A DNA stretch of 64,000 nucleotides, taken from Candidatus Poribacteria bacterium. Lineage in GTDB: Bacteria > Poribacteria > WGA-4E > WGA-3G. The notes beneath the pieces were generated by a model that ran no database searches, was not told the DNA's origin, and saw only the letters and a list, made by a program, of their open reading frames with translations. The translations under genes were made by a program, and so were the position numbers. Of the stretch, positions 1-64,000 are shown in pieces. Where the stretch lies: contig OZ242029.1 in assembly GCA_965205015.1 (NCBI GenBank), positions 512,001 through 576,000 on the forward strand, in the 5' to 3' direction. Numbering within the stretch: position 1 is the first letter of the stretch; every line of letters begins with the position of its first letter.

Positions 1-2
1 GT

Positions 3-1121
3 TCGACAGATGGTGGACATACATGGACAGAGTTTGAAATTGACACGGATAGGCACATGACCCACAGTCTTCCGGTATCCGTAGCGGCGAACGAGACGAC
101 ATTTTACAAAGCGGGTGCATCCGGTATTCATCGCACCACTGATAGCGGTAAATCGTGGCATCTATTTATGGATGGAATAGCAGGAACACGGGCAAACAAC
201 CTGATTGTTTTCAACAACAGATTATATGCCCATACCGGCTACGAAGTTTATCAATCAACAGATGAAGGTGGGACTTGGAAAAAACTTTCGATCGCCAGGG
301 AGCCTGCTACGAAGGAGACGCCGTCTGACCCCTTAAAACAGGACAGGTTAGGCGTCTATACCTCTTTCGATTCACAGTTAATGGTTGACGGTAACACACT
401 TTATTTTGTTTCACCTGAAAGGCACCTCTTGCGAATTTACCGTTTATCTGCAGACGGCAATACGCTCATCCCAGTTCAAGACTTTTCGACTTCTGATCAT
501 GAATCCGTATCTTCTCTGCCTGAAAAAGAGATGAAAGTCAAAGCGATTGTCGTCAGTAACAGTGTGTTCTACGCGGAATACAGACAAAGACTTTTCAAAC
601 GGAAACTCGGAGATCCGAAATGGACAGATACCGGACTGATAAACACTGATAAACCGCCGAATGCGAATACTGGTTTCAAGGTAGCAATTTCAGAAGAAAC
701 CGTCTACGTCGGTAAGCGAGATGGTCGACTGTTTCAATCGCTGGATAACGGAAAAAACTGGAAAGACATTACGCTGAGTCTGCCCCTTCGCTTTACGCAC
801 TTCAACGAGATCCTCTTTGTCGGTTCAACGGTTTATGTCGCAACAGACGCAGGTGTTTTGGCTTCACAAACCGGCGAACACTGGCATGTAATCACTGATA
901 ACTTCGGAGAGCGTCCCATTATAGACAAATTTGCTATAGAGGGTATCACCGTTTACAGTGCTGGCGATGCGGGCGTCTACCGTCTGGATAAACTCGGTAA
1001 ATGGAAGCAGATTTCCTCAGAAGTTTTAGGTGAAGTTATTTCGCTCGCCGTCATTAACAATCGACTCTATACCGCCATTAATGCGCGCGGGATTTTTCAT
1101 ATCTCACTCGGTGAAGAATAG
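3..1121 (+). CDS. BNR/Asp-box beta-propeller protein, 5'-partial; paralog of the C-terminal half of 9343..12267
   Basis: Frame is open from position 3 (STDGGHTW...). Repeated SxDxGxxW boxes; segments such as RLYAHTGYEVYQSTD and VYVGKRDGxLFQSLD are shared with the 9343 protein. Confidence 0.85.
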   Translation, partial: STDGGHTWTEFEIDTDRHMTHSLPVSVAANETTFYKAGASGIHRTTDSGKSWHLFMDGIAGTRANNLIVFNNRLYAHTGYEVYQSTDEGGTWKKLSIAREPATKETPSDPLKQDRLGVYTSFDSQLMVDGNTLYFVSPERHLLRIYRLSADGNTLIPVQDFSTSDHESVSSLPEKEMKVKAIVVSNSVFYAEYRQRLFKRKLGDPKWTDTGLINTDKPPNANTGFKVAISEETVYVGKRDGRLFQSLDNGKNWKDITLSLPLRFTHFNEILFVGSTVYVATDAGVLASQTGEHWHVITDNFGERPIIDKFAIEGITVYSAGDAGVYRLDKLGKWKQISSEVLGEVISLAVINNRLYTAINARGIFHISLGEE

Positions 1122-1145
1122 TTCACTTAATTTGGTATTACAGAT

Positions 1146-2087
1146 ATGGATTTCATTAAAGCACTCTCCACAGATAACTTGACCGCTATCAGAGCAGCCC
1201 CTAAAACCGACGTTCATTGCCACGCATTCTTCAGTACACGATTAGAGAATGTCGAACGTTGGATAGGGCATTCCCTAACGAAGCCACCTCCCAAGATGAA
1301 AGGGGTTGAGGGAATGATGGCGTATGCGGACGCGGTCTTAGCAGCACCCATAAAACACCGTGAAGGTTTCGAGTTTGTCGCGGTGTCAGCGATGGAGGAT
1401 GCCGTCCAAGATGGTGTTATCATGCTTGAAATGAGCTTCGACATCCGTCTGGTAGGGTTCTATCCTGACGGGGTGGCTGGGCTTTGCGCGTTTATTGAGA
1501 CATTGGTTGAGCGATATCGGGGACAGACAGATTTACGTCCAGAACTCGGCTTTTCTCGTGGAGATGCTGACGATCCGAAACTGATGACATTGGCGCACGA
1601 AGCAGTAGAATTAGGTTTTTTTCGCTCAATTGATCTCTATAGCCGTCAAGAGATCTGTCCACCTGCGGTTATGAAGCCGTTGTTTACACAAGCACGCGTA
1701 GCAGGAATGAAACTTAAAGCACACGTTGGTGAATTTGAAGACGCGGAGGAAATCCGACGAACTGTTGAAGTTCTCAATTTAGACGAGGTCCAGCACGGTA
1801 TCGCTGCCGCAGCATCGACAGAAGTTATGCGCTGGCTCTCGGAGAATCAGATACAATTAAACGTCTGTCCAACGAGCAACGTAATGTTGGACGGTGTGTC
1901 GGATCTCGCCTCACACCCGATTCGCGTTTTATATGATAACGGCGTGCCGGTGACAATCAACACGGACGATCTGATGATATTCGGTCAGAGTGTCTCCGAA
2001 GAGTATCGGAACCTCTACCGTGCAGGCGTCTTCAGCGCGCAGGAGTTAGACGATATTCGACGCGTGTCCCTTGAAGTCCTTGATTGA
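1146..2087 (+). CDS. Adenosine deaminase family metallohydrolase
   Basis: PKTDVHCH, KAHVGE, QHG, CPTSN and INTDD motifs. Confidence 0.9.
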   Translation: MDFIKALSTDNLTAIRAAPKTDVHCHAFFSTRLENVERWIGHSLTKPPPKMKGVEGMMAYADAVLAAPIKHREGFEFVAVSAMEDAVQDGVIMLEMSFDIRLVGFYPDGVAGLCAFIETLVERYRGQTDLRPELGFSRGDADDPKLMTLAHEAVELGFFRSIDLYSRQEICPPAVMKPLFTQARVAGMKLKAHVGEFEDAEEIRRTVEVLNLDEVQHGIAAAASTEVMRWLSENQIQLNVCPTSNVMLDGVSDLASHPIRVLYDNGVPVTINTDDLMIFGQSVSEEYRNLYRAGVFSAQELDDIRRVSLEVLD

Positions 2088-2126
2088 TACCCCAAAATTG
2101 GGAGGATACTTCTAAACTTGCTATGG

Positions 2127-3206
2127 TTACTCAACCCTGGGTTGTCTTGCAGTTGGGTTTCTTTGTAAACGGACTTTTGAGTCTTTCAACGGAAGTTCAA
2201 TACGTGCACCGTTGTGTAGATGTGATTCAATGATGCCAAAAATCAGTTCCGTGCTGGCATACGCGCACCGGACCCCGCCTCGGGTCGGTTCACCTGTATC
2301 TAATGCGTGAACAAGGTCTTTAACCAAGTTGGCTGTGCTACTGGTACGTTCAAATTCAGGAAAAGTTTCAGGTACCTGACATGCCCGCCACCCCGGTACA
2401 TCTTGCTGTTTACGGAGATGCCACTGCCAACCGTTGTTCCAGCACGTAACGGTTCCACTATCACAAATTGCTTCCCATTCACTACTGCGTGGGGTTAGCA
2501 GCGCATGTGCCGTCACACCATTTTCAAACTGGATCGTTCCCCCGCCAGACGGATCAACTCGCAGTTCATCGCCATCAAAAACCGAATCGCCTTGTGGTAG
2601 ATAGCCTGTGATCCAACTCGCAGACGCATCACTATTCAAACGTAAAATTAGGTCGAAGTGATGGCTGGCTGAGTTGAAAAGTGTGCCGTTTGAATAGATA
2701 ATCAAGGTGCGTAGATTACCGATTTCACCACTGTCAATGACCTCTTTCATCTTGTCGAAACCTGTATGCCACCGGCGATTCGTGCCGAGGTTAAAGGCAA
2801 CGTTGTTTTCTTCTACCGCCGATACCATTGCGGCTGCCTCGTCCATAGAAGCCGCCATCGCCTTTTCTGCATAGATGGCTTTCACACCGTGTTCCGCTGC
2901 GTAAATAACAATTTCGGCGCGATGCTCGGGTTGTGTGGCAACGCTGACGATATCAGGCTGTTCTTTTTCCAGCATGTCACGATAATCGGTGTATTGATTC
3001 GCTTTTGGAACATTATATCGGTTCCCAAAATGTTCCATAACTTCTGGACGCAGATCCGCACATGCGACAAGGTCGGTTCGCTCTTCGGCAAAAAAGCCTG
3101 CAGCATGGGAATACGGTAACATAATCGCTTCGTAATCGGGGACTTCGTTATCAATAAATGCCCCCATCCGGCTACAACCGATAACAGCAGCACGATACGT
3201 TTTCAT
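2127..3206 (-). CDS. Gfo/Idh/MocA family oxidoreductase
   Basis: N-terminal Rossmann motif VIGCSRMG, AEKAMA motif; start moved to ATG 3206 behind a GAGGAG RBS. Confidence 0.9.
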   Translation of the reverse strand: MKTYRAAVIGCSRMGAFIDNEVPDYEAIMLPYSHAAGFFAEERTDLVACADLRPEVMEHFGNRYNVPKANQYTDYRDMLEKEQPDIVSVATQPEHRAEIVIYAAEHGVKAIYAEKAMAASMDEAAAMVSAVEENNVAFNLGTNRRWHTGFDKMKEVIDSGEIGNLRTLIIYSNGTLFNSASHHFDLILRLNSDASASWITGYLPQGDSVFDGDELRVDPSGGGTIQFENGVTAHALLTPRSSEWEAICDSGTVTCWNNGWQWHLRKQQDVPGWRACQVPETFPEFERTSSTANLVKDLVHALDTGEPTRGGVRCAYASTELIFGIIESHLHNGARIELPLKDSKVRLQRNPTARQPRVE

Positions 3207-3467
3207 CGGTATTCTCCTCATCCTGAATAAAATAATTTGATAGGTCCTTCCACCGCGTTCGATCAATCGCTCACTCATCAGAAGAATAACCAATTTCCGA
3301 AAACACGTCAAGAAAAATCAGCACATCGTTCACATGATGCCTCCTAAAGTGCATCCAAAATTGTATGTAGATGAAACATTATCACGTTTTAGCAGAGCCT
3401 TAACAAACGTTTCTTTGAATCATTCGCAAAAATTTGAAGCGATTCGGGGTAGACAACACAAAGGGAA

Positions 3468-4679
3468 TTGAAGCCTATGGCAATGTCTGTTTACGCTGGC
3501 ACAACTTTAAGTGAAGCAGAAAAGATTATCGCAGGCGATTACTCGGCTTTTGATTGGCGGGAGCACGTCACCTATAGCAGGGTTTACCTCGATATGAATC
3601 CAGCGATTCGGGATGCCGAAAACGCCGTTGACACCGACCAAGACAAACCCGTTGTTGTCGCACTGCTGCTCAAATCAGAGAAGATGCTCGTCAAAGACCG
3701 AGTCAGACGTCTCAGTGCGATCAAAGCCGCACGCATTATACCGGACGAGGAACTCCTCAAACGGACAGGCTATCTCTTCGATAACGAAAAATTGATCGGA
3801 CTTCCCGAAGGTATCGTGATGCGTGCCAGCAACGGTGTTTACATCGTGCAGTGCGATGCGGATCAATATCAATGTTCGCTACGCGGAAAACGAGATGCCT
3901 TTAGCACAAATCAGCAGGTTTATGTTGGGGACCGCGTCAAAATTCAGGTGATTGATGAAACGCATGGCACGATTGCAGCCGTTATGCGCCGCAAGAGCCA
4001 ATATAAACGAAAGGGAACGCAGTCCAAACGGGTTATTCTTATTCCAAATCTCGATGGGCTTGTCATCGTTTCTTCTGTAAAAGAACCGCCCATCTGGCAA
4101 CGCATGCTGGACGGATTCCTTGTTATCGCCGAGGCATCCGGAATTGAACCGCTTATCTGTTTCAATAAAATTGATATGCTCGAAAATCGATTGGAAGTGG
4201 AGTCGATAGCAACAGTTTACCAAAAAATCGGTTATCGGACACTCCTCACGAGTGCGACGACCGGCGAGGGAATCGAGGACTTGAAAGCGTGGATGAAAGG
4301 GAAAATTTCGGCATTCACAGGATTATCGGGAGTCGGAAAATCTTCGCTCCTGAATGCCATTCAGCCCAATTTGAAACTGAAAACGAACACAGTGAATCCG
4401 AGACGAGGCGGAAGACACACGACGGTTGCAACCCAACTTTACAATTTGGATTTCGGCGGTTTTATCGCCGATACACCGGGGCTGCGAGAATTAAACTTTT
4501 GGGACATCGAGCCGCGCTTGATGGACCGCTATTTTCCAGAGATGAACTCACTCCGAGAGCATTGCACTAACAGCTCCTGCGGGCATATTGATGAGAAAGG
4601 CTGTCGCGTGGAAGATGCCCTGAAAAAAGGGGACATCTCACAGTCTCGGTATGAAAGTTACCGTGAATTTCGAAAATAG
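3468..4679 (+). CDS. rsgA: Ribosome small subunit-dependent GTPase A with a ~110-aa N-terminal extension
   Basis: OB-fold VGDRV, circularly permuted NKID / GLSGVGKSS / GRHTT / DTPG, C-terminal CxxxxCxHxxExxC zinc site. Confidence 0.93.
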   Translation: MKPMAMSVYAGTTLSEAEKIIAGDYSAFDWREHVTYSRVYLDMNPAIRDAENAVDTDQDKPVVVALLLKSEKMLVKDRVRRLSAIKAARIIPDEELLKRTGYLFDNEKLIGLPEGIVMRASNGVYIVQCDADQYQCSLRGKRDAFSTNQQVYVGDRVKIQVIDETHGTIAAVMRRKSQYKRKGTQSKRVILIPNLDGLVIVSSVKEPPIWQRMLDGFLVIAEASGIEPLICFNKIDMLENRLEVESIATVYQKIGYRTLLTSATTGEGIEDLKAWMKGKISAFTGLSGVGKSSLLNAIQPNLKLKTNTVNPRRGGRHTTVATQLYNLDFGGFIADTPGLRELNFWDIEPRLMDRYFPEMNSLREHCTNSSCGHIDEKGCRVEDALKKGDISQSRYESYREFRK

Positions 4680-4724
4680 AGCGATTAGTATAAACACAAG
4701 AGGTTTGGACTTCCCTCCGCGCTG

Positions 4725-4744
4725 GCGAGGTTTCCTAACCTCGC
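4725..4744. repeat. REP-like palindrome GCGAGGTTTCCTAACCTCGC, copy 1
   Basis: Identical hairpin at 8956-8977 and 31324-31347. Confidence 0.85.
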
Positions 4745-4766
4745 AACTATCATTGGTGATTACGGA

Positions 4767-5480
4767 GTGAAATCTGTGAGTGAAAAATTATGTATCATGA
4801 CGGCTTACGCCGACGAAACACATACACTCCTGAACGTCTTGGGTCAGGAGGTTGGGGATTCGGTTGACTGGAACAGTAGACTCCAGTTTGAAGGGTCGGA
4901 TGGAGACAAAAAATGGGTCGTCATGCAGTCAGGGATGGGCAAAGTCCGCGCGGCATCGATGTGCCAAATGATAATAGACACATATCAGGTAGACACCTTC
5001 TTTGAGTTCGGATTTGCCGGTGGATTGGTCGATACCCTGGATATCGGAGACATCGTCGTGATTACGGGTGTCTCTGAACACGACGTGCCGAATCGATCAG
5101 AAATTCAGCGCGAGCAAGATGAATGGAGAGCGCGTCTTTTTCAGGCTTCTGCACCTTCAATAAGCACATTCGCAACTACCTTATCAACGGATCCCAATGT
5201 TACAATTACAAAAGCCCCTGTAATCTGCGGAGATATGGACGTATATAACCGTGCAGTGAGGGACAAAATCGCAGTAGAGAGTGGAGCCGTCGCAGTGAAT
5301 TGGGAATCGTCGGCGATTGTGGATGTCTGCGCGCTTAACAACGTCAAATACGTCGGCATCCGCGTCATATCCGATCTGTGTATCGAAGAGGATAGCGGAC
5401 CTATCCCAAAGGAACGGATTGAACGCTTGCATGAATCAACCAAAACTTACGTAAATGCTTTAGTGGATTTCAATAATTGA
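4767..5480 (+). CDS. mtnN: MTA/SAH nucleosidase (PNP_UDP_1 family)
   Basis: SGMGKVRAA, GFAGGL...IGDIVV, (W)ESSA, IRVISD motifs. Confidence 0.8.
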   Translation: MKSVSEKLCIMTAYADETHTLLNVLGQEVGDSVDWNSRLQFEGSDGDKKWVVMQSGMGKVRAASMCQMIIDTYQVDTFFEFGFAGGLVDTLDIGDIVVITGVSEHDVPNRSEIQREQDEWRARLFQASAPSISTFATTLSTDPNVTITKAPVICGDMDVYNRAVRDKIAVESGAVAVNWESSAIVDVCALNNVKYVGIRVISDLCIEEDSGPIPKERIERLHESTKTYVNALVDFNN

Positions 5481-5525
5481 TTTGGTACAAGTCGCTTTAG
5501 AATTTCGATTTAGACAACTGTGAAT

Positions 5526-5554
5526 TTGACATCCATCTCACATTATGATAGGAT
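5526..5554 (+). promoter_or_regulatory. Sigma70-type promoter
   Basis: TTGACA-17 nt-TAGGAT with extended TG, upstream of an AGGAGG RBS and ATG 5600. Confidence 0.65.
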
Positions 5555-5599
5555 ACGGCATTAGCGATAGAACCAACCAGCGATTAGGAGGAATACCAC

Positions 5600-7936
5600 A
5601 TGCGATGCCCAACAAATCGAGACAACACTCTTGCCAAAAAAGGAGTTCGCAGTCCACTTTACTTGATACTTATCAGTTGGATGCTGTTTTCAGTTGTTAT
5701 TTCCGTAGGTTTCACCGATGAATTGAGCCTCGTTACTGAAGTGGAGTTTCAACCCTTTGCATCAGCGACCCAACGACTCATTGAGGCGTTGGATTATCTC
5801 GGTTCACCCCTCTCTGAAGAAGACCTTTCAATAATCAAGGAAGCCTTGATCTCCGATGATCACACACAGGCGATTGTTGATATCCAAAAAACGCTTGACG
5901 CATACTGTTTAGCAGGTGTCAATATCAATCCTGAAAGCCGCGTGAAGGTGAAGGAAGGTCCGGTAGACAAGGAACTGATGCAGCGGGGTTGGCGCACCTT
6001 TTTAGTAAAAGTCCACAACGAGGCCGGCGTGACAGCCCCCTTAGCCGCAGAGAGTGGGAACGCGGCGCCCCTATATAAGCGTTCCACTGGAAGGCCTGAC
6101 CCAGAGATGACTGTACCAAAAAGCGATATTCCGCACCGGTTTCTCGATATTGTGGTCTATTCTAACCCGCCCTTGAAGGCGAGCCTTTCCGGACTGGAAT
6201 TGGAATATCGTATTGTTCAACTCTATAGCCGCGATGCCGGCAAACGGGAAGCGATGCTCGGTTTCAACGTCGGTCAAGGGACCCAAGACATCGGCTTCCG
6301 CAGCGAAGTTCCTATCCTATTCGACTGTGTACCGGCGGTAAACGTAACGCTTGAAGTCTTGGACTTCGACGGAAAACCGACAACCGCGGGTTTTATCATT
6401 CGAGACGAATTGAACCGCGTGTATCCATCGCGCGGGCGACGCTTGGCACCCGATTTCTTTTTTCATAACCAAATCTATCGGCACAACGGCGAATCGGTGC
6501 TTCTACCACCCGGAAAATATAAGGTCGAGTACACACGAGGACCGGAATACCGAGTCAAGACCCAAACCATTACCGTCCCGAATACCGAAACACATCAAGA
6601 GACATTTCATTTGGAAAGATGGATCCATATCGCAGCGGAAGGCTGGCGTTCCGGGGATCATCACGTCCATGCCGCGGGTTGCGCCCACTACGAAAGCCCT
6701 ACCGAGGGTGTCACACCGGAAGACATGATGCGACACATTCTCGGAGAGGATCTCAACGTCGGGTGCGTCCTCTCGTGGGGACCCTGTTGGTATTACCAGA
6801 AGCAGTTTTTCGAGGGCAAAATCCACGAACTCTCGACCGATGACTACGTGATCCGCTACGATGTGGAGGTTTCCGGCTTCCCTTCCTCACACGCAGGACA
6901 TCTCTCGTTGCTTGCCTTGACTGAAGACGACTACAACGGTACCGAGCGCATTGAAGAATGGCCGAGTTGGGACCTCCCCATCCTCCAATGGGCGAAAGAA
7001 CAGGGCGCGGTAACGGGCTTCAGTCACAGCGGTTGGGGTTTGAAAGTGGATGGAGACGAGCTCCCCAATTACAACATGCCCCCTTTCGATGGCATCGGTG
7101 CTAACGAGTATATCGTGGATGTCGTTCACGACGTTGTTGATTTCATCTCTACTGTAGACACACCCGCTATTTGGGAATTGAGTATCTGGTATCATACCCT
7201 GAACTGTGGTTTCCGCACTCGAATCAGTGGCGAGACGGATTTCCCTTGCATCTACGGTGAACGCGTCGGATTAGGTCGCATATACGTAAAAATGCCTGCG
7301 GGTTCCCTTGATTTCGATGCGTGGGCAGCAGGATTGCGAGACGGGCGTTCCTACGTCGGCGACGGTAAAAGCCATCTGCTGGACTTCACTGTCGGTGGTG
7401 TGCCAGTTGGCGAAAAGTCACCGACCGGACAACTCAGTCAGTTGGATCTGGAAGCACCCAACACAGTAACCATCACCGCTCGCGTCGCCGCACGGCTCAA
7501 TGAAGCACCTAAGCCTGAGATACAGAACCGTCCGTTGGATCAAAAACCGTACTGGGATATCGAACGGGCACGCATTGCGGAAGAACGGAAAGTGCCTGTT
7601 GAACTCATCGTCAACGGTGAATCCGTCGAGACGCAAGAAATTGTGGCTAACGGTGAAATCATTCCTATTCAATTTGAGGCACCCATTGATAGGTCGAGTT
7701 GGGTGGCGTTACGGATTTTCCCCTCGTCTCATACGAATCCGGTTTTCGTTATTGTCGATGGAAAGCCGATCCGAGCCAGTCGTAGAAGCGCGCAGTGGTG
7801 TTTGGAGGCAGTCGAAGTCTGCTGGAACGCAAAGGTTGATCGCATTCGAGAGGAGGAACGCGAAGCCGCCCGTACGGCATACAACGTAGCATCGCAGACA
7901 TATCAAAAGATTCTCGAAGAATCCGATGTAGACTGA
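5600..7936 (+). CDS. CehA/McbA-family (PHP-like) metallohydrolase, probably exported
   Basis: Hydrophobic N-terminus, RGPEY, WRSGDHHVH, SHSGWG, SGETDFPC motifs. Confidence 0.8.
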   Translation: MRCPTNRDNTLAKKGVRSPLYLILISWMLFSVVISVGFTDELSLVTEVEFQPFASATQRLIEALDYLGSPLSEEDLSIIKEALISDDHTQAIVDIQKTLDAYCLAGVNINPESRVKVKEGPVDKELMQRGWRTFLVKVHNEAGVTAPLAAESGNAAPLYKRSTGRPDPEMTVPKSDIPHRFLDIVVYSNPPLKASLSGLELEYRIVQLYSRDAGKREAMLGFNVGQGTQDIGFRSEVPILFDCVPAVNVTLEVLDFDGKPTTAGFIIRDELNRVYPSRGRRLAPDFFFHNQIYRHNGESVLLPPGKYKVEYTRGPEYRVKTQTITVPNTETHQETFHLERWIHIAAEGWRSGDHHVHAAGCAHYESPTEGVTPEDMMRHILGEDLNVGCVLSWGPCWYYQKQFFEGKIHELSTDDYVIRYDVEVSGFPSSHAGHLSLLALTEDDYNGTERIEEWPSWDLPILQWAKEQGAVTGFSHSGWGLKVDGDELPNYNMPPFDGIGANEYIVDVVHDVVDFISTVDTPAIWELSIWYHTLNCGFRTRISGETDFPCIYGERVGLGRIYVKMPAGSLDFDAWAAGLRDGRSYVGDGKSHLLDFTVGGVPVGEKSPTGQLSQLDLEAPNTVTITARVAARLNEAPKPEIQNRPLDQKPYWDIERARIAEERKVPVELIVNGESVETQEIVANGEIIPIQFEAPIDRSSWVALRIFPSSHTNPVFVIVDGKPIRASRRSAQWCLEAVEVCWNAKVDRIREEEREAARTAYNVASQTYQKILEESDVD

Positions 7937-8044
7937 ACCTTTGTAGGGAAAGCGCGTAAGCCCAACCAACGGGCCGGGCTGGATATACGGAACGAACCGA
8001 CTTCTACACAGCCGGGTCCCAACGAACCGCAAGGAAATTAAAAA

Positions 8045-8812
8045 ATGAAACTTACATCCCAAGAGGTCGAACAATTCAGACATGTAGGCTATCTCAACAT
8101 AGAAAAACGACTCATCGACGACGCACACCTTACCGTTTTACGCGAACATTACGACGCGCTGTTCGCAGAGAAACGCGATACCATCGGTGAGGGGTTGCGT
8201 AACCTCGCAGTCGTCGGGGAATCGGAAAGCGATGAAGACGCCGATCGCGCCGAAGAGATGTTGCAGATCATGGAGATGTGGCGTTTGGATGAAGAATATC
8301 GGAATCTACTCTACCATGAACCGCTGTTAGACATCGCAGAGAGTTTAATCGGACCCGACATCCAATTATTCCACGATCAGGCGCTCTACAAACCCGCCTA
8401 TCACGGTGGTGAAGTGTATTGGCATCAGGATAATGCATATTGGCAATGTGATCCGCCCCATCTCGTGAGCATCTGGATAGCTCTTGATGATGCCGACGAG
8501 GAAAACGGTTGTATGAACGTTATTCCCGGCAGTTATTTAGAAGGATTGGCGGCGCATGGACGTGCCGAGTCAGAGAAAGGTAAATTGCCGGCGTTGTTGG
8601 AGGTAAATGCCGATGCGGATCGTGCGGTGCCAGTGCCAGTTAAAGCCGGATGCGGGATGGTTCACCACTGCATGACGCTCCACCAAACCGACCCGAACCG
8701 TTCATCCCGAGACCGCCGGGCGATGGTCCTCCATTACATGCCATCGGGCACGCGAAATCGCGATGGTGAGGTGATGAAAGACCATCCGTTGTTACGCGGC
8801 AAGTTGGCATAG
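8045..8812 (+). CDS. Phytanoyl-CoA dioxygenase (PhyH) family protein
   Basis: YKP...WHQD, WIALDD...NGCM..IPGS, H...LH, RRA motifs. Confidence 0.92.
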   Translation: MKLTSQEVEQFRHVGYLNIEKRLIDDAHLTVLREHYDALFAEKRDTIGEGLRNLAVVGESESDEDADRAEEMLQIMEMWRLDEEYRNLLYHEPLLDIAESLIGPDIQLFHDQALYKPAYHGGEVYWHQDNAYWQCDPPHLVSIWIALDDADEENGCMNVIPGSYLEGLAAHGRAESEKGKLPALLEVNADADRAVPVPVKAGCGMVHHCMTLHQTDPNRSSRDRRAMVLHYMPSGTRNRDGEVMKDHPLLRGKLA

Positions 8813-8918
8813 ACAAGGTTGCTACAACTTCCCATAGAACCCAGTAGAAAAGGTCCCTCACGGCGACGGCAACCCCCTATTTCCTGAACTGTCTTGCATG
8901 CTTCCAGTTTCCGGTATT

Positions 8919-8977
8919 TATGGTAAACTTTAGAATTAATCAGACCCTCTCAGTCGGCGAGGTTTCCTAACCTCGCC
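8919..8977. repeat. REP palindrome copy 2 with one MITE-like end
   Basis: GGCGAGGTTTCCTAACCTCGCC at 8956-8977; 8919-8940 is a near reverse complement of 31362-31383. Confidence 0.75.
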
Positions 8978-9198
8978 AACTCCTACACCAAAACACAAGC
9001 ACGAAATAACACGCCGCCTTCCGTGTAGCGGATGCACGACGTATAACGCTACATTATTGCCCGCAAATGCCTTTCAATGACAGCCCCTGTGTGGCACCCC
9101 AAACTTTGACTTATCTCCCACTGCAAAACCTGATCCCGCACAACAAGGGCTAAAAATCCCACACGTCTTTCCATTTTTTAAATTATGTTTAAATATTA

Positions 9199-9231
9199 TG
9201 TAAGTTTTCTGCATAGGAATTCGTCTTTAAT
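9199..9231 (+). promoter_or_regulatory. Putative ECF-type promoter
   Basis: TGTAAG-17 nt-CGTC; the same motif recurs at 13466 and 29916, each upstream of a sigma gene. Confidence 0.55.
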
Positions 9232-9342
9232 ATATAAAGGGCATGAACCGTATCGCAACGCTTAATTTACAAGACACCGCATTCGATGAAGCCACTTGAC
9301 AGATGTAAACACGACTGAATCTGTTGATTGGGAGGGATTCGC

Positions 9343-12267
9343 GTGAAAAGAGAAGACGATGTTCAACTAATACACGATATTTTATCCGGCGACGACGCGG
9401 CATTCAGCGTCTTAGTCGAAAAATACCAAAAAAGCGTCCACGCCCTTGTGTGGCGGAAGATCGGCGATTTTCATCACGCCGAAGAAATTACGCAGGACAC
9501 CTTCCTGCAAGTCTACAAAAAACTCCCGACACTCAAAGATCCACATAAATTTGCGGGGTGGCTCTACGTCATCGCAAACCGACTTTGCATTGATTGGATG
9601 CGGAAGAATAATCTTATCACACAATCGCTGGAGGACACACCTGTGGAAGAAATTGAGAAATCCTCTTATACGCATCACGTATCGGAGCAGCGACAGACAG
9701 AGACCTCCGAGCGTCGCCGTGATATCGTCAAGAAACTTCTGGCAAGACTTCCGGAGAGTGAACGGACAGTCGTGACGCTCTATTATCTCGGCGAAATGAC
9801 CGTCAAAGAGATTAGTAAGTTCTTGGGTGTCTCTGTCAGTACGATTCATGTCCGTCTACATCGCGCACGAAAGCGTTTACAGGAAAAAGAAGAACACCTC
9901 GTTCAAGAAGTTCTCGGTGGCGTGCAGCTATCGACGAATTTAACCGAAAATATCATGCGCGAAATTCCGCGTATCAAGCCCCTATCGCCTACCGGAGGAA
10001 AACTACCCATCGTCCCGTGGGCAATCGCCGCTTCAATCTCCATTCTCATTGTGATGATGCTGGGGATCAGCAATCAATACTTGGCGCGTTTCCAGAGACC
10101 CTATAGTTTCGAGGCACAATCTGAACCGACGATTGAGATCGTCGATGTGCCTATCCTCCTTGATATAGTAGCAAAACCCGCTGTGCGAAGTCAAGCCGGG
10201 CGCGTCACCACTCCCGACAAAAATAGCAGTGCTGGCACACAAGTCTCTAATGGAACCTCAGCATCTGTTACATCGGAGAATACCGCCAAGTTTTCTACCA
10301 CACAATGGACGCAGGGCAACGGACCGCCAGCGGGTCCTGTACACAATATCTTCGCTACATCCGAGGGGACTGTCTATGCTGTTATACGAACAGGAATCTA
10401 TAGATTAGCAGCAGATGCGACCGCATGGACACACGTCAACGCGAGTGTCCCAATTGGTAAAGTGTTCATGCCGATGGCAGCGCATAGAGGGACGCTTTAT
10501 ATTGTTGCTGCCGATGAGATATTTGCTTCAGACAACAGGGGGGAGACGTGGAGGCCGCTCGGTCCCCGACCCGAGGGAGATGCCGTTGAACTCATCATCA
10601 CCGATGCCGAAGAAACGTCCAGTTCACAAGTGCCTTTTACGATATATCTCGCGCTGAGAGATGAAGGGATCTTCCGATCCACAGAGGGTGGCGCGCACTG
10701 GCGTCCTCTGAACGACGGATTGACAGCGGAAAAAATTTCCGCAATGACTGCCGTTGGAAAAACAGTGTTTGCGGGGACAGAGAACGGCCTCTACCGTCTC
10801 GATTCAGGTACGTGGAAAAAACTGCCATTGCATACATCGGGCGCCATCTGTTCCTTGGCAGTCTCTGGGACTGATCTTTATGCTGGAATAGGGCATGAGG
10901 TATTGGTGAGTTTAACGCGAGCGGAATTACGACAGATAGATCACGGAGATTTACATTTTACCGAGATATTTCATTCGACTGACTTAGGCGCGTCGTGGAC
11001 TGAAATAAAGCTTCGAAGTGAACATCTTCGCAAAATTTCACCCGCAGGTATAACGGTTTTGGCAACGGGTAAAACGCTCTTGGCATTGAGTTACGCCCAA
11101 TCTCGTTCAACGGATGGTGGACAAACGTGGACAGGACTTGAAGCTGATCAGAATTTTTTCGGGAGGAGTCGTCTTCCAGCCGTGATGGTCAACGAGAGAA
11201 CGTATTACAAAGCTAATTTCTGGGGCATTCACCGCACGACGGATGGCGGCGCGTCATGGCATCCATTTATGAATGGCGTGATCGGAACGATTGTAATCGA
11301 TCTCGTCGCGTTTAACAATAGATTATACGCGCATACGGGGTATGAAGTTTACCAATCAACAGATAGCGGTGTGTCTTGGAAAAAACTTTGGAATCGTGGG
11401 CAGGAAGTTGTACTCAACATCCCCACTACCCGATTGAGTTTTGAGTCAAAATTGATACCTGTCGGCGACATTCTTTATTCTCTGTCAAGTGTAGGAGATA
11501 ATTTGAGTATTTTCCGTTTATCTACCGATGGTGATATGCTCATTCCAGTTCGAGGTGTCCCCGTTTTCGATCGTAAAAAACTTGACGCAGAAAAATATCA
11601 TAAGTCAAAAGAAAAAGAGGATCTTCATGTAGCTCGTCTCAAAACTGAGACTGCTGCGGCGAGTCGTGATACCTTTTATGTAGAATACCGAGGCGAACTC
11701 TTCAAATGGAAATTGGGGGATTCGGCGTGGACCAGCACTGGATTGGTAGATGGGAGTCATCTACCTTTACCTGTCAACAATTTCAGAAAGGGATTCAAAT
11801 TAGCGGTTCTGGGAGGAACTGTCTACGTCGGTAAACGGGACGGTAAGTTGTTTCAGTCGCTTGATGAAGGGGAGCGTTGGAGAGACATCACACCAAACCT
11901 GCCGTTCCGCTTCACTCGCTTCAACGATATGGTCTTTGTAGGGACAACCCTCTACATCGCAACAGATAATGGCGTTACGGTTTCCAAAACTGCGGGACAG
12001 TGGCTTGTGCCAACCGATACTGCGGGAGAGCGTCCTATCATCAATAACTTTGCTGTAGATGGGAGCAAAGTTTATGGTGTCAGTGACGTGGGTGTCTACC
12101 GTTTGGATACCCATAATCAATGGAAGCAGGTTCCTACAGACGCACCGGGTGGCCTTGTTTCTCTCGCTATTACTAATGATAGACTCTATGGTGCTACCGA
12201 TCAGGTCAAGAGTGCTAAAGAGAACGGGATGTTTTACATCTCGCTTGAAGAGAATGAAGAGAAATAA
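9343..12267 (+). CDS. ECF sigma factor fused to a TM helix and a BNR beta-propeller domain
   Basis: Sigma region 2 (AEEITQDTFL, FAGWLYVIA) and region 4 (LPESER...EIS..LG), TM segment PWAIAASISILIVMMLGI, multiple SxDxGxxW boxes. GTG start after GGAGG. Confidence 0.9.
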   Translation: MKREDDVQLIHDILSGDDAAFSVLVEKYQKSVHALVWRKIGDFHHAEEITQDTFLQVYKKLPTLKDPHKFAGWLYVIANRLCIDWMRKNNLITQSLEDTPVEEIEKSSYTHHVSEQRQTETSERRRDIVKKLLARLPESERTVVTLYYLGEMTVKEISKFLGVSVSTIHVRLHRARKRLQEKEEHLVQEVLGGVQLSTNLTENIMREIPRIKPLSPTGGKLPIVPWAIAASISILIVMMLGISNQYLARFQRPYSFEAQSEPTIEIVDVPILLDIVAKPAVRSQAGRVTTPDKNSSAGTQVSNGTSASVTSENTAKFSTTQWTQGNGPPAGPVHNIFATSEGTVYAVIRTGIYRLAADATAWTHVNASVPIGKVFMPMAAHRGTLYIVAADEIFASDNRGETWRPLGPRPEGDAVELIITDAEETSSSQVPFTIYLALRDEGIFRSTEGGAHWRPLNDGLTAEKISAMTAVGKTVFAGTENGLYRLDSGTWKKLPLHTSGAICSLAVSGTDLYAGIGHEVLVSLTRAELRQIDHGDLHFTEIFHSTDLGASWTEIKLRSEHLRKISPAGITVLATGKTLLALSYAQSRSTDGGQTWTGLEADQNFFGRSRLPAVMVNERTYYKANFWGIHRTTDGGASWHPFMNGVIGTIVIDLVAFNNRLYAHTGYEVYQSTDSGVSWKKLWNRGQEVVLNIPTTRLSFESKLIPVGDILYSLSSVGDNLSIFRLSTDGDMLIPVRGVPVFDRKKLDAEKYHKSKEKEDLHVARLKTETAAASRDTFYVEYRGELFKWKLGDSAWTSTGLVDGSHLPLPVNNFRKGFKLAVLGGTVYVGKRDGKLFQSLDEGERWRDITPNLPFRFTRFNDMVFVGTTLYIATDNGVTVSKTAGQWLVPTDTAGERPIINNFAVDGSKVYGVSDVGVYRLDTHNQWKQVPTDAPGGLVSLAITNDRLYGATDQVKSAKENGMFYISLEENEEK

Positions 12268-12337
12268 GTAACATCTAACGACACCTCATCAACAAACCGA
12301 GTTTAAATGAGGGATAAAATTAAAATCAAGGAGAATT

Positions 12338-13228
12338 ATGAAGATGAGATATCTACAAAATCTACCGCTTTTTGCATGCCTCTTTCTGATCGCACTCATC
12401 CCGTTGCGTGCGAAAGCATTCCCACCCGCTTCCCCCGCCGGGGGCAACTATTTAGTCCTCGATGGGGTGGACGACTCTGCGGTTTTAGATTTTAAAACCT
12501 TCGGTATCCTCTTGCCAAAAGGCACAGACGAGTTCACCGTTGAAGCGTGGGTGTATCCGACCACACCGCCTGACAAGGATACAAGCGCAACGATCCTCAG
12601 CCAACAGGTGCTGATGAATGTCGTGGGTGGCGATCGAGACGGATGGGAGGACATAAAGAAGCAGATCGATTGGCAGAAGGGAGATTTAATCTTAGCAATG
12701 CAAGCGTATATTGATAGGGGACGAGGGAATGCCGGGACACCGTTCCATCCGGTAGCACTTTCCCCGAACCAATGGAATCACATCGCTTATCAGGCGAAAG
12801 GGAGAGAGACAGCAACCATCGTTAACGATTTGGTACACATCTTACCGCAAAGCACAACGCTCGCACATGATCTCGCAGAATTCAAGCACCCAAAGGATTT
12901 TACACTCGGAGGATTTGGAAAGAAAATTGAGATGCGCAATAATTACTTTTGGGGCTCTTTTGCGGGATGTATTGATGAGGTCCGCGTCTCAACGGCTGCG
13001 CGTTACGATGTCGACAAAAAAGGGTTCACGCCGCGCACAAAGTTCAAGAATGACGCAAAAACGATTGCGCTGTGGCATTTTGATGAACCGAGCGGAACCC
13101 AGAAATTTTCAGACGCATCAGGCAACGCACACCATCTGGTCGGTAAAAATGGCGCAAAGACTGGAAACACACTCGCAGTCGACCCCCAAGGAAAACTCAC
13201 GACGACGTGGGGACGACTTAAGCCCTAA
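12338..13228 (+). CDS. Exported LamG-like jellyroll protein with a TTTWG C-terminal motif
   Basis: Signal peptide, LDGVDD, FTVEAWV, WNHIA, IDEVRVS, LWHFDE; ends AVDPQGKLTTTWGRLKP. Confidence 0.85.
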   Translation: MKMRYLQNLPLFACLFLIALIPLRAKAFPPASPAGGNYLVLDGVDDSAVLDFKTFGILLPKGTDEFTVEAWVYPTTPPDKDTSATILSQQVLMNVVGGDRDGWEDIKKQIDWQKGDLILAMQAYIDRGRGNAGTPFHPVALSPNQWNHIAYQAKGRETATIVNDLVHILPQSTTLAHDLAEFKHPKDFTLGGFGKKIEMRNNYFWGSFAGCIDEVRVSTAARYDVDKKGFTPRTKFKNDAKTIALWHFDEPSGTQKFSDASGNAHHLVGKNGAKTGNTLAVDPQGKLTTTWGRLKP

Positions 13229-13465
13229 AAGGAAATATTGCGAATTCACTATAAGATTAATATAGGTGTGGTGAGAGCCACATCTATTCTATATTAGCCT
13301 CACTTTTTTCATGTGCCCCAACCCCGAAGTTGCTATGATCCTTGCAAATTAGCACATTTTCTGTTTCGTGGGCGGCGTTCCAACTTCCCCTTTATTAACT
13401 TTCTGTTTTAGACGATCCCTCCAACCAACGTTTTTGCGTAAGCATCCCACTTTTTCGCGGAATTC

Positions 13466-13496
13466 TGTAAGTTTTTATCCCCAAGTCGCGTCACTA
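13466..13496 (+). promoter_or_regulatory. Putative ECF-type promoter
   Basis: TGTAAG-17 nt-CGTC upstream of the sigma gene at 13537. Confidence 0.55.
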
Positions 13497-13536
13497 TACC
13501 ATACGAAAATAAGACACTATTTTTTTAGAGGTTTTG

Positions 13537-15093
13537 ATGAGAAACGATAACGCTGAACTGATTCAACGTATCCTTGAGGGCGATGATGCTGCTTTTGCGT
13601 GCTTAGTGAAGAAATACCAAAAGCGGGTTCACGCGCTCGCATGGCGGAAAATAGGGGACTTCCATATCGCTGAAGATATTACGCAGGAAACGTTCTTACA
13701 AGTCTATCGGAATTTGGCGAAGCTGAAAGATCGAAGTCAGTTTCCGGGGTGGCTTTATGTGATTGCCAACCGCCGCTGCCTCGCATGGCTCCGCAAAAAA
13801 CAGGTCCAAACGCAACCTTTGGAGGAGATGGATATAGCAATGACAGAGAGGAGTTCCTATTCCAGACATGTCGCTACAGAGCAAGCAGAACGTGCAGCAG
13901 AAACAAAACGCGAATTGGTCAAAAACTTACTGTCGAAGTTGAAAGAGAGCGATCGCACTGTTCTGACGCTCTACTACTTCGGTGAGATGACGTATGCGGA
14001 GATAAGTGAGTTTTTAGGTGTATCCGTCAATACAGTCGCGACGCGTGTCCACCGTGCGCGGGAACGTTTAAAAAAGTACGAACCTATGATTCGAGAGGCA
14101 CTCGGCAGTTTCCAACTGTCTCCCAATTTAACAGAGAACATTATGCGCGAGATTGCGCATATCAAACCCTTACCGCCTACCGGAGGGGAGCCACCCATCG
14201 TCCCGTGGGCAATCGCCACTTCAACTGCTATTCTCGTTGTGATGATGCTCGGCGTCAGCAACCAATACTTCGCGCGTTTCCAGCAACCCTACAGTTTTGA
14301 TGCCAGCTCCGAAATGACAGTAGAAATTATTGATGCATCCATTGTCCTTGATCTCCGATCAAAGCCGGATGTCCGAAACCAGTTTGGAAATACCGACGGC
14401 ACCCATAAAAGGAAGGGTACAGGCATGAGACTTAACGATATACTTGAATCACACTTTAATGCCATTGGCGGCCTCGCGCGGCTCTCAGAAATTCGGAATA
14501 TCCGACGTTCCGGCGACGCACAACTGACGCAGTGGAATGGGCAACCTGTGAACGAATCGGGTCGCGTTGAAATAGCAGCAGTCGTTGGAAAAAAATCGTA
14601 TAACCAACACGACTTCGGTGCACTCTTCAGTGAAACCAGTGTCTGGAATGGTGTAGGAGGTTGGAAATCCGTTATGGGAAGCAGTCCAACACTCCTTCCA
14701 GAAACAGAATATGGGCGTGTCAAAAGCACAACCTATATGGATCCATTGCAGGCAATCTACGAAGAATTTGGTAGTAGTGTACTTCAACAAATTGAAGATG
14801 AACTGTTCCGAGGTAAGGAATGCTCCGTAATTCGAGTTATTGACACGGAAGATGTATTCTATATCGATAAAACTTCTAATCTACTCGTCGGAGCGAAGAC
14901 CATCTATACAGGTCTAAACGTCAAAGATGCTATCGCGGTCCTTCACTACGCCGATTATACGGATTATGAAGGTGTCATGTTGCCCAATTCCTACGAAATC
15001 TTTATTGGAGACGGGGCGTTAACGGTCAATTACACCATTACAAAAACGGAGATTGATACCCTCTTAGACGAGACGATTTTTGAGAAACCGTAA
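13537..15093 (+). CDS. ECF sigma factor fused to a TM helix and a LolA-like domain
   Basis: Sigma regions 2 and 4, conserved TM linker; C-terminal AIGG...YIDKTSNLL...YxDY...GVMLP...FEKP pattern resembling LolA-like proteins. Confidence 0.85.
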   Translation: MRNDNAELIQRILEGDDAAFACLVKKYQKRVHALAWRKIGDFHIAEDITQETFLQVYRNLAKLKDRSQFPGWLYVIANRRCLAWLRKKQVQTQPLEEMDIAMTERSSYSRHVATEQAERAAETKRELVKNLLSKLKESDRTVLTLYYFGEMTYAEISEFLGVSVNTVATRVHRARERLKKYEPMIREALGSFQLSPNLTENIMREIAHIKPLPPTGGEPPIVPWAIATSTAILVVMMLGVSNQYFARFQQPYSFDASSEMTVEIIDASIVLDLRSKPDVRNQFGNTDGTHKRKGTGMRLNDILESHFNAIGGLARLSEIRNIRRSGDAQLTQWNGQPVNESGRVEIAAVVGKKSYNQHDFGALFSETSVWNGVGGWKSVMGSSPTLLPETEYGRVKSTTYMDPLQAIYEEFGSSVLQQIEDELFRGKECSVIRVIDTEDVFYIDKTSNLLVGAKTIYTGLNVKDAIAVLHYADYTDYEGVMLPNSYEIFIGDGALTVNYTITKTEIDTLLDETIFEKP

Positions 15094-15118
15094 TGTGTGG
15101 GTAGGCACAAGACCTAAG

Positions 15119-15140
15119 GAAACACCCAAGTAAAAACCCC
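15119..15140 (-). repeat. Single copy of the G-rich repeat that is expanded at 56936
   Basis: Reverse complement GGGGTTTTTACTTGGGTGTTTC matches 56988-57009 with 1 mismatch. Confidence 0.75.
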
Positions 15141-15173
15141 CTACAGTGATTTTTGGGGAAGGAAAGCTCATTG

Positions 15174-17564
15174 ATGAAATTTTGCTTATATTCCGTCCTA
15201 TTTATTGGGATCATGATGCCGTTTTTTGTTTTCGCCGAGGCGAACACTACTGAAGAAAATACGCCCGAAAACACTCGACAGTCCGTCTCGCTTACCCCCG
15301 GTGATATAGAAGGCACTGTCTACTCCCAAGACACCGACACACCCTTAGCTGCGGCAAAGGTGCGGTGTGTCGAAATCAACGTGTCTACAAAAACCGATGC
15401 ATCCGGGAACTTCCAGTTTACTGGTATTACCCCCGGCATCTATACGTTGTCGATTTTGCATTCAACGTCCGAAACACCGACGATCGCGAAAATAGAGGTA
15501 ACCGCCGATGATACCACACCGGTGAAAATATACCTCAGAACAGCTGTTCAACTCGAAAAAGTTCTCGTTGAAGGACAACGGCTTTCGCCAACAATCAGCC
15601 GTAAAGTGATGCGAGGCAGCGAGTTGATACGGATTCCCAGTGCTGGAAGTGACGCACTCAGGGCGATCACGACACTGCCGGGCATCGGTGTCCCCAATGA
15701 TTTTCTCCGTGCACTCCATATCCGTGGGAGCGCGCCGGGTGATACACGGATCTATCTCGACAGAACCCCACTCAGTTATCCGTTTCACTTCGGCGGATTC
15801 TTCTCAACGACGCATTCGGATAGTATTGAGGACATCTTTGTGTATGCAGCCGGCTACGGTGCCGAATTCGGGTTAGATTCACAATCGGTTATCGACATCC
15901 GGACCCGTGAACGTTTAAATAAAAAACGGGCGGGTGTTTTAGACTTCAATTTTATATCCCCGTACGGGTTCTTTGAAACCAAGATCGGAGAAAAAGGATA
16001 CGCATCCATCGCCGGACGATTCACGACCTATAATATCATACTCGGGCTTTTCTTTGATTGGACGTTTCCGACGTGGTCGGATTATCACCTCAAATTTGCT
16101 TATCAACTCACCGAAAAACATCACCTCACCCTCAACGGCATCGGCGCGACAGATCATTTCGACTTCTCTGACACCGGATCAGAAGAAACATCACGTTCTT
16201 CCGCATATTTCAAGAACGGCTTTCAGGCAGAAGGCATCCACCTCCGTTCACATCTCACGGATAGACTCACATCGCATCTCTCTCTTACACATTCCTATAA
16301 TTTCCTCAATGTCAATTTCGGAGGCGATCCAAATCAAGGCGATGCCTCGCCAAGCGAAAAATTCATCTACGCCGTCCAAGTCAATGTCCCAACGTATACC
16401 CTTCGCGAAGACATCTCCTACCAACTCACACCGAAACTCCAACTTGAGCCAGGATTCCTTTTCGCCTTCAGCCCAGCCGAAAGCACGACATACACTGTTC
16501 TCCCAGAGAACATCAGTTCCGATGACGAGAAACTCGTTTGGAAAGAGAAATTCGACGCATTCCATTACGACTTCCAGCAGGCAGAAGGATACCTACAAGC
16601 ACGCTACGATCCGTTATCCTTTCTGTCTATTGCTCTTGGTGTGCGATTGGATTATCTCAATTTGACGGAAGAACTCTCAATCCAACCGCGCGGCAGTCTT
16701 AGCATCACACTGCCCACAACATCCACGCTCCGATTCGCCTACGGTCGATACGAACAGAGTCCATTTGCGTATCAAGTCCTAAAATCGAATGGAAACAGGG
16801 AACTAAAATCGAGTGTCGCCGAGCATTATGTCATGGAATTAGAACACGCGCTCTCACTACAAACCGAACTCAAATTCGCACTTTACCACAAGAACATGGA
16901 AAAACTCGTCACTCGATCTATTAATGTCGATGCATTGTTTGATGGCATGGATACACCGATTACAACCGCATATCTCAATCAAGGCATAGGCTTTGTAAAC
17001 GGGGCAGAGATCTTCCTACGGCACCGTGTGAGCGAAAAGTTTTTCGGGTGGTTCTCCTACGCATACACCCATGCTGAGCGACGTGAGACACCAGCTGCTC
17101 TCTACAAACCGTTTCTTTTTGACAATACACACATTGTTAGCCTCGTTGCCAACTACAGTCCAACACCAAAAAACGATATTGGTGCAAAATGGCAATATGT
17201 CAGCGGCACCGCTGCAGTTCCACTGAGCACCCTCCTTATGATTCAAGACCCTGTCACGCTCGGTATGCATCCACTTCTCTCCGATGTCGCAGGCGCGATT
17301 GCCCCCGCTGCATTTCAGGCATATCACCGTTTGGATCTCCGTTTGAGCCGTCAAAGAACGCAATGGGGCATTCCTGTAACAGAGTTTATAGAAGCTTGGA
17401 ACGTCTACAACAGCAAAAACGCGATACAGTTCAGTTTCCCGGACCAATTCCCGGACCAATTTGTTGAATTTGAAGGACTCCCCTTAGATGTGGAGGCATC
17501 GGAGTCTAAGAGTCCCGTGCGGTTCCCTTTTAACTTCACTTTCGGTGCTACATACAAATTTTGA
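15174..17564 (+). CDS. TonB-dependent receptor with an N-terminal carboxypeptidase-regulatory-like domain
   Basis: Signal peptide, TDASGNF, plug DALRAITTLPGI / IRGSAP / YPFHFGG, barrel strands, C-terminal Phe. Confidence 0.9.
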   Translation: MKFCLYSVLFIGIMMPFFVFAEANTTEENTPENTRQSVSLTPGDIEGTVYSQDTDTPLAAAKVRCVEINVSTKTDASGNFQFTGITPGIYTLSILHSTSETPTIAKIEVTADDTTPVKIYLRTAVQLEKVLVEGQRLSPTISRKVMRGSELIRIPSAGSDALRAITTLPGIGVPNDFLRALHIRGSAPGDTRIYLDRTPLSYPFHFGGFFSTTHSDSIEDIFVYAAGYGAEFGLDSQSVIDIRTRERLNKKRAGVLDFNFISPYGFFETKIGEKGYASIAGRFTTYNIILGLFFDWTFPTWSDYHLKFAYQLTEKHHLTLNGIGATDHFDFSDTGSEETSRSSAYFKNGFQAEGIHLRSHLTDRLTSHLSLTHSYNFLNVNFGGDPNQGDASPSEKFIYAVQVNVPTYTLREDISYQLTPKLQLEPGFLFAFSPAESTTYTVLPENISSDDEKLVWKEKFDAFHYDFQQAEGYLQARYDPLSFLSIALGVRLDYLNLTEELSIQPRGSLSITLPTTSTLRFAYGRYEQSPFAYQVLKSNGNRELKSSVAEHYVMELEHALSLQTELKFALYHKNMEKLVTRSINVDALFDGMDTPITTAYLNQGIGFVNGAEIFLRHRVSEKFFGWFSYAYTHAERRETPAALYKPFLFDNTHIVSLVANYSPTPKNDIGAKWQYVSGTAAVPLSTLLMIQDPVTLGMHPLLSDVAGAIAPAAFQAYHRLDLRLSRQRTQWGIPVTEFIEAWNVYNSKNAIQFSFPDQFPDQFVEFEGLPLDVEASESKSPVRFPFNFTFGATYKF

Positions 17565-17741
17565 CGTAGTACGTTGCCAAACTCGAAGGTATTATATTTT
17601 AACGCAATAAGTAGTTTTGGACTTGAGAAATCGAGAGGAAAACGCATTGCTCCCTCGTGTTGATAAAAAGTGGTACCACCGTGTCATTCTCAAAGAAAAT
17701 TCGGGTTTCGGGAACGGATGAAAATCGTGTAGTTTGAAGAG

Positions 17742-19811
17742 TTATTCCAACACATCTGGACGATTCCAAATCAATGGTTGTCCGAGAAGGTGATGACAGA
17801 ACCATTTCAGGTTCTGCGACATCACTGCCCGGGCAGCCCTCGGTGCCACATTTGGCACACCGTGTCCCATATCCGGATATAGGAAAAATTCAACAGCGAT
17901 ACCTTGTGTTTCAAGGGCACGATGCAGTTCTTGTGCGTTTGCGAAGGGGACGACGACATCGGTATCGCCATGCTGGATGAGGGTCGGCGTTTTTTTCTTT
18001 ATCTCGGCAGTTACAGGTGATGCTTGCCGATAGATTTCTGAATTCTCTTGAGGTGTGCCACCGAACACCTTTTCTGCAAAACGATAGAATTCGGATGTAG
18101 CGTGATAGTTCATCCAATTGGCGATGCCAGCACCTACGCTTACTGCAGCAAAATCGTCTGAATGTGTAGCCGCAAAGGCAGCCACGAACCCTCCGTAACT
18201 CCAACCCGCACAACCTACACGTTCCTCATCCACATATCCCTGATCAATCAGATGATTAATACCACATTCTACATCCCACAATTCACCCGTTCCAATGTTC
18301 CCACGGTTCAATTCAAGGAAAGCATGTCCCCGTCCATCTGAACCGCGGTAGTTCGGTTTCAGCACTAAAATTCCGTGAGCGAGGAATTGAACCGTTGGAT
18401 AAAACCAACGATCTTCCCAGTCGAGCCGAAGTTCAAGCGATGCGGTCGCTGGACCCCCATGCACTACCACAATCAGTGGATATTTTCGAGTTGGATCAAA
18501 ATCAATAGGCTTAAATAGGACCCCCTCAATTTTTGTGTTGTCTCGGCTTTGCCATTGAATCGTTTTTCTTGTGCCCCACGCCCAGTCTTCACACAAGGCA
18601 CTAAAATCCGTAATCTTCTGACAAGGCACTGAGGAAAATCGGGCAGATAGGTGTTCCACAACGGAGCCAACAACGAGCTCTGGAATGTGGTTCGGTCCTC
18701 CGGCGACGAATGCCAAGACTCCAGTATTGGAGATGTCAAAGCCCTTGAACGGTGGCGTGTAAAGTGGATACAGATCCCCGAAGTCAAGAACATCCAACCC
18801 ACCTGCTGCGTCAAGTCGCGCAAGGCACGGCAAGGTCCCATCAATATAATGGATATAAACCCCCTTGGTGTTCCACACCGCTGTCAGGATCTGCTGCTCA
18901 AAATGCGTTGTCAGGCAACATAAATCTGATACCGATGTACCCGAAGAAAGGGAACATGTCCAGATCGACCATGGTTCATTTGAGAAGAAATTGGAACGTC
19001 CGCCATCCCAATTAAGTAGAAGTGTCTGCCCGTCGGAAGCCACGTCCAGAACAACTGCCCTTGCTGGTAGATCTAACCGCTCCCAAGGCAACTTCGATGC
19101 CCCATTTCCCTCGGATACAACAGTTTGTTCCAATTCGTTGGGGCTCGTGGAAAGCCGCCAGACACACACTTCATCAAAATTCTGCCGAAATTGGCAGTTT
19201 AGATAAAGGGCGTTCTTTGAGGTACAGAGATCCCGTATCTGCAGAGAGGGATCCAGTTCCTCCGTTAACTTCAGCGTATTGGGTGAATCGTCCGACGTTA
19301 TGTCTATTGGTGTTTCTTCGTTAGGCAAACTTGTATAGACAAGCTGCGATGTTCGCAACTCTTGATCCACATGAGTATAAATGTCGTCCCGCTGCTCTTG
19401 TTCAGCACTTGGGGACGTATCGGTCCGATAGATAACTCCGTTACCATAACACCAGAACTGCTGCACACCGGATGGTGAAAATGTGATTTGCGTGCCAGAA
19501 GCATTACCATTACGGAATATCCATACCTGTGGTTTTTCTCCAAAACGCGCCGAGTCTTTTGGGTCGCGACGCAGCACCACAAGCGTGTTATCATCCACCC
19601 AACGTGGACACCAAGTATTCTCGGTTATTTTCCGCGTGTCATTTTCATCAATGTTGTGAACATAGCAGGTTAGGACATACTTGTTTGCCCTCCAGTCAGC
19701 CGTTCGTATCACATAGGCGACACGTTTTCCATTAGGGGTAACCGCAATTTCAGTGACGAACGGGAGAGAGATCATATCGGTAATTGTGGGTATACGCTGT
19801 TGATTTTTCAT
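17742..19811 (-). CDS. S9 family peptidase (dipeptidyl/acylaminoacyl peptidase)
   Basis: HGGP, PNYRGS, GWSYGG nucleophile, HGDTD, GH. Confidence 0.93.
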   Translation of the reverse strand: MKNQQRIPTITDMISLPFVTEIAVTPNGKRVAYVIRTADWRANKYVLTCYVHNIDENDTRKITENTWCPRWVDDNTLVVLRRDPKDSARFGEKPQVWIFRNGNASGTQITFSPSGVQQFWCYGNGVIYRTDTSPSAEQEQRDDIYTHVDQELRTSQLVYTSLPNEETPIDITSDDSPNTLKLTEELDPSLQIRDLCTSKNALYLNCQFRQNFDEVCVWRLSTSPNELEQTVVSEGNGASKLPWERLDLPARAVVLDVASDGQTLLLNWDGGRSNFFSNEPWSIWTCSLSSGTSVSDLCCLTTHFEQQILTAVWNTKGVYIHYIDGTLPCLARLDAAGGLDVLDFGDLYPLYTPPFKGFDISNTGVLAFVAGGPNHIPELVVGSVVEHLSARFSSVPCQKITDFSALCEDWAWGTRKTIQWQSRDNTKIEGVLFKPIDFDPTRKYPLIVVVHGGPATASLELRLDWEDRWFYPTVQFLAHGILVLKPNYRGSDGRGHAFLELNRGNIGTGELWDVECGINHLIDQGYVDEERVGCAGWSYGGFVAAFAATHSDDFAAVSVGAGIANWMNYHATSEFYRFAEKVFGGTPQENSEIYRQASPVTAEIKKKTPTLIQHGDTDVVVPFANAQELHRALETQGIAVEFFLYPDMGHGVPNVAPRAARAVMSQNLKWFCHHLLGQPLIWNRPDVLE

Positions 19812-20375
19812 TGCTACTTTTATGCAACCCCATGAACATTTTTCGTCTTACGACATCCAGATATTTTCATCTTTTATTGCTATTAATCTTTTTCCTAAGA
19901 CTCGAAAGGCAGACCTCTAACCTGATTTAACTGCCCACGCTGGCTGAGGTTCAAAAATGCTTTCATCTGTGACTCCTCAGAATTCTGGTTCTTTAGTCTT
20001 ATCTATTATAACTACAATATTTTTTGGCACTTCAAAAAATATGCCTCTATGAACGTTTTTTTAGAATCCTCTGACGCGTTAAAGTTCTCAAGACATTTGG
20101 ATTCTGAACAGGACGGAGCGCATTGGAGAGTGGGGTCAATTCCGCACTCTTACATCTTGCTTTTCCCCATCTTGTGTGGTATACTGTTGAGGATCCAGCT
20201 TCAATAGGTCTGTGAAAAGGTAATAAAAAAGAAAGGCTGATAAGCATCAAAATCCCAACCGATGGTATCCAGTCCGATTTTTCTCGTCAAAATTAACTTT
20301 AGACAACTTTGAAATCCTAACAACGAAGGGTCTTACTACATCATAGGGTTTACCACTATAAAGGAACTATCATAG

Positions 20376-21455
20376 ATGGATGCCCCGTTATCACTCATAG
20401 AGAAAAGTCTTTCGAGTTCTCTCAAACACGAGATTCGGCTCGCAAAATGCACGAATTTCAAGAAGAAACGTATCTTTCGCTGTTGGGTTGCAGATGGACC
20501 GAGTTCTTTGCCAGAGGTGTTTCTTGTCAAAATGGCAAGAAACACTAAACGTGAACCATATAACTCTAAATCGGATTGCGTCGGAAGCCCAGCTTGGAAA
20601 TTTTTCAATGAATGGGCTGCGCTTCAATTCTTAAGTGAAATTGATAACTCCCAGACAATCAGTCCCAAATTCATTGCGGGCGATGTTGCTCAGGGTCTCA
20701 TCGCGTTTGAGTATGTTTCAAAAGCACACTCACTCAGAGATATATTACGCAATGCCAACGCACACGAGCGAAGACATGGCCTATTGATTTACGCTCAGGC
20801 AATCGGGCGTATGCACGGAGCCACCTATGGTAGAAGAAACCAATGGCTCCGTTTGCGTACGAGTCTCGGAACATTCCCACAGACCGACCCAAGCGCATTT
20901 GATGGAATTCTCCGAACTTTTCGCAGGCTCGCGACATTTCTGGATCAACCCGTATCTGTCGCTGTTGAGACTGAGTTATCTGAATTAAAAGAGGTGCTTT
21001 CGGATGTCGAACCCTTTTCTGCCCTCAGACATGTGGACATCGCGCCCCAGAATTATCTATTGCTTAATGACGATGTAAAGATTGTTGACTTTGAATACAG
21101 TGATTACGGGCACTTTCTACTTGATGCCCCTTTCGGTCCTTCTTCTTTTCCAGTACGTTGGGAGTGTGATGACGCTCTGGCGAGAGAAATCGAAAATGTT
21201 TATCGGTCAGAATTATCCTCTGGTTTTCACGGAGCACTGGATGATGGTATTTATTACCAGGGAATACTGGTAGCGTGGATATATTGGTTGCTACGTCTTG
21301 GTCCCGTTCCCCGGACGCGTGGAAATACGATGAAAGGGATTGACTCGCTTGCATGTCGGTGTAAAGCGGTGGCGCGTCTGAGCCATGAAATTGAGTATCT
21401 ACCACAAATAGGACGTATATTTGCGCAAGTGGCAGCAGTTCACGACAGTCATTGA
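20376..21455 (+). CDS. APH/choline kinase-like phosphotransferase
   Basis: IGRMH, HVDIAPQN catalytic loop, IVDFE. Confidence 0.75.
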   Translation: MDAPLSLIEKSLSSSLKHEIRLAKCTNFKKKRIFRCWVADGPSSLPEVFLVKMARNTKREPYNSKSDCVGSPAWKFFNEWAALQFLSEIDNSQTISPKFIAGDVAQGLIAFEYVSKAHSLRDILRNANAHERRHGLLIYAQAIGRMHGATYGRRNQWLRLRTSLGTFPQTDPSAFDGILRTFRRLATFLDQPVSVAVETELSELKEVLSDVEPFSALRHVDIAPQNYLLLNDDVKIVDFEYSDYGHFLLDAPFGPSSFPVRWECDDALAREIENVYRSELSSGFHGALDDGIYYQGILVAWIYWLLRLGPVPRTRGNTMKGIDSLACRCKAVARLSHEIEYLPQIGRIFAQVAAVHDSH

Positions 21456-21599
21456 TGCTTCCAGATTCTTTCCATAATGTGTTTGCTGTCATTATTTTGT
21501 GACGCTTTCACAATTATTGGACCAAAATCGTATATATCCACGCTGTTTTCAACAAAACCTATGCAATAACGGAATCTATCTCGGGAGCTGCAACTAAAA

Positions 21600-22340
21600 A
21601 TGACAATTAATGGGATATTCTTTGACTTATACGGGACACTTTTGGTATACGGAAATATGGATGCTGCATGGTCTGATTGGTTAAAGACACTACATGCGCA
21701 GCTCAGGTCGCGCGGACTCACACTTTCCATGGAATCACTCGCTAAAACGTGCGATCAGTTTTATAGTAAAAGTGAGCCGACACCGCGCCAACACAATCTG
21801 ACGGTGTTTGAACAACGTATTCAGAACCTCTGCTTCGATTTAGAACTGAATCTTACCGCTGAAGATATAAAAATGATAGCAAACAGAGTCGCCAATGCCT
21901 GGCAAAAACATATATCGCTCGATCCTGAAGCACACCATGTGCTGCAAACACTCCATCACTCCAAAAAACTTGCCCTCGTGTCTAATTTCGACCATCCACC
22001 ACACGTCCATTCGGTTCTCAGTGAATTTGGCCTTACACCCTATTTTGATTCGGTTGTTATTTCCGCTGAAGTGGGGGTCAAGAAACCCGATCCGCGGATA
22101 TTTGACGCCGCACTTGAGCAGACTGGCATTAAACCCGAAGAAACCATTTATGTCGGAGACACAGAAGACGATACCAAAGCCGCCCGCGCTGCGGGTATTG
22201 TTCCAATACACATACAAAGAGATAACGAAGGTAATGCCTTTGACTTCAGCGTCAATACACACAATTTACAGCAAGAGATATTCACACGTGATGTGAGGAC
22301 AATAACCAAACTCTCTGAACTTCTAACATCGTTCCTTTAA
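21600..22340 (+). CDS. HAD family hydrolase
   Basis: FFDLYGTL, VSN, KKPD, YVGD...D. Confidence 0.9.
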   Translation: MTINGIFFDLYGTLLVYGNMDAAWSDWLKTLHAQLRSRGLTLSMESLAKTCDQFYSKSEPTPRQHNLTVFEQRIQNLCFDLELNLTAEDIKMIANRVANAWQKHISLDPEAHHVLQTLHHSKKLALVSNFDHPPHVHSVLSEFGLTPYFDSVVISAEVGVKKPDPRIFDAALEQTGIKPEETIYVGDTEDDTKAARAAGIVPIHIQRDNEGNAFDFSVNTHNLQQEIFTRDVRTITKLSELLTSFL

Positions 22341-22376
22341 ACCCTACACCCCTATATTCCAGACAATGGGAAGATC

Positions 22377-23192
22377 ATGAAACAAAAATACTTCTACCAC
22401 GAACATCTGGCGGATTACGCCGAGTTGAAGGCAAAGGGGCTCCTGTCAAGGGGAGAACTTTACGGGAACCCCAATGATTTCAGTGATTTTTCCTCCAAAT
22501 CCTTCTTAATAGAGACCTTATCACGTTTAGACCTCAAACCCGATGCCCGAGTGCTTGAACTCGGATGCGGGACAGGTCCAGTAGCATGTTTTTTAGCGAA
22601 ATTGGGCTACCAAGTGCATGGGATTGATGTTATCCCCGATGCCATTGATAAAGCCAAAGCGATCGCTGCCGAGCAGTGTTTAGCCATTCAGTATGAGGTG
22701 TTAGATGTCTGCCAACTTTCACGCCAAGGCAAGCCCTACCAACTCATTATTGATAGCTTCTGCTCACAAGGCATCGTTACGGATCCAGATCGGGTTGCGA
22801 TGTTTTCAGGAATCAAGTCTCGGCTCGCCAAGAACGGCTACTTTTTGATGAGCTGCAGTGTTTTTGAGCCCGATCGAGAAGACCCCGAAACACAGATCGT
22901 CGATAACACAACAGGGAAAGTTTACACCCGCTTTGACAAGGACGCGCTTTGGGACAGCGATACGGAAATATGCTACAGTCGATTCTATCGGGACCCTTTC
23001 AGACCCAGCGTCGGCCCGGAAGACTATGAAGGGACAATTTGTGTGAATGACGTTTGGTACATCCATAAGCGGTGTTACCGGTCTCCTGAAAATCTGCGGT
23101 TAGAACTCGAGCGTCATGGCTTCACGGTTCTTGAGCAGAGCGGTGAGGTAACCGAGAACGCCATCTGTGTCCATCAGACTGCCTATTCATAG
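22377..23192 (+). CDS. Class I SAM-dependent methyltransferase
   Basis: VLELGCGTG, GIDV. Confidence 0.9.
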   Translation: MKQKYFYHEHLADYAELKAKGLLSRGELYGNPNDFSDFSSKSFLIETLSRLDLKPDARVLELGCGTGPVACFLAKLGYQVHGIDVIPDAIDKAKAIAAEQCLAIQYEVLDVCQLSRQGKPYQLIIDSFCSQGIVTDPDRVAMFSGIKSRLAKNGYFLMSCSVFEPDREDPETQIVDNTTGKVYTRFDKDALWDSDTEICYSRFYRDPFRPSVGPEDYEGTICVNDVWYIHKRCYRSPENLRLELERHGFTVLEQSGEVTENAICVHQTAYS

Positions 23193-23386
23193 GCGATGGC
23201 AATAGTGATGAACTTCGAGGTGCAGCTCAGGTTGGGATGTTGCCGTTTTGCGCCGCGTGGTTTCTCCGTCGGCACACAAACTTGCTCGGAGAAGATATTG
23301 TGATGCGTCGATCGGCAGGCTATCCAGTCTTGTATCATCCATCAGAATTGGTTGATCGGGTGCGGGGCATTTGTGCTGCCTGTTAA
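23171..23386 (+). pseudogene. C-terminal fragment of a HAD hydrolase
   Basis: Translates PSDCLFIGDGNSDELRGAAQVGMLPFCAAWF..., homologous to the 48510 HAD (YFVGDGGYDELQGAVSVGM...AAWY); no N-terminal half. Confidence 0.75.
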
Positions 23387-23657
23387 CGATGTTGTTCGAG
23401 ATTTCAACAAACTATACACTTCAGTTTTTCTGTCTTTCCAAAATCCTCTCTCTTTCTCCAGAATTATGCAACCATTTCCCCTTAACGCGCGCCATATATA
23501 ATGCAAGTTGGTTCGTTGGGTTTCGTTGAATTTATTACGTAAATAAGGTTCCTGAAAATCGAAATTTCCCATATAAATTGGCGGGTTCTTGGTCTTCACT
23601 GCTCCGCCCAACCTACATTCCTGTCTAAAGATATAGAAACACGAACGGAGATAATAT

Positions 23658-24029
23658 ATGAGAAGCAGACTTTACACGATGCTGATGCCTATTTTGAAAG
23701 TAAAAGACTTGGATGCTGAAGTAGCGTTTTATCTATCGTTGGGATTTGAACTCTCTTACGATGATGAAGACTTCAAAGCAATACAGTATGGGGATGATAT
23801 TGAGTTTGGACTTGGTCGCAAAAGCGATGCCAACGTTGAAGTCGTATCTCAACACTTTACTTGGCAGATTGCCGTAAACAGTGTCCAAGAAGTTTTAGAT
23901 ATTTGTGGTGAGAAAAATCTTGAGGTAGTGCAAGGTCTAAAAAAGTACACCTACGATTTTGGTGATGTCTGCACAATTATAGTGAGGTCCCCTAATGGAT
24001 ATAACGTTGTTTTTGAAGGTGACTTGTAA
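23658..24029 (+). CDS. VOC/glyoxalase family protein, copy 1
   Basis: PILKVKDL...FY..LGF, SPNGY.V.F; paralog of 29258. Confidence 0.85.
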   Translation: MRSRLYTMLMPILKVKDLDAEVAFYLSLGFELSYDDEDFKAIQYGDDIEFGLGRKSDANVEVVSQHFTWQIAVNSVQEVLDICGEKNLEVVQGLKKYTYDFGDVCTIIVRSPNGYNVVFEGDL

Positions 24030-24130
24030 TGGCTCACACAAATTGAAGAGTAACACATAAAATATGAAGCGAAAACGTCCGATAAGAGTGTTTATCGGGC
24101 ATTTTCAAGCAGTTCAATTTTACTTTTAAT

Positions 24131-24213
24131 AGGACTTAACCGCACCAGTTTTGTGTCAGTCAGTGTTCCGATTTTCCGTAGATAGGTATGCCTTTCAATT
24201 TTCCATAAGTCCT
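24131..24213. mobile_element. Putative MITE with AGGACTTA/TAAGTCCT terminal inverted repeats
   Basis: Perfect 8-bp inverted termini enclosing ~83 bp of non-coding DNA upstream of a sigma gene. Confidence 0.5.
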
Positions 24214-24279
24214 GATTCACTTGAATTTTATGCCGACTTCTTGAATCTCACCGTGAAAATCTACTCTCGGAGGTGTCGG

Positions 24280-26439
24280 ATGAGAGATAATGATGCCGAA
24301 TTAATTCGTCGCACGCTCGCAGGCGATGAAACCGCTTTCACAATGCTCGTGAACAAATATCGTAAATATGTGCACACGCTCGCATGGCACAAAATCGGCG
24401 ATTTCCATATCGCTGAAGATATTACGCAGGAAACCTTTCTACAAGTCTATAGAGATCTGGCAACCCTGAGAGAACCGGATCGGTTCCCGGGGTGGTTGTA
24501 TGTGGTTACAAACCATCGCTGCATTGCATGGTTTCGTAAGAATCGACTGCATGTCCGATTGGTGGAGGGCATTAACATGACGATGAAGGGAGAAACAGCA
24601 TATTCCCGATATGTGGCAGACGAACAGGCAAAAACCGCGACTGAAGCACAGCAAAAAGTCGTTAAACAGTTGCTTGCCAAGTTACAAGAGAGCGAACGGA
24701 CCGTGATGACTCTGTATTACTTTGGAGAAATGACGTGTGAAGAAATTAGTAAGTTTTTGGGGGTATCTGTAAATACAATTAAGAGTCGGCTCAGTCGAGC
24801 ACGCCAACGTTTGAAGAAGGAAGAACCTATAATTCGGGAGGCGTTAGATAGTTTTCAACTGTCCGCACATCTAACCGAAAACATCGTGCGGGAGATCGCG
24901 CATATTAAACCCGTTGCCCCGTCCCGGGGTAAGCCGTTAGTGCCGTTAGTGCCGTGGGCAATTGCTCTCTCAACTGTAACGGTGATATTACTGATGATAG
25001 GTATCGGCAACCAATATCTTCTTCATTTTCAACATCCATATAGTTTTGAAGCGGAATCGGAACATACTATTGAAATCGTTGACGCACCTATCGTTCTTAA
25101 TATGAATTCAAAACCGAATGTCCGGAGCCTGGCAGGGCGGTCTCTGGCTAAAGATAAAAACGACACTATGGGTTCGCAGACCTCTGAAACGCTTTTGGCC
25201 TCTACTACCGGAGAGGATTCCGTGCCGAATCAGACAAACATAGAACTTTGCACGCAAAATTTAATCGCGATTGGCAAGGCGATTGAAACTTATAAAAAAG
25301 AACACAACGATTTCCCTGGGTGGCTCTCAGAGCTGTACCCCAAATACTTGGTAGATTCAAACGTCCTGACCTGTCCTGCGGATAAACACGGTGGGAAGGC
25401 AGGTCGTCCTTGGAACAGAGACCCGAAAATGTCGGTGAGTTATGACTATCAGTTCTACCCCGAATATCGAGGCAAGAAAAGTGAACAACGCATAGTGTAT
25501 GGTGATGTCATGCCGCTTATCCGTTGTCGACATCACGCGAATGAAGATTTGCATGTTTTGAACTTAAGCTTCTCTTATACAATTTACAAGTCATCCGTGA
25601 ATTGGGAATATACGCCGGAAGATATGTATGGTAGCCATGAAGGGGCTATCGCTGCCTTTGAAGAAACACTTGAACGACACCCGAATGATATGCGTTTTTT
25701 CTCTCTCTATCCGGGACTGGCCCGTCTCTACGTCAAAACTGGGGACGAATCGGCGGCGGATGTATTTATTGAGCAGTTGAAGTCAGCCATGAAACTCGAA
25801 ATTCCAAGTTATCCTACCCTGTGGCACCTGTGGAACATACTTGTGATGATGGAACGATATGAGGATATGCTTGAGATTTTCACGGAAGCCGAGCAGCAGT
25901 ATCCACGTGAGAGATTCATTCTTGAGAAACTTTCCTTCATCCACGAGAGGTTAGGCAATACTGAACTCGCCGAAGCGTATGGTCGTAAGTTTGATCCGAG
26001 ATACGAATTGCTCGGAATGCCTGTCCCTGGCTTTTCTACGACCGACCTTGATGGGAATCCGATTTCGCTTCGGGACTATTGTGGAAAAGTTGTTTTGCTC
26101 GATTTCTGGATGTTGTGGTCTCCGCCGTCTGTTGTGGAAATGCCGGATATTAAGAAGATTTATGATACCTATAAAGATGAGGGATTTGACATTATCGGTG
26201 TCAATCTTGATGATGAAGAAGTGATACTACAAAACCACGTTAAAGAGAACGGGATCCCTTGGCGACAGATTTTCGACCAAGGGGCTGGCGAGAATTCACT
26301 TGCGCAACAATATGGCATCGGCGACATTCCCGAAATGTGGCTCATTGATAGGGAAGGCAGATTAATTACACATAAAGCGAGAAGGGCGGATTTAGAGAGA
26401 CTCGTCGCAGCGGCAGTGAAGGCTCAACCCCGATACTAA
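24280..26439 (+). CDS. ECF sigma factor fused to TM, pilin/DUF1559-like, TPR-like and TlpA thioredoxin-like (SxxS) domains
   Basis: Sigma regions 2 and 4, conserved linker, CTQNLIAIGKAIETY...L.P.YL...CPAD, helical repeats, GKVVLLDFWMLWSPPS...EMP. ATG after GGAGG. Confidence 0.88.
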   Translation: MRDNDAELIRRTLAGDETAFTMLVNKYRKYVHTLAWHKIGDFHIAEDITQETFLQVYRDLATLREPDRFPGWLYVVTNHRCIAWFRKNRLHVRLVEGINMTMKGETAYSRYVADEQAKTATEAQQKVVKQLLAKLQESERTVMTLYYFGEMTCEEISKFLGVSVNTIKSRLSRARQRLKKEEPIIREALDSFQLSAHLTENIVREIAHIKPVAPSRGKPLVPLVPWAIALSTVTVILLMIGIGNQYLLHFQHPYSFEAESEHTIEIVDAPIVLNMNSKPNVRSLAGRSLAKDKNDTMGSQTSETLLASTTGEDSVPNQTNIELCTQNLIAIGKAIETYKKEHNDFPGWLSELYPKYLVDSNVLTCPADKHGGKAGRPWNRDPKMSVSYDYQFYPEYRGKKSEQRIVYGDVMPLIRCRHHANEDLHVLNLSFSYTIYKSSVNWEYTPEDMYGSHEGAIAAFEETLERHPNDMRFFSLYPGLARLYVKTGDESAADVFIEQLKSAMKLEIPSYPTLWHLWNILVMMERYEDMLEIFTEAEQQYPRERFILEKLSFIHERLGNTELAEAYGRKFDPRYELLGMPVPGFSTTDLDGNPISLRDYCGKVVLLDFWMLWSPPSVVEMPDIKKIYDTYKDEGFDIIGVNLDDEEVILQNHVKENGIPWRQIFDQGAGENSLAQQYGIGDIPEMWLIDREGRLITHKARRADLERLVAAAVKAQPRY

Positions 26440-26477
26440 TCCAGAGATGTTTTGCATGATTTTTGGACACTTTACAG

Positions 26478-27299
26478 ATGGGACACTTCAGAAAATTTTG
26501 GACACGCTTCAGAATTTATACGAGATTTAGCAAAATCCGTTTTATTGATCGACTCAGCTACCGCGCCCATTTTTTCTTGGTCTTAACGGAGTATCTTCTG
26601 ATAATAATCGTCAATTATTTCCTCTGGAAGGCAATCTTGGCGGACGGCCGGACGATTCGCGGGTATGCCTTAGACGACATGGTCACATACGTAGCGATTG
26701 CCGGCGTGTTTCGGTTTATTATCAATGAGCTTTCTGGGGGAATTTCTCGTGAGATGAGCGGGCAGTATCATAGTGGGGAACTCATTATGAATCTCTTGAA
26801 GCCTGTGGGTTACCAACTCTATATCTACTTTCGGGCGTTTGGCGGAATTCTCTTTCAGCTTCTTTTCAGAGGTGCCACCGTCTTAACGATCTGGGCGTTA
26901 TTGGTCGGATTGACGCCTCCCGATAGTCCAGCAACATTTATCGTCAGTTTGGCATTGGGGGTTTTGATTTACGCTGGAATCGCTTTTCTGGTGGGTCTCA
27001 CGACTTTTCACATAGAAAATAATGCGGGTGTTCTCTTTGCTACGACCGCGAGTATTGAACTGCTATCGGGGACACTGGTACCCTTGGCAATGTTTCCGAA
27101 CTGGGTCGCTTCAATATTAGATTACCTACCGTTCAAAATGATTTTCTACATACCGATGCAGATCTATTTGGGTCGATTGGGCGTCGAAGAGACGGTCAGC
27201 GCGTTAATTGTCCAAGCAATTTGGGCATCGACCTTATCCACAGCAGGCTTCTTTTTCTTCAAGACTTCGGTGCGAAAACTGACCATACAAGGAGGTTAA
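26478..27299 (+). CDS. ABC-2 type exporter permease (ABC2_membrane_6-like)
   Basis: YRA..., SGEL...LLKP, LSGTLVPL.MFP, ends IQGG. Confidence 0.88.
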   Translation: MGHFRKFWTRFRIYTRFSKIRFIDRLSYRAHFFLVLTEYLLIIIVNYFLWKAILADGRTIRGYALDDMVTYVAIAGVFRFIINELSGGISREMSGQYHSGELIMNLLKPVGYQLYIYFRAFGGILFQLLFRGATVLTIWALLVGLTPPDSPATFIVSLALGVLIYAGIAFLVGLTTFHIENNAGVLFATTASIELLSGTLVPLAMFPNWVASILDYLPFKMIFYIPMQIYLGRLGVEETVSALIVQAIWASTLSTAGFFFFKTSVRKLTIQGG

Positions 27300-27304
27300 A
27301 CTTT

Positions 27305-28114
27305 ATGTCGATGCCTCGGATCCTCTTTTATGGGAAAATCTATCTTCGTTATTTTGGACAGTATTTCAAAGGGAGGCTCGCCTATCGGTCGGATATTCTG
27401 ATTCAGATGGTGTTTGCGCTCTCGACTCAGATCACTTCTCTGGTTTTTATTCTTATAATCTTCAACCATATTCCGGATATCAATGGCTGGAGCTATGGGG
27501 AAATTCTTTTTATCTATGGGTTTGCCCAAACCTCAATTGCGTTGTTTTCGATGTTCTTTTCAAATCTCATTCAATTGGGACGTTTTTACATCCTTGATGG
27601 GAATTTCGACCGCGTGTTGCTGCGTCCATTGCCACCTCTATTCCAGATTATCATTGAACGATTGGACATCGGTTCGTTTTCCACCTTGGCGATGGGGATC
27701 GGTGCGTTATTATACGCTGCGGTGAAGTTAAATATGTCATTATCTGCCGTTGAGTATTTCATTTTTCTCGGACTGGTACTTTCAGCCACGCTCATCTTTG
27801 CGGGGTTGGTGCTCATTTTGGTGAGTTTAACGTTCTGGATAAAGGACCCAACAGGCGCACTCGCTTGGCCCTTGATGACTGTCCGCGAATTCGCGAAATA
27901 CCCGATTACCATTTACAGTCCGGCATTGCAAGTGTTCCTGAGTTGGATATTGCCTTTGGCATTTACTTCGTTTTATCCTGCAACGCTCTTTTTAGACAGA
28001 CAGGATTATATGCTTTATGCATACCTAACCCCTGTTATTGCCCTTCTGACTTGGGGAATGGGGACTCTGATATGGAATTTGGGAGTGCGAAGGTACGAAA
28101 GTTCGGGTTCTTAA
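27305..28114 (+). CDS. ABC-2 type exporter permease (ABC2_membrane_6-like)
   Basis: INGWS, GNFDRVLLRP, KYPITIY, ends RYESSGS. Confidence 0.88.
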   Translation: MSMPRILFYGKIYLRYFGQYFKGRLAYRSDILIQMVFALSTQITSLVFILIIFNHIPDINGWSYGEILFIYGFAQTSIALFSMFFSNLIQLGRFYILDGNFDRVLLRPLPPLFQIIIERLDIGSFSTLAMGIGALLYAAVKLNMSLSAVEYFIFLGLVLSATLIFAGLVLILVSLTFWIKDPTGALAWPLMTVREFAKYPITIYSPALQVFLSWILPLAFTSFYPATLFLDRQDYMLYAYLTPVIALLTWGMGTLIWNLGVRRYESSGS

Positions 28115-28133
28115 TGATGGGGAGGCGTTTCTG

Positions 28134-29126
28134 ATGGCTTTAATAGAGGTCCAAAACCTAACCAAAAGTTATAAAACCTTCAAGCGGAAGGAAGGATTAA
28201 AAGGTGCTTTCATCAACCTTTTTAAAAGGGACTACGAATCCGTTCAAGCAGTAGATAACATCAGTTTTCATGTCGAGCCGGGAGAAATTCTGGGGTACAT
28301 CGGACCCAACGGTGCTGGTAAATCAACGACGATTAAAATCCTAACAGGAATCCTCACCCCAACGGACGGAAAAGTGGCGGTGAACGGACTTGTGCCTTAC
28401 AAGCAGAGACAACAACATGTGAAAAATATTGGTGTCGTTTTTGGACAACGCACGCAGTTATGGTGGGATATAGCTGTCATTGAAGCGTTTACGCTTCTCA
28501 GAGACATCTATGAAGTCAGCAAAACGGATTTCCAAGAACAGTTAAAAAAGTTTGATGAGGTGTTAGGTATCGGTCCCTTACTTCACATCCCTGTCCGAAA
28601 GTTAAGCCTCGGACAGCGGGTGCGGTGCGATATTGCTGCGTCTTTATTACATAATCCGCCCGTTGTTTTTCTGGATGAACCCACGATCGGACTTGATGTC
28701 GCGGTGAAATCGAATATTCGGGAATTCATTAAAGAGATGAATGCGAGTCTTGGAACGACTATGATCCTAACGACGCACGACCTCAGTGACATTGAGTACC
28801 TCTGCCAAAGGAGCCTTATCATCGATCAAGGGAAGATCATCTTTGATGGCGACCTACAACAAGCAAAAGATGAATTAGCGAGGAAACGAAAAATTCAGGT
28901 CGATCTTTATGAACGCTTTGATATAGAGAGCATCCGTGAGCAACTGAAGATTGCTAAACTCGAATTCACAAAGCGAAATGATTACTCTCTAACGATTTCT
29001 TTTGACAAAGATGAGATCTCAGCAGTCGATATTATTCAAAAAGTCTTGGACCGTCTTCATCCGCGTGACATAAAGATTGAGGAACCCACGATCGAAACTG
29101 TTGTAAAGGAAATATACAACAAATGA
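28134..29126 (+). CDS. ABC exporter ATP-binding protein
   Basis: GPNGAGKST, FGQRTQLWWD, LSLGQ, LDEPT, TTH. Confidence 0.95.
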   Translation: MALIEVQNLTKSYKTFKRKEGLKGAFINLFKRDYESVQAVDNISFHVEPGEILGYIGPNGAGKSTTIKILTGILTPTDGKVAVNGLVPYKQRQQHVKNIGVVFGQRTQLWWDIAVIEAFTLLRDIYEVSKTDFQEQLKKFDEVLGIGPLLHIPVRKLSLGQRVRCDIAASLLHNPPVVFLDEPTIGLDVAVKSNIREFIKEMNASLGTTMILTTHDLSDIEYLCQRSLIIDQGKIIFDGDLQQAKDELARKRKIQVDLYERFDIESIREQLKIAKLEFTKRNDYSLTISFDKDEISAVDIIQKVLDRLHPRDIKIEEPTIETVVKEIYNK

Positions 29127-29257
29127 CATGATTTTTTGCTCAACTTTTTGTGAAATGTGTTATTCTTTTTACAAGGGATTGTGGAGCGGGGCGGTTAAAA
29201 GGGTTGCCCACTCGTTCCCACATCATTATCTAAAGCAATATCCTCGGTAGGTGATAT

Positions 29258-29629
29258 ATGAAAAGCAAACTTTACACAATGCTGATGCCAATTTTGAAAG
29301 TAAAAAACTTAGATGCTGAAGTGGAGTTTTATCGGTTGTTAGGATTTGAACTCTCTTACAATGGAGAGGACTTCAAGGCGATAAAGTATGCGGAGAACAT
29401 CGAGTTTGGTCTTGGTAGCAAAGACGATTTCAATATTGAACATATATCCCCATACTTCACGTGGCAAATTGCTGTAAACAGTGTCCAAGAAGTTTTAGAT
29501 ATCTGTCGTGAGAAGGATCTTGAAATAGTGCAGAATCTGAAGAAGTACACCTACGATTTTGGTGATGTCTGGATAATCATAGTGAAGTCCCCTAATGGAT
29601 ATGATGTTGTTTTCGAGGGTGATTTGTAG
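29258..29629 (+). CDS. VOC/glyoxalase family protein, copy 2
   Basis: Same length (123 aa) and collinear with 23658..24029. Confidence 0.85.
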   Translation: MKSKLYTMLMPILKVKNLDAEVEFYRLLGFELSYNGEDFKAIKYAENIEFGLGSKDDFNIEHISPYFTWQIAVNSVQEVLDICREKDLEIVQNLKKYTYDFGDVWIIIVKSPNGYDVVFEGDL

Positions 29630-29815
29630 ATAAAACAAAAATAATTTTACTATGAACATCTGACGGATCACGCCGAGATGTTTTCAGGAATCAAGTCTCG
29701 ACTCGCCAAGAACGGCTATTTTTTGATGAATTGCTGTGTTTTTGAACCCGATCGAGAAGATGCCAAAACACAGATTGTCAATAACGTCATAGGAAAAATT
29801 TACACCCGTTTTGAC
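29630..29815 (+). pseudogene. Decayed copy of the 22377 methyltransferase
   Basis: ATG changed to ATA, in-frame TAA at codon 5, codons 17-141 deleted, homology ends after YTRFD. Confidence 0.88.
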
Positions 29816-29915
29816 CAATGCTCCTTTCCTATCTTTCACCTGCTTTCTCAATACTTACGCGGGAAGTTGAAAAATGAGCGTTATTTGTAAAAAAAACGCA
29901 ATTTTTTTCCAAAGG

Positions 29916-29949
29916 TGCAACTTTTCGACCCCCAATTTTCGTCTTTAAT
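29916..29949 (+). promoter_or_regulatory. Putative ECF-type promoter
   Basis: TGCAAC-18 nt-CGTCTTTAAT upstream of sigma gene 29982; CGTCTTTAAT also occurs at 9222. Confidence 0.5.
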
Positions 29950-29981
29950 CACAGAAGAAAGATTTTTTATGGAGGTACCCC

Positions 29982-30698
29982 ATGCAACATAACGACGATA
30001 AGTTGGTTCAACTCACTCTGGAAGGCGATCATCATGCTTTTGCCGCTTTGGTAGAGAAATATCAATCGAAGATTCACGCGCTTGTCTGGAGAAAAATCGG
30101 GGATTTTCACATCGCAGAAGACATTACGCAAGAGGTATTCCTCACGGCGTATCAAAAACTCGCCACCTTGATGCACCCCGACCGATTTGCAAAATGGCTC
30201 TATGTCATCGCCAATAACCTGTGCGTCACGTGGCTCCGAAAACAAGCCGCTCAACCGCAACTGGAGTCGCTAACATCAGCCGATCCCGAAGAACTCGCAG
30301 AATTGTGTTATGCCGAGTACACAGCACAACAGCAGGAGGAAAGGGGAAAAGAATCGAATCGCGCCTTGATTCAAAAACTCCTCGATAAACTCCGAGAGGC
30401 TGATCGGACAGTGATCCATCTTTACTATCTCGCTGAAATGACCTGTGAGGAGATTAGCAAGTTTTTGGGCGTATCTCAGAACACAATTAAGAGCCGTCTG
30501 AGTCGTGCGCGGAAACGATTAAAAAAGCAGGCTAAAGCGATCGAACAAACGTTCTGTAGTTTCCGATTGTCTCTTAATTTTATGGAGACATTATTCGTGA
30601 ATTTGGTATTCCCAAGTTTTGGAATGCGCCTACATCCAGTCAAATCGCGCAGTTTCCAACACTCCCATCCAAATACCCCCTACGATTTCCGCGCTTAG
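29982..30698 (+). CDS. ECF sigma factor, short or truncated member of the fusion family
   Basis: Complete sigma regions 2 and 4; only the start of the linker (SFRLSLNF) remains. Confidence 0.85.
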   Translation: MQHNDDKLVQLTLEGDHHAFAALVEKYQSKIHALVWRKIGDFHIAEDITQEVFLTAYQKLATLMHPDRFAKWLYVIANNLCVTWLRKQAAQPQLESLTSADPEELAELCYAEYTAQQQEERGKESNRALIQKLLDKLREADRTVIHLYYLAEMTCEEISKFLGVSQNTIKSRLSRARKRLKKQAKAIEQTFCSFRLSLNFMETLFVNLVFPSFGMRLHPVKSRSFQHSHPNTPYDFRA

Positions 30699-30709
30699 AG
30701 AGGAAAAAG

Positions 30710-31183
30710 ATGATTCAAAAGATCGAGGAACAAGATGGCTACATGTTGCTCTATTTCGGAGAACCGCCAGCAGATGTAGGAAAGATTGAGTTTGTCAATT
30801 GTCTCGCACATCAACAGAACCAGATACTCTTCTGTAAATGGCGTGATAACGACATTTGGACGCTGCCGGGAGGGCGCGCCGAATCCGGGGAAACGGCGGA
30901 GGAAACCGCACATCGAGAACTTCTCGAAGAGACAGGTGCAACGCTGAAAAACCTTGAAGTGCTGTGTTACATTCACTGTTTCATGTTCAATCTCGAATAC
31001 TGGGGAATTGCTTACTTGGGAGAAATAGAGGCGTTAGGTCGTCCACTCGATCTTGAGGAAGTCAGTGAAGCGAGGCTGTTCTCACACTTTCCAGAAAACC
31101 CGACCCATCCAGGACCGTTCGAGAATCAGAGTAAAGCGTTATATCTTGCCGCACTGCGTAAACTATCAGGCACAAAAGATTAG
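30710..31183 (+). CDS. NUDIX hydrolase
   Basis: PGGRAESGETAEETAHRELLEETG Nudix box. Confidence 0.93.
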   Translation: MIQKIEEQDGYMLLYFGEPPADVGKIEFVNCLAHQQNQILFCKWRDNDIWTLPGGRAESGETAEETAHRELLEETGATLKNLEVLCYIHCFMFNLEYWGIAYLGEIEALGRPLDLEEVSEARLFSHFPENPTHPGPFENQSKALYLAALRKLSGTKD

Positions 31184-31280
31184 GTCCAAGACCTACCGAA
31201 GGTGAAAGGAGTAGGGACTTACAAATTTCTGATGAATTTTCGTCAGTGTGGGTTAAACCCTTGATGAGGGAGATTTAATT

Positions 31281-31383
31281 TATGGTGAAACCTAAAAATA
31301 AATAGACACTTTCGCCCCGCGGTAGGCGAGGTTTCCTAACCTCGCCTGTGCAGCGTGCCTAATTAATCCTAAAATCTACCATA
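31281..31383. mobile_element. MITE-like element carrying a GTAG-type REP palindrome
   Basis: TATGGT...ACCATA inverted termini with AT-rich subterminal similarity; internal GTAGGCGAGGTTTCCTAACCTCGCC. Confidence 0.6.
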
Positions 31384-31437
31384 GTTCGCAAAACTGCTAA
31401 ACACATCATAGACACACTATAAAAAAATGAGGGGATA

Positions 31438-33510
31438 ATGGAAAAAGTTGGACGAGTGCGTTGGGCACGCGCACTCATTTGGATGCCGATGCTGCTTTTG
31501 GTGCCTATATCACTTTTCGCAAATACACAAAAGACAAGGCGCACGCTTCGTGCGGTATGGACGGAGACCCCGCCCGTTATTGATGGAAATTTAACAGAAC
31601 CTGTCTGGCAACACGCCGATATCGCAACCAATTTCTTCCGGGCAAAGGAGGGAGAGACATATCCCGCCGAATTAGACACCGAAATTCGGGTGCTGTACGA
31701 TGAAAATATGCTCTATATCGGTGTGCGCTGTGAGGAGCCGGACATGAAAAGCCTCCGGGAAACCCTAACCCGTCGGGATTCCTTCGTCTGGCAGAACGAC
31801 TGTATCGAGGTGATGCTCGATACCTATCACGACCGGCGCAACTGCTATATTTTTGCAATCAATACACTCGGCACACAGGCGGATGAGAGAGTCGGCAATG
31901 AAAGCGTTTTTGACATGAGTTGGGATGCAAAATGGGAAGCGAAAGTAAAAAAACACTCGGATCATTGGACAGCAGAATTTGCGATTCCGTTCCGTGAGGT
32001 CCGTTTTAATCGACGGAATACCACCTGGGGCATCAACTTTTGGCGGGTACGTCCGATAAATAGTCAATCCCATTCATGGGCAGAGACGGCTTTTTTCTCG
32101 CGCGTATCGGAATATGGCAATTTAACGGGATTGGATTTAGAAAGGGTCAAAACAGAGCAAAAAGTTGGGATTCTTCCGTATGGCAGTTATCGTGCACTCG
32201 TGGATCGTCCCAACGATCTTGATGGCGGATTGGACCTGATTCTTCCGATCTCGACACATCTGACCTCGAATGTAACGCTCAATCCTGATTTTTCACAGTT
32301 GGAGAGCGATCCGACGCAAATTAACGTCTCAAGCGACCGGGAGTTGTTTCTCCCAGAACGCCGCCCGTTTTTCAGGGAGGGTGCTGAGTTATTTGAGTTA
32401 CCGCTGGATTTATTCTATACCCGGCGCGTCCAAGAAATTGATGTGGGCGCGAAAACGACGGGTAGAATTGGGGATTCCAATTTCGCCGTCATCAATACCT
32501 ACGGCAAAATGATCGACCGGTACGATGGAGATGAGAAAAAGCAGGTGAATCTCTTAGCCGGTCGGATTAATCACGATATCGGTGAGAGAACTGTCGTCGG
32601 CGCGATGGGGATCCATAAACACCAAGCCGATCGAGATGTCGCGCTCCTATCGCTCAATGGGCGGTTTGGATTGCATCGAGACTGGACGGCGGCGTCGCAG
32701 TACGCTGTGGATTGGGTCGATGGCGAGATGCACTGGGCGTACCACACCGCCACGGAATGGATTCACGAAGGGTGGCTGGGCGAGGTTCAGCTTGAAGAAA
32801 TTCAGGACGGCTTTCGTCCAAACGAGATGGGGCTCGAAGAGGAGGCGTTCCGTCGGGCGCGCGCACGGCTCAGGTACAGATATGAGTTTCCGGAGGCACA
32901 TTTCGTGGAATCTGTTTGGATTGATACACGTCATTTTTATCAAACCAATGCCCAAAGGCTGCTACGGGAACGGCTGAGCGAATCCCGTTTCTACATTGAC
33001 ATCGGGCGGTTTAACTTCTTCACTTCGGGTGGGTTCGGGCGGCTTCGCGAAGTCGGTCAACTTTTTGATACCAAGTTTATTCGATCAGAGATTGATTATC
33101 AGGCACCGTGGGGACAATTGTCGGTCATAAATCGGTTCGGTGTCCGTCGAAATGAATTCAATCGGTTCACCAGTTTCTCTGGAGGCGTCAACCTCTCCGG
33201 AAAACTTACCATCGATCTGGATCTCGATAATTTCTTTTGGCGTGCACACCGAAATACGCTTATTTTCCGGCTCCGCAGCAATTACCAATTTACCCAAAAG
33301 ATCGGTTGGCGTATCTTCGTTGAACGTGTAGATGAACGGATGGTAGATGAGATCACCTACAACTTCAATTCTATCTTCGATTACGAATTCACGCCGGAAA
33401 GCCACTTCTTCTTTGTGGTTGTTGATAGCCTGCCTGGGGATCGGGCTGTGTTTGCGAAATTGGCATATCTTTTTGAACCGAGTCTTCCAACTTTCGCTCA
33501 GTTTAATTGA
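31438..33510 (+). CDS. CBM9-like domain plus DUF5916-like beta-barrel outer-membrane protein
   Basis: PVIDGNL.E..W, YD...LYIG, W.AEFAIPF, NPDFSQLE.D, PERRPFF.EG, FYTRR. Confidence 0.82.
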   Translation: MEKVGRVRWARALIWMPMLLLVPISLFANTQKTRRTLRAVWTETPPVIDGNLTEPVWQHADIATNFFRAKEGETYPAELDTEIRVLYDENMLYIGVRCEEPDMKSLRETLTRRDSFVWQNDCIEVMLDTYHDRRNCYIFAINTLGTQADERVGNESVFDMSWDAKWEAKVKKHSDHWTAEFAIPFREVRFNRRNTTWGINFWRVRPINSQSHSWAETAFFSRVSEYGNLTGLDLERVKTEQKVGILPYGSYRALVDRPNDLDGGLDLILPISTHLTSNVTLNPDFSQLESDPTQINVSSDRELFLPERRPFFREGAELFELPLDLFYTRRVQEIDVGAKTTGRIGDSNFAVINTYGKMIDRYDGDEKKQVNLLAGRINHDIGERTVVGAMGIHKHQADRDVALLSLNGRFGLHRDWTAASQYAVDWVDGEMHWAYHTATEWIHEGWLGEVQLEEIQDGFRPNEMGLEEEAFRRARARLRYRYEFPEAHFVESVWIDTRHFYQTNAQRLLRERLSESRFYIDIGRFNFFTSGGFGRLREVGQLFDTKFIRSEIDYQAPWGQLSVINRFGVRRNEFNRFTSFSGGVNLSGKLTIDLDLDNFFWRAHRNTLIFRLRSNYQFTQKIGWRIFVERVDERMVDEITYNFNSIFDYEFTPESHFFFVVVDSLPGDRAVFAKLAYLFEPSLPTFAQFN

Positions 33511-33570
33511 AGAGGATTCAGCGGCGTTACCGGACTGCCAGGAAAAGGGATGTTGAACAAAGGAAACCCG

Positions 33571-34326
33571 ATGTCAAATACTGAACTCAAGACCACGTTT
33601 AATACTGCTCCAACGCTCTATGAAGATGTCCGACCCGGATATCCTGAAGAACTGATCCAGGATGTCTTGGACCTCTCTGGACTCAACGACTGCAGTAGAA
33701 TCCTTGAGGTTGGCTGCGGGACAGGCAAAGCGACGCGCCCCTTTGCTGAATGCGGATACGAATTGGTTTGTCTGGATATTGGTGCCGATTTAATCGCCGT
33801 TGCAAAAGAAAAGTTGAAGGCGTTTCCAAACGTTTCGTTTATAGAACAAGCATTTGAGGAATGGGAATCGGACGGAAAGTTTGACCTGATTATCTCTGCC
33901 ACCGCCTTTCATTGGGTAAATCCAAAAGTGAGATACTTGAAAGCATTCGAGGTGCTTAAATCAAAGGGTCTCCTCGCCGTTTTCTCGAACCAGCACGTCA
34001 GAAAAGACGAAGGATTCTTTGCGGAAAGTCAGCGTCTCTACAACAAATACTACGCGCCGCTGACCACGAATCGTCCGACACACGCCACAAACTTTCCGGG
34101 TGTGGAAGCCTTTCAAGCGCCAATTAAACGCGTCTACCCATGGACACAAACGTATTCATCTGAGCAGTATATCAAACTTTTGGGGACTTATTCAGGACAC
34201 ATCGCGTTGCCGGACGAAAATAAACGTCTTCTGTTTGACGGAATTACCAATCTCATTGAGACAAAGTACAATGGACGGATCACCAAACACTACGAAGCCG
34301 TTCTTGACCTACGGGAGACAAAATGA
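33571..34326 (+). CDS. Class I SAM-dependent methyltransferase
   Basis: RPGYP, ILEVGCGTG, FDLI.SATAFHW; the start could also be 33550. Confidence 0.9.
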   Translation: MSNTELKTTFNTAPTLYEDVRPGYPEELIQDVLDLSGLNDCSRILEVGCGTGKATRPFAECGYELVCLDIGADLIAVAKEKLKAFPNVSFIEQAFEEWESDGKFDLIISATAFHWVNPKVRYLKAFEVLKSKGLLAVFSNQHVRKDEGFFAESQRLYNKYYAPLTTNRPTHATNFPGVEAFQAPIKRVYPWTQTYSSEQYIKLLGTYSGHIALPDENKRLLFDGITNLIETKYNGRITKHYEAVLDLRETK

Positions 34327-35399
34327 AAATTACAAAAGTTGAGACATTCCAGATTGAGACCCCGCGTTATTACGGTCACGTATCAGGTCATGTGATCGTC
34401 AAAGTTCACGTAGACGATGGTCCTGTGGGGTTAGGAGAAGCCTCAGACAGTCGGGCTGACGATTTAGGCGCAGTAACCAAACGCTATAACGATTTACTCG
34501 TCGGACGTGATGCGACCCGTATCACCGAGATCAACGAGTTGTTACAGACACAGAACTTCGATAGCACGGTGAGCAATCTACACCTCGCCTCCGCCATTGA
34601 TCTCGCACTCTACGACCTGAACGGTAAGATCCAAGGGGTGCCGGCTTACCAAATGCTCGGCGGTAAGATGCGAGATAGCGTCTATTGCTGCTATCCAATC
34701 TTCGGATGGCAAGTCACCGAGGGCTTTGAAAAAGCCGCGGGTTATCTGCAACGGTTGGTAGACCTCGGACACCATCTCTTCCGCTACTACGTGTCGGGGG
34801 ACAGCGCGCTGGATGATCGATTCCTGACTGAGATGACGTTGAGGTTTAGCGAGCAGATCAAGCTCAAACAGATCGATTTCTCCGGTCGCTTTAACGACTG
34901 GGAAACCGCCTTACGCTATGCCGATGTCCTTCGGCATCACACCCCCTATCACTTTGAACAACCCTCACGGAACCTGCGCGTGTGTGCGGAGTTCACCAAA
35001 CGCATCGACCTACCTGTGAGTCTGCACATCGGTAGTTTAGAATACGGGTATGAGGCAGCCGAGCGCGGTGCTTGCACAGTTTTCAATGTAGCGTGCGTCG
35101 CAGGAGGTCCGACCCATATCCGTCGCTTGTTCGCGTTGGCGGAGGCAGCCGGGTTTCGGTGTCTGATTGGTACAGATCAGGAATCGACGCTCGGAACAGC
35201 CGCACAAATCCACGTCGGTGTTTCAATGCCCAACCTTGCCCTGCCCTGTGATCCGATGGGACCCGTGCTCTATACAGCATCGCCAGCGAAGGAACGCATC
35301 CGAGCAGAAGCCAGCCATCTCTATCCACCCGAAAGACCGGGCTTAGGGGTCGAATTAGATTCGGACAAACTGAAGGCACTAACAGTTGCCTCAGCATAA
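34323..35399 (+). CDS. Enolase superfamily dehydratase, galactarate dehydratase-II-like
   Basis: MR/MLE N-terminal motif AIDLALYDL.GK; RxY (FRYY) in place of KxK; CYPIF, IDFS, GTDQE. Confidence 0.8.
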   Translation: MKITKVETFQIETPRYYGHVSGHVIVKVHVDDGPVGLGEASDSRADDLGAVTKRYNDLLVGRDATRITEINELLQTQNFDSTVSNLHLASAIDLALYDLNGKIQGVPAYQMLGGKMRDSVYCCYPIFGWQVTEGFEKAAGYLQRLVDLGHHLFRYYVSGDSALDDRFLTEMTLRFSEQIKLKQIDFSGRFNDWETALRYADVLRHHTPYHFEQPSRNLRVCAEFTKRIDLPVSLHIGSLEYGYEAAERGACTVFNVACVAGGPTHIRRLFALAEAAGFRCLIGTDQESTLGTAAQIHVGVSMPNLALPCDPMGPVLYTASPAKERIRAEASHLYPPERPGLGVELDSDKLKALTVASA

Positions 35400-35515
35400 C
35401 ATTTCGACTGTGAACTTAGGAATGGTTTCTGAATATAGCAATATCCTTTGTAGGACCGATCTCCTGACCCCAACCTTTTCCGACAATCGAAAACTCATAG
35501 TTGACAACCATTCAA

Positions 35516-35544
35516 TTGACATCTATTCCTAATCGTGATAGGCT
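35516..35544 (+). promoter_or_regulatory. Sigma70-type promoter
   Basis: TTGACA-17 nt-TAGGCT with extended TG. Confidence 0.6.
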
Positions 35545-35618
35545 AATGTGACTTCGGCATCTGCATACCGAAGTGAAAATAGAATCCACATTGAAAATTG
35601 TTTATAGGAGGAAAAAGC

Positions 35619-35939
35619 ATGTTTGTTATCATCGCACCGATTCAGATTAAGGAAGGTCACAGAGATGCGTTCGTCGAATCGATGATAGACGACGCGAAAG
35701 GCTCCGTTGAGAACGAACCCGGTTGCCTGAGATTTGATGTGATTCAAGATGGTGCCGATCCAAACCGGATCTGGCTCTATGAAGTTTACGTGGACGAGGC
35801 AGCGTTCCAAGAACATCTGAAAGCTCCGCACTTCATCAAATGGCGGGATACCGTCAAGGATTGGTTTGCTGAGAGCGAATTTAAAGGCGCAGGCAGCGGA
35901 AGTTCCATGATCTATCCGCCAGATGACGACTGGAAGTAG
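35619..35939 (+). CDS. ABM / putative quinol monooxygenase (LsrG-like)
   Basis: EPGCLRFDV, LYEVY.D..AF..H..APHF; AGGAGG RBS. Confidence 0.88.
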   Translation: MFVIIAPIQIKEGHRDAFVESMIDDAKGSVENEPGCLRFDVIQDGADPNRIWLYEVYVDEAAFQEHLKAPHFIKWRDTVKDWFAESEFKGAGSGSSMIYPPDDDWK

Positions 35940-35945
35940 CCAATT

Positions 35946-36317
35946 TTGATAGTTGATGCACTGTCCATAGTTTCACCGTCCGTGCAGCGTATTGTTGCAG
36001 GAAAAAAGATGGTCGAAATCCGGCGTTGGCTGCCGCCGAAGATCCCCTTTCTCAATCTCGTGCTTGTAGAAAATGAGATTTATCTGACCGAAGAGGGACA
36101 AGAAGACCCGAACGGACTGGCACGCGCAATTGTCGATATTACAGGCATTCACGATTGGACCCCTGAAGAAGCGGAATCGCAAGGAGTAGAGTGGATCCCT
36201 AACTATGTGTGTTGGGAACTCTCAAATGTGAGGCGTATAGAGCCACCTATCCCATGTGTCGCTCGACGGAAAATCTATAAAATCGACATTGACGCGCGCC
36301 TCCCTATGGGTCGTTAA
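35946..36317 (+). CDS. ASCH domain protein
   Basis: ALSI..P....I..GKK.VEIR.W, W.L.NVR. Confidence 0.85.
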   Translation: MIVDALSIVSPSVQRIVAGKKMVEIRRWLPPKIPFLNLVLVENEIYLTEEGQEDPNGLARAIVDITGIHDWTPEEAESQGVEWIPNYVCWELSNVRRIEPPIPCVARRKIYKIDIDARLPMGR

Positions 36318-36358
36318 GACCTAATCGTTGAAGTACCAATTGGAGTTCGATAGGAGCG

Positions 36359-36985
36359 TTGACCGACATGATGCAATTCACTGACGGACTTGTGAAGTCA
36401 TACGAGAAGTACGCCCATGAAAGAGCATCTCATTCTCCTGACACATTCAAGGTCCGGGAGCGATCAGAATTTCTAAAATTCTCGCAGGATGAGGGCCGAG
36501 AGACGCTCCTTGAAATTGGGTGTGGTCCCGGCGCGGATGCGCTGTTTTTTCAAAATCAAGGGCTCCGCGTTCTGGCGGTGGACAATGCACCAACAATGGT
36601 GCAACTCACCACAGAAAAGGGGGTCCCTGCGCGAGTCTTGGATTGCTACAATCTTGACGAGATTAATGAGCGTTTTGATGCGGTATATACGATGAATTGT
36701 CTCCTGCACATACCGAAGCGGGACTTTGATCAGGTTTTAGATTTAATTTCAGGGCGACTCAACGAAAACGGTATAATGTATATTGGTATTTGGGGAGACC
36801 AAAACTTTGAGGGTATCTGGGAAAAAGACAGATATGAGCCGAAACGGTTTTTCTCTTTCTGGAAGACAGAGGCACTTCTTGAAGTCCTACAACGATCATT
36901 TAAGTTAGAGTACTACCGAAGATTAGAGCCTCATGAAGGCAGGATATTCAATTCTATTGTTGTCCGTAAACACATGGAGGTTTAA
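36359..36985 (+). CDS. Class I SAM-dependent methyltransferase
   Basis: LLEIGCGPG, FDAVY.MNCLLH. Confidence 0.9.
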   Translation: MTDMMQFTDGLVKSYEKYAHERASHSPDTFKVRERSEFLKFSQDEGRETLLEIGCGPGADALFFQNQGLRVLAVDNAPTMVQLTTEKGVPARVLDCYNLDEINERFDAVYTMNCLLHIPKRDFDQVLDLISGRLNENGIMYIGIWGDQNFEGIWEKDRYEPKRFFSFWKTEALLEVLQRSFKLEYYRRLEPHEGRIFNSIVVRKHMEV

Positions 36986-36986
36986 A

Positions 36987-37751
36987 GTGAAACGAATAGT
37001 TTCCTATATTCTGAGCGTGGCATTCATTTTGATATTTCCCTTCGTAACCGAAGCGATTGAGGATGATGCAATGGTCCTCTACTACCCGTTTGACGAAGGA
37101 AAGGGAAAAGAGATTGAAGACCTGAGCGGCAAGGGGAACCACGGCACGCTCGAAGGCGATGCCAAATGGGAGAAAAACGGAAAGGTCAATTCGGGGGTAT
37201 TTTTTAACGAACAGATTCAGAAAGGGGTCGTCGCCGCGGAAGCGTCTGACAGTCTGGCGATTACCAAGAACTTGACGATGGAGGTATGGGTATACCCAGA
37301 GAGCGTCGGCGATTATCGTAATGTGCGCGGACAGGCGGGACCCCATACGTATTATCTGAGTATCCATCAAGGTAGACCCTCAGTGTGGATGGGATGCCCT
37401 GGTGCTGGGGGACGCACCTGGAACAGCACAAAAAACGAGATTCCGAACGATAAGTGGTCGCACGTTGCCGCAGTTTACGAGTTCAATAAGGAACTTCGAC
37501 TCTATATCAACGGCAAACTTGACAATACCTATAAAGTGCAAGGCGAAATTCCGGTTTCCCAAAACGATCACTGGTTCGGCAATCGCTTGGATGGTCCGTG
37601 GCCCTATGGCGGAAAGCTCGATGAATTCGTCATCTATAACCGTGTCTTAACTGAAGATGAGATTCAGCAAGACATGGAGCAGGTATTGAGTGTATCACCG
37701 TTGGACAAAGCCACGACGACCTGGGGACTGCTCAAAAAGGTTAAAAGATAA
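36987..37751 (+). CDS. Exported LamG-like protein with a TTTWG C-terminal motif
   Basis: Signal peptide, YYPFDEG.G...DLSG.GNHG, WSHVAAVY, LYING, LDEF.IYNRVL; ends VSPLDKATTTWGLLK. GTG start after GGAGG. Confidence 0.88.
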   Translation: MKRIVSYILSVAFILIFPFVTEAIEDDAMVLYYPFDEGKGKEIEDLSGKGNHGTLEGDAKWEKNGKVNSGVFFNEQIQKGVVAAEASDSLAITKNLTMEVWVYPESVGDYRNVRGQAGPHTYYLSIHQGRPSVWMGCPGAGGRTWNSTKNEIPNDKWSHVAAVYEFNKELRLYINGKLDNTYKVQGEIPVSQNDHWFGNRLDGPWPYGGKLDEFVIYNRVLTEDEIQQDMEQVLSVSPLDKATTTWGLLKKVKR

Positions 37752-37779
37752 GCGTCCGACTTTAAGCAAAGAAAGGAAT

Positions 37780-38478
37780 ATGTTGGACATTAGATTGGCG
37801 CGCTCAGATGATGCGGAAGCAATCCATCTAATATTACAGGAAACATGGGGAGACTCACTTCTGTTTGACGTGTTCATGGATCATATTTCGTCGCCTGAGC
37901 ATCAGGTCTTCGTTGCAGTGGATGGTGGCGAAAGCGCAGGGTTTCTTTCCGCGTTTCTGGTCCCTAGTCCAGTCCCTCGATGGGAAATAGATCTTATCGT
38001 TGTCGGTTCTACGCGTCGAGGAAAGGGAATAGGAACTTCTCTCATTGCGGAAGCGTTGGCATACGGTTCTCATCTCGGCGTGCAGTGGGCTAAGGCATCC
38101 ATCCGCATTGATAATTATGCAAGTCAGCGCGCCTTTTCCAAGACGGGCTTTAGGGTAGACACTCAAGTGCGTAGTCTTCTTCTTTGGGATCCGTTGGCTT
38201 GCGAATCTCCTCCTGATGTGCCTGAGATTGTTCGTTTTATACCTGTCGATACATTAACCTATCGCGGGTTGTGGATTGAGGGGTTTATTGAGTCTCACTT
38301 ATTCCTGAAGGAACAACACAATGTGATCCGCGCGGCTCGAAATTCTATTTTTCATGAGGACCGCTTAAATACAGGATTGTTTATACCAGACAGTTTCAAA
38401 CACACGCTCGCGCCGGATCTATTAACCTCCGCTACCGATTTTGGTCAATATCACCGGTGGGCGTATACATACAAATAG
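37780..38478 (+). CDS. GNAT acetyltransferase
   Basis: RRGKGIG.SLI, N.ASQ..F.K.GF. Confidence 0.85.
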   Translation: MLDIRLARSDDAEAIHLILQETWGDSLLFDVFMDHISSPEHQVFVAVDGGESAGFLSAFLVPSPVPRWEIDLIVVGSTRRGKGIGTSLIAEALAYGSHLGVQWAKASIRIDNYASQRAFSKTGFRVDTQVRSLLLWDPLACESPPDVPEIVRFIPVDTLTYRGLWIEGFIESHLFLKEQHNVIRAARNSIFHEDRLNTGLFIPDSFKHTLAPDLLTSATDFGQYHRWAYTYK

Positions 38479-38486
38479 AAATTGCT

Positions 38487-39206
38487 ATGCCACAATCGTC
38501 GCTTCCAGTTGGAAACACCGTCCAACCTATCGCTCATGTTGACTTGCCTCAAAAGACAGACTACGTCGGTAAATTCATTACCCTGTCTTCAGTCGATCCA
38601 CAAGCCGATGTTGCGGAACTCTATGCGTGTTCTCACGGTTCAGATATAACGGAGCAAATCTGGACCTACATGAGTTACGGTCCCTTTGACAACAGATACA
38701 GCATGCAGCACTGGCTTGAGGAAGGTGCAGAATCGACAGACCCACTCTTCTTTACCGTCCATCACCATGAATCGAAGCAACGCGTGGGAATGGTAAGTTT
38801 CCTGAATATCACTTCGGATATGCGACGATTGGAACTCGGACACTTATGGTATTCACCGACCTCTCAGCGATCAAACGTAAACACGGAAGCCATATACTTA
38901 ATGCTCTGCGAGGCTTTCGATAGGCTGAAATACCGACGCGTTGAATGGAAATGCGATTCTTTAAATGCGCGTTCTCGATCGGCAGCACTGCGTCTCGGTT
39001 TCAAGTTTGAAGGCATTTTCAGACAGCACCTGATTATAAAAGGACGAAACAGGGATACGGCTTGGTATTCAATGTTGGACAGCGAATGGACTGCTATTAA
39101 GAAGAACATGGAGACGTGGTTGTATCAGAACCCCGATCGAAAATTGTCCTTAACAGCACTCAATAAGAATAAAATTCATAGTGAAGTAAGGAGGAGAAAT
39201 AAATGA
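38487..39206 (+). CDS. RimJ/RimL-like GNAT protein
   Basis: LELGHLW, YRRVEWKCDSLN.RS..AA.RLGF.FEG.FRQH, GRNRDTAW. Confidence 0.9.
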   Translation: MPQSSLPVGNTVQPIAHVDLPQKTDYVGKFITLSSVDPQADVAELYACSHGSDITEQIWTYMSYGPFDNRYSMQHWLEEGAESTDPLFFTVHHHESKQRVGMVSFLNITSDMRRLELGHLWYSPTSQRSNVNTEAIYLMLCEAFDRLKYRRVEWKCDSLNARSRSAALRLGFKFEGIFRQHLIIKGRNRDTAWYSMLDSEWTAIKKNMETWLYQNPDRKLSLTALNKNKIHSEVRRRNK

Positions 39207-39721
39207 AGAGATTTTCGATCATTAGTATTATATGTACATTTTCGCTAATTATAGTCTTCAGTGCGATTTTTTTCGGAGCATTTGTTGCTAATGAAAGCAA
39301 AGCACAGATAAAACCAATCAAGCCAATACCGCCAAAATACGCAGATGCCTTAAATTTGACGTTTGCAGAGGTTTGGGATATACTCAAAATCAAGGCAAAA
39401 ACTGACCTTTGGAACGCCTCTATTATTGCTGATAATAGTAAAAACACGCTCCTTGGTAAAATAAGTTCAAAATACGATAGCGATTCCGTTTTTAATAATT
39501 ATGGTGATTATGGCAGTAAATATGGAAGTAATTCCATTTGGAATCAGTATGGTGATTATGGCAGTAAATATAGTCAACATAGCGCCTTTAACAGGAACAC
39601 TTTTTCGCCGCCATACATTGTGAAAAATCAAACAATTATAGGTCGCCTTACACTTAATAATTCAATACCGGGAGCAATAGATCCGTATTTACTTAAGGCC
39701 TTATTCCCTGATGAACTATAA
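39203..39721 (+). CDS. Exported hypothetical protein with a duplicated YGDYGSKY motif
   Basis: Hydrophobic N-terminus; NNYGDYGSKYG and NQYGDYGSKYS; AT-rich. Confidence 0.7.
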   Translation: MKRFSIISIICTFSLIIVFSAIFFGAFVANESKAQIKPIKPIPPKYADALNLTFAEVWDILKIKAKTDLWNASIIADNSKNTLLGKISSKYDSDSVFNNYGDYGSKYGSNSIWNQYGDYGSKYSQHSAFNRNTFSPPYIVKNQTIIGRLTLNNSIPGAIDPYLLKALFPDEL

Positions 39722-39811
39722 TTAACGTGAGTTGAAAAATAAAATACACCTATAAATGTAGGTTCGGTTGGGCATACGTGAAATCCAACATCATATCTAA
39801 AAGGCAGCTCC

Positions 39812-39964
39812 TTGCTCCAGAGGAGCAATATGTCTATAGCAGCGAATCGGCCCGACGCTTCCGCTCCAGCGGAGCGGTATGTCATTACACGACACATAGC
39901 ACTCCTCTGGAGTGCAAGAATTTGGAAATCCACTTTTCTATAGACATAGCACTCCTCTGGAGTG
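39812..39964. repeat. REPIN/BIME-like cluster of four palindromes
   Basis: GCTCCAG(A/C)GGAGC-TATGT twice, then inverted ACATA-GCACTCCTCTGGAGTG twice. Confidence 0.8.
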
Positions 39965-40090
39965 TTGGAGACCATGTATCACCAAATTTGCGCCAGACAC
40001 AATGTATCGTAACGGGTTCCTCTAAATCTTTAAATCAAACTCACGTTATAATTACTCCTTTTTCGCCGGTCAAAAGGTGATATTTTTAAA

Positions 40091-40186
40091 TTTGCTTTTA
40101 CCAAGCAGACACGGAAAATTCCAAGGTCAGACATTCATACAGCCGAACAGAGAAAACGAGATTATTTCAGGAGGAAACAACAGTGA
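40091..40186 (+). pseudogene. C-terminal remnant of a RelE/ParE (Gp49/HigB-like) toxin
   Basis: FAFTKQTRKIPRSDIHTAEQRKRDYFRR; GTGA overlap with the antitoxin; in-frame stop at 40049 and no start codon. Confidence 0.75.
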
Positions 40187-40458
40187 GCGACTTAAAACAG
40201 TATATCGAAAAGCGTAGAGTCAAAGACCCTGAGTTTGCCGAAAATTACGAGACGGGTTATTTAGAGTTCAAGATCGGTGTCCTCCTTCGGCAAGCCCGGG
40301 AGGAAGCTGGCTTAACCCAAGAAGATGTTGCGCAAAAATTGAATACGAAGAAATCTGCTATTTCAAGAATGGAAAACCATGCAGAAGATGTTAGATTGTC
40401 AACCTTAGGAAAATACGCAAAAGTACTCGGAAAGAAATTGTATTTATCAGTTGGATAA
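40183..40458 (+). CDS. XRE-family HTH antitoxin (HigA-like)
   Basis: LRQAREEAGLTQEDVAQKL.TKKSAISRMEN. Confidence 0.88.
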   Translation: MSDLKQYIEKRRVKDPEFAENYETGYLEFKIGVLLRQAREEAGLTQEDVAQKLNTKKSAISRMENHAEDVRLSTLGKYAKVLGKKLYLSVG

Positions 40459-40474
40459 GTAAGGAGACATATTC

Positions 40475-41272
40475 ATGAGTAAATTCAGACTCGCCTGCCA
40501 CCTCATCCAATTTGGAGGTGAACAGCGAGATAATCCGGAAAAAGTGTTGCGTGAAGTCGCTGACGCTGGGTGGGACGGCGTAGAAGGTTTAGGAATAGAA
40601 ACAGCCGATGAACTCGTTGAAATGGCGACGCTCGCACGGAGTCTCGGACTCCATATCGTCAATGCCGGTGGGGCAGGGCTTGACAGGGTTAAGTTTAATA
40701 TCGCCCTCGGCAATGATGCCGCCGAAGTCCCTTCATTGAGACGCTCAGAATGGGGTGGACCCGACCCAAGCGATACAGATTTCGAGAACGCCGCCCGAAC
40801 GTTAGACGACGTACTCGCCTTCTGTGACGCACACAATATTAAAGGCTTCCACCACGCCCATCTCGGTACACTGCTTGAGACGGTTGAGGATGCCGAACGC
40901 CTCTTGGCAGCCGCACCGAGTCTCTGGCTGCTGTTTGATACGGGACACATGCTCGCCGCTGGCAGTGATCCGATGCAGGTTTTTGAGAACGAAAATTTGC
41001 GCAATCGGATTGGGCATGTGCATCTCAAGGACTGCCACGCCGATGATCCCGAAACATGGGATTACAGAACGCAACGTTTCGGGGAGCAGGCGCGCTTTGC
41101 TGAACTCGGTGCCGGAAATCTGGGACTCGATGTCAAAGCTGCACTCGAAGGACTCAAATCCGTCGGTTATGACGGATGGGTCTCAGTCGAACTCGACCGT
41201 CCCTATCCGCCACGTCCACCCGCCGAAGCCGCGGTGGTTAATCGGGAATACCTACGGAGTCTTGGATATTGA
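40475..41272 (+). CDS. Sugar phosphate isomerase/epimerase (IolE-like TIM barrel)
   Basis: G.DGVE, HHAH.GT, FDTGH, HVHLKD, GYDGW.SVE. Confidence 0.88.
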   Translation: MSKFRLACHLIQFGGEQRDNPEKVLREVADAGWDGVEGLGIETADELVEMATLARSLGLHIVNAGGAGLDRVKFNIALGNDAAEVPSLRRSEWGGPDPSDTDFENAARTLDDVLAFCDAHNIKGFHHAHLGTLLETVEDAERLLAAAPSLWLLFDTGHMLAAGSDPMQVFENENLRNRIGHVHLKDCHADDPETWDYRTQRFGEQARFAELGAGNLGLDVKAALEGLKSVGYDGWVSVELDRPYPPRPPAEAAVVNREYLRSLGY

Positions 41273-41288
41273 ACGGAGGCATGTCACT

Positions 41289-42611
41289 ATGCTGAAGCGA
41301 ATCAAAATTCAAGGGTATAAATCACTTGTGGATCTTGAGTTAAATCTTAAACCGCTTTCTGTGCTTGTGGGTCCCAACGCCTCAGGAAAGAGCAATTTCC
41401 TTGATGCCCTACAACTTCTGTCCCGGATAACGACCTCCCAGACTTTGGAAGAAGCATTTGACCCACCGTACCGAGGACATCCGTTGGAATCGTTCACTTT
41501 TGGGGGTGAAGGTATCAAGAACCTCCTGGAAAAGGAAAGTGTCTCATTGCGTATAGAGGTAGACGTCCAACTTTCCACGACTGTTATCGAAGGTGTCAAT
41601 CGGCGTATCCAAGAAATAAGGGAAACAGCAGCGAAAAATACACAAAGTGTAAGTAAATCTGCATCAGACCGACTGCCGCCCGTGCGCGAGGAGGACTTGC
41701 GGTACCGGATTGAGATTGAAATGCTCCCAAAGCAAGGAATTTTGCGAGTAGCGGATGAACATCTCGCAGCATTAACCGACGAAGGACACCCCAAACAGAA
41801 CAGAAAGCCTTTCTTAGAGCGAATGGAAAATCGATTGCATCTACGGATGGAGGGGCAGGCGCATCCACTCTACTATGAACGCTATCTTGACTATAGCATC
41901 CTTTCGAGATCGCACTATCCACCCCACTATCCTCATTTGACTGCGATGCAACGAGAGTTGGCAAACTGGCTTACGTTCTACCTCGAGCCGAGAGAACAGA
42001 TGCGACTCCCAAATCCAGTCAAGGCAGTTCACGATATTGGACCAAAGGGGGAAGATCTCGCAGCCTTTCTTAATACCTTGAAAGCCCGTAATAAGCAACA
42101 ATTTGAATCCGTAGAGAAATCGCTTCATACCATGATTCCATCTATAACCGGGATTGATGTCAATGTTAACGAATTAGGTGAAGTTGAATTGGACCTTCGT
42201 GAAGGTGAAACGCGCGTTTCTGCCCGCGTCTTATCGGAGGGCACCCTCCGAATTTTAGGAATCTTAGCACTTGTTAGTGCCGAAGAACCTCCGGCGTTGA
42301 TAGGATTTGAGGAACCCGAGAATGGCATTCATCCCCGTAGGATTCGGCGCATTGCTCGGTTTTTGGAAACTCGCATGCTTCCTGAAGATATCCAATTCAT
42401 TGTGACGACGCATTCATCACTCTTGCCCGATCTCGTTCCCCCCGAATCGTTATATGTTTGTCGTAAGGTCAACGGAAACACAGAGATTGAGCCTTTCACC
42501 ATGATGCATGTAGGTCCCCTATGGAAAAAATCAGATATTGAGGTCGCATTGGACGACGAAGATGCTTTATCCCCTTCGGAACGTATCTTACGGGGAGACT
42601 TTGATGCGTGA
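41289..42611 (+). CDS. AAA_21/ABC-type ATPase
   Basis: IQGYKS, GPNASGKSN, LSEGT, FEEPENGIHP, TTHS. Confidence 0.9.
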   Translation: MLKRIKIQGYKSLVDLELNLKPLSVLVGPNASGKSNFLDALQLLSRITTSQTLEEAFDPPYRGHPLESFTFGGEGIKNLLEKESVSLRIEVDVQLSTTVIEGVNRRIQEIRETAAKNTQSVSKSASDRLPPVREEDLRYRIEIEMLPKQGILRVADEHLAALTDEGHPKQNRKPFLERMENRLHLRMEGQAHPLYYERYLDYSILSRSHYPPHYPHLTAMQRELANWLTFYLEPREQMRLPNPVKAVHDIGPKGEDLAAFLNTLKARNKQQFESVEKSLHTMIPSITGIDVNVNELGEVELDLREGETRVSARVLSEGTLRILGILALVSAEEPPALIGFEEPENGIHPRRIRRIARFLETRMLPEDIQFIVTTHSSLLPDLVPPESLYVCRKVNGNTEIEPFTMMHVGPLWKKSDIEVALDDEDALSPSERILRGDFDA

Positions 42612-42613
42612 TA

Positions 42614-44233
42614 TCAATCCATCATTCCCGCTGCATGCCTCCCTGCAGCTGGATCACCAGCAGCATAATAGGTTCCGCTATCTTTGTCAATATGGATCAT
42701 GGAAGGCGCAGCAATAGCACCGCCGTGCGCTCTAATTTGATGCCCGCGACCGGCAAGCTCCTCTCGAACGCTCTCACTCACACTATCGTTGATGGTTAAC
42801 GAACCCACTTGTCCGAACGTCTCTATACGGTTCGGATTCGGATCAAACGAATCTTCGTGATGTGCGGTGGCAAAGCGTGGGGCTGTGACAGCCGCTTCGG
42901 GTTGCATACCGAACTCAACGAAATCGAGCAGTAAATTCATCGTCGCTTGATCTTGCAAATCACCACCGGCAACGCTGATCGATAAAATTGGGGCACCCTC
43001 CTTGAGAACGAGTGTCGGGGTCAGCGTGATTCTCGGACGTTTTCCGGGTTGGATACAGTTCGGATGCCCGAGGGTTGTGTTAAGACTTCGTAAGCGATTG
43101 CCGTAACTGACACCTGTAGGACCGACCATACCCCCTGCGTGATAGACGTTAGCACTCGGGGTCGCAGCGACGACATTCCCCCACCGGTCGGCGACCGCAC
43201 AGGTCGTCGTCCCACCGACTCCGGGTCGAAATACACCACCAGGCTTTAGCGGCTGCATGTTATCCACGTCGCCGGGGCGCGCCTCGAGTGAGGCTTTCTG
43301 CATATCGATGAGGGGTCGGCGAATCTCAGTATAGGCATCCGAAAGCAGCTCGGATAAGGGAACATCTACAAATTCCGGATCGCCATAGTACGCGTCGCGG
43401 TCAGCCATCGCCAATTTAAGTGATTCCGTAACCACATGCACGTAGTCTGTCGAGCAATTGCCCATCGCTTTGAGATCGAAGCCCTCCAGCAGACGCAACG
43501 CCTGACAGAGATAGGGACCTTGCGTCCACGGACCGCACTTGTATACCCTATACCCTCGGTAATCGACTGCCACAGGATCCTCAACAAGCGTAACATGGGC
43601 AGCGAGGTCCGCCTTACGGAGAAATCCACCCTTGTCAATGTAAAAACCTTCTAATGCATCGGCAATATCGGTATCAGCCCCGTTCCGCCCGTAAAACCGA
43701 TCGCTTGCGGCTTGGATTTTTTCCTCACGGCTCCCAGATGTCTTCTGTTCCGATTCAACCATCCGACGCAGGGTAACCGCCAAATCAGAATGCCAATCTG
43801 CCTCGCCAGCATCCAGCAGTGCCAATGTAGGTGCGATAATTTCCTCAAACGTCAGGGTTCCATACAGTTTGAGTGTCGTCGTGCAGAGGTCCACAACCGA
43901 CGGAACGGGTGCCATTTTGATATCGCCATTCGGGATTCCGTTTTCCATGTACCAGTCGATAGCAGTTTGGGAAAGCGGTGCACGCCCTTGTCCGGAGAGG
44001 GATTTTACTTCCTGTGTGTCCGAATCAAAGATAAGGAGCGGCACTTCACCCCCAATAGAACAGGCACCGTGGTCTGTGACATTGAGTGCAAAAATCGTTC
44101 CTGCCGCTGCGTCTGCCGCATTTCCGCCCGCCTCCAGAATCTCGATCCCCGCTGCGACAGCCTTGGCACCACCCGCAGCAACGACCCCCGTTTTGCTAAC
44201 AGCATTCCAACCAATTTCTCGAGTGTTCGGCAT
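42614..44233 (-). CDS. Gamma-glutamyltransferase family protein
   Basis: GGNAADAA, LAMADRD.Y.GDP, GTTT nucleophile, PGKRPR.TL.P. Confidence 0.92.
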   Translation of the reverse strand: MPNTREIGWNAVSKTGVVAAGGAKAVAAGIEILEAGGNAADAAAGTIFALNVTDHGACSIGGEVPLLIFDSDTQEVKSLSGQGRAPLSQTAIDWYMENGIPNGDIKMAPVPSVVDLCTTTLKLYGTLTFEEIIAPTLALLDAGEADWHSDLAVTLRRMVESEQKTSGSREEKIQAASDRFYGRNGADTDIADALEGFYIDKGGFLRKADLAAHVTLVEDPVAVDYRGYRVYKCGPWTQGPYLCQALRLLEGFDLKAMGNCSTDYVHVVTESLKLAMADRDAYYGDPEFVDVPLSELLSDAYTEIRRPLIDMQKASLEARPGDVDNMQPLKPGGVFRPGVGGTTTCAVADRWGNVVAATPSANVYHAGGMVGPTGVSYGNRLRSLNTTLGHPNCIQPGKRPRITLTPTLVLKEGAPILSISVAGGDLQDQATMNLLLDFVEFGMQPEAAVTAPRFATAHHEDSFDPNPNRIETFGQVGSLTINDSVSESVREELAGRGHQIRAHGGAIAAPSMIHIDKDSGTYYAAGDPAAGRHAAGMMD

Positions 44234-44455
44234 TGGTTTCTCCTTTGCTTAAGTGTCAGAGATAGTTCTGATTTCCTTCTTTGCCTGAGAGCATAGCATA
44301 AACTTTTATCTTATGCAATGTCTAAACCAAAAATGGGTTGAATAATCAGACGGAGTCGGTTAAAATATTGTTCAAACAGTGAGTCAAGTACATGATAATC
44401 CTCACAAAATCAGCCCATTTGAAAATGCCAACAATCAACCCAAAAAAGGATTTGA

Positions 44456-44725
44456 ATGCCTGAGATTTGTCGATTTTTCGGTATCATAATACGAATGTAT
44501 GCAGAGCCTCGAACACCTCATCATCGTCCCCATTTTCACGCTTATTACCAAGGAGAGGTTGGTGTATATGCGATTGACAGAATTGAATTGATCGCAGGTC
44601 AACTTCCCAGGCGACAGCACCGTCTGGTCGAGGCTTGGGCAGAGTTACATCAGACAGAATTGTTGTCAGATTGGGAACGATTACAATCAGGTCGAACACC
44701 ATTCAGCATTGACCCACTTCAATAA
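44456..44725 (+). CDS. DUF4160 protein (putative toxin)
   Basis: MPEICRFFGIIIRM, H.RPHFHA.Y, LV.AW..LH..EL...W. Confidence 0.9.
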   Translation: MPEICRFFGIIIRMYAEPRTPHHRPHFHAYYQGEVGVYAIDRIELIAGQLPRRQHRLVEAWAELHQTELLSDWERLQSGRTPFSIDPLQ

Positions 44726-44736
44726 AGGAGGGCGGT

Positions 44737-45039
44737 ATGAGTCATCCAATATATCGCGTGGTTTTTTTCGAAATACAGGCACCCTACACACTTCGCGTCT
44801 GTTTTGATGACGATACAGAGCAAGTTATAGACTTCCAACCCACATTAGAAGGTGAATTATTCGGTCCACTTCGCGATAGTTCTTTATTCAACCAAGTGCG
44901 GATTGATCCGGAAGTTCATACGTTGGTATGGCCGAATGGGGCTGATTTTGATCCAGCGACCTTACATGATTGGCCTGGGCATTTGCCTGAACTTAAGAGG
45001 ATGGCCAAGTGTTGGTCTAAGGCAATCGAAGCATCATGA
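44737..45039 (+). CDS. DUF2442 protein (putative antitoxin)
   Basis: L.V.FDD, FGPLRD...F.QV, TL.WPNGADF.P..L. Confidence 0.9.
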   Translation: MSHPIYRVVFFEIQAPYTLRVCFDDDTEQVIDFQPTLEGELFGPLRDSSLFNQVRIDPEVHTLVWPNGADFDPATLHDWPGHLPELKRMAKCWSKAIEAS

Positions 45040-45914
45040 TCGAAATACAATCTCACACCCATGCAAGCGAACTGATCTCACTTTCAGGCACTTACTTGGA
45101 ACGGCATGAGAGTGAAAATAATTTGCCGATTGGTCTGGCTTATAGGCTCGCTGAAGATCCATACTACTACGGGTCCGAGGTGCCGCTGCTGCTGAGTATT
45201 TTGGAGCGTGGGAAAGTCGTCGGGGTCGCAGTAATGACACCCCCTAAAAGAATCATTTTGAGCAAAATTGACGCGAAAATCCAACCCGTTGTCGTGCATC
45301 TTGTGCGTCACCTACGTGAAACTGATACGCAAATACCGGGGGTCGTTGGACCAATGGTAGAAGCCCAAACCTTTTCAGAGCATTGGATTGAGGGTATAGT
45401 TGGTATATCCGCCAAAATAGACAAGCGAATGCGTGTATTTGAAGCAAGAGAGGCAGCGGATCTGCCACTTTCAGCGGGGAAGTTACGTTTGGCTCGTCCG
45501 GATGACCACCTACTTATGGCGCGATGGATTGTCGGTCTCTCGGAAGCAATAGGTGAACCTGTCGATCTTGAGAGTGCCAGCAGCCGCGCTGAGAAACTCA
45601 TCAAGGATCAGCAACTATACGTATGGGATCGCAACGGTCCCGTATCTATTGCCGGTGTGTCCCGTCCCATGAGAAATGGAATGACAATCGGTCTCGTGTA
45701 CACACCACCAGAGCATCGCAAGAAGGGATATGCGACTTCATGTGTTTTGTTGTTGACGAAGAAACTGTTCTCGGATGGGTATTCATTTTGCAGCCTATAC
45801 ACCGATCTATCAAATCCAACTTCTAACAGCATTTACACTAAAATCGGTTATGTGCCTGTCGGGGATGCGTTGGCATTTGATTTCATATCTTCAGATCGAC
45901 ACAATGTCGTCTAA
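45036..45914 (+). CDS. GNAT acetyltransferase, copy 1
   Basis: VYTPPEHR.KGYA, LYTDLSNPTSNSIY.KIGY. Confidence 0.9.
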   Translation: MIEIQSHTHASELISLSGTYLERHESENNLPIGLAYRLAEDPYYYGSEVPLLLSILERGKVVGVAVMTPPKRIILSKIDAKIQPVVVHLVRHLRETDTQIPGVVGPMVEAQTFSEHWIEGIVGISAKIDKRMRVFEAREAADLPLSAGKLRLARPDDHLLMARWIVGLSEAIGEPVDLESASSRAEKLIKDQQLYVWDRNGPVSIAGVSRPMRNGMTIGLVYTPPEHRKKGYATSCVLLLTKKLFSDGYSFCSLYTDLSNPTSNSIYTKIGYVPVGDALAFDFISSDRHNVV

Positions 45915-45995
45915 CATCCTGCCTTCAGTTGTAGTCCAAGATAACTTTCGCCAAACCATGGCACCGGCACCATTTTAGCACTCACAGGAGAAAAT

Positions 45996-47060
45996 ATGGC
46001 TGAATACAAAATTGCGGTCATTCGAGGAGACGGTATTGGAATTGAAGTGATGGAAGAGGGACTCAAGGTCCTCAACGCTATCGCCAATAGATACGGCATC
46101 CAATGGGACTTCGTGGAGTTTCCTTGGGGCTCAGACTACTATTTCAAGCACGGACACATGATGCCAGCAGATGCGATTGATACTCTGGCGGCGTTCGACC
46201 AGATTTATCTTGGCGCAGTCGGACACCCTGACATCCAAGACCACGTTACGCTCAATGGGCTTTTGCTGCCGATCCGACGTAGATTCGATCAATACGTCTG
46301 TGAGCGACCCAGTGTTCTCTATCCCGGTATTAACACACCGCTCAAGAACAAAGGGGCTTGGGAGATTGACTTAGTGGTAATCAGAGAGAATACAGAAGGG
46401 GAGTATGCCAACGTCGGTGGATTCCAGTACCAAGGGTTCCCGGAAGAGGTCGGCGTGCAGGTTGGCGTATTTACGCGCCACGGCTGTGAGCGTATTATCA
46501 CTTATGCCTTCGAACAAGCTCGGGCACGAGACAAAAAACGCAAAGTCACTTCAGTCACCAAGTCGAACGCGCAAGGCTACGGCATGATTGTCTGGGATAC
46601 AGCCTTCGAACGAGTCGCTGCAAAGTATCCCGACATAGAGGCGGAATCGTTGCTTGTAGACGCAGCATGTATGGATTTCGTGCGGAGACCCGAGGACTTT
46701 GATGTGGTCGTCGCCAGCAACCTGTTTGGAGATATCCTCACGGACATCGGTGCGATTATCACCGGAAGCATGGGACTGGCACCGAGCGGCAATATCGATC
46801 CGCAACGTCGATTCCCGTCGATGTTTGAACCTGTTCACGGGAGTGCACCGGACATCATGGGGATGGGTATCTCCAATCCGCTGGCGGCGATCATCTCTGG
46901 TTCGATGATGTTGCGGTTCATGGGTGAGGTGGAAGCGGCGGAAACGATAGATGCGGCTGTGCTAAAGGTCGTTGAGGATGGCAAAACCCTCCCACCTGAC
47001 CTTGGGGGTCAAGCCACAACCTCACAGGTTGGAAATGCTGTAGTGAATGCGCTCGGCTAA
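45996..47060 (+). CDS. Tartrate/isopropylmalate dehydrogenase family
   Basis: GDGIG.EV, RENTEGEY, TKSNA, SNLFGDIL.D, FEPVHGSAPDI. Confidence 0.92.
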   Translation: MAEYKIAVIRGDGIGIEVMEEGLKVLNAIANRYGIQWDFVEFPWGSDYYFKHGHMMPADAIDTLAAFDQIYLGAVGHPDIQDHVTLNGLLLPIRRRFDQYVCERPSVLYPGINTPLKNKGAWEIDLVVIRENTEGEYANVGGFQYQGFPEEVGVQVGVFTRHGCERIITYAFEQARARDKKRKVTSVTKSNAQGYGMIVWDTAFERVAAKYPDIEAESLLVDAACMDFVRRPEDFDVVVASNLFGDILTDIGAIITGSMGLAPSGNIDPQRRFPSMFEPVHGSAPDIMGMGISNPLAAIISGSMMLRFMGEVEAAETIDAAVLKVVEDGKTLPPDLGGQATTSQVGNAVVNALG

Positions 47061-47180
47061 TGTGTTTTGTCATGTTCCAATATGAAATGGGAATTTGGTG
47101 ATATTGGATCGACTTATAAAACTGCGTGTGCGCGACATTCCTTTGTTTGAAAGGCTGTCAGTTAGATTAATACCTATCTC

Positions 47181-47747
47181 ATGAATACCACTCGTGAACT
47201 TGGAAAAATTATCCTCATCAACGGCGCGTCTAGTGCTGGAAAATCAACACTTGCTCGTCAATTACAGCAAAAACTGCCAATCCCATTCTGGCACCTTTCG
47301 TTCGATCACCTCCGTGATTCCAATGCCCTACCGATGGCACGTATTCTCAGCGGTGAAATCGATTGGCCAACGATGAGACCTGCCGTCTTTGATGGATTTC
47401 ATCGGTGTCTGCCAGTTTTGGCTGAGGTAGGTAACAATCTTATCGTCGATCATATTATTGAAAATGAGATATGGATGTCGGATCTGGTGCAATTACTCGC
47501 CGGTTTGGATGTATTCTTTGTTGGCATACACTGCCCACTTCCTGAACTTGAGCGTAGGGAGTGTGAAAGGGGAGATCGGCGAATCGGGGAAGCTCGAACG
47601 GACTATCAAGTCATACACAGTTTTACCGAGTATGATCTGGAAATTGACTCAATGCAGCCGTGCCAAACCAATGTAGATATAATAATGAATGCTTGGAAAG
47701 TTCGCCAGCCTCCTAGTGCCTTTGACCGGATGGCTGCGCGAGAATGA
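47181..47747 (+). CDS. Chloramphenicol phosphotransferase-like P-loop kinase
   Basis: INGASSAGKST, VGIHCPL.EL.RRE..RGDR..G.A, YDLEID. Confidence 0.88.
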   Translation: MNTTRELGKIILINGASSAGKSTLARQLQQKLPIPFWHLSFDHLRDSNALPMARILSGEIDWPTMRPAVFDGFHRCLPVLAEVGNNLIVDHIIENEIWMSDLVQLLAGLDVFFVGIHCPLPELERRECERGDRRIGEARTDYQVIHSFTEYDLEIDSMQPCQTNVDIIMNAWKVRQPPSAFDRMAARE

Positions 47748-47780
47748 AAGCACAATTAACCTAATACTTGGAGAATAGAT

Positions 47781-48473
47781 ATGACACTCGGTTCGATTCA
47801 TGACGCCGCAGCAAACGGGGACCTCAATGCCGTAAAGAAAATCCTTGAACAGGACCCTCGTCTGGTCAACCAAGACGACAGATACGAATGGCGTCCTATA
47901 TTTCATGCCGGATTAAGACGGCACTACGATGTTGTTAAATATCTCATAGACTGTGGTGCCGATCTGGCAGCGCATGATGGCTATGCGATTCACTATGCAG
48001 GAGAAGTACCAGACAATAAGGAAGTCGTATCATTACTCATTGCGTACGGTGGCTTGGATGCACATGCCAAACCCTCAAGCGAAGCCGCGCGTCAGTTTAT
48101 ATACGCCGTTTTCTTAGCCAATGTGCCGCGAGTTAACGCAATGCTCCGGGACACCCCAAAGTTAGTGCAGGAGCGTTACGCCCGTGGCGATACAGCCTTG
48201 CACCATGCGACTCGAAACGGGGATCTGGAAATTGTAGCACAATTGGTCGGCAGTGGTGCAGATGTCAATGTAACGTCAGATCACGGGCATTTTCCCCTCT
48301 ACTGCGCAGCCGGTCATGGACATGTAGAAACGACGCAATATCTGGTAGAACACGGTGCAGATTTACAAGCCAGACTCGGGGACGGCAAAACGGTCATTGA
48401 GTGGCTAAAACAGTTTGCGAATCATGACCGTCGCTTGAAATCCTGTCTTGATGTATTAGAGAGAGAACAGTAA
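47781..48473 (+). CDS. Ankyrin repeat protein
   Basis: IHDAA..GD, GDTALH.A...G, PLY.AA..GH. Confidence 0.9.
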   Translation: MTLGSIHDAAANGDLNAVKKILEQDPRLVNQDDRYEWRPIFHAGLRRHYDVVKYLIDCGADLAAHDGYAIHYAGEVPDNKEVVSLLIAYGGLDAHAKPSSEAARQFIYAVFLANVPRVNAMLRDTPKLVQERYARGDTALHHATRNGDLEIVAQLVGSGADVNVTSDHGHFPLYCAAGHGHVETTQYLVEHGADLQARLGDGKTVIEWLKQFANHDRRLKSCLDVLEREQ

Positions 48474-48509
48474 TAATATGCAAAAATAAGAACCTAACGG
48501 AGGAGTAAT

Positions 48510-49181
48510 TTGAAAGCCGTTTTCTTCGATCTATTCGAAACCCTTATCACTGAGAAAACGAGAAAAGATTTCCAAGCAAGGGCTTCGTTTCACGAGCGAC
48601 TGGGCACGACTGAAGATAAATCTTTGCTTTGGTGGGGGGAAAATGAGGATGCCGCGATGATCGGAAAATTTTCTGATTGTCTGGCGAGATTCACCGATAT
48701 GTGTATAGCAGTCGAGTCGCCACTGACGAAAAATGAGATTATCATGGCTGCCCAAGAGCATGAGGTATGGAAATCAAAAGTCTTGCGTCAAGTCGAGCCT
48801 CAGATATTTGAAATGTTGCGCGCAGTCCGGGCGCGTGGGCTGAAAGTTGGAATTATCAGCAATGCCTTACCAGAAGAGGTTCTCGCTTGGCGATTTTGTC
48901 CACTCCAAGATCACGTGGATCCGGTCGTGTTTTCCTGCAGTGTCGGCGTAATGAAACCCGATAGGGAGATATTCGAACTGGCTTGTTCGCGCATGCGTGT
49001 CCAACCTTCTGAAGCATATTTTGTTGGCGATGGCGGTTACGATGAACTGCAGGGCGCGGTATCTGTCGGCATGAAGGCGATTCAGGCAGCGTGGTATCAA
49101 GATCGAGACGTGCCATGGTCCTGCACGCCTCCTTTAGTCCGGGCAAACTCGATAAAAGACCTTCCTCTGCTACTGTGTTAG
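48510..49181 (+). CDS. HAD family hydrolase
   Basis: FFDLFETL, ISN, MKPD, FVGDG..DEL.GA. Confidence 0.9.
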   Translation: MKAVFFDLFETLITEKTRKDFQARASFHERLGTTEDKSLLWWGENEDAAMIGKFSDCLARFTDMCIAVESPLTKNEIIMAAQEHEVWKSKVLRQVEPQIFEMLRAVRARGLKVGIISNALPEEVLAWRFCPLQDHVDPVVFSCSVGVMKPDREIFELACSRMRVQPSEAYFVGDGGYDELQGAVSVGMKAIQAAWYQDRDVPWSCTPPLVRANSIKDLPLLLC

Positions 49182-49211
49182 GTGAGGTTACACAAAGGAA
49201 ACCGAAGCATT

Positions 49212-50093
49212 ATGATCGAAATACGATCTCACACCCATGCCAGCGAACTGATTTCACTTTCGAGGGCTTACCTGGAACAGAATGAGAGCGAAAACAACAG
49301 ACCCCTCGGTTACGCGTATAGGCTCGCTGAAGGTTCAGACAATTACGACTCTGAGTCGCCCGTTTTGTTAAGTATTTTGGAGCACGGGGAAGTCATCGGG
49401 GTCGCAATAATGTTCCGACCTTATGGCGGTATTACTTTGAGCAGGATTAGCACAAGCATCGACGCTGCTGTCCTTCAACTGGTGCGCCACCTCCGTGAAA
49501 TTGATGTCCAGATATCGGGGATTATTGGACCTACGGCGGAAGCTCAAGCCTTTTCTGATTTTTGGGTTGAAGGTATGCCTGATGTATCCGCCAGAATAAG
49601 CATGCGGATGCGTGTATTTGAAGCAAGACGTGTCGAAAATCTGCCACTTTCACCGGGGAAGTTACGTCTCGCACGTCGGGAGGACCACCCGCTCATGGCG
49701 GGATGGATTTCAGACTACTCGGAGGCAGTAGGGAAACCTCTCAGCTTTGACAATGCTAAAAGTTGGGCTGAGAAGTGCATCCAGAATCGGCAATTACATA
49801 TTTGGGATATCAATGGACCTGTTTCTATCGCCAATGTGGCCCGCCCGACAAGAAATGGTATAGCAATCCACTCGGTCTACACGCCTCCAGAACATCGCAA
49901 TAAGGGATATGCGACTTCCTGCGTTTGGGCGTTGACACAGAAGATGCTGACGGCTCGCTATTCATTTTGCAGTCTATACACCGATTTATCAAACCCAACT
50001 TCTAACAGCATCTACGCCAAAATCGGTTACGTCCCAGTCGGGGACGCGCTGGCAGTCGATTTTCAATCCAATAGGGTTAAGAGTAAAATATGA
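49212..50093 (+). CDS. GNAT acetyltransferase, copy 2
   Basis: Collinear paralog of 45036..45914. Confidence 0.9.
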   Translation: MIEIRSHTHASELISLSRAYLEQNESENNRPLGYAYRLAEGSDNYDSESPVLLSILEHGEVIGVAIMFRPYGGITLSRISTSIDAAVLQLVRHLREIDVQISGIIGPTAEAQAFSDFWVEGMPDVSARISMRMRVFEARRVENLPLSPGKLRLARREDHPLMAGWISDYSEAVGKPLSFDNAKSWAEKCIQNRQLHIWDINGPVSIANVARPTRNGIAIHSVYTPPEHRNKGYATSCVWALTQKMLTARYSFCSLYTDLSNPTSNSIYAKIGYVPVGDALAVDFQSNRVKSKI

Positions 50094-50299
50094 TAAAGGT
50101 CTTCTCAATTTCCAATTAGAAGCGAGGGTGACTTGGGGAAAACCGCTGGCATAGGACAAAGCACTGTGACTCCTAACACCATGTTTTTATAATTTTATGC
50201 ACCCTTTTTGCCTCTAAATTGTGTCACTAATGATCGTAAAGTTATCTATCATTGATTCAGATAGTGAAAAGTGCACAATAATAGTAGGAGGCCCCTTTC

Positions 50300-51175
50300 A
50301 TGGTTACCAGCTTTAAGTTTCTGCTCATCGTAGCTCTGTTTCTCAACTTCGGTGTGCCCGTTTTTTCTTTCCAACCTTCTGGTGGCGTTTTGTCGCTGGA
50401 TGGGATTGATGACTATGCAGTATATCCGTTTGCGGAACGCGGATTTCTTTTCCCAAAAAACACCGATAAATTTACTGTCGAGATGTGGTTCTATCCGAAA
50501 GATGGACCGAAGAACGGAGAGAGGGATCTCATTTTCAGCCAGCAAGTTTATTTCGAATTGACTTCATTCCTCACTGGGTGGTGTAAAGACCTTGTCGATG
50601 AACTGTGTTGCTTCGGTGGTGCTTATCTGGATGGACCAGGCACCAGGGGAAACTTGACTTTTAAGGCGCCAGTGGAGATAAACCGATGGAACTATGTGGC
50701 AATCATCTACGAGAAAAGCACATTTGCTTATGTATATAACAATCGGATTCGAAATAGTGGTAGACTTGCCGTGATGGATCGGATATCTGCGGAAGTTCTC
50801 GAAAGACCTAAAGATTTCTTCGTAGGTGGATATGCGCAAGAGCATATTCTGTTCCCTGGAGCCGCGCCAACTACCGGCTTTCATGGCGACATTGATGCTA
50901 TAAGATTTTCAAAAATCGCCAGGTATGACTTACCTGAGGTAGCGTGGGTCGAGGAACCGTTCGAGCCACCCCATCGTTTTTCTCTGGATCAGCACACTAT
51001 AGCACTCTGGAATTTTGACGAACGAAAAGGGGCAACTCGCTTCCAAGATGAATCGCAAGATGGAAAGATGTTAATCGGAATGAATGGGGCTTCTATCGGC
51101 AGCGCGCTTGCGGTTGACCCGGCGAATACCTCCCTAACGACGACATGGGGACAAATCAAGGCGAGATCGCGTTGA
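50300..51175 (+). CDS. Exported LamG-like protein with a TTTWG motif, tandem copy 1
   Basis: Signal peptide, LDGIDD, FTVEMW, LWNFDE; ends AVDPANTSLTTTWGQIK. Confidence 0.85.
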   Translation: MVTSFKFLLIVALFLNFGVPVFSFQPSGGVLSLDGIDDYAVYPFAERGFLFPKNTDKFTVEMWFYPKDGPKNGERDLIFSQQVYFELTSFLTGWCKDLVDELCCFGGAYLDGPGTRGNLTFKAPVEINRWNYVAIIYEKSTFAYVYNNRIRNSGRLAVMDRISAEVLERPKDFFVGGYAQEHILFPGAAPTTGFHGDIDAIRFSKIARYDLPEVAWVEEPFEPPHRFSLDQHTIALWNFDERKGATRFQDESQDGKMLIGMNGASIGSALAVDPANTSLTTTWGQIKARSR

Positions 51176-51286
51176 ACCTGATACACCAAGTCTAAGAGAA
51201 CCTTAATAGTTGAATAGGATTCGGAGAATTGACCGAATTTACGAAACAAAACCAAGGCATGCATTCTGAATCCGAAGGAGATTTCG

Positions 51287-52147
51287 ATGATTATTAACTT
51301 TAAGTTCCTACTCATCGTAGTTCTGTTTCTCAATTTCGTTGTACCAGTGTTTCCATTTGCGCCTTCTGGTCGCGTTTTGTCCTTGGATGGTGTTGATGAC
51401 TATGCAATACTCCCGTTTGAGAAACACGGGTATTTGTTTCGAAAAAACACCCGTGAGTTCACTGTTGAAATGTGGTTTTATCCGAAATCTGGACCAACAA
51501 ATCACGGTGAGAGAAATATCATTTTTACTCAGCAAGTTTACTTCGGATTGAGCGCAAACCTTGAGGAATGTAAAAGCGATGCGAGTCAACTGTGTTGCTA
51601 CGGTGGCGCATATCTCGATGGAGAAGACGCCCACGGCGTCTCGTTTTTTTATGCACCACTGGAGAGAAATCGATGGAACTATGTCGCAATCATTTACAAG
51701 AACAGCACATTTGCCTATGCATATAACAATCGGATGCGTCGGAAAAGTAAATTTGACGTGATGGATCGAGTGACTGCGGAGGTTCGCGGAGGACCTACAG
51801 ATTTCTTCGTCGGTGGGTATGATCAGGAGATGGTCCGAATGATTCGCTTTCATGGCGAAATTGACGCTATAAGATTTTCGAGGATCGCTCGATATGACCT
51901 ACCTGAGGTAGCATGGGTCGAGGAACCGTTCGAGCCACCCGATCGTTTTGTACGTGATCAGCACACTGTCGCACTTTGGAACTTTGACGAACGAGAAGGG
52001 ACAACTCGTTTTCAAGATGCAGCAAAGAATAAAAGGACGTTAATTGGGATGAATGGGGCTTCAATTAGCAGCAGTACGCTTGCTGTTGATCCGACGAGTA
52101 CTTCTCTAACGACGACATGGGGATACATCAAGGCGAGATCGCGTTGA
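51287..52147 (+). CDS. Exported LamG-like protein with a TTTWG motif, tandem copy 2
   Basis: Collinear paralog of 50300; ends AVDPTSTSLTTTWGYIK. Confidence 0.85.
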   Translation: MIINFKFLLIVVLFLNFVVPVFPFAPSGRVLSLDGVDDYAILPFEKHGYLFRKNTREFTVEMWFYPKSGPTNHGERNIIFTQQVYFGLSANLEECKSDASQLCCYGGAYLDGEDAHGVSFFYAPLERNRWNYVAIIYKNSTFAYAYNNRMRRKSKFDVMDRVTAEVRGGPTDFFVGGYDQEMVRMIRFHGEIDAIRFSRIARYDLPEVAWVEEPFEPPDRFVRDQHTVALWNFDEREGTTRFQDAAKNKRTLIGMNGASISSSTLAVDPTSTSLTTTWGYIKARSR

Positions 52148-52193
52148 ACCCGACACACGAAATCCTAAAAGGGAAACCAAACATTTCACCGAA

Positions 52194-54347
52194 TCATTGG
52201 TCCTTGGTTTCTTCGGGAATACGGAAGCGTAGCTCGCTATCGGTCGATTCGATGGTAAAGCCACTCCAACCCCACCGTTTGTGTTTGCCTTTCCCGCGGG
52301 TATATATCACCTGCGTCAAAAGTTCATCGGTGATCGTGATGTCGTAACGCCTTTCAACCGTCTCATTTCCGACAGGAATCTGCAACCGCTGAATCGGTTT
52401 CTCACCATTCGCAATCAGATTTATCTCCAACGGTTCAGGTTCCTCTCCTTCATCTGCGCTGAAATAGCATGTCACTTCGTATGTTCCATTCGGAAGTGCG
52501 ACTCGGAAGACCCCATCTTCTTTCCCCAAAATGCTATCCCCGTAAGGTTGTGATACCTCAGATTCCCTTTGTGAGTCTTCACGCGCTGACACTGTTAACC
52601 AGCCGTATTTTCCATCGGTGTAAGCCGTATCCACAGACACAGGGATATGTCCCGATGCTGTCTGACCCTCCTCAGGCTGCATATCAAAGGCAAGTACAGT
52701 TCCTCCACCCCACATTTGCGGATCCGGTGCTGCGCGCTTGCGACGATAGACCCGATGGTAGTCGTTAGAATGGATAAGGTCATATTCTTCTTCCAAACCG
52801 GCGACATCACCATACTCCGTCCGCCAAATGATGGCGAAATCAGCAGGCAATTCTTTCTGCTTATAGCGTAGTGGGAAATGGTCCGTATTTGCCTCGTAGT
52901 TGTCAAGATAGGCGATCCCCATCTTCACTGCCAGTAGACACTCGGTGTGCCCAAAGGGTTCAACGTATTTGGACTCAAAACCGAGTGAATCAGACAGACC
53001 GTTCCATTCTCCAGGCTCGCTCGTAAGAATCGTATTTTTTTCATACAAACCCATCGATGAGTGGACGTTGGCGATGTCCCGATTCAATAAGGCATACGTG
53101 TGGACATTGTAACCGAGATGCCATAGGGACAGGGCAATGATAACTCCCGCTACGCCATAGTTTACGTACCGATGGAGGTAGTAGGCAGACTCCGCTCTGC
53201 CGTTCACCCGGTTGACAGCAAAAAATGGCAGCAACACGAGGAATATGTACAGATGAAATCGATCGTTTATCCACCCTCCGCTATAGCCAGACCAAGGGGC
53301 TATGTAATACATCGCAGTGATGAGGACTGACATAATCAGAAACCCATCCATTTGCGTCACAACGCGCATCCAGAGCCGTTCGCCCGTCTCTTTCCATTCC
53401 TCCGATTTATAGAATTGGGAACACTGCCGGATTCTATTGATAACTGTGAGTACAAAAACGATAGCAAGAAAAACCAACAACACGCGTCCGATCAGGATAT
53501 GATCATCTCGAAAAGCGACCAAGGATTTCATGGAGAAGAAGTAGTCATTTAGCCACTCAAAGCCTTTATGGTTGCTATCTGTCCCGTGAGCATTGGAAAG
53601 GTAAAAGTAGTAGGAAAATAGGATAAAATACGCAGGTATAAGACTCCCTACGAAGGTCAGCACCGGTTTGAGCGTCACCACACCCGCCCTAAGTCGGTGC
53701 ATGAGGGGTTGTGATGTTTCCTTATGTCCCCATACCCCTTGTAGGACCTCGTAACCCGATGAGAAAAGGGCAAAGAACGTCAGGGACATGACAAGCAACG
53801 CATAGGAATGGTAGTGGGTGAGATAGGTCGCCAACAGCAATATGTAGATGATCACAATGTTTGTCAATCGGAGTTTATCCTTGACTCTCCACCAATAGCC
53901 CATCGTGAAGAAAAATAGGGACATACTGAGGACAAAGTTATAGAACCCCATGTGAAGCAGATAGTTGTAGGCGAAAAGAAACCCAAGCAGTCCAAAGACT
54001 ACGTTCCTCTTTGCGATACCGTTGAGGAAATAGAAGAGGGAGAGCGGTAGGAGCCCGATACAGAGCGTCAGCACTATCTTTTCGCAAACGAGTGGCGGAA
54101 AGACGTACAACAGGACGACAAGGAGCGCGTGGGAGGTCCAGTTCGGGAAGATCGTGGCGTTCAGTTCGTAGACTTCGCGCAGACGATAGTTTTCGTGCTT
54201 ATGGTACTCCTTCACCACGTATGAGTTGTAGATATGACTGAGCCCATCCTGCGTTGGGAAATACTTGAAACCCCAGACGGGTAGAAGATGTAGCACCAGC
54301 ATCACAAAAACTGTAATATATCCAACAGATAACAGACGTGTTTTCAT
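52194..54347 (-). CDS. Polytopic membrane protein (GT-C-like) with a C-terminal galactose-binding-like domain
   Basis: About 10 TM segments, TQDGLSH, PNW, GFYNF; C-terminal FDM...Y....YGW...F.V.LPNG.Y.V. Confidence 0.65.
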   Translation of the reverse strand: MKTRLLSVGYITVFVMLVLHLLPVWGFKYFPTQDGLSHIYNSYVVKEYHKHENYRLREVYELNATIFPNWTSHALLVVLLYVFPPLVCEKIVLTLCIGLLPLSLFYFLNGIAKRNVVFGLLGFLFAYNYLLHMGFYNFVLSMSLFFFTMGYWWRVKDKLRLTNIVIIYILLLATYLTHYHSYALLVMSLTFFALFSSGYEVLQGVWGHKETSQPLMHRLRAGVVTLKPVLTFVGSLIPAYFILFSYYFYLSNAHGTDSNHKGFEWLNDYFFSMKSLVAFRDDHILIGRVLLVFLAIVFVLTVINRIRQCSQFYKSEEWKETGERLWMRVVTQMDGFLIMSVLITAMYYIAPWSGYSGGWINDRFHLYIFLVLLPFFAVNRVNGRAESAYYLHRYVNYGVAGVIIALSLWHLGYNVHTYALLNRDIANVHSSMGLYEKNTILTSEPGEWNGLSDSLGFESKYVEPFGHTECLLAVKMGIAYLDNYEANTDHFPLRYKQKELPADFAIIWRTEYGDVAGLEEEYDLIHSNDYHRVYRRKRAAPDPQMWGGGTVLAFDMQPEEGQTASGHIPVSVDTAYTDGKYGWLTVSAREDSQRESEVSQPYGDSILGKEDGVFRVALPNGTYEVTCYFSADEGEEPEPLEINLIANGEKPIQRLQIPVGNETVERRYDITITDELLTQVIYTRGKGKHKRWGWSGFTIESTDSELRFRIPEETKDQ

Positions 54348-54420
54348 TACCTCTATAACCTCACCAATACATTTACCTGGACCTCATCAAATAGATTTTC
54401 GCCTTGGTTCTACCGCCTTT

Positions 54421-54594
54421 TTATTTTACCCCACTCGATGGGTAGCAGCTTAGGTAAATCTCGCGGTTAAGATCACGGGCAGACACAAATGCGATTTTGG
54501 CAGTTCCCGGTGCCTGTGCCGAGATAGGGCAAACCGCTCCGTATAATAAGACAACACTTAACACGAAGCAGAACAATAGAGATGAACCTTTCAC
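54421..54594 (-). pseudogene. N-terminal fragment of a TolB/PD40-like exported protein
   Basis: GGAGG RBS, GTG start, signal peptide, AQAPGTAKIAFVSARDLNREIYL, then early stop; compare 62694 (AEAPTSPKIAYSSWRDGNMDIFL). Confidence 0.78.
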
Positions 54595-54649
54595 CGAATT
54601 ACCTCCAAGAGATCATGAAAAAACAAATTTCCTTTTCCGTCTGAACTCC

Positions 54650-54678
54650 ATTCTAATAGATTTTCGCTTTTGTTTCAA
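54650..54678 (-). promoter_or_regulatory. Sigma70-type promoter for the TolB-like fragment
   Basis: TTGAAA-17 nt-TAGAAT on the minus strand. Confidence 0.55.
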
Positions 54679-54765
54679 GGGAATAGTCGGTTTTGGAATC
54701 CCAATGCTTTAGCTTTGGGAGGAAAATCCGCCCTCTTGGAAAGGACCAAAACGTTCATTTTTCCC

Positions 54766-54795
54766 TTGACATTTGGTCCGAAAGTGTGTTAGAAT
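54766..54795 (+). promoter_or_regulatory. Sigma70 promoter of tnpB
   Basis: TTGACA-18 nt-TAGAAT with extended TG. Confidence 0.65.
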
Positions 54796-54799
54796 TAGA

Positions 54800-54881
54800 G
54801 TATCAGGTTGGCAAGTATTATCAGCGTTACCGCTTGGTAACGTACTTGCCTCCCACTGATAAGGGGATAAACACCTGATAC
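54800..54881 (+). ncRNA. Candidate structured RNA leader upstream of tnpB
   Basis: Three nested perfect helices plus a fourth complementary pair (see findings). Confidence 0.5.
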
Positions 54882-54891
54882 CTGATATACC

Positions 54892-56121
54892 ATGAAATTA
54901 ACTTTTAAGTATCCTGTGTATCCTACCAGAACACAGGAACAAACAGTGTTAGCGTGGCTTGACCACCTGTGTGACCTTCAGAACTCTGCTCGCCACGATC
55001 GCAAGGTAGCGTTAGAAGTTGAAGATCGTTTCGTCACGCTCTCCGAACAGCAAGACAAGTTAACAGCCGCTCGTGAGAAATATGACGACTTCCGAGAAGT
55101 GCCACAAGATTTCCAAAATCACGCCCTGCGAAGAAACGATAAAGCCTTTACTGCCTTCCGCAAACGTTGTAAAGAAAACGCTGCGAAAAAAGGGTATCCT
55201 CGCTACAAAAAGCGTGTCCGTTCTCTGACGTGGAGCCTTCGCAAATATACGAAAGTGGTTCGTCGAAAGACCAAAGACGCTGAAAAACAGACGCTACGCG
55301 TTCGCGAGAATCCAATCATAGAAACGCCCTTTCGCCATAACCGCTTGAAAGTGCCAAAGTTGGGTGAAGTCAAGATACGCATGCACCGCCCGCTTGAAGG
55401 GGATCCCAAAGAAGTTACGCTCGTGAAAAAAGCAAGTGGCTGGTATGCTCATATTACCTGTGAACTCCCCGATACTCCGAAAGTTGAACCGACAGCTGCG
55501 ATCGCTGTTGACGTTGGCACAACGCACTATCTGACGACTTCCGAAGGCGAAAAGGAAGATAACCCGCGCTGGTATCGCCAAGCAGAAGGACTGCTCCACA
55601 AACATAATCAGACGATGGCCCGCCGTAAAAAAGGGAGCAACCGCTGGTATAAAGCCGTGCATGCCGTTGCCTTGCACCATGAGCGAACTGCTAACAAACG
55701 CAAAGACTTTATCGGTAAACTCGTCTACAAACTTTTTCATCATTGCGGAAAGCACGTCCTCGTTGCGGAGGACTTGCAAACCTCTAACATGGTTCAGAAT
55801 AAGCACCTCAGCAAGAGCATTTCGGATGCGTCTTGGGGTATCTTCTTTCAGTGGTGTGGGAACATAGCCGAAAGAGACGGTTTCCACGTCCACCAAGTGA
55901 ATCCCAAAAACACTTCGCAAACCTGCTCTGCTTGTGGTAAGAAGTCGCCAAAGAAACTCTCTTTAGCGATACGGACCTTTGATTGTAGTTTTTGTGGCAC
56001 TTCGTTAGACCGAGACCACAACGCTGCGATAAACATACTTTTGCGGGCGGCTTGCGCCCATCGTGGAGAGCGTTGGGTTACCAACCTCTGTGAAACGAGA
56101 AACTTACCGGTAGACCGGTAG
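54892..56121 (+). CDS. tnpB: RNA-guided endonuclease TnpB
   Basis: KY..YPT, RuvC D (AVDVG), E (AEDL), CSAC/CSFC zinc finger, DRDHNAAIN. Confidence 0.95.
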   Translation: MKLTFKYPVYPTRTQEQTVLAWLDHLCDLQNSARHDRKVALEVEDRFVTLSEQQDKLTAAREKYDDFREVPQDFQNHALRRNDKAFTAFRKRCKENAAKKGYPRYKKRVRSLTWSLRKYTKVVRRKTKDAEKQTLRVRENPIIETPFRHNRLKVPKLGEVKIRMHRPLEGDPKEVTLVKKASGWYAHITCELPDTPKVEPTAAIAVDVGTTHYLTTSEGEKEDNPRWYRQAEGLLHKHNQTMARRKKGSNRWYKAVHAVALHHERTANKRKDFIGKLVYKLFHHCGKHVLVAEDLQTSNMVQNKHLSKSISDASWGIFFQWCGNIAERDGFHVHQVNPKNTSQTCSACGKKSPKKLSLAIRTFDCSFCGTSLDRDHNAAINILLRAACAHRGERWVTNLCETRNLPVDR

Positions 56122-56190
56122 GCTTGTTAACACTCTTAACAAGCCAAAGTCTTTAGACTTGGGTACATTGACTACCTCAAATCTTACAGA
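56020..56190 (+). ncRNA. Predicted omega/reRNA of TnpB 1; bounds approximate
   Basis: Expected at the 3' end of tnpB through the right-end hairpin; local hairpins such as TACCGGT-AG-ACCGGTA. Confidence 0.5.
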
Positions 56191-56316
56191 TTCCCAAACT
56201 TGCTATCTATTCCCAATTGTGATAAACTACTCTCAAGCTTAATGCGTCTGATATTGAAAAATATGAGGATGAACATGTCCCAGAATTGACGGAAATATAG
56301 CCTATGGGGGGCAGGG

Positions 56317-56895
56317 ATGGAAATCCCAAGTATTGTTATTATCGGTGATGATTCACAGGCAGGTACCTATATCTTGCGAATCCGCCTTAAAGAGAAGACC
56401 GCATTAAAATTTGGGAGATTCAAGAAAGGGAAACTTATTTCATTACCCGCTGGTGATTACCTTTACATCGGCTCTGCACTCTCGGAGAAGGGAGCCATTT
56501 CGTTAGCACGGCGGCTGATCCGGCACGCAACACGGCGTAACCCTCAGCCACCACATCCTATCCGAGAAAAAATGATAGACCGATTCAGTGAATGCGGTTT
56601 GGGACCTCGCGACCTATTACCAAAACGTGGTAAAACCCTACACTGGAACGTTGATTTCCTCTTGGATCTGCCATCGGCGGAGCTCGTCGCTATCCTTGCT
56701 ATCCGTTCCGCTGAACGCTTGGAGAAGAGTCTTGCCAAGCGACTTGAACAGGATCCACGCACGGAGATTATCGAACCCGGGTTAGGTGCAAACGATGCTC
56801 CAGGTAACACACACCTGTTACGCATCCGATCAGATAGCATGGGGTGGGCATCTCTCACAGACAAAGTAAGAGGGATTCTGAAAGAAACACCTTAG
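56317..56895 (+). CDS. DUF123 / GIY-YIG-like nuclease family protein
   Basis: GTYIL, G.Y.YIGSA, RRL.RH, LHW.VD.LL, PG.GA.D....THL. Confidence 0.8.
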   Translation: MEIPSIVIIGDDSQAGTYILRIRLKEKTALKFGRFKKGKLISLPAGDYLYIGSALSEKGAISLARRLIRHATRRNPQPPHPIREKMIDRFSECGLGPRDLLPKRGKTLHWNVDFLLDLPSAELVAILAIRSAERLEKSLAKRLEQDPRTEIIEPGLGANDAPGNTHLLRIRSDSMGWASLTDKVRGILKETP

Positions 56896-56935
56896 ACCAG
56901 CAGAATTCACAAACATTAGCCCGTAATGTAATGAA

Positions 56936-57050
56936 GGGGTTTTTGCTTGGGGTCTTTGCTTGGGGTTTTTGCTTGGGGTCTTTGCTTGGGGTTTTTGCTT
57001 GGGTGTTTCTGCGGATTTCTGCGGATTTCTGCGGATTTCTGCGGATTTCT
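56936..57050 (+). repeat. Compound tandem repeat: 5 x 13 bp plus 4.5 x 10 bp
   Basis: GGGGT(T/C)TTTGCTT x5 (56936-57000), then TTTCTGCGGA x4 plus a partial unit (57006-57050). Confidence 0.95.
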
Positions 57051-57129
57051 TCAACTCGAACACAGAACGCACTAAGGTTTCAAACCACGTCCTTTGTCCG
57101 TAAGGTATAATTAAAAATTTGAGGTAGAT

Positions 57130-58242
57130 ATGCACGATCCACGACTTGATAAACTCGCAAATGTTCTCACAACCCATTCCACGAAAATTCAACCCGGCGA
57201 ATGTGTGCTCATTGAAGGCATTGATATCCCACAAGAGATGGTCATTGCCCTCATCCGAGCAGTCCGGAAAGCGAGCGGGATTCCCTTGGTGGAACTCAAA
57301 CAGAACCGTATCCACCGTGAAATTATTCTCAACGGAGACGATACTGGGATAAAATTGATGGGTGACTACGAAATATATCGCATAAAGAAGGTCCAAGCGT
57401 ATATCGGTATTCGGGGAAGTCACAATATCACAGAGCTATCCGATGTCCCAGGGGAGGCACTGCAACGCTACCAAAAGTATTGGCAGCGGCCCCTCAACGA
57501 TATTCGCGTGCCACATACAAAATGGGTTGTCCTACGATGGCCCCTCCCGGCAATGGCACAACAGGCACAGATGAGCACAGAGGCGTTCGAGGATTACTAT
57601 TTCGACGTTTGCACGCTTGACTACAGCCGAATGGAACAGGCGATGGGACCACTCAAGTCTCTGATGGAGGAAACGGATGAAGTTCACATCGTCGGTGAAG
57701 ATACCGATCTCCGGTTCAGTATCAAGGATATCCCTGTGATCCCATGTGCTGGCGAGAAGAATATTCCCGATGGTGAATGTTTCACCGCACCCGTGCGAGA
57801 CTCCGTCAATGGTACTATCCACTTCAACACACCCACAATCTATCAAGGCACAACCTTTACTGATATCCGACTCCACTTTGAAAACGGCAAAATCGTTGAG
57901 GCGACAGCGAATAACAGTGAAAGGTTGAACGATATTCTTGATACAGACGAAGGGGCGCGTTATATCGGTGAGTTTTCCATCGCCTTTAACCCGTACATCA
58001 CAAATCCGATGCTCGATATTCTGTTCGATGAGAAAATCGCGGGCTCATTTCATTTCACGCCCGGTCAGGCTTACGAGGAGGCGAATAACAGTGTCCGCTC
58101 CGCCGTGCATTGGGATATGGTCATGATACAAACACCGGAGCACGGTGGTGGAGAGATGTACTTCGACGGAAACCTTATTCGGAAGGACGGACGATTTGTC
58201 CATCCTGAATTGGAGGCACTGAATCCGGAGAACCTTAAATGA
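57130..58242 (+). CDS. M29 family aminopeptidase
   Basis: NIPDGE.FTAP, GEF, ILFDEKI.GS.H, S.VHWDM. Confidence 0.93.
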   Translation: MHDPRLDKLANVLTTHSTKIQPGECVLIEGIDIPQEMVIALIRAVRKASGIPLVELKQNRIHREIILNGDDTGIKLMGDYEIYRIKKVQAYIGIRGSHNITELSDVPGEALQRYQKYWQRPLNDIRVPHTKWVVLRWPLPAMAQQAQMSTEAFEDYYFDVCTLDYSRMEQAMGPLKSLMEETDEVHIVGEDTDLRFSIKDIPVIPCAGEKNIPDGECFTAPVRDSVNGTIHFNTPTIYQGTTFTDIRLHFENGKIVEATANNSERLNDILDTDEGARYIGEFSIAFNPYITNPMLDILFDEKIAGSFHFTPGQAYEEANNSVRSAVHWDMVMIQTPEHGGGEMYFDGNLIRKDGRFVHPELEALNPENLK

Positions 58243-58724
58243 GCAGAAAACAACACCCGGTATACGGCGATCCGCAGCGATTTGAAGTTGTCGCTGATTT
58301 CATTGCTGAACGATACGGCAGTACAATCCACTCTATTGCCGACGTTGCTGGCGGGAAAGGCATATTAACTCGCCTTCTCACAAAAAAGAAAAACTTCGCC
58401 TGCGAACTCATTGACCCGCGCCGCACTGTGCTCAAAGGCATTGACCATCGTCCTGATCAGTTTGACCCTGAGATGGCAGATTACTATGACCTGTTGGTTG
58501 GACTCCACCCCGATGGGGCGTTGCGTCAATTGGGAGAGGCAGCCCTCGTCCGACCCGCCGTGATAATTCCGTGCTGCAACTTCTGGGATGAACAGCGGCG
58601 CGGGCAATATGAATTGTTGACGGCAATCGAAGATTTCTATCGGCAACATTCAATCCAGTTTGAGCGAATTGAACTCGACTTCAAGGGACCGAAGAACATC
58701 GCTATTGTCTCTGAACCTTTTTAA
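58239..58724 (+). CDS. Small methyltransferase-like protein
   Basis: ADVAGGKG.L, LIDPR, VGLHPD, IPCC. Confidence 0.6.
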   Translation: MSRKQHPVYGDPQRFEVVADFIAERYGSTIHSIADVAGGKGILTRLLTKKKNFACELIDPRRTVLKGIDHRPDQFDPEMADYYDLLVGLHPDGALRQLGEAALVRPAVIIPCCNFWDEQRRGQYELLTAIEDFYRQHSIQFERIELDFKGPKNIAIVSEPF

Positions 58725-58753
58725 CTATGGGGTCATGGATTAGATTCTTCCCT

Positions 58754-58780
58754 GTACGGGCGAGGTTACCTCGCCTCTAC
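58754..58780. repeat. GTAG-type REP variant
   Basis: GTACGGGCGAGGTTACCTCGCCTCTAC hairpin, related to the GCGAGG...CCTCGC copies. Confidence 0.7.
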
Positions 58781-58901
58781 GGTTACGAGTAGGTCCTCGG
58801 TTTTAAGAAACCGTAGCCCGTAATGTAATGGAGGGCGGCTCTACGGAAAGGCACATCAATATCCAAACCCGTCTGACCGAACCGCAAGGAAAATTTAAAA
58901 T

Positions 58902-60368
58902 ATGGCACGACAACCCAATATTCTTTTTCTTCTCACCGACCAGCAACGTTTCGATTCACTCGGTTGCAACGGAGCACCCATTTGCCGAACGCCTGCTATC
59001 GATGAAATTGCCGCAACAGGTATGCGGTTCACCAATGCCTATACTCCTATCGCGCTCTGTTCACCGGCGCGCGGGTCTCTACTCACCGGACTTTACCCCC
59101 ACAATCACGGACAGTTGTCAAACATGGGCAATTTCAACGCTGTGTTTGCAAACCAGATCCTCGACAAACCGGCGTATCCTAAACTTCTTGACGAGGCAGG
59201 CTATCGGGTCAGCTGCATCGGTAAGTGGCATCTTGCGAAGGAAGGCGACACGGAGTTTTGGGGTTACGATAAGTGGCATCCGTATCGCGAGTGGCACCAG
59301 TGGCTCCGCGAGGACGGGATTGACTTCCGAATTGATAGGGATGCCGTCCAACCGTATGAGTGGGGCGGTGAGGCACCTTTCTACGGAAGACACCCACTCC
59401 CCGCTGAACGGACAATGGAAGCGTGGACCGCAGACAAAACGATTGAACTCATCAACGGCTACTCCGATGCCGAACACCCTTTTATGATCGCTGCGAATTT
59501 CTTTGGACCGCACTTTCCTTACGCAGTGCCAGCACCTTACGACACGATGTATGATCCCGACACTGCCGAACGGTGGGGCAACTTTGACGAGCAATTCATC
59601 AACAAACCCCTCATCCAGCAGAAGGAGATGCTCCGGTGGAACGCCAGTCACTTGACATGGCCCGATTGGCAGAAGGTCATTGCGGCTTACTGGGGATTCT
59701 GCACCTTCATTGACGATCAGGTGCGGCGAATTCTCGACTGCCTTGAGGCGAACGGTTTGACGGAAAACACCGTCATTATCTTCTCAACCGACCACGGCGA
59801 TATGCTCGGCAGCCATCGGCTTTTCAATAAGGGGTTCCACATGTACGAAGAGACGCACCACATTCCGCTCGTCATCCGGTGTCCCGGCGCAACATCACCC
59901 GGAACGACGTGTGATGAATTCGTGAATCTTGTGGATCTCATGCCGACGTTTTTGGAACTCGGGGGTGCAAAGATGCCCGAACGTCTTAATATCGGCTCGC
60001 AAGCTTCACCGGGGCTTGACGGTAGATCGATTGTGCCTCTGTTGCGAGGAGAAAATGTGGAGGATTGGCCCGATGATGTGTTCGCCGAATTCCATGGATA
60101 CGAACCGACGCTTGCTTCTGTCAGGATGGTACGGACGGATTCGTGGAAATACGTCTATAACCCATACAGCGAGGACGAACTCTACGATATGAAGAGCGAT
60201 CCTCACGAACTCCATAACGTGGCGAACCATCTCGGTTACAAACATGTACTCCGACGTATGAAAGAGCGCATGGTCGATCGTCTACGCGAAACGAGGGACA
60301 ACATCGTTATGGAAGGCGGATGGCAGAGCAATTCGTTCGACCTGCTCGTCTCAGAACGGGAGCGGTAG
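58902..60368 (+). CDS. Cys-type sulfatase
   Basis: PNILF..TDQ, CSPARGSLLTG, GKWH, GPH, TDHGD, ELYD...DP.E. Confidence 0.95.
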   Translation: MARQPNILFLLTDQQRFDSLGCNGAPICRTPAIDEIAATGMRFTNAYTPIALCSPARGSLLTGLYPHNHGQLSNMGNFNAVFANQILDKPAYPKLLDEAGYRVSCIGKWHLAKEGDTEFWGYDKWHPYREWHQWLREDGIDFRIDRDAVQPYEWGGEAPFYGRHPLPAERTMEAWTADKTIELINGYSDAEHPFMIAANFFGPHFPYAVPAPYDTMYDPDTAERWGNFDEQFINKPLIQQKEMLRWNASHLTWPDWQKVIAAYWGFCTFIDDQVRRILDCLEANGLTENTVIIFSTDHGDMLGSHRLFNKGFHMYEETHHIPLVIRCPGATSPGTTCDEFVNLVDLMPTFLELGGAKMPERLNIGSQASPGLDGRSIVPLLRGENVEDWPDDVFAEFHGYEPTLASVRMVRTDSWKYVYNPYSEDELYDMKSDPHELHNVANHLGYKHVLRRMKERMVDRLRETRDNIVMEGGWQSNSFDLLVSERER

Positions 60369-60560
60369 CACCTTGTGATACTACCCAACGCCTAAAGGCG
60401 TGGGCTTCGGTTTCATAGCGATTGCGGTTTTCGCTCAAGCGTCCACCGTCTTACTATCGCTCCACCAGCAGGCTCTTATTCCGAATCAGATCGGTTTTAT
60501 CTGGCTTAGGTCCAGGGTACCCCAGCCCGCAAAATGTTTATCGCAGCGTTTATATCTCTG
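60355..60560 (-). ncRNA. Predicted omega/reRNA of TnpB 2; bounds approximate
   Basis: About 130 nt between the stop codon and the TCAC right end; the guide would begin AAGGTGCTACCGCTCC. Confidence 0.55.
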
Positions 60561-61672
60561 TCGTGGTGTGAACCACAGTCAGAACACGTCCACTCCCTAT
60601 CTGAAAGTGTTAGGGTTTTGTTGTGATAGCCACAATCCGAACAGGGTTTTGTTGTGGCTTCCCAACGTCCCGCTTTCAATAACGTTTTACCATATTTGGC
60701 ACATGTCCATTGGAGGATCCATGAGAACTCACCAAAAGCAAGGTCAGAGATTTTTCGTCCCCACAGGCGTTTCATACCCGATAGGTTCAGCGTCTCAATC
60801 GCAATCTTATCGTATCTACGCACAAGGCGGAGTGCCAACTTGAAAAACCAATCTCGTCTTCTATTGGCTATATCCTTATTGACGCGTGCGAGGTGTCGTT
60901 TGGCACGAAACCAGCCATTAGAAAGATACTGCTTACGAGAGAGTGTCTTGTTTGCGGAACAAATTTCATTGAGACTTTGCTTGAAAAACTCTGGTGAGGC
61001 TATCTTGATACCGTCTGAAAGGGTCAGAAACGTCTTCATACCGAAGTCTGCCCCTGCCGCATTACTGGTCAGTGGGAGTTTTTCGGCGGGTTCTGAACCT
61101 TCACAACTGAGATACAAGTGATAGTCGCCCACAGGATCACGCTTGATTGTTACCGTCTTTATCGTTCCAGTCCATTCACGGTGTTTCCAAAACGTGAACG
61201 ACTTCTTCAGACACTTGATATGAATGCGATTGTCTTTTATCTCATAACCTGCTTGCGTGAACGTCAATGAGTTATACTTGTGTTGTGGCTTTATCTGTGG
61301 CTTGCCGACTTTACGCGGTGATAATCCTTTCTTTTTAGCATCAAGATAGTCAAAGAACTTTTCATAGCCGAGATGGATACGCTTGGCAACCTGTTGTATA
61401 ACTTGGCTCGGTAGTTGTTTCCAATGCGGTTTCGTCCGACGCTTTAACTTCGTTATATGCGAGCAGATACGCCCAAAGGACGCATACTTGCCATAGATAC
61501 GATAATAGCGTCTCTGCAATAAAAGCAAGTGGACATGCACGCCATGCAAGTCGTCAAGCAGATTCCCCATCTGTATGAGATTCGACTGATGATAAAACTC
61601 ATATTTTTCAGTTTTCATGGATTCCCACGTATCACGCCTTTTACCCCAGCTAAAGCATTGGGACCTGACGCC
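60375..61672 (-). mobile_element. IS200/IS605-family solo tnpB element 2; left end approximate
   Basis: Right end GAAGCCCACGCCTTTAGGCGTTGGGTAGTATCAC; left hairpin TCCCAATGCTTTAGCTGGGG; no tnpA. Confidence 0.85.
60506..61618 (-). CDS. tnpB: RNA-guided endonuclease TnpB
   Basis: RuvC D (GADFG), E (IETL), two CSDC motifs, DRDINAAIN. Confidence 0.95.
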   Translation of the reverse strand: MKTEKYEFYHQSNLIQMGNLLDDLHGVHVHLLLLQRRYYRIYGKYASFGRICSHITKLKRRTKPHWKQLPSQVIQQVAKRIHLGYEKFFDYLDAKKKGLSPRKVGKPQIKPQHKYNSLTFTQAGYEIKDNRIHIKCLKKSFTFWKHREWTGTIKTVTIKRDPVGDYHLYLSCEGSEPAEKLPLTSNAAGADFGMKTFLTLSDGIKIASPEFFKQSLNEICSANKTLSRKQYLSNGWFRAKRHLARVNKDIANRRRDWFFKLALRLVRRYDKIAIETLNLSGMKRLWGRKISDLAFGEFSWILQWTCAKYGKTLLKAGRWEATTKPCSDCGYHNKTLTLSDREWTCSDCGSHHDRDINAAINILRAGVPWT

Positions 61673-61704
61673 CGAAGTCCCGTAAATGAGGCGGTTCAGT
61701 TAAT

Positions 61705-62694
61705 CTACTGCTGCTTTACTCGTCCCCATATTCCTGTTGCCAATTGAGGTTGGGGTGCAACCGGCAATGCGAACGCCGGATCGAACCAATCACCTAAAAA
61801 ATGTGGAGGTCCTGATTTGGTAAGCTGCACTGGAGGCCCGCCATTCAACGTTATTTTGAAGATTTGCAGACCATTGTTTGCCTCATGCTGCTCATAAAGG
61901 AGTTCGTCCCCTTGCGGGGACCACACCGGGTTGACAGCAGCTCCTCCGGCTTCACCAACAATTTGTTGGGTTTCCATGCTGCCACGATTTAGAACATAGA
62001 TCGTTTCTATCTGAGCGTTCTCTCGTCGAAACTCAACGCGATTGTACCACGCAAACGCCAATCTATCTCCTTCCGGAGACCATGAATGATGCCGAACCCA
62101 TGCCGGTCCCTTGGGCGGAAAAAAGAACTTATGTTTACGCGTCCGCACATTTAACATACTAATCCGCTTGGGGTCTCCGGGTGCCCCTACACTAAAGGCG
62201 ATCTCCGTACCATCCGGAGACCATGCAGGTAGGCTGCCAAGTGCGATACGATCCTCTTTTTTGCCATCTATTGGCGCAATATAGATAAAGAACTTTCCCT
62301 GTTCCCAGCGGCTGTAAGCAATCTGTTTGCCATCCGGGGACCATGTTGCCCTGCCCCTTGCCGCTTCCTTCTCAAACACGCGCCGCACATTCGATCCATC
62401 GGCATCCATCAGATACAGATCCCAGTCTCCTGGAGCCCCGTCTCGGTCAGAGCTAAAAAGAATCCTTTCGCCCGTCGGAGACCATTTCGGACCGGCATCC
62501 CTTGCGAGATGGTGGGTGAGTCGCACCTCCTCACTGCCATCGGGATCCATCAGAAAAATATCCATATTCCCATCACGCCACGACGAATACGCTATTTTCG
62601 GTGATGTGGGGGCTTCTGCCCATACACCACAAACACTTGAACTTAACAAGCCAACGATCACGACAACAGATAGAAAGAAATATCTATATTGCAC
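61705..62694 (-). CDS. TolB/PD40 beta-propeller exported protein with a WG-type C-terminal motif
   Basis: Signal peptide, repeated WSP(D/E/T/Q)G; ends LPVAPQPQLATGIWGRVKQQ. GTG start after GGAGG. Confidence 0.88.
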   Translation of the reverse strand: MQYRYFFLSVVVIVGLLSSSVCGVWAEAPTSPKIAYSSWRDGNMDIFLMDPDGSEEVRLTHHLARDAGPKWSPTGERILFSSDRDGAPGDWDLYLMDADGSNVRRVFEKEAARGRATWSPDGKQIAYSRWEQGKFFIYIAPIDGKKEDRIALGSLPAWSPDGTEIAFSVGAPGDPKRISMLNVRTRKHKFFFPPKGPAWVRHHSWSPEGDRLAFAWYNRVEFRRENAQIETIYVLNRGSMETQQIVGEAGGAAVNPVWSPQGDELLYEQHEANNGLQIFKITLNGGPPVQLTKSGPPHFLGDWFDPAFALPVAPQPQLATGIWGRVKQQ

Positions 62695-63044
62695 CAGAAT
62701 CCCTCCACAAGGCAAGCATAAGACCTACTACTATATTAGTCAGTATATACCAATTGCACACAAAAGTAAATATTTTGGGGTCAAGGTTGACGCGAACTCG
62801 ATCCCACCGCATCCCATTTCCTACGGGATGGAATCTGGGGAAAATCCGAAATTCAGATTTGAAAAAAATGTGGAAATGTGATAACATGTTCACAATTTAA
62901 AATTCAAAAACGATAGCCTGCAACAACGGTGCAGGGTTTTTGCAAACGCTAAAAATCCAATGCAAAGAAAGTGTTTCTTCAGATTTCAGGAACGGATCTC
63001 ATAATTTTAACGCCCGCTACTTCTCCGCAAGGTAAATTAAAAAA

Positions 63045-64000
63045 ATGATTATCAGAGTTGACAAAAGCTATCGCCAGAAGAGAGATCTCACCGAACAGCA
63101 GCTTTTCGCGGTGGTTGAACAGAATACGCCGGATTCCATAAAAACACCCCTGTTTCCACAAGATGAACCCAATGCATTCACGTTTCAACTTGATAAGGAA
63201 CTGATTGCGCGTTTGAACCTCTGGGAATGGTTCCGTAACTACGCGAAAGAGGCACAAGTCTCGACCGCCGGTATCCGCGGTCCACAGAATATTTTATACC
63301 CTTGGGACACCCGCTTCCCAATTAATCAGATCGGGATTGCTTTAGCGACGCTCGGCAAGAGTCTTGTTGCAAACGAGAACGCAAGCGGAAAGCAGGTTAA
63401 GAAAATCGCAGGATGCGAGGTGCGCTACAACTCACAGAAATATGTCGAGTCCATCGCCCGCATTCAAGCCGCACAAGGGATTCGGACGTATGTACCGAAA
63501 TCATTTGGCACATTACCTATCTGGATGGCATCCTTCCTGATTTTCATGCTCGACCTGGACGGTGGTGAACATGTCACGTCAAGCCACTCCGTCAGCACAA
63601 AAAACGCCACCAAAGACCTCAACAATCAAGGAAGTCAATATCTGCCCGAGGAATCCATGCGATTCGTCAACAAAATTGAAGAGATCCTCAAGATCGCTGA
63701 GACGGACGGCTATCCCATTCAGTTCAGTGCTGTTACCGATGCGCATATCGACTTTGAACGATTGGATGAACTCCATGACGGTGTCCAACTCTATGTCGGC
63801 TATCTCAAAGGCGGTGTCGCCACAGATACCAACCTCAAACTCATTCGAGCGACGAAACCCTCCATCGTCGTCGATTGCGTCGGTGGGTGTATGTATCGTC
63901 CGATGCGTGCCATCTTTGAACGATTGGGAATCGCTAACTCCGTTCGCTGGCTCCACGTTGAGGCGGACCCACTCTATCATAATATTGGAAAACTGGACCG
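63045..64000 (+). CDS. Alpha-D-phosphohexomutase (PGM/PMM) family, 3'-partial; missing from the ORF track
   Basis: Hand translation: STAGIRG, EVRYNS, VTSSHS phosphoserine loop, VVDCVGG; open to the window end. Confidence 0.8.
   Translation, partial: MIIRVDKSYRQKRDLTEQQLFAVVEQNTPDSIKTPLFPQDEPNAFTFQLDKELIARLNLWEWFRNYAKEAQVSTAGIRGPQNILYPWDTRFPINQIGIALATLGKSLVANENASGKQVKKIAGCEVRYNSQKYVESIARIQAAQGIRTYVPKSFGTLPIWMASFLIFMLDLDGGEHVTSSHSVSTKNATKDLNNQGSQYLPEESMRFVNKIEEILKIAETDGYPIQFSAVTDAHIDFERLDELHDGVQLYVGYLKGGVATDTNLKLIRATKPSIVVDCVGGCMYRPMRAIFERLGIANSVRWLHVEADPLYHNIGKLD

Follow-up and report, generated by a model that had tools for sequence, protein, structure and literature searches.

TnpB, the ancestor of Cas12 and a widely used compact genome editor, has a well-studied 3' guide RNA. 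IS200/IS605 elements transpose as single strands using hairpins, and the put RNAs of phage HK022 are cis-acting antitermination RNAs. According to Ellis et al. 2015 (PMC4513863), structure in the 5' untranslated region (5'UTR) of IS200 tnpA represses translation, and a second report describes the TnpB guide RNA as being processed from the tnpB mRNA (PMC10278001). A full-text literature search returned no description of a TnpB 5' leader or of a dedicated 5' control RNA. The nearest likeness to the leader described here may be the IS200 arrangement, since both are structured 5' leaders in the IS200/IS605 family and, by analogy with PMC4513863, both would limit translation initiation of a transposon protein. 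The IS200 leader controls tnpA, however, whereas the leader here precedes tnpB. The IS200 leader is a single stem-loop, and stem-loops of this type hide the Shine-Dalgarno (SD) sequence or the start codon; in contrast, the leader here folds into a three-way junction that contains a pseudoknot and is closed by a helix with two registers; it lacks an SD sequence, leaves its AUG unpaired, and covers positions -12 to -4 in its distal register. For the antisense small RNA of IS200, the only counterpart sought was a minus-strand promoter, and a consensus promoter scan found none within positions 54800 to 54891. With the TnpB omega RNA (reRNA), the leader shares the property of being a structured RNA of the same element and transcript. 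The omega RNA, however, overlaps with both the tnpB 3' terminus and the element's right end, carries a flank-derived guide, and co-evolves with TnpB, whereas the leader lies at the 5' end and does not show such co-evolution.

The leader was found in a 64,000-nucleotide stretch of Candidatus Poribacteria DNA, referred to below as the window (Table 1). Judged by its ends and gene content, the element that carries it is a tnpB-only (IS1341-type) member of IS200/IS605 of ~1.5 kb, in which the leader lies between the element's own promoter and tnpB. The left-end hairpin is kept with compensatory changes 5' of related tnpB genes and has the same form as the right-end hairpin; the leader sits ~100 nt inside it. 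When the 3' ends of 30 related loci were compared, homology between copies ended after ...TACATTGAC at position 56172, so the guide would start at position 56173. The sequence-only reading had held that the leader is separate from the 3' guide RNA, and its position between promoter and ATG, with the right end at 56172, agrees with this view. A DUF123 (PF01986) gene begins ~145 nt past the right end of the element (56317 to 56895, plus strand). That reading had also noted the lack of a clear SD sequence at ATG 54892, and rightly so: no SD-like tetramer precedes this ATG, whereas an SD-like word was present at -20 to -4 in 29 of the 43 window open reading frames (ORFs) of at least 200 amino acids, a count that heuristically takes the first ATG as the start.

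Table 1. Coordinates of the element, its promoter, and the parts of the leader (positions in the window)
Feature	Position	Strand	Description or basis
Left-end subterminal hairpin	54700..54719	+	CCCAA...TTTA...TTGGG; flanks 54688-54733 extend it
Sigma-70-type promoter	54766..54795	+	-35 TTGACA 54766-54771; N18 spacer with TG; -10 TAGAAT 54790-54795
P1 5' strand	54800..54808	+	Fold and covariation
P2, enclosing hairpin P2a	54810-54817/54843-54850 (P2); 54825-54831/54836-54842 (P2a)	+	P2a loop GCTT; fold and covariation
Pseudoknot 5' strand (7-nt P2 bulge)	54818-54824	+	Complement of 54856-54862
P3	54852..54866	+	Pairs 54852-54854/54864-54866 (CCC/GGG); alignment of leaders
Pseudoknot 3' strand (P3 loop)	54856-54862	+	Complement of bulge 54818-54824
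Junction J3/1 (AUAAAC)	54867..54872	+	UAAA invariant in 33-sequence alignment
P1 3' strand, proximal register	54873..54881	+	-19 to -11 from AUG
P1 3' strand, distal register	54880..54888	+	-12 to -4 from AUG; tandem 7-nt-shifted duplicate
tnpB, 409 aa	54892..56121	+	Pfam OrfB_IS605 2.9e-17; Cas12f1-like TNB 1.8e-20
Right-end hairpin (56144-56163) and element end	56144..56172	+	Ends ...TACATTGAC; 3' ends of 30 loci compared

The three nested helices that the sequence-only reading had listed between positions 54800 and 54891 (P1, P2, and P2a) were all present when the sequence was checked. The RNA from 54790 to 54900 was predicted to fold at -42.8 kcal/mol, compared to -21.7 ± 3.3 kcal/mol for 200 dinucleotide-preserving shuffles, none of which folded as well as the real RNA (z = -6.38); the same leader folded as DNA gave -22.6 kcal/mol (z = -5.96). 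The three strands of the junction are 1, 1, and 6 nt long. The pairing of the P2 bulge with the downstream loop, which the sequence-only reading had suspected of forming a pseudoknot, was borne out by compensatory changes that produced three to four Watson-Crick pair types at each variable position. Its proposal of an alternative fold was correct insofar as an alternative pairing exists, although this pairing differs from the one proposed and is instead a second register of P1. Similarly, the word CTGATA does occur three times in the leader of the window (54856 to 54861, 54875 to 54880, and 54882 to 54887), but only the two occurrences in the tandem P1 3' strands are general among copies. The third, in the pseudoknot strand, was rejected as part of a switch and is a coincidence, since few other copies resemble it and the rest have unrelated pseudoknot sequences. 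A tRNA-like reading of the 5'-end helix and the ACCA that follows was likewise dropped, given that ARAGORN detected 0 genes in positions 54600 to 55100 and that the junction differs.

A scan of species-representative genomes yielded 80 loci encoding relatives of the window TnpB, and nearly all of the closest relatives among them belonged to Candidatus Poribacteria. The 200 nt upstream of tnpB in the 31 closest full loci contained the same leader with obvious compensatory changes. In a MAFFT alignment of 33 leaders that was not fitted to any structure, 93.6% of the cells were paired and 18 of the 34 pairs changed on both sides; the covariation score was 0.42, as opposed to 0.16 for shuffled alignments (0 of 500 scored as high) and 0.04 to 0.07 when partners were slid by 1 to 3 columns. 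A model-fitted alignment of 74 leaders gave 95.0% paired cells, double changes in 29 of the 34 pairs, and a score of 0.49 versus 0.18. The covariance model consists of the nested helices, with the pseudoknot and the distal register of P1 left out, so the pseudoknot counts are independent of the model fit; both of these parts covaried equally well despite being outside the alignment model. The pseudoknot helices had 95.3% and 95.8% of their cells paired, and each of the four variable pseudoknot pairs was represented by three or four Watson-Crick types (e.g., UA 25, AU 17, CG 17, and GC 6). Double-sided changes were seen in 7 of 7 P2a pairs and 7 of 8 P2 pairs, and P2a contained 46 G-U cells in the 74-leader alignment, which indicates that the structure belongs to the sense strand. 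Conservation and covariation, the natural touchstone for the sequence-only reading, were thus found in all helices, the pseudoknot included. From this comparison of sequences, we consider it very probable that a genuine 5' leader RNA, conserved and pseudoknotted, exists here.

P1 has two 3' strands, tandem duplicates offset by 7 nt, and each of them shows covariation with the 5'-terminal strand of the RNA. The proximal register was paired in 91.1% of the cells and the distal register in 90.2%, with double changes in 6 of 9 pairs in each case; when the distal partner was swapped into the whole structure, 94.8% of the cells were paired. Using at least 7 of 9 pairs in each as the cutoff for calling registers, 69 of 74 leaders had two with a 7-nt offset, and in 61 of 74 the positions were exactly -19 and -12, counted from the A of the AUG. 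The trinucleotide ACC directly preceded the AUG in 44 of 74 leaders. The energies of the two registers differed by no more than 1 kcal/mol in 53 of 74 leaders, while the proximal register was better by more than 1 kcal/mol in 12 and the distal register in 9, based on nearest-neighbor values for RNA starting at column 3 that take no account of the pseudoknot or of the longer junction in the distal state. The AUG itself is unpaired in both registers; proximal pairing leaves the 10 nt before the AUG free, and the distal helix ends 3 nt before it. The duplication is not strictly required, since L016, an intact copy, has only one 3' strand for P1. The same copy has a left-end hairpin that is inverted relative to other copies (locus positions ~1300 to 1345).

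The promoter upstream of the leader in the window (TTGACA-N18-TAGAAT) matches 11 of 12 consensus positions. Promoters with at least 9 of 12 matches were found directly 5' of the leader, in the same place, in 71 of 73 related loci, and 19 of the 73 had perfect 12/12 matches. The distance from the -10 box to leader column 1 was exactly 4 nt in 69 of 73 loci, and, given this promoter geometry, transcription is predicted to start at column 3 (A54802), such that the RNA would begin inside the P1 5' strand. Pairs 1 and 2 of P1 were the least conserved, with 21 to 30 and 7 to 10 of 71 unpaired, respectively. No terminator or known processing site was found 3' of the leader in the window sequence. Contigs from sponge and coral metatranscriptomes cover the leader (e.g., 258 nt over positions 54868 to 55125 with 1 mismatch); these are Logan contigs from four metatranscriptome runs that carry no RNA ends, strand, or usable depth and in which DNA carry-over is possible.

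With the covariance model, a single copy was detected in the 64-kb window, and every related tnpB likewise had one in front of it. Five complete Poribacteria genomes contained 33, 23, 53, 36, and 40 leader-model matches (185 in total, as matches rather than copy numbers), and the same genomes contained 50, 24, 59, 88, and 54 matches to the TnpB TNB domain (275 in total). Within the Poribacteria phylum, 77 of 150 sampled genomes had a match, for at least 1,056 matches altogether, with no more than 28 scored in any one genome. Conversely, matches were detected in 0 of 151 genomes sampled from the phylum to which a Phototrophicaceae genome belongs and in 0 of 5 searched genomes of other phyla carrying a related TnpB, and the other-phylum loci of the first scan (L050 to L080) had no leader-model match before tnpB. 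Among the genomes searched, the leader is therefore restricted to one phylum. A metagenome pattern scan returned 33 matches, of which 20 were strong leaders and 1 was weak, and a scan of a viral collection returned 3 matches, all of them leaders; neither scan bears on habitat. Three leaders (L170 to L172; 66 to 86 bits) are on two contigs of 52 to 54 kb that are listed as viral in IMG/VR.

Searches with Rfam 15 gave two chance-level hits in window positions 54300 to 56700 at E values up to 10, located outside the leader or on the other strand, and no hit on the leader in six further loci at E values up to 1. A match to an already characterized motif, the other finding that would have undercut the sequence-only reading, was thus not seen, and the leader, as tested against Rfam 15 as the one sequence-family collection, is apparently a new RNA family and a member of no catalogued one. 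The left end of another copy (L009, 1274 to 1371) gave a subthreshold hit to the HgcC family RNA (RF00062; 34.4 bits against a gathering cutoff of 50, E = 1e-4), and the HgcC family may model an IS200/IS605 end.

In 30 of 30 loci sampled from the best genome matches, a TnpB match was found downstream of the leader: 18 at 72 to 93% identity to the window TnpB, 2 at ~53%, 1 truncated, and 9 at 25 to 33%. A further 28 ORFs, from 8 of these 9 divergent loci and 20 lower-scoring hits, were identified by Pfam as TnpB in 26 cases; of the two exceptions, one was a tnpB with a frameshift, and in the other a solo leader preceded an unrelated ORF. This solo leader (L125, 201 to 294; 72.6 bits) has no tnpB, and the 153-amino-acid ORF near it has no Pfam match. 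The leader is carried by at least 6 N-terminal TnpB types and two left-end types. For the 68 of 74 loci with ORFs of at least 330 amino acids, mean leader identity was 66% (maximum, 92%) in the 1,036 protein pairs with <35% identity, compared to 72 to 74% in pairs with 70 to 90% identity. By this measure, leader identity is decoupled from TnpB identity, and the leader does not co-evolve with its TnpB. Given this decoupling and the presence of the same leader before TnpB clades that are 25 to 33% identical, the earlier suggestion of a second RNA component is unlikely.

The five complete genomes all encode Y1 transposases, and the leader model gave 0 matches near tnpA in 6 loci. The one tnpA locus that was read (L164) had the same kind of promoter followed by a short tnpA leader with AAGG, and its tnpB overlaps the tnpA stop codon as ATGA. 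As far as these 6 tnpA loci without a leader, one of them read, can indicate, the leader occurs where tnpB has lost translational coupling to tnpA. From these associations, we take the leader to be a promoter-plus-UTR module of stand-alone tnpB that is tied to no particular TnpB or guide RNA and that either is exchanged among resident elements or is strongly constrained.

A second subfamily of leaders precedes Poribacteria TnpB proteins that are ~40% identical to the window TnpB. The covariance model gave weak matches, in the same position, to 9 of these leaders, and all 20 that were examined had the same helix order with other sequences, two P1 registers with an offset of 8 or 6 nt, and a bulge/loop complement of 4 to 8 bp. 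This complement was at least 5 bp in 19 of the 20 and comprised at least 8 different sequences; it was called by a per-sequence script, for which the shuffle control is weak at 4- to 5-bp matches, because the MAFFT alignment of this subfamily was too poor for column-wise pseudoknot counts. The junction sequence differs between the two subfamilies. An AUG is present at J3/1 in most subfamily 2 leaders, yet it is not conserved in subfamily 1, and an upstream mini-ORF was rejected for this reason.

Several copies depart from the common architecture. The window contains a second TnpB gene on the minus strand (60509 to 61700; 370 amino acids), of another clade, from which the promoter and the greater part of the leader have been lost: its left-end hairpin is fused to the last ~25 nt of the leader, comprising part of J3/1 and the P1 3' strand, which is followed by the ATG. 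This loss looks like a deletion between short G-rich repeats. Three subfamily 2 copies in one genome (L044, L045, and L060; ~1440 to 1503) have lost the whole leader through a precise deletion that runs from the -10 box almost to the ATG, and L039 and L040 have an internal leader deletion. An extra hairpin of ~25 nt is found in the P2a loop of L113 and L120, which marks the tip as a variable-length region, while L073 and L036 have insertions in junction J3/1.

What the leader does can be approached from its geometry. The best reading, which we hold tentatively as just short of an even chance, is that this 5' leader is bistable and gates the access of ribosomes to tnpB. On this account, positions 54800 to 54891 would be the 5' untranslated leader of a tnpB mRNA that is made from a very strong internal promoter and begins within P1. 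The RNA folds as a compact three-way junction (P1, P2-P2a, and P3) locked by a 6- to 7-bp pseudoknot, and two tandem partners of equal quality are available to its 5'-terminal strand for closing the junction. Pairing with the proximal partner (-19 to -11) would leave the start region open, whereas pairing with the distal partner (-12 to -4) would hold the usual SD site in a helix and occlude it. The two-state helix would then gate 30S access, so that TnpB is translated little or only under certain conditions, even as the strong promoter goes on supplying the long transcript from whose 3' end the guide RNA is derived. A role in translation initiation is suggested by the fixed AUG spacing, by the lack of an SD sequence in a host that uses them, and by the presence of the leader only where coupling to tnpA is missing; a two-state device is suggested because the registers are isoenergetic and covary. 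Since two states of equal energy would, by themselves, reduce translation only by about half, real regulation would need an effector, and candidates for tipping the balance between registers include a host factor, a ligand, the ribosome itself, and folding kinetics. The leader probably limits the amount of TnpB nuclease made. Taken together, the observation behind the sequence-only reading is confirmed and its interpretation is supported in part: cis regulation of TnpB translation is kept as the best reading, with the effect on translation and its direction being predictions from the structure.

The gating model resembles translational riboswitches in that a covarying, pseudoknotted junction is closed by P1 and in that mutually exclusive P1 registers would decide whether the region 5' of the AUG is free. 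The leader differs from riboswitches in being without a known ligand, in preceding only tnpB, a transposon nuclease gene with no metabolic or transport theme, in using a duplicated P1 3' strand rather than an anti-SD sequence as the alternative partner, and in having a junction sequence that is not conserved between the two subfamilies.

A somewhat unlikely alternative dispenses with switching altogether: the leader could act constitutively, either by keeping the triphosphate end in a helix and protecting it against 5'-end-dependent decay or by put-type antitermination, so that a poorly translated 1.3-kb transcript reaches the right end and yields guide RNA. Like the put RNAs, the leader is a folded RNA right behind a strong promoter and would act in cis on its own transcript; its architecture is different, however, and its fixed AUG spacing points to translation. 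The location at the very 5' end, with RNA predicted to start inside P1 and a constant 4-nt spacing to the -10 box, is explained equally well by this alternative, which also fits the consensus-strength promoters and the lack of an SD sequence, as this implies weak coupling of translation to transcription. Two redundant partners could keep the 5' end paired while a ribosome opens the distal one, and the guide RNA is processed from the tnpB mRNA (PMC10278001). Yet neither protection nor processivity needs the register positions to be fixed relative to the AUG, as they are in 61 of 74 leaders, and both leave the isoenergetic registers unexplained. It is quite improbable that the leader is instead cut off to become an abundant small RNA acting in trans, with targets in the host or in transposons. 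The 23 to 53 matches per genome behind consensus promoters and the metatranscriptome contigs covering the leader would suit such an RNA, as would the processing of the IS200 5'UTR into regulatory RNAs reported in PMC5435999, but the exposed pseudoknot and P1 strands vary between copies of one genome, arguing against a common seed, no terminator or known processing site follows the leader, and contig depth cannot rank the parts of a gene.

We strongly doubt that TnpB itself binds the leader, whether for autoregulation or as a second RNA subunit. TnpB does bind structured RNA, the leader accompanies tnpB alone, and cleavage in vitro is inhibited by part of the AmaTnpB mRNA, although that part, at nucleotides 825 to 875 of the mRNA, is outside the 5'UTR (PMC10278001). 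Against binding, the same leader precedes TnpB clades that are 25 to 33% identical and have different right ends, its identity changes little between protein pairs with <35% and those with 70 to 90% identity (above), and same-clade tnpB genes coupled to tnpA have no leader. A 10-nt complementarity between leader positions 54805 to 54814 and the guide-RNA region at 56078 to 56087 was rejected as well: it does not extend to other clades, as 9 of 10 leader-bearing loci of other or more distant clades lack the word in their 3' regions and its sole other occurrence (L088) falls in the right-end hairpin. Pairing of a left-end GGGAGG with the leader CCUCCC in read-through RNA was discarded because a second left-end type without GGGAGG has the same leader. 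A novel self-cleaving ribozyme, for example one that trims the leader off the mRNA, is very improbable even though the compact pseudoknotted junction with invariant unpaired bases has the look of one. Rfam holds the known ribozyme classes and had no family matching the leader in the searches above, the hammerhead core is unlike junction strands of 1, 1, and 6 nt, and the CTGATA-like words are variable rather than conserved; the earlier description of the leader as ribozyme-like thus found no support. Finally, the stability of the DNA fold would be in keeping with a structure that forms in single-stranded DNA and serves TnpA-mediated transposition, but this is extremely improbable: autonomous tnpA-tnpB elements of the same left-end type have no leader, the structure is well inside the left-end hairpin and spans from 4 nt past the -10 box to the AUG, and P2a alone has 46 G-U cells.

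A bolder form of the gating model, which we regard as unlikely, is that the leader represents a new class of bistable sensor RNAs, riboswitch-like or responsive to a host factor, that ties nuclease output to a physiological signal in Poribacteria. If true, the output mechanism would be unusual, with the 5' end of the mRNA sliding between tandem partners such that a helix occupies or vacates the position of the missing SD helix. The leader family is very abundant, and as a module it is shared among unrelated TnpB clades. Its two-register helix, in which both pairings covary, provides a clean example of a designed bistable RNA, and the leader offers a natural 90-nt system for how transposons separate the supply of guide RNA from the supply of nuclease.
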